Positions 1 through 27,914 of a DNA stretch of 27,914 nt are shown piece after piece. A program made the position numbers and the translations under genes. The number at the start of each line of letters is the position of its first letter. The first letter of the stretch is position 1. The stretch is from positions 1-27,914 of the IMG/VR virus record IMGVR_UViG_3300002307_000184; one strand, 5' to 3'. The notes under the pieces are model-generated. The model had not been told where the DNA came from. It ran no database searches and was given only the letters and a program-made list of their open reading frames with translations. This DNA comes from a virus (Duplodnaviria; Caudoviricetes).

Positions 1-168
1 GGAGCCGGAGCCGGAGCCGGAGCCGTAGCCGTCGCCGGAGCCGTCGCCGGAGCCGTAGCCGTAGCCGGAGCCGGAGCCGGAGCCGTAGCCGTCGCCGTAG
101 CCGTCGCCGTAGCCGGAGCCGGAGCCGGAGCCGTCGCCGTCGCCGTCGCCGGAGCCGGAGCCGTAGCC
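1..168. repeat. Hexamer tandem array (GGAGCC/GTAGCC/GTCGCC), 28 units
   Basis: Read directly; encodes Gly-Ser, Gly-Tyr and Gly-Asp dipeptides on the minus strand. Confidence 0.95.
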
Positions 169-225
169 GGAGGTATCCTTGGCGGGGTCGTAAGTGTCAG
201 TCGGATCGAGGCGGGTTACGACCAC
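1..225 (-). CDS. Gly-X (GS/GY/GD) repeat protein, runs off window edge
   Basis: GTG at 225 with GGAGG upstream, overlapping the end of the 216-596 gene; reads MVVTRLDPTDTYDPAKDTSGYGSGSGDGDGDG... with no stop before position 1. Not in the ORF track. Confidence 0.8.
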   Translation of the reverse strand, partial: MVVTRLDPTDTYDPAKDTSGYGSGSGDGDGDGSGSGSGYGDGYGDGYGSGSGSGYGYGSGDGSGDGYGSGSGSGS

Positions 226-596
226 TTTGCTGCCTCCAGCGTCTTGACCGCGTCGGGGGTGCAATCGATGATGGCGCACGCGCCGATGACGATCACCGAT
301 GAGGCCGTGGTCGAGAATTTGCCAACCGAAACGCCGTGCGTGGCGCAGTCGAGCAACGTGCCGCCCTTGAGCGCGGTCCACGACCACATCTGGCGGGCGT
401 TCTTGAGATATACTGTGCTGCCCTCGAAATGGTCGAGGTAGCCGAACTGCACGCCCGCGTCGCGGCTGCGGACGATCACGGGGCGGTTAGCGCCGTCGGT
501 GGTGCTGGGCGCGGGGGCCGCAATCGGCGTTCCGCAAAACTGCGCCGCCAGTTCGCGGGCCTGCTTGATGGTCAGATCGTCGGTGTTGATAATCAT
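216..596 (-). CDS. Phage protein, DUF6948-like
   Basis: Motif VIVRSRDAGVQFGYL...VYLKNARQMWSW resembles the phage family commonly found just upstream of Gly-X repeat genes; RBS AAGGAAACC. Confidence 0.75.
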   Translation of the reverse strand: MIINTDDLTIKQARELAAQFCGTPIAAPAPSTTDGANRPVIVRSRDAGVQFGYLDHFEGSTVYLKNARQMWSWTALKGGTLLDCATHGVSVGKFSTTASSVIVIGACAIIDCTPDAVKTLEAAKWS

Positions 597-622
597 CAGT
601 TGGTTTCCTTGGTTGATGTTGT

Positions 623-653
623 CCCCGCCCCCGTAGGAGCGGGAGGGGTTAGG
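623..653 (-). repeat. 31-bp direct repeat D, copy 1 (hairpin with UACG tetraloop)
   Basis: Identical to 1075-1105; minus strand CCTAACCCCTCCCGCTCC-TACG-GGGGCGGGG. Confidence 0.95.
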
Positions 654-1040
654 TCAGGGCTCGTAAGGGGCGCTGAAGTCGCGACCGTCATCGCGGCCCT
701 CGCGTGCGCTTTGTTCGCGTTCCATCGCCTGCTCGAACAAGTAAGCGTTCATGCCTTCGTCAGAGTTGAGCAGGGGCACGAGCCACAAAGGGGCGAGGTA
801 AGGGGCCGGACCGCCTTTTTGAATTAGGTCGTCGTTCCGATACATGAGCGCGTCCTCAATGTAGACCGTGCCGCCTTCCGCCGGATAACAGTCTTCGGGC
901 GGACCAGACAATTTCGCTTCGACGTATGGCTCGACCGAGTATTTGATGACGACGATCATCGGGCGCTTTATCTCGACATCCCCGCTGTTCCCGATTGTCA
1001 GGAACATTTTGACTATTGCGGTGTGCATTTCAGTGTTCAT
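654..1040 (-). CDS. Hypothetical phage protein (SGPPEDCYPAEGG motif)
   Basis: 128 aa ORF with RBS AGGAGG; lies between the two D repeats. Confidence 0.8.
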   Translation of the reverse strand: MNTEMHTAIVKMFLTIGNSGDVEIKRPMIVVIKYSVEPYVEAKLSGPPEDCYPAEGGTVYIEDALMYRNDDLIQKGGPAPYLAPLWLVPLLNSDEGMNAYLFEQAMEREQSAREGRDDGRDFSAPYEP

Positions 1041-1074
1041 CTATCCCTCCTAGGTGATCGCTATGGTTGAAAGG

Positions 1075-1105
1075 CCCCGCCCCCGTAGGAGCGGGAGGGG
1101 TTAGG
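1075..1105 (-). repeat. 31-bp direct repeat D, copy 2
   Basis: Identical to 623-653; includes the TAA of the 1101-1241 gene. Confidence 0.95.
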
Positions 1106-1241
1106 CGGCGAGCAGGATGCGCACCAGCCGACAGGCCAGCGCGTAGTCGTCGGCGTTCCATGCCGAGCGCCCGGCCGCGCGCATCTGGCGGTTGGCGGCG
1201 TCCTGCGCGGCGGACATGGCGATGGCGTAGGTGAGGGACAT
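1101..1241 (-). CDS. Small hypothetical protein, 46 aa
   Basis: MSLTYAIAMSAAQDAANRQMRAAGRSAWNADDYALACRLVRILLAA; RBS AAAGGAACCAACCAA-ATG; directly downstream of a strong promoter. Below the ORF track cutoff. Confidence 0.8.
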   Translation of the reverse strand: MSLTYAIAMSAAQDAANRQMRAAGRSAWNADDYALACRLVRILLAA

Positions 1242-1270
1242 TTGGTTGGTTCCTTTCAGTTGATGACGTA

Positions 1271-1299
1271 CTTATAGCACCGCTATGACACCATGTCAA
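1271..1299 (-). promoter_or_regulatory. Sigma70-type promoter
   Basis: TTGACA-N17-TATAAG on the minus strand, intergenic; a TGACA-N3-TGTCA palindrome overlaps the -35. Confidence 0.75.
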
Positions 1300-1310
1300 T
1301 CCGCGAAAGG

Positions 1311-1697
1311 CTATTTCTTGCGCCCGCCGAGGATCAGGTCGTCGGCGTCGAGGAGCGCCTGGGCCATGACGCCGCTGCGCAGGGCTGAGCGCACTTCCAT
1401 TTCGTGGCCGGCGGCCTCGCGGTCGAGGTCGTCGATGTGAGCGCGCCAGGCGGCGAGTTTGGCACGGCGGGCGGTGATGCTGTCGAGGAGCGCGAAGCGG
1501 TGGTCCTGCAGCGCTTCATGGTGCCCGCGCAATTTGGTCACCGCGCCGGAGATCTTGTGGCGCTCGGCGTCCTGATCGGCTTCAGCCGCCGCGATCGCCT
1601 CGGGCATATCGTCCTCGGCCGGCAGGTCGAGGGCGGTTTCGAGGGCGCCGGCGAGCTCGTCGTCCAGCTTGGTGGTGTTGGGGATTCCGGTGGGCAT
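1311..1697 (-). CDS. Hypothetical helical/coiled-coil protein
   Basis: 128 aa, RBS AAAGGAAAACC, codon usage matches neighbouring genes. Confidence 0.75.
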   Translation of the reverse strand: MPTGIPNTTKLDDELAGALETALDLPAEDDMPEAIAAAEADQDAERHKISGAVTKLRGHHEALQDHRFALLDSITARRAKLAAWRAHIDDLDREAAGHEMEVRSALRSGVMAQALLDADDLILGGRKK

Positions 1698-1719
1698 GAG
1701 GTTTTCCTTTGCGGTGATT

Positions 1720-1797
1720 TCAGATGGCAGCGAGGATGATGGCGAGGAGGACCAGAAAGGTCATTGCCAAGGCGATATCGTGCGTGCGGTCGATCAT
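1720..1797 (-). CDS. Membrane micropeptide, 25 aa
   Basis: MIDRTHDIALAMTFLVLLAIILAAI; ATGA overlap with the stop of the upstream gene. Confidence 0.6.
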   Translation of the reverse strand: MIDRTHDIALAMTFLVLLAIILAAI

Positions 1798-1958
1798 GCT
1801 TCAATGGCTTTCATCAGGTTGTCCTCGGCATCGGCCAGGCGCTGGAGGGCGGCCCGGGCGCCGGGGTGGTTGGGTGGCAGGGCGAGAAAAGCGCGGCGGG
1901 CCGCCGCCCATTCCTCGGCGGCGTAGGAAAGAGCGCTGTCCTGGTACGTGCGCCTCAT
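1794..1958 (-). CDS. Small hypothetical protein, 54 aa
   Basis: MRRTYQDSALSYAAEEWAAARRAFLALPPNHPG...; GGGAG RBS and ATGA coupling. This start is preferred over 2099 in the ORF track. Confidence 0.7.
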   Translation of the reverse strand: MRRTYQDSALSYAAEEWAAARRAFLALPPNHPGARAALQRLADAEDNLMKAIEA

Positions 1959-2059
1959 GGCAGGACTCCCGTGCTGTAGGCGATGATGGCGACGAGCACG
2001 CCGAGGACGAACCCCAGGGCGATCGCGGCGAGGATGGTATCGCGCAGGGCGGGGCTCAT
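1955..2059 (-). CDS. Membrane micropeptide, 34 aa
   Basis: MSPALRDTILAAIALGFVLGVLVAIIAYSTGVLP; ATGA overlaps at both ends. Confidence 0.65.
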   Translation of the reverse strand: MSPALRDTILAAIALGFVLGVLVAIIAYSTGVLP

Positions 2060-2589
2060 CTGGCGATCCGATAGGCGATGATATCGCCGGGGTGGTCATT
2101 GTGCGTCCAGGTCCAGTCGCTAGCCTTGTAGCATTTACCGAGGTCGAGGGCCTTGGAAGACGCTATCTCGATGCCGGCGCGCAGGCGGATGTCGACCGGC
2201 GTATCGCCGGGCACCGGGCATTCGCCGCCGTGCCATTCGATCCAGCCGTCGGCGTCGGGCTCTGAGGCCGGCTCTGGCGGGACGGCTTGGGTGATCCGGA
2301 ATGCGACAAGATCGCTGGCCCAGTTCAGGTGGTGCCAGCGAAAAGCCTTGGCCGGTCTGGTCACAATGACGTCACTGCGCAGACGGGCGGTTATCGTCCA
2401 GTCCGACGGAATTGGGCATACACCGCTGCCGCCGGGCCATTCGATCCAGCCGTCGGCGTCGGGTTCTGGGGCGGCGTCGGGCGTATTGGCGAGGCGCACC
2501 GGCGGATCGGGAAGGGGGTGGGCGCGCTCGAGGGCGCTGGCGATGCGCTCGAGCAGGGCGAGGAGGGCGGTTTGGGTGGCGAGGGTCAT
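2056..2589 (-). CDS. Phage protein with two tandem DGWIEWxGGxCP domains
   Basis: Internal duplication EPDADGWIEW-GG-CP-P-D...RLR...W-H...D-(V/I)A(F/Y)RI. Confidence 0.8.
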   Translation of the reverse strand: MTLATQTALLALLERIASALERAHPLPDPPVRLANTPDAAPEPDADGWIEWPGGSGVCPIPSDWTITARLRSDVIVTRPAKAFRWHHLNWASDLVAFRITQAVPPEPASEPDADGWIEWHGGECPVPGDTPVDIRLRAGIEIASSKALDLGKCYKASDWTWTHNDHPGDIIAYRIAR

Positions 2590-2987
2590 GCTTTGGTGCC
2601 TTTCAGGAACTCACGGGCTTTCTGGGTGAAGGCGACGACGCGCTTGGAAAATTCCGGTTTGTTGACGCCGGGGGCGTCGAGGATCTGGTCGAGCAGCTCG
2701 TTCACGACGCGCCGCTCATCGGGCTGGACGAGCACATAACCCGGATGGCCGTGGGACTTGCGCGACAAGACCTCGTAAGGCTCGGCAAGGGCGAGAATGT
2801 CGGGCTCCAGCGTGGCGAATCGGGCCAACCATCGGTTCTGTTGCAGCGCTTTGTCGACGTACCCTTTGCGAACGTAGCTGGCGTGGGATTCGATGATGAA
2901 CTCGGCGTGCACCTGCAGCATGTCCTGCAGCAGCTTGCCGCCCTCGGCTACCAAGGCGGACATGATGTATTCGGGTTTGGCGGTCAT
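2586..2987 (-). CDS. Hypothetical protein
   Basis: 133 aa, ATGA-coupled to both neighbours. Confidence 0.75.
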   Translation of the reverse strand: MTAKPEYIMSALVAEGGKLLQDMLQVHAEFIIESHASYVRKGYVDKALQQNRWLARFATLEPDILALAEPYEVLSRKSHGHPGYVLVQPDERRVVNELLDQILDAPGVNKPEFSKRVVAFTQKAREFLKGTKA

Positions 2988-3532
2988 GGTTTGGCCTCTG
3001 CGGCGGGTTTGCGGCGCCGGGTGCGGGCCGGGCGGAAGGCGGGGTCGATCTTGTTACGCGCAAAATCGTTGGCGAGATCGGTGCGGACGCGCTGCAGCAA
3101 GGTGGCGGAGCGCGGGTCGTCGGGGTCGTTGTAGACCTTGAGCAAGTCCGGATGGGCAGCGATGTGCTCGCGCGCTAGCCGGGTCAGGCGGTTATAGCGG
3201 CGCTGGTAGACGTTGGCCGGTTTGCGGCTCAAGTCGGGCAGCTCCTCGGCCAAGTTGGTCCATTTCAGGTTGGTCATGTCGCCGTCGTTGAAATGGATGC
3301 GGCCCTCTGGCCAAACGCCGGTCACGTAGAACCAGATCAGCTGGGCGGCGGTGTAGGATTTGCCTTGAATGCCGACAAGAACCATGCCAGTGTGCGACAC
3401 AGCGCCGGCCTCATCGCCGGCCTTGGCCAGCCGCGATCGATTGACGCGCCAGGTCAGCAAGCCCGAGCGCTTGTCATAGTTGAGAAGCGTAACCAAGGCT
3501 TCATGGGTCACTGTCCCGGCCCCTTTTCTCAT
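2984..3532 (-). CDS. HNH endonuclease-like protein, apparently degenerate
   Basis: LLNYDKRSGLLTWR...AGDEAG...GKSYTAAQLIWFYVTGVWPEGRIHFNDGDMTNLKWTNL follows the phage HNH pattern, but the usual AHRL and DHING residues are substituted. Confidence 0.75.
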   Translation of the reverse strand: MRKGAGTVTHEALVTLLNYDKRSGLLTWRVNRSRLAKAGDEAGAVSHTGMVLVGIQGKSYTAAQLIWFYVTGVWPEGRIHFNDGDMTNLKWTNLAEELPDLSRKPANVYQRRYNRLTRLAREHIAAHPDLLKVYNDPDDPRSATLLQRVRTDLANDFARNKIDPAFRPARTRRRKPAAEAKP

Positions 3533-3981
3533 CAGTCAATCCTCTCGCTGCGTATAGGTGCGCCAACTACGTGTGGTTTAGGTCAGCCTCTTACGTAGCA
3601 TCGCGTCACCTTGTCGTCAAGGTGACTTTTTTGCTTTTTCGAGGTCGAAAGTCAGCGGTCCGTCAAAGTGACTAGAGGTAGCGTCAGACGGTGCCTTGTA
3701 TGGCACGTAGTCGGCGATACTAGTTGGTAGTGCGTCACCGCGCCCAAAAACCGCCGGTGCGCCGGGCATCGGCGGGAATCGGTTTTTGGCAAGGTAACTT
3801 ATATTCATATAGTAGTGCTTTATCTCTAGAAAGTGTGTCTTACAGTAGGTCATACTATAAGTCTCTCCTATAGAGGACAAGAGCCTACTAGTTGAATAGC
3901 AGTCACTACAGGATTTTGGGTCGTCACCGCCGCGACGGCGTGGGCGCGGTGAAAAGGACCGCGCCGACGCCTTTTTTTGGT
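3533..3981. other. Non-coding control region, possible replication origin
   Basis: AT-rich core near 3795-3915, inverted repeat 3744-3789, recurring CGTCA motif, no convincing ORF. Confidence 0.45.
3592..3620 (-). promoter_or_regulatory. Candidate sigma70-type promoter within an operator-like inverted repeat
   Basis: TTGACG-N17-TACGTA; the -35 lies inside GTCACCTTG-N4-CAAGGTGAC (3605-3626). Confidence 0.55.
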
Positions 3982-4236
3982 CTAGTCGTCGAAGGCTGGG
4001 CAGAGGCAATTGTCGTCGTCCAGCGGCTCGATGTCGTCGGTTGCGTCGAGCAGCTGGGCGAGGACTTCCGCGGCGGCCAGGGCGGTGGTGCGCGAGCGAT
4101 CGGTTTGCAGGCGGTGCGCCAGGGCCCTGGCGCGGCGCGCCAGCGGCGAAGAGCGCGGCAAGGCATGCTGGAGCGACAAAAGCAGGCCGGCCGTGCCAGC
4201 GGTCAAATTTGGGGACTTCTCGGCATGGATGGACAT
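3982..4236 (-). CDS. Hypothetical protein, 84 aa
   Basis: Start at 4236 (MSIHAEKSP...) follows AAAGGAACCGAAACCAA, the shared early RBS motif; the longer ORF-track start overlaps the upstream gene. Confidence 0.7.
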   Translation of the reverse strand: MSIHAEKSPNLTAGTAGLLLSLQHALPRSSPLARRARALAHRLQTDRSRTTALAAAEVLAQLLDATDDIEPLDDDNCLCPAFDD

Positions 4237-4287
4237 TTGGTTTCGGTTCCTTTCGTTCGGGGTTCTCGGCATTGAGCGCCGATCAAA

Positions 4288-4332
4288 GGCGAAGCGCAGT
4301 TGAAGGCGCTTCGCCCGGTAGGGGATCAGGCG
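4288..4332 (-). repeat. Repeat C, copy 2 (stop codon plus 10-bp hairpin)
   Basis: GGCGAAGCGC-loop-GCGCTTCGCC-CGGTAGGGGATCAGGCG; matches 5069-5114 except in the loop. Confidence 0.95.
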
Positions 4333-4967
4333 GTCGGTGCTGGCGTGGCCATCCAATCGGGCATGGCGGTTTGCCCCGCGTTGCCGACAACGCTCCAGCG
4401 CATTGGCATCAGGATGCCAAACACCGCGTCACTGGCGGCGAATTTGATTAGCGAAGGGCCCTCGGCGCTGTTTGTGGCGATCGATATGCACGTGCCGGCG
4501 CCCGTCCGGCTATCGGACAAAATGCGCGCGACGTTGTAAAAGTCGGAGAGCAGTGCGGAATCGAAAGCGGCGAAGGCCGGCGCGTCGATTTTGGGCAGCA
4601 CACGGCGCCAATCGGGGAACGTGCCATCGACCAGCCAATCCTTTACCGGGTGGATCTGGTCGCCATCGGCGCGCGTTACCCATGCCGCCGATTTCGGATC
4701 GGTCGACGTGACGCGGCGCGGCAGAACTTCGCGGCGATCCGCCTTGCACGCGGCCAATGCCGCCTTGTCGAGCGAAACGATATAGCGGCCATCGCTCGAG
4801 CCGTCCGGGTCGTGCGCGACGAGGGCGCGGTGACCATCGGTCGCGACCATGATCGCGCCGCCCATTGGGCAGGGTTCGATATGGACGCCGGCCAGGTAAT
4901 AGCGTGTCGCTTCGGTCGACTGGAACAAGGCCACGGCGCGAAACAGATCGGCATTGACGTTGAACAT
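4326..4967 (-). CDS. Truncated DNA polymerase III beta-clamp (DnaN) homologue
   Basis: Motifs TRYYLAGV, MVATDGHR, DGTFPDWRRVLP and C-terminal GILMPMR are DnaN domain II-III signatures; only 213 aa. Confidence 0.8.
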   Translation of the reverse strand: MFNVNADLFRAVALFQSTEATRYYLAGVHIEPCPMGGAIMVATDGHRALVAHDPDGSSDGRYIVSLDKAALAACKADRREVLPRRVTSTDPKSAAWVTRADGDQIHPVKDWLVDGTFPDWRRVLPKIDAPAFAAFDSALLSDFYNVARILSDSRTGAGTCISIATNSAEGPSLIKFAASDAVFGILMPMRWSVVGNAGQTAMPDWMATPAPTA

Positions 4968-4968
4968 T

Positions 4969-5055
4969 TTTGGTTTCCTTTTAGGGTTTCAAGCGGAAAG
5001 CGCTTGCGCCTGGCCGCCGCAAGAGCGCGCGGCGGCCAATCGTAAGAGCTCTAGC
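4969..5055 (-). repeat. Repeat B, copy 2 (structured leader plus RBS)
   Basis: 87 bp; matches 5618-5707 with 2 substitutions and a 3-bp indel. Confidence 0.95.
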
Positions 5056-5068
5056 GGGCGAGATTGGC

Positions 5069-5114
5069 GGCGAAGCGCGGGCTGAAGGCGCTTCGCCCGG
5101 TAGGGGATCAGGCG
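5069..5114 (-). repeat. Repeat C, copy 1
   Basis: Matches 4288-4332; contains GCC TGA, the end of the 5108-5611 gene. Confidence 0.95.
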
Positions 5115-5611
5115 AGCAGTTCGGACGCGTAGCCGGAGAAATAGCGGCCGCGAACGCAACCCATCAGGTCGGCATAGTCGTGAAACTCAAATTGACCCCG
5201 GTTGTTGCGGATGTAGGCTAAGCGGCTCGCGTCGTCGTAGCACTGGGCCCAAGTCTCTTCGGCGTCGGCATGCTCGCGTTCGCTATAATCGATGTCGTCG
5301 ACGACGGGGTAGTCGGAAAGCGCGGCGATGATTTCATCGGCCGTCTGCAGGGCTTTGGCGTCGTCCTGATGAATGGCAATCCATTCGATCCAACCGACGG
5401 CCCAGTGACCTTCACTGACGACGTGGATGGTATCAGACTCTCCGCCGAGCTCGCGCAGCATACAAGCGAAATTGGAGCGCTCGAGCGCGTCACTATCGCG
5501 CGACTGGCCGACGCCGGCGGAATAGTAGGCGGGCCAGGTTTCGCCGACATAGTATTCCGGCATGGTCCAGCGGTGAAGATTTTCGGGTTTGTAGGTTACA
5601 AGCTCGAGCAT
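5108..5611 (-). CDS. Hypothetical acidic early phage protein (SRDSDALERSNF / GHWAVGWIE motifs)
   Basis: 167 aa ORF with the shared RBS motif; flanked by repeats B and C. Confidence 0.8.
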   Translation of the reverse strand: MLELVTYKPENLHRWTMPEYYVGETWPAYYSAGVGQSRDSDALERSNFACMLRELGGESDTIHVVSEGHWAVGWIEWIAIHQDDAKALQTADEIIAALSDYPVVDDIDYSEREHADAEETWAQCYDDASRLAYIRNNRGQFEFHDYADLMGCVRGRYFSGYASELLA

Positions 5612-5617
5612 TTGGGG

Positions 5618-5707
5618 TTTGGTTTCCTTTTAGGGTTTCAAGCGGAAAGCGCTTGCGCATGGCCGCCGCCGCAAGTGCGCGCGGCGGCCAATCGTAAGAG
5701 CTCTAGC
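5618..5707 (-). repeat. Repeat B, copy 1
   Basis: 90 bp; matches 4969-5055; begins at the TAG of the 5703-5924 gene. Confidence 0.95.
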
Positions 5708-5924
5708 CGTCAATGCCGCGCATGGCGCCAAGAATGCTTGATATTGAATAAGGTGCGCCGTCAGGTGTCTTTGCCGGCAGGTGACGCAGCATTACCTTGG
5801 CCGCATGGCGTCGGGTGAAGTCGGCGCAGAAATTGCGCGCCATGTGATAAATCGTTTCGTCGTTGTTGATCCACAGTGACACGTTCCAGTGATTCCAGTT
5901 TTTGTGACCTTGATACTTAGGCAT
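5703..5924 (-). CDS. Small phage protein (YQGHKNWNHWNVSLWINNDE motif, DUF7249-like)
   Basis: 73 aa from the ATG at 5924 after GGAGAAACCAA; family name recalled, not verified. Confidence 0.75.
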   Translation of the reverse strand: MPKYQGHKNWNHWNVSLWINNDETIYHMARNFCADFTRRHAAKVMLRHLPAKTPDGAPYSISSILGAMRGIDG

Positions 5925-5971
5925 TTGGTTTCTCCATCCAGGTTGTTGAAGGCTTGAAGGCAGCTCTAGTG

Positions 5972-5997
5972 AAGCCGCGCCAATGCCGGCGCGGCTT
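5972..5997. repeat. Intergenic hairpin A, copy 2
   Basis: AAGCCGCGCC-N6-GGCGCGGCTT; same stem core as 6304-6324. Confidence 0.8.
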
Positions 5998-6009
5998 GGC
6001 TCGAGGCGC

Positions 6010-6267
6010 TTACATGCCGATAAGGAACGGCGCGTGTTTGGCACAGTTTGGGCAATACTCGGGGTCTAGCGTCATTCCGATTTGGTAGAGCGCTTCGCGC
6101 GTAGCGGCACGCTTCCAGTCGAGTCCGTTGAAGGCCAGGCTATAGGCCAGGCGGTTAAGCGTGACGCGAGTAATACGGAAGCCCATTGCGCGATACTTGA
6201 ACGCCGCGAAGCGAAGCTCTTTAGCGTGATCGCGGTAAATCGCGGTAACTTTGTCAGTCCAGTTCAT
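6010..6267 (-). CDS. Hypothetical protein with C-terminal CxxC
   Basis: 85 aa, RBS GGAGAAACCAA-ATG. Confidence 0.75.
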   Translation of the reverse strand: MNWTDKVTAIYRDHAKELRFAAFKYRAMGFRITRVTLNRLAYSLAFNGLDWKRAATREALYQIGMTLDPEYCPNCAKHAPFLIGM

Positions 6268-6303
6268 TTGGTTTCTCCGGTTAGATTAGGGGCAGTTCAG
6301 TGA

Positions 6304-6324
6304 AAGCCGCGACAAGCGCGGCTT
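6304..6324. repeat. Intergenic hairpin A, copy 1
   Basis: AAGCCGCG-N5-CGCGGCTT. Confidence 0.8.
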
Positions 6325-6335
6325 GGGCTAAATTG

Positions 6336-6560
6336 TCATAGGCTAGAGATGATTTGCGTAATATAAGCCTTGTCGCCGTCAATCTTGCGTGCCTTGGCAA
6401 GAGTATCAAGCGCGGCCTTTGCGTCGGCGCTGTTGTTGAAGGTGTCTGCGTAAGATTTGGCGTTGGTCCACCCGGCACCCGTGCCGGGATTGTGTGTTGA
6501 CCAAAATTGATTCTCGAAGCGGCCGGGGCGGGCAGATATTGAGCGAGCGAGGTAGAACAT
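6336..6560 (-). CDS. Hypothetical protein, first gene of the leftward unit
   Basis: 74 aa, RBS AAAAGGAAACCAA-ATG. Confidence 0.75.
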   Translation of the reverse strand: MFYLARSISARPGRFENQFWSTHNPGTGAGWTNAKSYADTFNNSADAKAALDTLAKARKIDGDKAYITQIISSL

Positions 6561-6589
6561 TTGGTTTCCTTTTCGTTTGTCTATGTCTC

Positions 6590-6618
6590 ACCATTTCATG
6601 GCGTCGAAACGGTGTCAA
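6590..6618 (-). promoter_or_regulatory. Possible promoter for the leftward early operon
   Basis: Perfect TTGACA at 6613-6618; weak -10 (AATGGT) at 17-bp spacing. Confidence 0.35.
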
Positions 6619-6751
6619 CAGGGAAAAGGCACAGGCTAAAACTATTTTGCGTGCCGCTAGACGCAAGGCGAATGCCAGCGATTGCAATGCGTAGCGCTGG
6701 CGTGATAAGTCGAGGGAACGGCACGGTTTAGGCCATGTGTGAGGTAGCGGT

Positions 6752-7315
6752 TTGTTCGCTAACGTCGATCGACCGAATCAACGCTCTGTTCTGGATCCGA
6801 ATGATCCCTATGACGGGCTGACTTCGAAGCAGCAAAAGTTCGTGGAGCTTAGCTTTTCCGGGCTTAGCGACCTGGATGCGTACCGGCAGGCGTATGACTG
6901 CAGCGCTATGACTGATGCGACGATCAAGCGCAAAGCCGTAGAGCTTGCGCATGCGCCTTTAGTCACGGCGAAGATTCGGCAACTACAGGACAAGCGCGAC
7001 AGTCAATCAACGCTTGCGGCCAATCTCACCCGCGATTGGATTACTAGACGCATAATGAAAATCGCTGATAAAGGCGAGAAAGAAAGTAATCAACTTCGCG
7101 CTTTGGAACTTCTAGGCAAGCATGTTGGCATTGATCTATTCCGCGAGACGACGCGCGTTGAACGCGTCGAACGAACACCTGAAGATATTGACGCTGAACT
7201 AGAGACACAGCTGCGCTCTATTGCCACAACACTAGAAGGCAAGGCACGCGACGTGACTCCCAAACCGGCCGCGCCGGCGCCGCGCAAAGGCACCAGGTTG
7301 AAGCCGACACGTTAA
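6752..7315 (+). CDS. terS: Terminase small subunit
   Basis: LTSKQQKFVE...AYRQAY...A.EL...P.V..KI HTH pattern and RALELLGKHVG motif; TTG start after GAGGT; upstream of terL. Confidence 0.8.
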   Translation: MFANVDRPNQRSVLDPNDPYDGLTSKQQKFVELSFSGLSDLDAYRQAYDCSAMTDATIKRKAVELAHAPLVTAKIRQLQDKRDSQSTLAANLTRDWITRRIMKIADKGEKESNQLRALELLGKHVGIDLFRETTRVERVERTPEDIDAELETQLRSIATTLEGKARDVTPKPAAPAPRKGTRLKPTR

Positions 7316-7388
7316 CCTAGCGCCGGTTAATCTGCGCCTGTTAACCGACAGCCGGTTAATTGCCGCCTATTAACCGACAGCCGGTTAA
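7312..7388. repeat. Three TTAACC-N7-GGTTAA palindromes with 29-bp period
   Basis: Copies at 7312-7330, 7341-7359 and 7370-7388. Confidence 0.95.
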
Positions 7389-7389
7389 A

Positions 7390-7496
7390 CGCCGAGCGCC
7401 TCGACGCCGAGCGCCTCGACGCCGAGCGCCTCGACGCCGAGCGCCTCGACGCCGAGCGCCTCGACGCCGAGCGCCTCGACGCCGAGCGCCTCGGCG
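7390..7496. repeat. 15-bp tandem repeat CGCCGAGCGCCTCGA x7
   Basis: Six identical units plus a seventh ending in G, which forms the perfect hairpin CGCCGAG-CGC-CTCGGCG. Confidence 0.95.
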
Positions 7497-7911
7497 CTGG
7501 ATGGTCATGCCCGAGCAATCCATTGTGCGCAATGCAATGGCGCACGATGCAACGCATGCGCTGGCATGCTGGTACCTGGATGCTGGAGTTTAATGCTGGC
7601 ATGCGTTCGCCCATAGCGTGGCGCATGCCGGTGCTATGATTCGGCTGGCGGCTGGCGGCTGGCGAGCTCGAGCGTTTAGCTGGACGGGTGGCAGGGCGGC
7701 GGAGCCCCTATAGGCAAACGGGACTCCTGGCCTGAACGGCTACAAGTCATGTTCGTCGCGCTCTGACCACCGCACAGCTTTTTTATGCAAAAATCAAAAC
7801 CGACCGCCGAACAGCATCCCCGTTTTTATGCGCCAAAAATTTTTCGGGTTTCCACCCCACCGCCAGCCGGGCTAACCTCCCCCAGCCGACACACCAAGGA
7901 CCCCAACCGAT

Positions 7912-8187
7912 ATGATCGCCAAGATCCTGCATCTGAACGAAGGCGTCCCGCTGCTCAACGACATCCCGGGCAATTTGCGCGCGCTCGCCGACCGAATCGA
8001 GAGCGGCGAACTCGGCACGCACGCCCTGATCGTCATCGCGCCTGGACCGGATAACGACTGGCCGAAGGTGATGAACTTCGGCGCCTACCTCGACAACCGG
8101 ACGTTGATCGGGACGTTCGAGATCGCCAAGACCTATTGCATCGACTGCATGCGCACCCCGATCGACGATGAGGACGACCCGGCATGA
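7912..8187 (+). CDS. Hypothetical protein
   Basis: 91 aa, AAGGA RBS, ATGA-coupled to the next gene. Confidence 0.75.
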   Translation: MIAKILHLNEGVPLLNDIPGNLRALADRIESGELGTHALIVIAPGPDNDWPKVMNFGAYLDNRTLIGTFEIAKTYCIDCMRTPIDDEDDPA

Positions 8188-8417
8188 CCGAGCACAGCAT
8201 CGCGCTCGACCGCAAGCACATTGCCCACCGGTCTGAAAACCGGTGGGCGGTTACCCGTCTGCAGGCCGACGGCAGCTATGATCTGGTCGAAGCCTGGGAC
8301 GGCGGTCGCCGGACGCTGCTCAAGTGGTGCGAGAACCACGGCGTGTACCCGGACCGCCAGGCGCTCGCGGCGCTGGAGCTGCTTCCAGAGGCCAGTGGCT
8401 TCCGCGACCGCGGCTGA
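8184..8417 (+). CDS. Hypothetical protein
   Basis: 77 aa, GAGGA RBS and ATGA overlap. Confidence 0.75.
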   Translation: MTEHSIALDRKHIAHRSENRWAVTRLQADGSYDLVEAWDGGRRTLLKWCENHGVYPDRQALAALELLPEASGFRDRG

Positions 8418-8497
8418 CCAAAGCCTGCCCCAAGGCTAGCCAACCGCTGAAGTGTGTGCTATTGGACTTTCTCCAAGTTTATGGAGCCTAGCCACGC

Positions 8498-9127
8498 ATG
8501 GACGCGCTAGCCGAAAAGGTTGCCAAGAACGCCCATCTCTGGATCCGGCACCCCGATGACTACTATATAGAAAATGAATGGTGCAGCGAACGCCTGTTCG
8601 CCACGGAAAATTTTGAAGGCACGGTGATTGATCCGGCGTGCGGCAGCGGGCGCATTGTCAGAGCCGGTCAAGCCCACCGCCAGAAGGCCGCGGCCATCGG
8701 CGACAACCGCATCGTCAAGGTGCTCGGCTACGATCTGGTTCGGCGGTGCAAGGAGTGCGCCGAGGAAGAAGATTTCCTGACCGCCGAGTACGAGACCGAC
8801 AACATCGTCTCCAATCCGCCATTCCGGCTCTGCGGCAAGCCACCTGATTTCGTTTTCGTCCGCCGCGCCTTGGTGACCGCGACAAATAAGGTCGCCCTGC
8901 TCTTGCCCCTGCCGTGGATGACCGGCGCCGACAAGGCGCGGTACCTGCAAACGACGCCGCTTTCAAAAGTGCTCGTGCTCACGCCGAGACCGTCCATGCC
9001 GCCGGGACCGGTGATCGAGGCCGGATTGGCGCCGGGCGGCGGCACCGAAGATTTTGCCTGGTTCATCTGGAGCCACGGCCACAAAGGACCGCCGACGCTC
9101 GGCTGGCTGAACCGCGATGGCGCATGA
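8498..9127 (+). CDS. Orphan SAM-dependent DNA amino-methyltransferase (likely N6-adenine)
   Basis: Motif I IDPACGSG and motif IV NPPF; KVALLLP; no adjacent restriction enzyme. Confidence 0.85.
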   Translation: MDALAEKVAKNAHLWIRHPDDYYIENEWCSERLFATENFEGTVIDPACGSGRIVRAGQAHRQKAAAIGDNRIVKVLGYDLVRRCKECAEEEDFLTAEYETDNIVSNPPFRLCGKPPDFVFVRRALVTATNKVALLLPLPWMTGADKARYLQTTPLSKVLVLTPRPSMPPGPVIEAGLAPGGGTEDFAWFIWSHGHKGPPTLGWLNRDGA

Positions 9128-9488
9128 AGTGCATCCTGACCTGAGCGAGTATTATGTGCGCGTGTACAACGCAATTCGCGAGTACGTCTTCTACGGCGGC
9201 GCCGGCGACGAAGCGCTCCAGCACCAGGGCACGCGCCGAAACCACAAGAACATGGTCGTCGGCCTCGGCCCCAGCCAGTACGAGCTCCAGGTCGCGACGA
9301 GGTGCTCTAGCACCACGGTGCGCAAGGCGATTCTCGAACTGCGCCGCCGCGGCCTCGTCGAGCAGAAGAAGTTCAGCGCCCGAAGCCTGCGACCGACCGA
9401 CGTCAGCCGCACCATCAGCAAAGAGCCACTCGACCCCTGGGCTATCCTCGACGAGCACGACGGCCCGGTGTATTGGAGCACCGAATGA
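9117..9488 (+). CDS. Winged-HTH protein resembling the LexA DNA-binding domain
   Basis: RVYNAIREY...PSQYELQVATRCSSTTVRKAILELRRRGLV...ARSL; no peptidase domain. Confidence 0.65.
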   Translation: MAHEVHPDLSEYYVRVYNAIREYVFYGGAGDEALQHQGTRRNHKNMVVGLGPSQYELQVATRCSSTTVRKAILELRRRGLVEQKKFSARSLRPTDVSRTISKEPLDPWAILDEHDGPVYWSTE

Positions 9489-10144
9489 GCGGTGACTACC
9501 TCGGTGACAGCCTATCCGCACTCCTCGACCTCCTCAACAGACAATGGAGCTACCCTATGCTGGCCAATGAAGTTTTCCTCAACGAGTTCGTGACCGATCT
9601 CGGTCAGGACCACATCGCGGTGGACGGCCGCGGCGTGCCTTATGCCCGCGCGTCTTCGCTCGACGCCCTGATGCGCGCCGCCCCCGACGCCGCGGCCTAT
9701 TTCAACGCCGAAACGCTCGCCGACGTCCTGCCCCAGCCGCCCAAAAACATGGAAAACCCCAGCCCGCCGGTCCCGTTTGCGCCGTTCGCTGCCCCGGTGG
9801 CTCCAACGCTCGAGCCGGTCAAGGTCATGCCGATCGCGGACTTGCCCGACACGCCCAAGCCCGACTGGGAAAGCGAAGTCGCTTCCAACGTCCAGCCCGC
9901 CGGCACGGTCGAAGAGCTGATCGCCAAGGCCCAGGCCCAGCGCGCGGCCGCCACCGGCGAGGTCGGGACGGTCACGGTGACCGGCGGCGATGACGCCGCC
10001 GCGGTTCCCGATGCCCCGGTCGATACGCCCTTCGCAGGGTCCGATACGCCGGACGCGGTCATCAACACGCCGTTGGCCGAGAAGCCGACCGATCCGCACG
10101 CCGTTTTCGACGATCCGGCGCCGGACCTCTCCAAGCTGAACTGA
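9485..10144 (+). CDS. Hypothetical acidic Pro/Ala-rich protein
   Basis: The ATG at 9485 overlaps the preceding TGA and follows GGAG; low-complexity C-terminal part. Confidence 0.7.
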   Translation: MSGDYLGDSLSALLDLLNRQWSYPMLANEVFLNEFVTDLGQDHIAVDGRGVPYARASSLDALMRAAPDAAAYFNAETLADVLPQPPKNMENPSPPVPFAPFAAPVAPTLEPVKVMPIADLPDTPKPDWESEVASNVQPAGTVEELIAKAQAQRAAATGEVGTVTVTGGDDAAAVPDAPVDTPFAGSDTPDAVINTPLAEKPTDPHAVFDDPAPDLSKLN

Positions 10145-10152
10145 CGCCCTGA

Positions 10153-11829
10153 GTGATCGACGAAAAGCTCCTCGACAGCGCGCTGCGTAATCTGGACCGC
10201 CTCGACGCGGCCCAGAAAGCGCGCGTGCTGCAATTGCTCGAGGAGCGCGACAAGCGCCAAAAGCTCGGCGAAGCCCGGCAGCATTTCCTGCCCTTCGTCA
10301 AACAGGTTTGGCCCGATTTTATTCCCGGCGCCCACCACGCCATCATGGCGGAATGGTTCGATAAGGTCGCCGAAGGCAAGTGCCAGCGGCTGATCATCAA
10401 CATGCCGCCTCGCCATACGAAGTCCGAGTTCGCCAGCTGGCTCTTGCCGGCGTGGTTTCTTGGTCGGTTTCCACGCAAGAAGATCATCCAGGCGAGTAAT
10501 AATGAGTCACTGGCCGCCGGTTTTGGTCGTCGCGTCAGAAATCTGATCGACGGCGAGGACCTCGGCGACAGCGACGTCGCCGATCGGTCTGGGCATAGCG
10601 CCTACCAGCAGATTTTCCCGAGCATTCGACTGGCCAAGGACTCGAAAGCCGCCGCCGGCTGGCACACGAATAAGGGCGGCGAATATTTCGCCATCGGTGT
10701 GAACGGCAAAGTGACCGGCAAGGGCGGCGATATCGTTATCATCGATGATCCCCACAGCGAGCAGGAAGCAAAACAGGCCGAGAGCAACCCCGCGATCTTC
10801 GATAGCGTCTACAGTTGGTATAACGGCGGTCCCCGACAGCGCTTGCAACCTAACGGGGCTATTATCCTAGTCCAGACACGGTGGGGAAAAAGAGACCTGA
10901 CCGGTCAAGTCCTGCGCAAGATGGAGGCTGAAAAGGGTAACCCAGACACCGATGACTGGCAGGTGATCAGCTTTCCGGCCATTCTGGACGAAAATACCCC
11001 GACAGAGCGGTCGATGTGGCCCGGTTTCTGGCCTCTGAAGACCTTAAAAGCTACCAGAAGTGTTCTGCCAGTAAGCAATTGGAAGGGTCAGTACCAGCAA
11101 GAGCCGACTTCCGAGCAAGGCGCTATTCTTAAGCGCGATTACTGGCGTATTTGGGGTACAGACCTAGAAGTAGATATCAAAGAAGGCAAAACTTCATGCC
11201 CCGGGTCCCAACATTCGGTAGCGTGGCGCAACTTAGACCCCCCGGCGTGCGATTTCGTCTTGCAAAGTTGGGATTGCGCGGCCAGTAAGAATGACCGGAG
11301 CCATCCGAGCGCGTTTACCGAGTGGGGTGTGTTCCAGGCCGAGGATCCGAAGACTGGGAAGACCGTGCCGAACATCATTTTGCTCAGCGCCTTCAAGGCC
11401 CGCATGCTTTTCCCCGAGCTGAAAGCGAAAGCCAAGCAGTTCTACGAGGAGACGCAGCCCGACTCGCTTCTCATCGAAAACAAGAGCGCGGGCATGCAGC
11501 TGTTGCAGGAGTTCAGGGCCATGGGCATACCGGCGCAGGACTTCGCCGGGTCCAGCCGCGGTACCAAGGCCATGCCGAACGATAAGATCGCCCGCGCGAA
11601 CTTGGTTGCCGACATCTTCGCTTCAGGGTATTGCTGGGCGCCAGATCGGCGGTTCGCCGAAGAGGTCATCATGCAATGCGCTGACTTCCCGAGCGGTGAA
11701 GAGGACGACTTGGTTGACTCGACCGTGCAGGCCCTGCTGCGCTTCCGCGCCGGCGGCCTGATCCGCACCGAGCACGACGAGGAAGAAGAGCGCGACCAGC
11801 CCCGCGCTCGTCGCCGGAGGTATTATTGA
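10153..11829 (+). CDS. terL: Terminase large subunit
   Basis: INMPPRHTKS (Walker A region), IVIIDDP (Walker B), QTRW coupling motif, YQQEP, nuclease motifs QSWD, IENKSAG and DDLVDS. Confidence 0.95.
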   Translation: MIDEKLLDSALRNLDRLDAAQKARVLQLLEERDKRQKLGEARQHFLPFVKQVWPDFIPGAHHAIMAEWFDKVAEGKCQRLIINMPPRHTKSEFASWLLPAWFLGRFPRKKIIQASNNESLAAGFGRRVRNLIDGEDLGDSDVADRSGHSAYQQIFPSIRLAKDSKAAAGWHTNKGGEYFAIGVNGKVTGKGGDIVIIDDPHSEQEAKQAESNPAIFDSVYSWYNGGPRQRLQPNGAIILVQTRWGKRDLTGQVLRKMEAEKGNPDTDDWQVISFPAILDENTPTERSMWPGFWPLKTLKATRSVLPVSNWKGQYQQEPTSEQGAILKRDYWRIWGTDLEVDIKEGKTSCPGSQHSVAWRNLDPPACDFVLQSWDCAASKNDRSHPSAFTEWGVFQAEDPKTGKTVPNIILLSAFKARMLFPELKAKAKQFYEETQPDSLLIENKSAGMQLLQEFRAMGIPAQDFAGSSRGTKAMPNDKIARANLVADIFASGYCWAPDRRFAEEVIMQCADFPSGEEDDLVDSTVQALLRFRAGGLIRTEHDEEEERDQPRARRRRYY

Positions 11830-11899
11830 TCCCGGCGCCCCGATCTTTTTTGACTGATACGCTACCAATTTCAACGGCTTACGTCAAGGGGGCTAAAGT

Positions 11900-12088
11900 A
11901 TGGCTGACGCGCCCAGAACGCTAAACACCGCGCAAAAGGCCCTTGTACGGAAACTCGCCGACAGTCTGGTGAACATGCTCCTGGATGACCGGTCGGAAGA
12001 ACTGCGCCGCGAATACCGCCCGGGCACGATAGCCTTGCTGGAAATGCTGGTATGCGATGCTAGAGAGGCGGAATCTTCCAATGGCTGA
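11900..12088 (+). CDS. Small hypothetical protein
   Basis: 62 aa between terL and portal; AAGGGGG upstream; overlaps the portal start. Confidence 0.55.
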   Translation: MADAPRTLNTAQKALVRKLADSLVNMLLDDRSEELRREYRPGTIALLEMLVCDAREAESSNG

Positions 12089-14576
12089 CGTCTCGCGCAT
12101 CGGCAGCGGCATCGCGCGCCCGGACACCGACGAGTTCGACCTGTCGGCGGCCACCGTCCAGACCAACCCGGACGGCAGCGCTACGGTGAACCTAGACGGC
12201 GATCCAAAGCCGGCCCAGCCCGACCTGCCCTTCGACGGCAATCTTTGCGACCTGCTCGATGAGCAGGATCTGGGGCGGCTCGGCGGCGAGATCGTCCGGC
12301 TGACCGATGAAGACGATCGCAGCCGCATGGAATGGCGGCAGACCTACGCCCGCGGCCTGACCCTGCTCGGCCTCAAATACGAGCAGCGCACCGAGCCGTG
12401 GGAGAACGCCTGCGGCGCCTTCCATCCGATGCTCCTCGAATCCGTCATCCGCTTCAATGCCCAGGAGATGATGGACATCTTTCCGGCGAGCGGCCCGGTC
12501 AAGACCGAGATCATCGGGCGCATCACCGACGAGAAAGAGGCCCAGGCGCGCCGCGTCGAGACCGACCTGAACTGGCTCGCCTGCGAGAAGATCAAGGGCT
12601 ATCGGCAAGAGACCGATATGCTGCTGTTCAACCTGCCGCTGGCCGGCACGGCTTTCCGCAAGTTCCGTTTCGACACACGGCGCAAGCTGCCGGCCGCCGA
12701 ATATGTGCTCCCCGAGCACGTCGTCATGCCCTACAGCGCCGCGAGCCTCGAAAGCACCGAGCGCTTCGCCATTGTCCTGTTGAAGACGAAAAACTGGATC
12801 GAAGCCAAGATCGCCGAGGGTTTTTATCGCGATGTCGGCGACATCAGCACCGGCATCGTCAAGACCGACGACATTTCCGAGGAAAAGGACCGGATCGAAG
12901 GCCGGTCGAACACCAACAGCGCCGAAGACTACCTGCACCGGCTGTACGAGTCGAATATCGACTACTATTTCGAGCAGGACCCGCTCAATACGACCAAATT
13001 GCCCCTGCCTTACGTCATCACCGTCGATACGGTGAGCCAGAAGGTACTGGCGATCCGGCGCAACTGGAAAGAAGGCGATCCGGCCTTCGAGCGCCAGGTC
13101 AACCTCGTCCAGCACAAATACATGCCGGGGTTTGGACCCTATGGCATCGGCCTCATCAACATCCTTGGCGGTTTGACCGAAAGCGCCACGGCGATCCTGC
13201 GCCAGCTGGTCGACGCCGGCACGCTCTCCAACCTGCCCGCCGGCTACAAGACCAAGGCGGCGCGGGTTAAGGACGATTCGACCCCGATCGGCCCCGGTGA
13301 ATGGCGCGATGTCGATGTCGGCATGGACACGCTGCAGCAGAGCTTCTTCCCGCTTCCTTACAAGGAGCCGAGCACCGTGCTCGCCGCGCTCCTCGGGCAG
13401 ATCGTCGACGAGGGTCGGCGCATCGGCTCGGTCGCCGACATGAAGATCACCGACATGACCGGCCAGAACATGCCGGTCGGCACGACGCTCGCCATCATCG
13501 AGCGCTCGATGAAGGTGATGAGCGCCGTGCAGCAGCGGCTCTACGAGAGCTTCAAGAACGAGTTCAAGGTGATCGCCGAGATCGTCAAGGACTTCATGGA
13601 GGACATACCCTACCCGTTCGAGCTCGAACCGCAGGAAGCCCAGTCCACCCGCAAGCTCGACTACGACTACCAGAAGGTCAGCGTCATTCCGGTCGCCGAC
13701 CCGAACGCCACGACCATGGCGCAGCGCATCATGGTGCTGCAGGCGATCATCCAGTTGTCGCAGACCGCGCCGCAGATTTACGATCTGCCGGCGCTGCACA
13801 CCGACATGATCGGCGTGCTCGGCAGCAACAAGGCGAGCCTCTACATTCCGCCCAAGGCCCAGGTGCTGCCCGCCGATCCCGTCACCGAGAACATGCGCCT
13901 GCTCAACAGCCAGCCGGTCAAGGCCGGCCCGATGCAGGACCACAAGGCGCACATCACCGTACACATGGCCGCGGCGCAGGACCCGCAGATCGTCAAGATG
14001 CTGACCAACAACCCGGCGGCGCCCGGCATCCAGGCGGCGCTCGAAGCGCACGTGCTCGAGCACATGGCCTTCGAATACCGCAACGAGATCGAGCAGCAGA
14101 CCGGCGTGCCACTGCCGCCGCCCGACCAGCCGCTGCCCGACGACGTCGAGTACCATTTGTCGGGGGTGCTGGCGCAGGCCGCCAGCAAACTGTTCGCCAA
14201 GAACAGCGCCGAGGCTGAACAGCAGCAGATCCAGCAGAATTTGCAGGACCCGGTCATCCAGAACGAGACCCGGGCGCTCGATATCAAACAGAAGGCCGAA
14301 GAGCACAAGTTCATCCTCGGCATGGCCAATCTCGACGCCAAGGGCGAGGATCGCCTCGCCAACACCTTGCAGATGATCTTCCGCGAGATGTCGGAAACCG
14401 ACCGCGCCGTGCTCGCCGCCGAATTGACCGCCAAGAGCGCCATCACCGACCAGGAGATCAAGGGCGCGCAGATTTCCTCCGATCTGACGCAGGGTGTCAT
14501 GGGACATCTCGCCAAGTTGCTGGTCGCCAAAACCGCTGCTGAAGCCGCGGCCAACCAGCCCGGGCCCGCCGCATGA
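12081..14576 (+). CDS. Portal protein
   Basis: About 830 aa immediately after terL; motifs PWENACGAFHPML, YMPGFGPYGIGL, LRQLVDAGTLSNLP, GTTLAIIER; coiled-coil C-terminus. ATG 12081 after GAGAGG preferred. Confidence 0.85.
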   Translation: MADVSRIGSGIARPDTDEFDLSAATVQTNPDGSATVNLDGDPKPAQPDLPFDGNLCDLLDEQDLGRLGGEIVRLTDEDDRSRMEWRQTYARGLTLLGLKYEQRTEPWENACGAFHPMLLESVIRFNAQEMMDIFPASGPVKTEIIGRITDEKEAQARRVETDLNWLACEKIKGYRQETDMLLFNLPLAGTAFRKFRFDTRRKLPAAEYVLPEHVVMPYSAASLESTERFAIVLLKTKNWIEAKIAEGFYRDVGDISTGIVKTDDISEEKDRIEGRSNTNSAEDYLHRLYESNIDYYFEQDPLNTTKLPLPYVITVDTVSQKVLAIRRNWKEGDPAFERQVNLVQHKYMPGFGPYGIGLINILGGLTESATAILRQLVDAGTLSNLPAGYKTKAARVKDDSTPIGPGEWRDVDVGMDTLQQSFFPLPYKEPSTVLAALLGQIVDEGRRIGSVADMKITDMTGQNMPVGTTLAIIERSMKVMSAVQQRLYESFKNEFKVIAEIVKDFMEDIPYPFELEPQEAQSTRKLDYDYQKVSVIPVADPNATTMAQRIMVLQAIIQLSQTAPQIYDLPALHTDMIGVLGSNKASLYIPPKAQVLPADPVTENMRLLNSQPVKAGPMQDHKAHITVHMAAAQDPQIVKMLTNNPAAPGIQAALEAHVLEHMAFEYRNEIEQQTGVPLPPPDQPLPDDVEYHLSGVLAQAASKLFAKNSAEAEQQQIQQNLQDPVIQNETRALDIKQKAEEHKFILGMANLDAKGEDRLANTLQMIFREMSETDRAVLAAELTAKSAITDQEIKGAQISSDLTQGVMGHLAKLLVAKTAAEAAANQPGPAA

Positions 14577-14770
14577 GCACGATCGACAAAGAAATCGCCA
14601 TCAAGATCGCCGACGCCGCCGAACGCATGCTGCGCGGCGACGCCAAGGACTATCCGGCCTACGCTTCACTCGTGGCCCGCTATCGTGTACTTAAGGAACT
14701 AGCCGATTTCCTCGCCGAACAACGAGCCCGAGCCCAACACGGAGAAGATACCACCGATGCCGAAGCATGA
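14573..14770 (+). CDS. Small helical head-module protein
   Basis: 65 aa, ATGA-coupled to the portal gene. Confidence 0.7.
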   Translation: MSTIDKEIAIKIADAAERMLRGDAKDYPAYASLVARYRVLKELADFLAEQRARAQHGEDTTDAEA

Positions 14771-15260
14771 CGCTGCACTGCTGGGAGGCACGAGCCTCAC
14801 CAGCTTCCCCAAGGCCGGTTCAGCCCCGGCAAACAAACTGAACCTCGCCAAGCGCGCCCCGCCGGTCCCCGAGCCGGTGCAGTCCGACCTCGATTCCGAC
14901 ACCTCGATGGTCATCCTGCCCGATCCGGTGGGCTACAACATGCTCGTGGCCCTGCCGACCATGGCCGAGCGCAGCGCCGGTGGCATCATCATCCCCAATG
15001 TCGTCAATGATCGTGAGCGCGCCGCCGCGGTGATCGGCAAGATACTGGCGCAGGGACCGCTCTGCTACAAGGACCCCAAGCGCTTCCCCGACGGCAAGCC
15101 GTGGTGCGAGGTCGGCGATATGGTGCTGTTCTCGCGCTACGCCGGCATGCGCTTCAAGTCCAAGGACCTCGATTCTGGCGACATGGTCGAATACCGCATG
15201 CTCAGCGACGACCAGATCGTCGGCACGGTGCCCGAAGGCGCCGAAGTGGGGGCGCTCTAA
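14757..15260 (+). CDS. groES: GroES/Cpn10-like co-chaperonin
   Basis: PVGYNMLV...SAGGIIIP...GKILAQGP...EVGDMVLFSRYAG...YRMLSDDQIVG matches Cpn10; N-terminal extension. Confidence 0.85.
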   Translation: MPKHDAALLGGTSLTSFPKAGSAPANKLNLAKRAPPVPEPVQSDLDSDTSMVILPDPVGYNMLVALPTMAERSAGGIIIPNVVNDRERAAAVIGKILAQGPLCYKDPKRFPDGKPWCEVGDMVLFSRYAGMRFKSKDLDSGDMVEYRMLSDDQIVGTVPEGAEVGAL

Positions 15261-16270
15261 TGGCCCGCGGTAAATTCTCGCCGAAGCTCAGCCCGGCGAC
15301 GCGCCTGCACGACGTCCCCGGCGATGACGACTCCAAGGTGGTGATCGATCTCGACGCCGCCGATGACGATGTGCAGATCGTCGAAGTCAACGACACGCCC
15401 GAGGCCGATCGGGGCAAGGATACCGAATGGCACGGCGAGTCGCTCGCCGACCAGGAAGACGACCTGCGCAACTATTCGGCCAACGCCCAGAAGCGCATCA
15501 AGCGTCTCAGCGCCGAAACGCACACGCAGCGTCGCGCCCGGGAAGCCGCCGAGCGCGAGCGCGACGAGGCGATCCGCTACAGCCAGGCGCAGGAAGCCGA
15601 GTTGCAGCGCCTGCGGTTGACCACCGAGTCGGGTAACAATGCCCTGCTCGGCAGCATGCGTTCCGAGCGCGAAGGTCGCATTACCGACGCCACGCGCCGA
15701 CTTGAGCAGGCGCACGCTGAAGGCAACAGCTCGGCGATCGCCAAGGCGACGGCCGATCTGAGCCAGGCGCAGTCGGAACTGATCGCCATCAATACCCAGG
15801 CGGCGCGGGCACCCGCAGCGCCCACGCCGCTGCGGGTCCAGCAACAGCCGGCGCCCCAACCGCGCCAGCAGGCGCCGAGTATCGCGCCGCGCGCCCTAGA
15901 ATGGGTGCAGCGCAATAACTGGTTCCGCGCCGATGGCAGCGATGAGCGCAGCCGCGAGGCGCTGCACATCAACGAGGAATTGACGCGACGCGGCGTCGAC
16001 CCCAATAGTGAAGCCTATACACGAGAATTGGACAGACGCTTGAAAGCGGTATATCCAGATCATCAAGCTTTCGACGAGGAACGCTCCACGCCCCGTCGAT
16101 CGAACCCGGTCGCTGAAGGCGGCCGCCCCAATGGCGGCCCGGCCCCCAGCGAACGGCGCACCGTGGAGTTGTCTTCGACTGCAGTGGCGCTCGCCAAGCA
16201 ACTGGGCGTACCGTTGAAACAGTATGCCTTGTCGGTACAACAGTATGAAGCCAAGAGAGGCGCAAAATGA
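15260..16270 (+). CDS. Putative scaffolding protein
   Basis: The ATG at 15260 overlaps a TAA; acidic N-terminus, long coiled coil, C-terminal ALAKQLGVPLKQYA; position between portal and capsid. Confidence 0.7.
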   Translation: MARGKFSPKLSPATRLHDVPGDDDSKVVIDLDAADDDVQIVEVNDTPEADRGKDTEWHGESLADQEDDLRNYSANAQKRIKRLSAETHTQRRAREAAERERDEAIRYSQAQEAELQRLRLTTESGNNALLGSMRSEREGRITDATRRLEQAHAEGNSSAIAKATADLSQAQSELIAINTQAARAPAAPTPLRVQQQPAPQPRQQAPSIAPRALEWVQRNNWFRADGSDERSREALHINEELTRRGVDPNSEAYTRELDRRLKAVYPDHQAFDEERSTPRRSNPVAEGGRPNGGPAPSERRTVELSSTAVALAKQLGVPLKQYALSVQQYEAKRGAK

Positions 16271-16764
16271 GCAGCACGGCCAACGATCCCTGGGGTTTCG
16301 ACGAAGAAGCTCCCGTGACCCGCTCGCCGCGGAAGCTCGAAACACGTACCGCTTCTGAACGCCCGCGTGTCTGGGCGCCAGCCGCTATCCTGCCCGACCC
16401 CGAGCCGCAAGACGGCTGGGTATTCCGTTGGTGTAGGACCGAAGTACGCAACAAGTCGGACCATCAGAACTACCAAAGCCGCCTGCGTGAGGGTTGGGAG
16501 CCGGTTCGCCCGGAAGACCACCCCGAATTGATGACGCAGGTCGGACCCCGGGACGCCAAGTACAACGGTATCGTCGAAATCGGCGGGCTGGTGCTGTGCA
16601 AGATGTCCCAGGAGATGGCCGATCAACGCCGCGCGTTCTATGCCCAGAAAACCTGGGATCAGACCGACGCGGCGGAAAATTCGTATCTTCGCGACAGCGA
16701 CGAGCGCATGGCCAAGGTCCAGCAGAAGCGCCGTGAAACCATTTACGGCCAACGCGCGCGCTAA
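16267..16764 (+). CDS. Head-module protein
   Basis: 165 aa with GWVFRW, LREGWEPV and IGGLVLCKM motifs typical of the gene preceding the capsid genes in this phage type. Confidence 0.8.
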   Translation: MSSTANDPWGFDEEAPVTRSPRKLETRTASERPRVWAPAAILPDPEPQDGWVFRWCRTEVRNKSDHQNYQSRLREGWEPVRPEDHPELMTQVGPRDAKYNGIVEIGGLVLCKMSQEMADQRRAFYAQKTWDQTDAAENSYLRDSDERMAKVQQKRRETIYGQRAR

Positions 16765-16788
16765 TCCCGCGCCTCTCAGGAGACTACC

Positions 16789-17370
16789 ATGTCCGCTTCC
16801 GCCTTCCCGTATGGGATGGTGCCGGTGTCGAACTACGGTTCTGGGTACAACACCCAGGGTTTCGACACCTGGACCATCTTCGATGGCTATGCCACCTCGA
16901 TTTTCTATGGCGACGTCGTCAAGGTCGCCGCCGACGGCACGATCCAGAAAGACACCGGCACCACGTCGCTGACGCCCCTCGGCATCTTCCTCGGCTGCCG
17001 GTATGTCGAGGTAGCCACAGGCTACGTGCTCGACTCGCAGTGCTGGCCAGCGTCGCTTACCACGGGCTACACCGTTTACGCCAAGGTGCAGACCTTCTCG
17101 TGGAGCGTCTTCCAGATCCAGGGCGACGGCCCCGTCCCGATGACCGCGCTGATGGACAACGCGGCGATCGTGCAGACCGCCGGCAATACGACCTACCCGA
17201 AGAAGAGCCGTAACGCGCTCAATACGTCCTCGATCGCGACCACCTCGTCGCTGCCGCTGCGCATCGTCGGGCTGGTCGAGACGCCGAACAACGCCTGGGG
17301 CGACGCCTATACCGACGTGCTCGTGGTGTTCAACAACAACCAGCAGCTGCTCAACAGCACCGGCGTTTAA
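16789..17370 (+). CDS. Putative capsid decoration/minor capsid protein
   Basis: 193 aa, beta-rich, AGGAG RBS, highly biased codons, immediately before the MCP. Confidence 0.7.
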   Translation: MSASAFPYGMVPVSNYGSGYNTQGFDTWTIFDGYATSIFYGDVVKVAADGTIQKDTGTTSLTPLGIFLGCRYVEVATGYVLDSQCWPASLTTGYTVYAKVQTFSWSVFQIQGDGPVPMTALMDNAAIVQTAGNTTYPKKSRNALNTSSIATTSSLPLRIVGLVETPNNAWGDAYTDVLVVFNNNQQLLNSTGV

Positions 17371-17386
17371 GAAAGGAGTCTGACAA

Positions 17387-18310
17387 ATGGCTGCAATTTC
17401 CAGAGCTCAGCTCCTCCACGAGCTGCTTCCCGGCCTCAACGCCCTGTTCGGCATGGAATACGCGCGCTACGAGATGGAGTACGCGGACCTCTACACCGAG
17501 CACTCGTCCGAACGTTCGTTCGAAGAAGATCAGAAGGTCACCGGCTTTGCGACTGCTCCGCAGAAGCAGGAAGGTGCCGCGACCTACTTCGACACGGCGC
17601 AGGAAGGCTACACCACCCGGTACACGATGCTCACCTACTCGATGGGCTTCTCGCTGACCCAGGAAGCCTTCGAAGACAACCTCTACGACTCGCTGTCGGC
17701 CCGCTATGTTCGCGAAATGGCCCGCTCCATGGCCAACACCAAGAACATCAACGCCGCCAACGTCATCAACAACGGCTTCACGGCCCTGGCGTCCGGTGGT
17801 TACGGCGTCGGCGACGGCCAGCCGCTGTTCTCGGCCTCGCACCCGCAGGTTGCGGGCCCGGTGATCTCGAACATCTCTTCGACCGCCGTCGATCTGAACG
17901 AAACCTCCGTCAAGGCGGCGACCATCCAGATCGCCAAGTGGACGGACGACCGCGGTAAGCTGATCAACGCCCGCGTGCGCAAGATGCTCGTGCCGGTCGA
18001 CAACCAGTATGTCGCGATGGAGACGCTCGAGACTCAGCTCGAAGTCGGCACCGCGAACAACACGATCAACTCGGTTCGCACCTCGGCGGCAGTACCGGAA
18101 GGGTATGTGGTGAACCACTTCCTCACCGACCCGACCTTCTGGGGCCTGACGACAGACGTCCCCGAAGGTTTCAAGTATTTCAACCGTATCCCCATCAGTG
18201 ACGATTCTGACGGGGATTTTGACACCGGTAACCTGAGATGGAAGACGCGCGAGCGTTATGCCTTCGGCGTGTCGGACTATTTGGCGATGTGGGCGTCGCA
18301 AGGTACCTGA
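17387..18310 (+). CDS. Major capsid protein (Mu gpT-like, HK97 fold)
   Basis: AISRAQLLHELLPGLNALFG N-terminus, GDGQPLFSASHP, DFDTGNLRWKTRERYAFG; AAGGAG RBS; terminator follows. Confidence 0.9.
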   Translation: MAAISRAQLLHELLPGLNALFGMEYARYEMEYADLYTEHSSERSFEEDQKVTGFATAPQKQEGAATYFDTAQEGYTTRYTMLTYSMGFSLTQEAFEDNLYDSLSARYVREMARSMANTKNINAANVINNGFTALASGGYGVGDGQPLFSASHPQVAGPVISNISSTAVDLNETSVKAATIQIAKWTDDRGKLINARVRKMLVPVDNQYVAMETLETQLEVGTANNTINSVRTSAAVPEGYVVNHFLTDPTFWGLTTDVPEGFKYFNRIPISDDSDGDFDTGNLRWKTRERYAFGVSDYLAMWASQGT

Positions 18311-18338
18311 AGTCTTTGAAATACCTACGCTTTTTGAG

Positions 18339-18368
18339 AGGCCGCCCGCAAGGCGGCCTTTCTGTTTT
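18339..18368 (+). terminator. Rho-independent terminator after the MCP
   Basis: AGGCCGCC-CGCAA-GGCGGCCT followed by TTCTGTTTT. Confidence 0.85.
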
Positions 18369-18407
18369 CACCGGCGCCGCCGCGTAGCACCCGTGTCAAC
18401 AAACCCC

Positions 18408-18436
18408 TTGTGTGAAGGAAACAAAAGGTGTATAAG
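18408..18436 (+). promoter_or_regulatory. Candidate promoter for the endonuclease gene
   Basis: TTGTGT-N17-TATAAG, followed by an AAGGAG RBS. Confidence 0.55.
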
Positions 18437-18468
18437 GTTCCGGTATACGTAAAACCAAGGAGCCGACT

Positions 18469-19326
18469 ATGCCTATCTGCCCAGGATGCCAGAAAGAGAA
18501 GCCGATCAAAGCCAAAGGGCTTTGCAACGCCTGCTACGTCCAACTTAACCGACGTGGCACGTTAGAACGCGAGCGCCAGCCGCGCGGCATGTGTACTGTG
18601 CCCGGCTGCGACAAGAAGGCCCACGGTCGTGGCCTTTGCGACATGCACCTTCGCCGGATGCGCGTGTCCGGCTCCTTTGACGATCCTCGCGCCGACAACA
18701 TCAATTTGATGACCAACCAGAAGCTCTACGCCCAGTGGTCCGAGTACCGGCGCAAAGATGGCTATCCGATCGTGCCGGAATGGAAAGATGATTTTCCAAC
18801 CTTCATGGCTGCCGTCGGTGAGCGCCCCTCGTTCAAGCACCGGCTGTACCGGATCGACAAAAGCCTACCGATGGGGCCGGGCAACTTCGAGTGGCGTGAG
18901 CGTTTCGTGAGCCGCCGTTCTGACGAGACCGACGGGGAGTATAACAAGCGACATCGGCAGGCACGACGGGTCGCCACCGGTATTGGGCTATGGAATAGCG
19001 ATCTGAAACGGGCCCACGGCATCACGCTTGTGCAGTTAAAAGCGATGGCAGAGGCACAAGATCATAAATGTGCAATCTGCGGCAAACCTGAAACTGACAT
19101 GCGAAACGGCATCGTGCAGCATCTAGCAGTGGATCACAGCCATAAGACTGGAAAGAACCGCGAGTTGTGTTGTGCCTCACATAACAAGGGGATCGGATTC
19201 TTTCAGGAAGACATGGTTACCATGGTAAAAGCGATCCTCTACCTGCACAAGCACGCTGAGGACAAAACCGAGCTGGGGCGTGCCATAGCGTACCTTGATG
19301 CACACAAGAACGACTACCCGGCTTGA
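18469..19326 (+). CDS. Free-standing endonuclease VII-family nuclease with N-terminal zinc fingers (probable homing endonuclease)
   Basis: CxxC...GLCxxC and CTVPGC...GLCDMH fingers; C-terminal GIT...Q..KCAICG...LAVDHSHKTGKNRELCCASHNKGIG. Confidence 0.85.
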   Translation: MPICPGCQKEKPIKAKGLCNACYVQLNRRGTLERERQPRGMCTVPGCDKKAHGRGLCDMHLRRMRVSGSFDDPRADNINLMTNQKLYAQWSEYRRKDGYPIVPEWKDDFPTFMAAVGERPSFKHRLYRIDKSLPMGPGNFEWRERFVSRRSDETDGEYNKRHRQARRVATGIGLWNSDLKRAHGITLVQLKAMAEAQDHKCAICGKPETDMRNGIVQHLAVDHSHKTGKNRELCCASHNKGIGFFQEDMVTMVKAILYLHKHAEDKTELGRAIAYLDAHKNDYPA

Positions 19327-19352
19327 CGCCAGTCACCCACCAGCCGTAACCT
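19323..19352 (+). promoter_or_regulatory. Candidate promoter for a small RNA
   Basis: TTGACG-N18-TAACCT; predicted start near 19359. Confidence 0.5.
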
Positions 19353-19358
19353 CTCACC

Positions 19359-19438
19359 ACCTGAGCCAAGCAGTTTCCTCCTCCCTCTGCCGCGCATCAG
19401 GCAAACTTCAAGGCCCTCGCAAGGGGGCCTTTCTTTTT
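19359..19438 (+). ncRNA. Candidate sRNA with CCUCCUCCC anti-SD loop (cuckoo/ar14-like)
   Basis: Hairpin CCTGA-GC-GCAG[TTTCCTCCTCCCT]CTGC-GC-TCAGG followed by a terminator hairpin, with a promoter just upstream. Confidence 0.6.
19410..19438 (+). terminator. Rho-independent terminator
   Basis: AAGGCCCTC-GCAA-GGGGGCCTT followed by TCTTTTT. Confidence 0.85.
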
Positions 19439-19537
19439 GTCCACGACCAGCGTACTCATAGCTGTCTGCACGATCCTGCGGGCCGCTCCTGGCTCGTGGC
19501 TACTCCGGCTGGGATGTGCGCAAAGGAGACGATGGCG

Positions 19538-20506
19538 ATGGCCACGACCAATTTTTCTAACGGGCTGTCGAGCTACGGCATCCCTGTATACGGCACTCAG
19601 GCGCCTTTCACCGGCGGGCCCCCCACCGGCAACGTCTGGTTCGTCAACACCTCGACCGGCATCGACAGCCTTAGCGCTGGCGGCGGCAACTCCCCCAGCG
19701 CCCCGCTGAAGTCGCTGTCCTACGCGATCACCGTCGCGACGGCGAACAACGGCGACATCATCTACATCATGCCTGGTTCGACGGTCACCATCTCGGACGC
19801 GACCAGCACCGCTTTCAGCAAGGCCGGCCTCACCATCGTCGGTCTCGGCACCGGCTCGAGCCGCCCGCTGTTCAACTACACCACGGCCAATACGGCGACG
19901 ATCCCGGTCAGCGCCAACAACGTCGTCGTGCAGAACATCCGGCACGCCGGAAATTTCCTGTCGATCGCGGCGGCCTACACCGTCGCCAGCGCGCTGCACT
20001 TCACCTGCGACAACTGCCTGTTCACCGACGCCTCGAGCGTGCTCAACTTCCTGAACATCATCAAATCGACCGGCGCGGCGAACACCGCCGACGGCCTGAC
20101 CATGACCAACAACACCTGGCGCGGTTTCGGCACCACCTCGGTCAACTCGTTCATCCTCAGCGCCAACGACATCGATCGCCCGATCTGGTTCAACAACACT
20201 GTCATCCTCGCCCGTACGGCGACGGCGCCGGCGCTGGCGACCATCACGGCGGGCGTGCTGACCAATCTGCAGTGCATGGGCAACAACACCAGTACCCAGC
20301 AGACCGCCACCACCACGGGCGCGCTGATCGGCGTCACCGGCACTACCGGCACGGGCCTCATCGGCTACAATTTCTGCGCCACCCTGCAGTCGACCGCGGC
20401 GAGCGACCTGCTCGTCACCGCTGGCCACAAGTTCGGTTTCGTGCAGAACTTCACGGCGGGCGCGGCCGACAAGTCCGGTATCCTCGTGCCGGCGGCCTTC
20501 AGCTAA
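19538..20506 (+). CDS. Virion structural protein with predicted beta-helix (head fibre/spike-like)
   Basis: AAGGAG RBS; Thr/Asn/Gly/Ala-rich; NVWFVN...PLKSLSYAI...GDIIYIMPG is a typical beta-helix cap. Alternative start 19532. Confidence 0.7.
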   Translation: MATTNFSNGLSSYGIPVYGTQAPFTGGPPTGNVWFVNTSTGIDSLSAGGGNSPSAPLKSLSYAITVATANNGDIIYIMPGSTVTISDATSTAFSKAGLTIVGLGTGSSRPLFNYTTANTATIPVSANNVVVQNIRHAGNFLSIAAAYTVASALHFTCDNCLFTDASSVLNFLNIIKSTGAANTADGLTMTNNTWRGFGTTSVNSFILSANDIDRPIWFNNTVILARTATAPALATITAGVLTNLQCMGNNTSTQQTATTTGALIGVTGTTGTGLIGYNFCATLQSTAASDLLVTAGHKFGFVQNFTAGAADKSGILVPAAFS

Positions 20507-20518
20507 GGGTAGCGCCAA

Positions 20519-20734
20519 ATGGCCAAGCTCACTACGGGGCAGCGCAAGGGCATGGCGAAGTCCGAGTTCGGGCTTCCCGGCTCCAAGTCCTACCCGATGC
20601 CGGATCGCAGCCACGCTGCGAATGCCAAGGCCCGGGCCAGCCAGATGGAGAAGGCCGGGAAGCTCTCGCCTTCTTCCAAGGCCAAAATCGACGCCAAGGC
20701 CAACAGGATCTTGGGGAAAGGCAAAGGAAAGTAG
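20519..20734 (+). CDS. Small basic protein, DUF6582-like
   Basis: FGLPGSKSYPMPDRSHAANAKAR motif; Lys-rich. Confidence 0.75.
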   Translation: MAKLTTGQRKGMAKSEFGLPGSKSYPMPDRSHAANAKARASQMEKAGKLSPSSKAKIDAKANRILGKGKGK

Positions 20735-20735
20735 C

Positions 20736-20882
20736 ATGGCCAAGGGCAAGAAAATGTCGATGAAGGACTACGAGAAGTCCGGCGTGGACAACGACAAGGG
20801 CATGAAGGAAGGTTCGGCCAAGGACATGAAGGCCGACAAAAAGGGTATGGCCGCCATGGCCAAGCGAAAGGGTAAGAAATGA
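20736..20882 (+). CDS. Small Lys/Met-rich protein, 48 aa
   Basis: MAKGKKMSMKDYEKSGVDNDKGMKEGSAKDMKADKKGMAAMAKRKGKK; AAGGA RBS; ATGA-coupled to the next gene. Confidence 0.7.
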   Translation: MAKGKKMSMKDYEKSGVDNDKGMKEGSAKDMKADKKGMAAMAKRKGKK

Positions 20883-21433
20883 CCATCAACTTCTCGTCTG
20901 CAAAGTATTACCCCGACGTCGCTGCCGGCGCGGTGTTCATCGGGTCGACCGCCGCCGCGGGCACCGCGCTTCCCGCCGCCGGCGGTACCGCCATGACCTT
21001 CGGGTTGTGGAACACCGCGCCCGGCAAGAACGCCGTGCTGCTCGGTTTTTCGGCTTCCTACGTCTCGGGCACCATCACCGTCGCAGGTTTCGGCCTGACC
21101 GTCATCCCGAACGCGGGTTTGGCTATCGGTACCGGTGCGCCGATCTCGGCGTTCACCACCGGCACGGCGAACAACGCCCTGACCGGCTCGGGCAACGCTT
21201 CGTCCATGCGGTTCACGCCCTCGGCGGCGACCATCGTGGCGGGCTCGAACTTCGTTTTCACCGGCATCGGGCATGAAATCGCGACCGCCGGCCCCGGCAT
21301 GAACACCGGCTTCATCGATCTCAACGGCCTCACCATTCTGACTCCCGGTACGGCAGCGTTCGTGACCACCACGATCGCCCAGACAGGTCTGTTCGCCATG
21401 TCGCTCTTCTGGTCCGAAATCGCGGCGCAGTAG
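20879..21433 (+). CDS. Putative virion structural protein
   Basis: 184 aa Gly/Ala/Thr-rich beta protein in the late operon. Confidence 0.7.
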   Translation: MTINFSSAKYYPDVAAGAVFIGSTAAAGTALPAAGGTAMTFGLWNTAPGKNAVLLGFSASYVSGTITVAGFGLTVIPNAGLAIGTGAPISAFTTGTANNALTGSGNASSMRFTPSAATIVAGSNFVFTGIGHEIATAGPGMNTGFIDLNGLTILTPGTAAFVTTTIAQTGLFAMSLFWSEIAAQ

Positions 21434-21455
21434 CCGACTTGGAGGAGTAGCCTGA

Positions 21456-21860
21456 ATGGCTATCACCACGACTTCGCAGCTGATCTATGACGGGCCTTAC
21501 GAGGCCAAGATCCTGTTCACCGGGACCAGCGATGGTTCCGGTGAAGTGACCAACGCGCCGCTGGTCGTCGCCGAGGCGCTCAGTCCGCTTGGGCCAGGGC
21601 AGAATTGCGGCCGTGTGCGCGTCCAGCGTGTCACCGGCAATACCAGCCGCGGCAACGTCCAGCTGCTATGGGACGCCGAGACGCCGCTGAAGTTCGCCGA
21701 TCTTGCCGGCCCCGGCATCGACATGGATTTTCGCAGCATTACTGCACTTCGGCCGCCCGCGACGCTGCTTTCGGCGACGGGTAGTATCCTCTACTCGACT
21801 TCCGGGTTCACAGCGGGCTCGAGCTTCACGATCGAACTCGACGTCCGCAAGACGGTATAG
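21456..21860 (+). CDS. Putative virion structural protein
   Basis: 134 aa, GGAGGAG RBS. Confidence 0.75.
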   Translation: MAITTTSQLIYDGPYEAKILFTGTSDGSGEVTNAPLVVAEALSPLGPGQNCGRVRVQRVTGNTSRGNVQLLWDAETPLKFADLAGPGIDMDFRSITALRPPATLLSATGSILYSTSGFTAGSSFTIELDVRKTV

Positions 21861-21927
21861 CCCCCGGCCTAGCCGATACCGGCCGTTCGTGCGATAACGG
21901 GCGCCTGAGAGCTCGTAGGAGGCTGCC

Positions 21928-22677
21928 ATCACTCTGTCCGGTACCGCGGTCTTCAACCTCGATCTCACTGAAATCATCGAAGAGGCGTTTGAGCGCTGCG
22001 GCATCGAGGTCCGTACCGGCTACGAAATGCGGTCGGCGCGGCGCAGCCTGTCGATCATGATGGCCGAATGGGCGAACCGCGGCGTGAATTTGTGGACGGT
22101 GGAGGAGCGCACCCAGCTGCTCACCTATGGCGTGGGCCAGTACACGCTTGGCACCGACGTGGTCGACACGATCGAGCAGATGGTGCAGATCCCGCCTGGC
22201 ACGGCGGGTAGCTCGGGCCCGACCCGCTACGACCTGAAGCGCGTCAGCGTCTCGACGCACGCCACGCGCACCAATCCTAGCATCACCGGCCGGCCGGTAG
22301 AAGTCTGGTTTGACCGCCAGCAAGCGGCACCGGTGGCCAATATCTGGCCGCTGCCCGGTGACGGCGGGCCGTACACGATGGTCTACTGGGTTTTGCGCCG
22401 GATCGACGACCCGGGGGCCTTCACGAACAACATGGACGTGCCGTTCCGCTTCCTGCCGGCGTTAATCGCCGGGCTCGCCTACTACCTCGCCGTCAAGGTG
22501 CTGACAGCCGATCGCGCCGACACCCGGTGGGCCGTGATGTTTCAGGAACAACGCATTATCCGGCTGCACGACGACTATGAAGCAACGTTCCTCGCCGCTG
22601 CCCAGGAGGACAGGGAAAAGGCCACACTTAGCCTCGTTCCCCGCGGCAGCGCGTATCGTATCGGCCGTGGCGGCTAA
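21928..22677 (+). CDS. Putative head-tail adaptor/connector protein; apparent ATC start
   Basis: The open frame extends 33 codons upstream of ATG 22027 (ITLSGTAVFNLDLTEIIEEAFERCG...ARRSL...EWANRGVNLWT); AGGAGG lies 5 nt before the ATC; in-frame TAG at 21916. Confidence 0.75.
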   Translation: MTLSGTAVFNLDLTEIIEEAFERCGIEVRTGYEMRSARRSLSIMMAEWANRGVNLWTVEERTQLLTYGVGQYTLGTDVVDTIEQMVQIPPGTAGSSGPTRYDLKRVSVSTHATRTNPSITGRPVEVWFDRQQAAPVANIWPLPGDGGPYTMVYWVLRRIDDPGAFTNNMDVPFRFLPALIAGLAYYLAVKVLTADRADTRWAVMFQEQRIIRLHDDYEATFLAAAQEDREKATLSLVPRGSAYRIGRGG

Positions 22678-22681
22678 GTAA

Positions 22682-23017
22682 ATGGCGTTCTCTGGTGGCA
22701 CAAGTAGTTCTGTTACGCGCCCATCTTGGGCGCTCGGTCTTTGTGATCGTTGCGGCTTTAGCTTCCGGCTGAACGAACTTCACGAAGAATTTTACGACAT
22801 GCGGCCGAACGGCCTACTCGTGTGCAGGACTTGCTTGGATCGGGATCAGGAGCAACTTCAGCTGGGCCGTGTTGATCTGAACGACCCCCAAAGCCTCCTC
22901 GACCCCCGTCCCGACGTCGGCCGCCAGCCTTCCACCACGTACTTCGGCTGGATGCCCGTCGGAAACAGTGATACCTTCTATATCCAGTGCAGCGTTGGCA
23001 CGGTTACCGTGGCCTAA
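22682..23017 (+). CDS. Zinc-finger protein (CDRC...CRTC) of the tail module
   Basis: CDRCGF...LLVCRTCLD...DPQSLLDPRPD. Confidence 0.8.
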   Translation: MAFSGGTSSSVTRPSWALGLCDRCGFSFRLNELHEEFYDMRPNGLLVCRTCLDRDQEQLQLGRVDLNDPQSLLDPRPDVGRQPSTTYFGWMPVGNSDTFYIQCSVGTVTVA

Positions 23018-23032
23018 CCAGGAGACAGACGA

Positions 23033-23170
23033 ATGGCGAAGAACATGGTGACGGTCAAAACCGCCAAGATGACCGGCGGCGCCGGTGGCGGCACGGGCCG
23101 CCTCGAGAAGGCCGCGGCTGTCGGCGGCAAGACGCCCGGCAAGATGGGCAACATGAAAGGGGCCAAGTAG
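23033..23170 (+). CDS. Small Lys/Gly-rich protein, 45 aa
   Basis: MAKNMVTVKTAKMTGGAGGGTGRLEKAAAVGGKTPGKMGNMKGAK; AGGAG RBS. Not in the ORF track. Confidence 0.7.
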   Translation: MAKNMVTVKTAKMTGGAGGGTGRLEKAAAVGGKTPGKMGNMKGAK

Positions 23171-23172
23171 CC

Positions 23173-23379
23173 ATGGAGATCCAGAATAAGCGCGGCTGGG
23201 GCGCCGCCGCTCCCCGCCTCAAGGACCGCCGTGCGCCGATCCCGCGCTATGGCATCTCGCCGCAGCTGGCGCCGGCCTATCCGACCGAGCGCGATCGGGC
23301 TTGCCTCAACTCGACGCTCGTCGCTGCCCCGCAGGCCGACTTCGTCAAGGGCGACGACCCCTTCATGCCGAAGAAGTAG
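23173..23379 (+). CDS. Small hypothetical protein, 68 aa
   Basis: MEIQNKRGWGAAAP...; fills the gap between neighbours. Confidence 0.6.
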   Translation: MEIQNKRGWGAAAPRLKDRRAPIPRYGISPQLAPAYPTERDRACLNSTLVAAPQADFVKGDDPFMPKK

Positions 23380-23385
23380 TACGTC

Positions 23386-24060
23386 GTGGCTGCGAAAACT
23401 CTGGCCAACATTACCGCCGACATCGAAAGTTATACGACTTACACGTCGGCGGATTTTATTGCCCAGATCCCAACTTTCATTCAGGAGTCGGAAGAACGTA
23501 TCTGGTACGTTATTCAACTTCCGAATTTCAAACGCGGGCAGACGGGCACGCTGACTATCGGCAATCCATACTTGGCACTCCCCGGTGACTTCTTGGCCCC
23601 AGCTAGTCTGGCCGTCATCGATCCGATCACCGGCGACTATACCTACCTGCTCAACAAGGATGTCAGCTACATCCGGCAGGTCTGGCCGAACCCCGCAACC
23701 ACCGCCACGCCGTCTGCCTACTCGCTGTTCGACGCGGACGTGAACAACACCGCGATCCTGATGGGCCCGTCGCCCGACAAGACCTACAGCGTCGAGCTCA
23801 ACTATTTCTACCGCCCCGGTTCGCTGGTCGACAACCCGAGCGGCACCTGGCTCAGCGAGTTCGCCTATGACGCGCTTCTCTATGGGGCTCTCTCGGAGTC
23901 CGCGAATTGGATGAAGAAAACCGCGGGCATCGACAGCATGGGCGACACCTACGAAGCGCGCTTCGTCAGCGCCTGCGCCGCGCTCAAGAACCTCGGCGAG
24001 GGCCGGGATCGTAAAGACACTTACCGCGGCGGCGAGCTGCGTCATGCAGAGGGACCGTAA
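23386..24060 (+). CDS. Putative adaptor/tail tubular-type protein
   Basis: FIAQIPTFIQESEERI, GPSPDKTYSVELNYFYRP and DALLYGALSE motifs. Confidence 0.75.
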   Translation: MAAKTLANITADIESYTTYTSADFIAQIPTFIQESEERIWYVIQLPNFKRGQTGTLTIGNPYLALPGDFLAPASLAVIDPITGDYTYLLNKDVSYIRQVWPNPATTATPSAYSLFDADVNNTAILMGPSPDKTYSVELNYFYRPGSLVDNPSGTWLSEFAYDALLYGALSESANWMKKTAGIDSMGDTYEARFVSACAALKNLGEGRDRKDTYRGGELRHAEGP

Positions 24061-24507
24061 ATGGCAATTTCGCAGGCCATGGCAACATCGTTCAAGCAGC
24101 AGCTGCTTGTGGCCGGGCACGACTTCACCAACTCCACCGGCGACACGTTCAAGCTGGCGCTATTCCGCGCTCAGGCGTCGATCGTCGGGACGTTCGGTGC
24201 CGGCACGACCAACTATTCCGACATGGGCGCCGACGAAGCGAGTGGCACCAACTACACGGCGGGCGGCGCGGCGCTGACCAACGTCACCCCGACGTCCTCC
24301 GGCACGACGGCGCTCACCGACTTCGCCGATCTGGCCTTCGCCAATGTCACCATCACCGCCTCGGGCGCGCTGATCTACAATTCGTCGAAGTCCAACAAGG
24401 CCGTGTGCGTGCTGAACTTCGGCGGCGACAAAACCTATACGGCGCAGACCATGACCATCGTATTTCCGACCGCTGACGCCAATAACGCGATCATCCGGTT
24501 GGTCTAG
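24061..24507 (+). CDS. Tail structural protein
   Basis: MAISQAMATSFKQQLL...TFKLALF...NYTAGG...GALIYN...AIIRL. Confidence 0.75.
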   Translation: MAISQAMATSFKQQLLVAGHDFTNSTGDTFKLALFRAQASIVGTFGAGTTNYSDMGADEASGTNYTAGGAALTNVTPTSSGTTALTDFADLAFANVTITASGALIYNSSKSNKAVCVLNFGGDKTYTAQTMTIVFPTADANNAIIRLV

Positions 24508-24522
24508 CACAAGGAGATTACC

Positions 24523-24954
24523 GTGGGTAAGAGCACGACTACTTCAAACAACCTCTTAAAGCTAATTTTTAACGCCACCAACTGGTCGCTGATCGCCGAC
24601 AATACGGCCACTACGCCGCTGACCAACTTGTTCGTGGCGCTGCACACGGCGGACCCCGGCGTCGGCGGCACGCAGTCGACCAACGAGGTGACCTACACCT
24701 CCTACGCGCGGGTATCGGTGGCGCGCACCACCGGCGGCTGGACCGCGTCTTCGGCCGCGTCTACCTCGCCGGTGGCAGCAATCACCTTCCCGGCAGGTAC
24801 CGGCGGATCGGGCACCGCGACGTATTTCTCGATCGGTACGCTGACCTCGGGCGCGGGTGTGATCCTCTACAGCGGAACTGTGACACCTAACATCGTCACC
24901 GGCAACGGCATCACGCCCCAGCTGACGACCGCTAGTACGATCACGGAGTCCTGA
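24523..24954 (+). CDS. Tail fibre-associated structural protein
   Basis: LFVALHTADPG...NEVTYTSYARVSV...ITFPA motif; AAGGAG RBS. Confidence 0.75.
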   Translation: MGKSTTTSNNLLKLIFNATNWSLIADNTATTPLTNLFVALHTADPGVGGTQSTNEVTYTSYARVSVARTTGGWTASSAASTSPVAAITFPAGTGGSGTATYFSIGTLTSGAGVILYSGTVTPNIVTGNGITPQLTTASTITES

Positions 24955-24956
24955 CC

Positions 24957-25139
24957 ATGCCGATCGTGTCTGCAGTTGGAACCGCCGTGGCCCACGGCGG
25001 CACGGGTGAAGAAGGCGACCGCCTGAAGCGCATCGAGGCCGCAATGGCTGCCGCCGTTGCCAAGGCGCAGGCCGAGGGTGTCACCGACCAGGATGTCATT
25101 CGCGAGCGGATTCTCGCGGCGCGCGGCGCCGCGAGATAA
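24957..25139 (+). CDS. Small hypothetical protein
   Basis: 60 aa, GGAG RBS. Confidence 0.65.
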   Translation: MPIVSAVGTAVAHGGTGEEGDRLKRIEAAMAAAVAKAQAEGVTDQDVIRERILAARGAAR

Positions 25140-25152
25140 AGGGGGCTGACGC

Positions 25153-26547
25153 ATGGCTGGGCCGCTCTACTACGATCGAGTGCAGGAGACGAGCACCACT
25201 ACCGGCACGGGCACTTACACCCTTGCCGGCGCCGTCGTTGGTTTCCAGGCGTTCTCGGTCATCGGCAACTCTAACACCTGCTACTACACGGCGACCGACG
25301 GCACAAATTGGGAAGTAGGGCTGGGCACCTACACCCTCGCGGGTACCCTCCTGGCCCGTACTGTGGTCCTAGCGTCGTCCAACGCTGGTTCTGCTGTCAG
25401 CTGGGCGGCTGGCACTAAGTCAGTGTGGCTGGACAACCCCGCAGCGGCCCTCGGGAGTGGCTTCGCATCGACGGCGACTGCTGGCGGCACCACCGTCCTG
25501 ACCGTCTCAAGCCCCCACATCCAGGAGTTTACGGGCACCCTGGCGCAGACTATCACCCTACCGGTGGTGTCGACGCTGGCCCCGGGCCAGCGCATCTACT
25601 TCATCAACCGAAGCACACTCCCACTGACGATCAACTCGTCGGGTGGTAACCTGGTAGCGACGATCCCACCCCTGTCGTCGGGCAACGTTACCTGCGTGTT
25701 GATCACTGGTACCACGGCTGCATCTTGGGACGCCACGGGCGTCATGGGTACAGTTCGTGAGCTTCTGACGGCTACCCGTAACTACTACGTCCTGACCACT
25801 GGCAGCGATAGTAACAACGGGCTAAGCAATACAGCGGGCGGCGCATTCCTTACCATCCAGAAGGCCGTGAACGTCGTTTATGGCACGCTCGATTTTGGTG
25901 GACAGACCGTAAATATTAACGTCGGCGCAGGCAGCTACGCCGCTGGGGCTATCATAATCGGCCCGCAGCCCGGACCCGGTGTGCTCGTTTTCATCGGCGA
26001 CACGACGACGCCAAGTAACGTTGTTATTACCGCGACCAGCGCCTACTGTTTCAATGTTAAAGGCGCGGCAATAAACGTCTCCGGGTTTAAGCTATCTACT
26101 GTCACTGCTGGGGACTGTATACTCGTATCGCAGGGCGGTGTAGTTAACATCATGGGTAAGATGGATTTTGCTGCTTGCGCATGGAACCATATGAATGCTA
26201 ACACTGACTCGCAGATATTGGCAAACAACGGTATACTTACCGCATACAACATCACCGGCTCCGCTGGCTTTTGTCACCAAACTGCGGTTGGTGCCGGGGC
26301 AAAATGCTCTGTCCAGTTGGTGACTGTTACAATAACTGGAACCCCCTCATTCGGAACCGCCTACGCCCAAGCATCCTACAACGGGGTGACGGAAGCTAAC
26401 GCAAATACCTTCTCGGGCTCGGCTACGGGCAAGAGGTTTGATGCTAGTAACAACGGTATCGTGTTGACGGGTGGCGCGACGCTTCCAGGCAGCATTGCCG
26501 GGACGGGCACCAACTCTGGCGTCACTCCGTGGGGGTTGCAAGTATGA
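25153..26547 (+). CDS. Tail fibre/spike protein
   Basis: N-terminal DRVQETSTTTGTG...WEVGLGTY anchor; YYVLTTGSDSNNGL...FLTIQKAV beta-helix cap in the C-terminal half. Confidence 0.8.
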   Translation: MAGPLYYDRVQETSTTTGTGTYTLAGAVVGFQAFSVIGNSNTCYYTATDGTNWEVGLGTYTLAGTLLARTVVLASSNAGSAVSWAAGTKSVWLDNPAAALGSGFASTATAGGTTVLTVSSPHIQEFTGTLAQTITLPVVSTLAPGQRIYFINRSTLPLTINSSGGNLVATIPPLSSGNVTCVLITGTTAASWDATGVMGTVRELLTATRNYYVLTTGSDSNNGLSNTAGGAFLTIQKAVNVVYGTLDFGGQTVNINVGAGSYAAGAIIIGPQPGPGVLVFIGDTTTPSNVVITATSAYCFNVKGAAINVSGFKLSTVTAGDCILVSQGGVVNIMGKMDFAACAWNHMNANTDSQILANNGILTAYNITGSAGFCHQTAVGAGAKCSVQLVTVTITGTPSFGTAYAQASYNGVTEANANTFSGSATGKRFDASNNGIVLTGGATLPGSIAGTGTNSGVTPWGLQV

Positions 26548-27098
26548 CAACAAAATACTGGATTGTCGGAGAGGATCGCTCACGCTGGTACTCGGTCGAC
26601 GCGCAGGCGTATATTCAACCGGAACCCACGTGGATTGAGCTGGGTCTTCGGCCGAGTACGGCTCTCGACGAGAGTACGCTCTGGAGTATCCTCGCTGCCA
26701 GCGAACCTACTGGCATCGCCCCCGATAACGTCGCCGGCCAGGCCGCGGTAACGGCACTTCTGCGGGAAGCGATCGACGTTGAGCGGGAGGTGCGTATCGC
26801 CCTACCCCTCACCGTAACTCTTACCGCTGGTACCTTCCAGATCAACATGGATGCCGAGAGCATTCGCAACCTGGGGGGCCTCTCTACGGTCGGTATCCTG
26901 GGAAAACTAGCTGGGTCGGTGACGACCGTGCGCTTCCGCGACTTTGCGAACGTTCCGCACGATCTAGGGCCTGATGACCTGACCTCGATGGGGCTTCAGG
27001 CGCAGGCTCGGGTCAGCGCCGTCTATGTAAAAAGCTGGGCGATCAAGGCAATGGTGCCGATCCCGACCAACTACGCCGACGACAGTTTCTGGTCGTAG
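26544..27098 (+). CDS. Tail fibre assembly protein, DUF4376-like
   Basis: ATGA-coupled to the fibre gene; C-terminal FRDFANVPHDL...ADDSFW pattern. Confidence 0.7.
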   Translation: MTTKYWIVGEDRSRWYSVDAQAYIQPEPTWIELGLRPSTALDESTLWSILAASEPTGIAPDNVAGQAAVTALLREAIDVEREVRIALPLTVTLTAGTFQINMDAESIRNLGGLSTVGILGKLAGSVTTVRFRDFANVPHDLGPDDLTSMGLQAQARVSAVYVKSWAIKAMVPIPTNYADDSFWS

Positions 27099-27112
27099 CC
27101 TAGGAGCCTGCA

Positions 27113-27216
27113 ATGCTTGGCTTCAGCGCGGTATCGGAAGTGTCACCAACTTGGCGCAGGCGCGCGCCGTGCTCGGGCAACTGATACTTCTCGTCGGCGG
27201 CAACCCGCTGAGTTAA
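27113..27216 (+). pseudogene. Probable gene-fusion remnant
   Basis: AGGAG plus MLGFSAVSE (like the start of the next gene), stop after 23 codons; another frame reads VTNLAQARAVLGQLILLVGGNPLS-stop. Confidence 0.5.
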
Positions 27217-27260
27217 AATCGGGCGCAGGCCGCTCCCGGCCCAGGAGGCGCAGGGTCTAA

Positions 27261-27914
27261 ATGCTCGCATTCGGGCCTATCTCCAGTCAGCCGATCAGCG
27301 CCGATCCGATCGGCTCGTTGGCAAGCGCGGCGGGCGTCGGCACGGCCACCGGCGTCGGAGTAGCCACCACCACGGCGGTGGGCGCGAGCGCTGGTGCGGC
27401 AACGGTTACCGGTGTAGGCCGGTCGACGGCGGCTTCCGTAGGCGCGAGCGCTGGGGCGGCAACGGTTACCGGCGTAGGCCGGTCGACGGCGGCTTCCGTA
27501 GGTGCCGTTGCGGGCGTTGGCACGGCTACCAGCATCGGCGCGTCGTCCGCGGTCGCTGTCGCGGCTTCTTCTGGCGCCGGGACAGCCACCGGCGTCGGCA
27601 AAGCGCTCAAGCTAGCGGTAGGGTCCTCGGCCGGAGCCGGAGCAGCAACCGGGGTAGGCGCGTCAGTAGCGTCAGCCGTTGCTACCTCAGCGGGGGCGGG
27701 AACAGCAACCGGGGTAGGCGCGTCAGTAGCGTCAGCCGTTGCTACCTCAGCGGGGGCGGGAACAGCAACCGGGGTAGGCGCGTCAGTAGCGTCAGCCATT
27801 GCTACCTCAGCGGGGGCGGGAACTGCCACCGGCGTCGGAGTAGCCGCCACCACGGCGGTGGGCGCGAGCGCTGGTGCGGCAACGGTTACCGGCGTAGGCC
27901 GGTCGACGGCGGCT
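27261..27914 (+). CDS. Ala/Gly/Ser/Thr/Val-rich repeat fibre protein, runs off window edge
   Basis: MLAFGPISSQPISADP then 20-aa repeats; no stop to the window end. The minus-strand ORF in the track is its shadow. Confidence 0.85.
   Translation, partial: MLAFGPISSQPISADPIGSLASAAGVGTATGVGVATTTAVGASAGAATVTGVGRSTAASVGASAGAATVTGVGRSTAASVGAVAGVGTATSIGASSAVAVAASSGAGTATGVGKALKLAVGSSAGAGAATGVGASVASAVATSAGAGTATGVGASVASAVATSAGAGTATGVGASVASAIATSAGAGTATGVGVAATTAVGASAGAATVTGVGRSTAA
27325..27914. repeat. 60-bp tandem repeats with 480-bp higher-order duplication
   Basis: Near-identical units at about 27643-27822; 27345-27434 recurs at 27825-27914. Confidence 0.9.

Follow-up and report, generated by a model that had tools for sequence, protein, structure and literature searches.

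A conserved anti-Shine-Dalgarno RNA unit, predicted downstream of the capsid gene in a clade of phages

Downstream of the capsid gene of this virus, a hairpin whose loop is complementary to Shine-Dalgarno sequences is followed by an intrinsic terminator. This raises the question whether the phage encodes a small RNA of its own and, if so, from which family it descends and which mRNAs it would repress. The window, i.e. the whole stretch of DNA analysed (27,914 nucleotides), is the 27.9 kb virus record, which is about 45% complete. Terminase, portal, GroES, capsid (17387-18310) and adaptor-region genes lie on its plus strand and small genes on its minus strand. The capsid protein shares 46-56% identity with its counterparts in MinM2, Pelagibacter phages HTVC023P/027P and Roseobacter phages CRP-901/902, and 32% with that of Caulobacter phage RW. 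The features discussed below are collected in Table 1.

Table 1 Features of the capsid-to-beta-helix region, all on the plus strand.
Feature	Position	Strand	Basis or remark
Major capsid protein, HTVC023P/CRP-901/MinM2-like	17387..18310	+	PHROG 371, Pfam PF25209/PF10124; landmark 5' of the sRNA unit
Terminator-like hairpin 3' of capsid gene	18336..18362	+	Terminator scan
Free-standing HNH/endonuclease VII gene	18469..19326	+	Between capsid terminator and sRNA unit
Predicted sigma70-type promoter, TTGACG-N18-TAACCT	19323..19352	+	Sequence and conservation; under scan threshold
Predicted 80-nt sRNA: hairpin, ACUUCA linker, terminator	19359..19438	+	Fold, model R1, partial suhB match
Anti-Shine-Dalgarno loop UUUCCUCCUCCCU, predicted seed	19374..19386	+	Unpaired probability 1.0 for the core
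Intrinsic terminator, GCAA loop and U-tract	19410..19438	+	Terminator scan; helix 98.9% paired in 23 copies
GCGTAC box, likely -10 of a second promoter	19450..19455	+	Next transcript starting near 19465
Three-way-junction leader, about 60 nt	19468..19528	+	Model R2; separable from the sRNA
Right-handed beta-helix protein	19538..20506	+	Atlas beta-helix/pectate-lyase-like viral clusters

The slot 3' of the capsid terminator (18310-19326 in the window, and its counterparts in relatives) is an insertion hot spot, occupied by HNH/endonuclease VII genes of various kinds, by a remnant in L001, by additional genes in L029/L184, or left empty. The HNH gene itself is variable among relatives: it is absent from L003, L013 and L169 and lies downstream of the RNA unit in L006. 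For the beta-helix protein, searches of Pfam and PHROG gave no match; from its position, which is that of the cement or minor capsid genes of cultured relatives, a similar role may be supposed.

An earlier note, made from the letters of this DNA, had predicted a promoter with a start at about 19359, a hairpin at this start and a GCAA-loop terminator, together a unit of about 80 nt, and each of these parts was found in its place. The -35 hexamer TTGACG (19323-19328) overlaps the TGA stop codon of the HNH gene, and the -10 hexamer TAACCT (19347-19352) follows after an 18-nt spacer, with A19359 as predicted start. Folding of 19359-19438 gave -29.8 kcal/mol (z -3.2; none of 200 shuffles was as good) and confirmed a seed hairpin (19360-19401) and a terminator hairpin (19410-19431) with its GCAA loop and U-tract. 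The promoter call rests on conservation, because the site scores under the threshold of the promoter scan and TAACCT shares three of six letters with TATAAT. The 13-mer UUUCCUCCUCCCU is unique within the window even if two mismatches are allowed, and one such match arises in 33 of 100 shuffles, which is not unusual by chance; conservation in relatives is therefore the case against chance.

Capsid searches yielded 42, 80 and 79 loci in overlapping sets, and a quick maximum-likelihood tree of 57 capsid rows gave a clade of 39 rows (SH-aLRT 100) beside 18 outgroup rows. By our own reading of the loci, the unit is intact in 29 of the 39 clade rows (window included), degenerate in 5 and missing from 5; in the 3-5 kb next to the capsid gene it is absent from all 18 rows of the outgroup, where the best match (20.1 bits) is a bare terminator. 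Since ten clade rows have lost or degraded it, the unit must be dispensable. A covariance model, R1, was trained on 20 copies and gave 64.7 bits for the window copy, itself a training member; held-out distinct copies gave 58 (L178), 55 (L267), 46 (L170) and 44 bits (L324). Bare terminators reach about 30 bits with R1, so that weaker matches were judged by eye.

The earlier note had made its proposal depend on conservation of the loop in related phages, and the loop is indeed kept downstream of their capsid genes, while the stems vary with compensation. Among 20 copies, the loop 9-mer is 86% identical and the stem arms are 33% identical. When stem arms were swapped between the 20 loop-form copies, the own arms beat every swapped arm in 11 and all but one or two in a further five; the test failed in four, two of which had been mis-anchored by the script. 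In a model-fitted alignment of 23 copies, two-sided changes occur at all six pairs of the seed stem, and its covariation is 0.376, compared with 0.127+/-0.021 after shuffling (0 of 500 as high) and at most 0.113 after sliding. Only 72.7% of the seed-stem cells in this alignment are paired. It was fitted to the structure, 19 of its 23 rows are training members and the controls do not fully remove relatedness.

In 23 of 32 copies the seed is preceded by TTGAC at a distance of 30-100 nt, as opposed to 4.5% of background windows, although two of the 23 sites (at 92 and 100 nt) are possibly unrelated. Of 22 such promoters, 11 have an xAxxxT hexamer after a spacer of 16-19, compared with 13 of 108 other TTGAC sites. 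The motif persists with different neighbours on its 5' side, be it the HNH gene, no gene (L003) or another gene (L029), and in L006 a TTGAC-led unit precedes the HNH gene. A promoter upstream of the unit is therefore likely to be real. Ten of the 29 intact copies (our tally) have no clear TTGAC, and for some of these the 3' end of an upstream mRNA may be the only form in which they occur. By folding energy, the plus strand is the better one in no more than 7 of 32 copies; the strand was assigned by promoter and U-tract. At the level of sequence comparison we could show that loop, linker and terminator are conserved clade-wide, that the stems are compensated and that the predicted unit is independent of its flanking genes. 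Accordingly, the phage-encoded anti-Shine-Dalgarno RNA of the earlier note stands as a putative small-RNA unit that is conserved and has a promoter-like site and a terminator of its own. A BLASTn search of cultured phages with the unit gave only three chance matches (E about 7), and Rfam scans at gathering thresholds gave no match in 9, 16 and 17 loci. A strict pattern scan of viral contigs returned two matches, one a known locus and one unrelated, and a second scan returned 14 strand-matches with a terminator in 118 loci, mostly on unrelated contigs.

From which family does the unit descend? Its length of about 80 nt, its CCUCCCU anti-Shine-Dalgarno seed, its ACUU linker, its GGCC-stem terminator and its U-tail resemble the alpha-r8/suhB RNAs, among them MmgR (Sinorhizobium meliloti), SisA-D (Caulobacter crescentus) and SuhB (Sphingopyxis). 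Alpha-r8 RNAs are described in PMC12559287 as carrying a single-stranded 10-mer, UUUCCUCCCU, downstream of a weak hairpin and followed by a terminator. In the window, a rho-independent terminator does follow the ACUU linker, but the exact single-stranded 10-mer was not found there: a CCU is inserted, and the seed, reading UUUCCUCCUCCCU, lies in the 13-nt loop of a hairpin with a hypervariable stem. The unit also differs in being phage-borne and 3' of a capsid gene, whereas alpha-r8 adjoins the FGase gene. On Rfam's suhB model (RF00519, cut-off 41) the window gives 22.2 bits, a score this low because the seed sits in a hairpin loop; the match is restricted to the 3' half, and the ACUU-AGGCCC terminator module is common to both. 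Host suhB copies give 58-68 bits. At the same genomic position, the L003 copy has the alpha-r8 layout and nearly the exact 10-mer, and it matches along RF00519 with 36.1 bits, again under the cut-off of 41; L042 and L031 are likewise single-stranded forms with this layout.

The earlier note had placed the RNA with the cuckoo/ar14 family (alpha-r14/NfeR1, CcsR/RSs0680), and here we come to a different assignment. Cuckoo RNAs are portrayed in PMC4615179 as two to four adjacent CCUCCUCCC hairpins whose stems vary with compensation. The window shares the CCUCCUCCC motif in a hairpin loop (19374-19386) and the hypervariable, compensating stem, but it has one seed hairpin and a terminator instead of two to four motif hairpins, and its 3' module is suhB-like. 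The ar14 model (RF02344) did not match the window, its cut-off of 58.8 was not reached by any of five records tested, and the best relative, L001, gave 31.8 bits. The 3' half and the L003 copy point to alpha-r8/suhB instead. A third layout is that of AbcR/alpha-r15, in which a 5' anti-Shine-Dalgarno hairpin loop is joined to a suhB-like 3' module according to PMC3346310 (see also PMC7143759 for the comparison). Two-seed forms in the clade (L030, L013, L033) resemble it by eye; the alpha-r15 model (RF02345) matched none of five records at E<=1, and the window has no second seed, unlike alpha-r15/AbcR with two anti-Shine-Dalgarno modules in three stem-loops. By the tests run, the unit is a member of none of the three families. 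It would act like anti-Shine-Dalgarno RNAs and likely descends from alpha-r8. Within the clade, one and the same genomic position carries layouts like those of alpha-r8, cuckoo and AbcR RNAs, an observation of relevance to the kinship of these sRNA families.

Similar units were sought beyond the clade. Among five cultured outgroup genomes, R1 gave 31.3 bits at the end of gp038 in Caulobacter phage RW; the two other matches look like bare terminators. The RW unit (MK929790.1:15977-16068) is unannotated and consists of TTGACA-N17-TAGCCT, a single-stranded UCCCUCCCU and a terminator. It gives 28.4 bits with suhB RF00519 and is identical in KcrB, RLK and GB2A, but it could simply be the 3' end of gp038. 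Five further IMG/VR records searched with R1 gave nothing. In partial scans of IMG/VR, a promoter and CCUCCCU were followed by a terminator at 8 of 120 loci, whereas a one-letter control gave 0 of 121; the eight include a clade member and two near-duplicates, and collection-wide totals are uncertain as 8 and 4 of the 64 parts were scanned. Units of this build were also seen on other viral contigs (L373, L391, L397, L409, L431, L459, L053, L058, L103, L106), with no match to window proteins nearby; L397 resembles SorX/suhB and L431 resembles ar14.

Several lines bear on the host. GcrA-like matches were found in four of four relatives, three over the cut-off and two covering the C-terminal part only, in a search whose control also matched in Sulfolobus. 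No tyrosine integrase was found in five records, three of them complete. The GcrA-like genes of the relatives and the integrase result together argue that the host is likely alphaproteobacterial. Relatives of the capsid protein occur in Caulobacter, Roseobacter and Pelagibacter phages and in Asticcacaulis and Hyphomicrobium MAG bins, where the contigs are possibly mis-binned phage DNA. Among 121 genomes of the class of the Asticcacaulis bin, R1 matched 12, mostly terminators and a few with C-rich seeds. On the G018 chromosome, L347:1498-1588 shows a one-loop CCCCCCUCCCU hairpin with terminator after an aminotransferase gene (z -5.6); among 17 genomes from its genus, one has this look-alike, which is therefore not established as a host family.

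With a probability of roughly 55%, we regard the conserved promoter-hairpin-terminator cassette as the gene of a free sRNA of about 80 nt, derived from host alpha-r8/suhB RNAs, that blocks GGAGG-type ribosome-binding sites of the host. Transcription would start from TTGACG by host sigma70, Hfq would bind at the U-tail and the ACUU linker, and the CCUCCUCCCU loop would pair with GGAGG-type ribosome-binding sites of host mRNAs, thereby blocking translation. The mRNAs repressed would be of the SisA/SuhB/MmgR kind, i.e. those of TonB-dependent receptors and carbon-storage genes, and the phage would gain redirected resources or lowered receptor levels. For this group, SisA is reported to repress a TonB-receptor mRNA via the same 10-mer, with compensatory mutants, and MmgR to limit PHB (both PMC12559287); the account of SuhB in 10.64898/2025.12.09.693200 has it repress phbB and a TonB-dependent receptor together with Hfq.

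Alternatively, the RNA could tune GGAGG-led genes of the phage itself, either the gene at 21456 or the head-tail adaptor gene with its AGGAGG and AUC/AUU start, which we consider quite unlikely. The phage's own ribosome-binding sites are mostly AAGGA or GGAGA and pair weakly with the seed. The earlier note had argued that the early genes would escape pairing; the seed pairs at a mean of -6.4 kcal/mol with 17 minus-strand starts and of -6.3 kcal/mol with 27 plus-strand starts (hand-picked, several 1-3 nt off and one gene entered twice), so this argument does not discriminate. AAGGAA..CC sites precede 7 of 17 minus-strand genes in our selection. GGAGGAG at 21440, which the note had named as a candidate target, is the best partner of the seed among the ribosome-binding sites tested (-13.3), but no homolog of the 21456 gene behind it was found among the clade loci, not even in L001 and L169, which extend past the site. 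For the adaptor site, pairing with the phage's own seed comes to -16.8 (window) and -27.5 (L001), and GGAGG with an AUY start stands before the adaptor gene in 10 of 20 clade rows; nevertheless, several carriers have no GGAGG there, and own pairs of RNA and adaptor site rank like swapped ones (mean rank 0.475 in 21 phages, two seeds being mis-anchored), so that co-evolution with this site was discarded. The gcrA gene was dismissed as a target as well, its ribosome-binding sites not being consistently complementary in four relatives. At the capsid ribosome-binding site, GGAGG stands in none of 28 rows with an intact or degenerate unit, in none of 4 non-carriers and in 1 of 19 outgroup rows, so that its avoidance there is uninformative. 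Since no conserved phage target emerged from the pairing, gcrA, capsid and adaptor tests, and by analogy with SisA, SuhB and MmgR, host mRNAs would be the default target by elimination.

It is also conceivable, but unlikely, that hairpin and terminator merely end or stabilise the HNH mRNA or a capsid read-through mRNA in cis and that no free regulator arises. The ten intact copies without a clear TTGAC, the overlap of the window's -35 with the HNH stop codon and a terminator that might be conserved for its use as a promoter would all fit. However, a terminator needs no invariant, single-stranded anti-Shine-Dalgarno loop on freely changing stems, and TTGAC persists behind unrelated upstream genes or none. 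Moreover, an origin in a 3' UTR is compatible with action in trans: SorX, which has a similar module, is of 3'-UTR origin. About as unlikely is a decoy that mimics host alpha-r8 RNAs and soaks up a CrfA-like sponge or Hfq instead of pairing with mRNAs. CrfA is described in PMC12559287 as binding the alpha-r8 10-mer UUUCCUCCCU and destabilising SisA, and the phage seed contains UUUCCUCC and UCCUCCCU. Yet many seeds differ from the exact 10-mer (CCUCCUCCC; CCUUUCUCC in L002) and remain anti-Shine-Dalgarno-like, and the net outcome on host mRNAs would resemble that of the free host-directed repressor. A role as leader or attenuator of the beta-helix gene is very unlikely: the unit usually lies directly 5' of this gene, but with a terminator between them, and the gene is preceded by a conserved promoter-like box and leader of its own. 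In L006, the HNH gene stands between unit and leader. The leader occurs without an intact unit in L023, L034 and L323, and L001, L002, L178, L267 and L031 keep the unit without an R2 match. Most improbable is that the loop is the reverse complement of a strong Shine-Dalgarno sequence (GGAGGAGG) for a minus-strand peptide (ORF 19217-19369), or that a minus-strand RNA with a GGA loop is made. A TTG does lie 7 nt after the minus-strand Shine-Dalgarno sequence in the window, and the plus strand is not favoured by folding; however, only 4 of 32 copies have a suitably spaced start codon, and promoter and U-tract both indicate the plus strand.

The leader between terminator and beta-helix gene is a second conserved RNA element. 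In 24 of 28 copies, a box of the type G[GC]..TA and the terminator arm are separated by a near-fixed distance of 22-24 nt; the loose box pattern matched all 28 copies and had no background control. In the window (19427-19455) and in relatives, the terminator 3' arm and U-tract keep a fixed distance to a GCGTA/GCCTA box. This spacing suggests that terminators may double as promoters in the clade, the sRNA terminator then serving as the -35 region of the next promoter. Model R2 found 30 matches to the leader in 80 sources (e.g. L012:7143-7216 and L008:2362-2436). Its three helices are 92-98% paired (94% of cells overall), and 7 of the 10 nested pairs show changes on both sides; RNAalifold supported two of the helices and paired the third differently, and the window copy alone does not adopt the three-way fold (z -0.18). 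The CUCC loop (19503-19506) can pair with the GGAG Shine-Dalgarno sequence (19525-19528) of the beta-helix gene. Pairing of CUCC with GGAG is possible in 91% of cells, but as evidence this is weak because both are mostly invariant. As the leader segregates independently of the sRNA, reading the sRNA unit as a leader or attenuator falls away. Rfam gave no match for 19468-19528, and the leader may be a candidate translational switch or protein-binding operator. The Mu-gpT-DE element sits downstream of Mu-like gpT genes; its model (RF03012) was tried for the leader and set aside, with no match in the window and one weak, unrelated match in five records. Another leader type follows the terminator in place of the three-way junction in L001:6200-6300, L002, L178, L267, L004 and L279, with a complementary pair, CTGCAA...TTTGCAG or CTGCC...GGCAG, before the next gene.

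The conserved phage RNA unit is probably real and would be a new form of the alphaproteobacterial anti-Shine-Dalgarno sRNAs. Full-text literature searches, with subscription papers and supplements of motif screens outside their range, retrieved no report of a phage-borne alpha-r8 or cuckoo RNA. Few phage base-pairing RNAs have known host targets, and those met in our literature searches belong to temperate enterobacterial phages. PreS (LPR1) of lambda, presented in 10.1101/2024.10.31.621285 as a base-pairing RNA that acts with Hfq on the host network, and the prophage-encoded anti-sRNAs AsxR and AgvB, so named in PMC12559287, likewise are phage RNAs that intervene with Hfq in host RNA networks. 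They activate a target or sponge an sRNA, whereas the unit described here resembles a captured anti-Shine-Dalgarno repressor of a host family, in phages in which no tyrosine integrase was found. If this is true, a clade-wide copy of a host regulator would show a phage using the Hfq and anti-Shine-Dalgarno language of its host, by which receptors would be repressed, carbon redirected or the SisA-CrfA feast/famine switch upset. It is tempting to speculate, although we hold it to be doubtful, that lytic phages of Alphaproteobacteria repeatedly captured host alpha-r8 and rebuilt its seed into a sponge-escaping loop that silences receptor and carbon-storage mRNAs, that anti-Shine-Dalgarno RNAs are a general takeover tool and that the adjacent leader is a further new translational switch. 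The comparable unit of Caulobacter phage RW, which is in culture, opens the way to a direct test of the proposed phage copy of a host regulator: for its host CB15, SisA-D, CrfA, Hfq RIL-seq and reporters all exist.

Some further observations on the window should be mentioned. The adaptor-like gene (21928-22677, plus strand) has an apparent ATC start behind AGGAGG; ATC or ATT starts recur in 12 of 20 clade rows checked and in none of the outgroup rows (a few mis-anchored), and starts of this kind behind AGGAGG suggest a deliberately weak initiation of this gene. On the minus strand, intergenic hairpin cassettes are repeated at about 4990-5060 and 5630-5700 before AAGGAAACC-led genes. A CCCCTCCCGCTCCTACGGGGGCGGGG element is repeated at 630-660 and 1080-1105, a tandem array of a 17-nt repeat occupies 7390-7485, and an ORF with Gly-rich repeats covers the left end (1-170).
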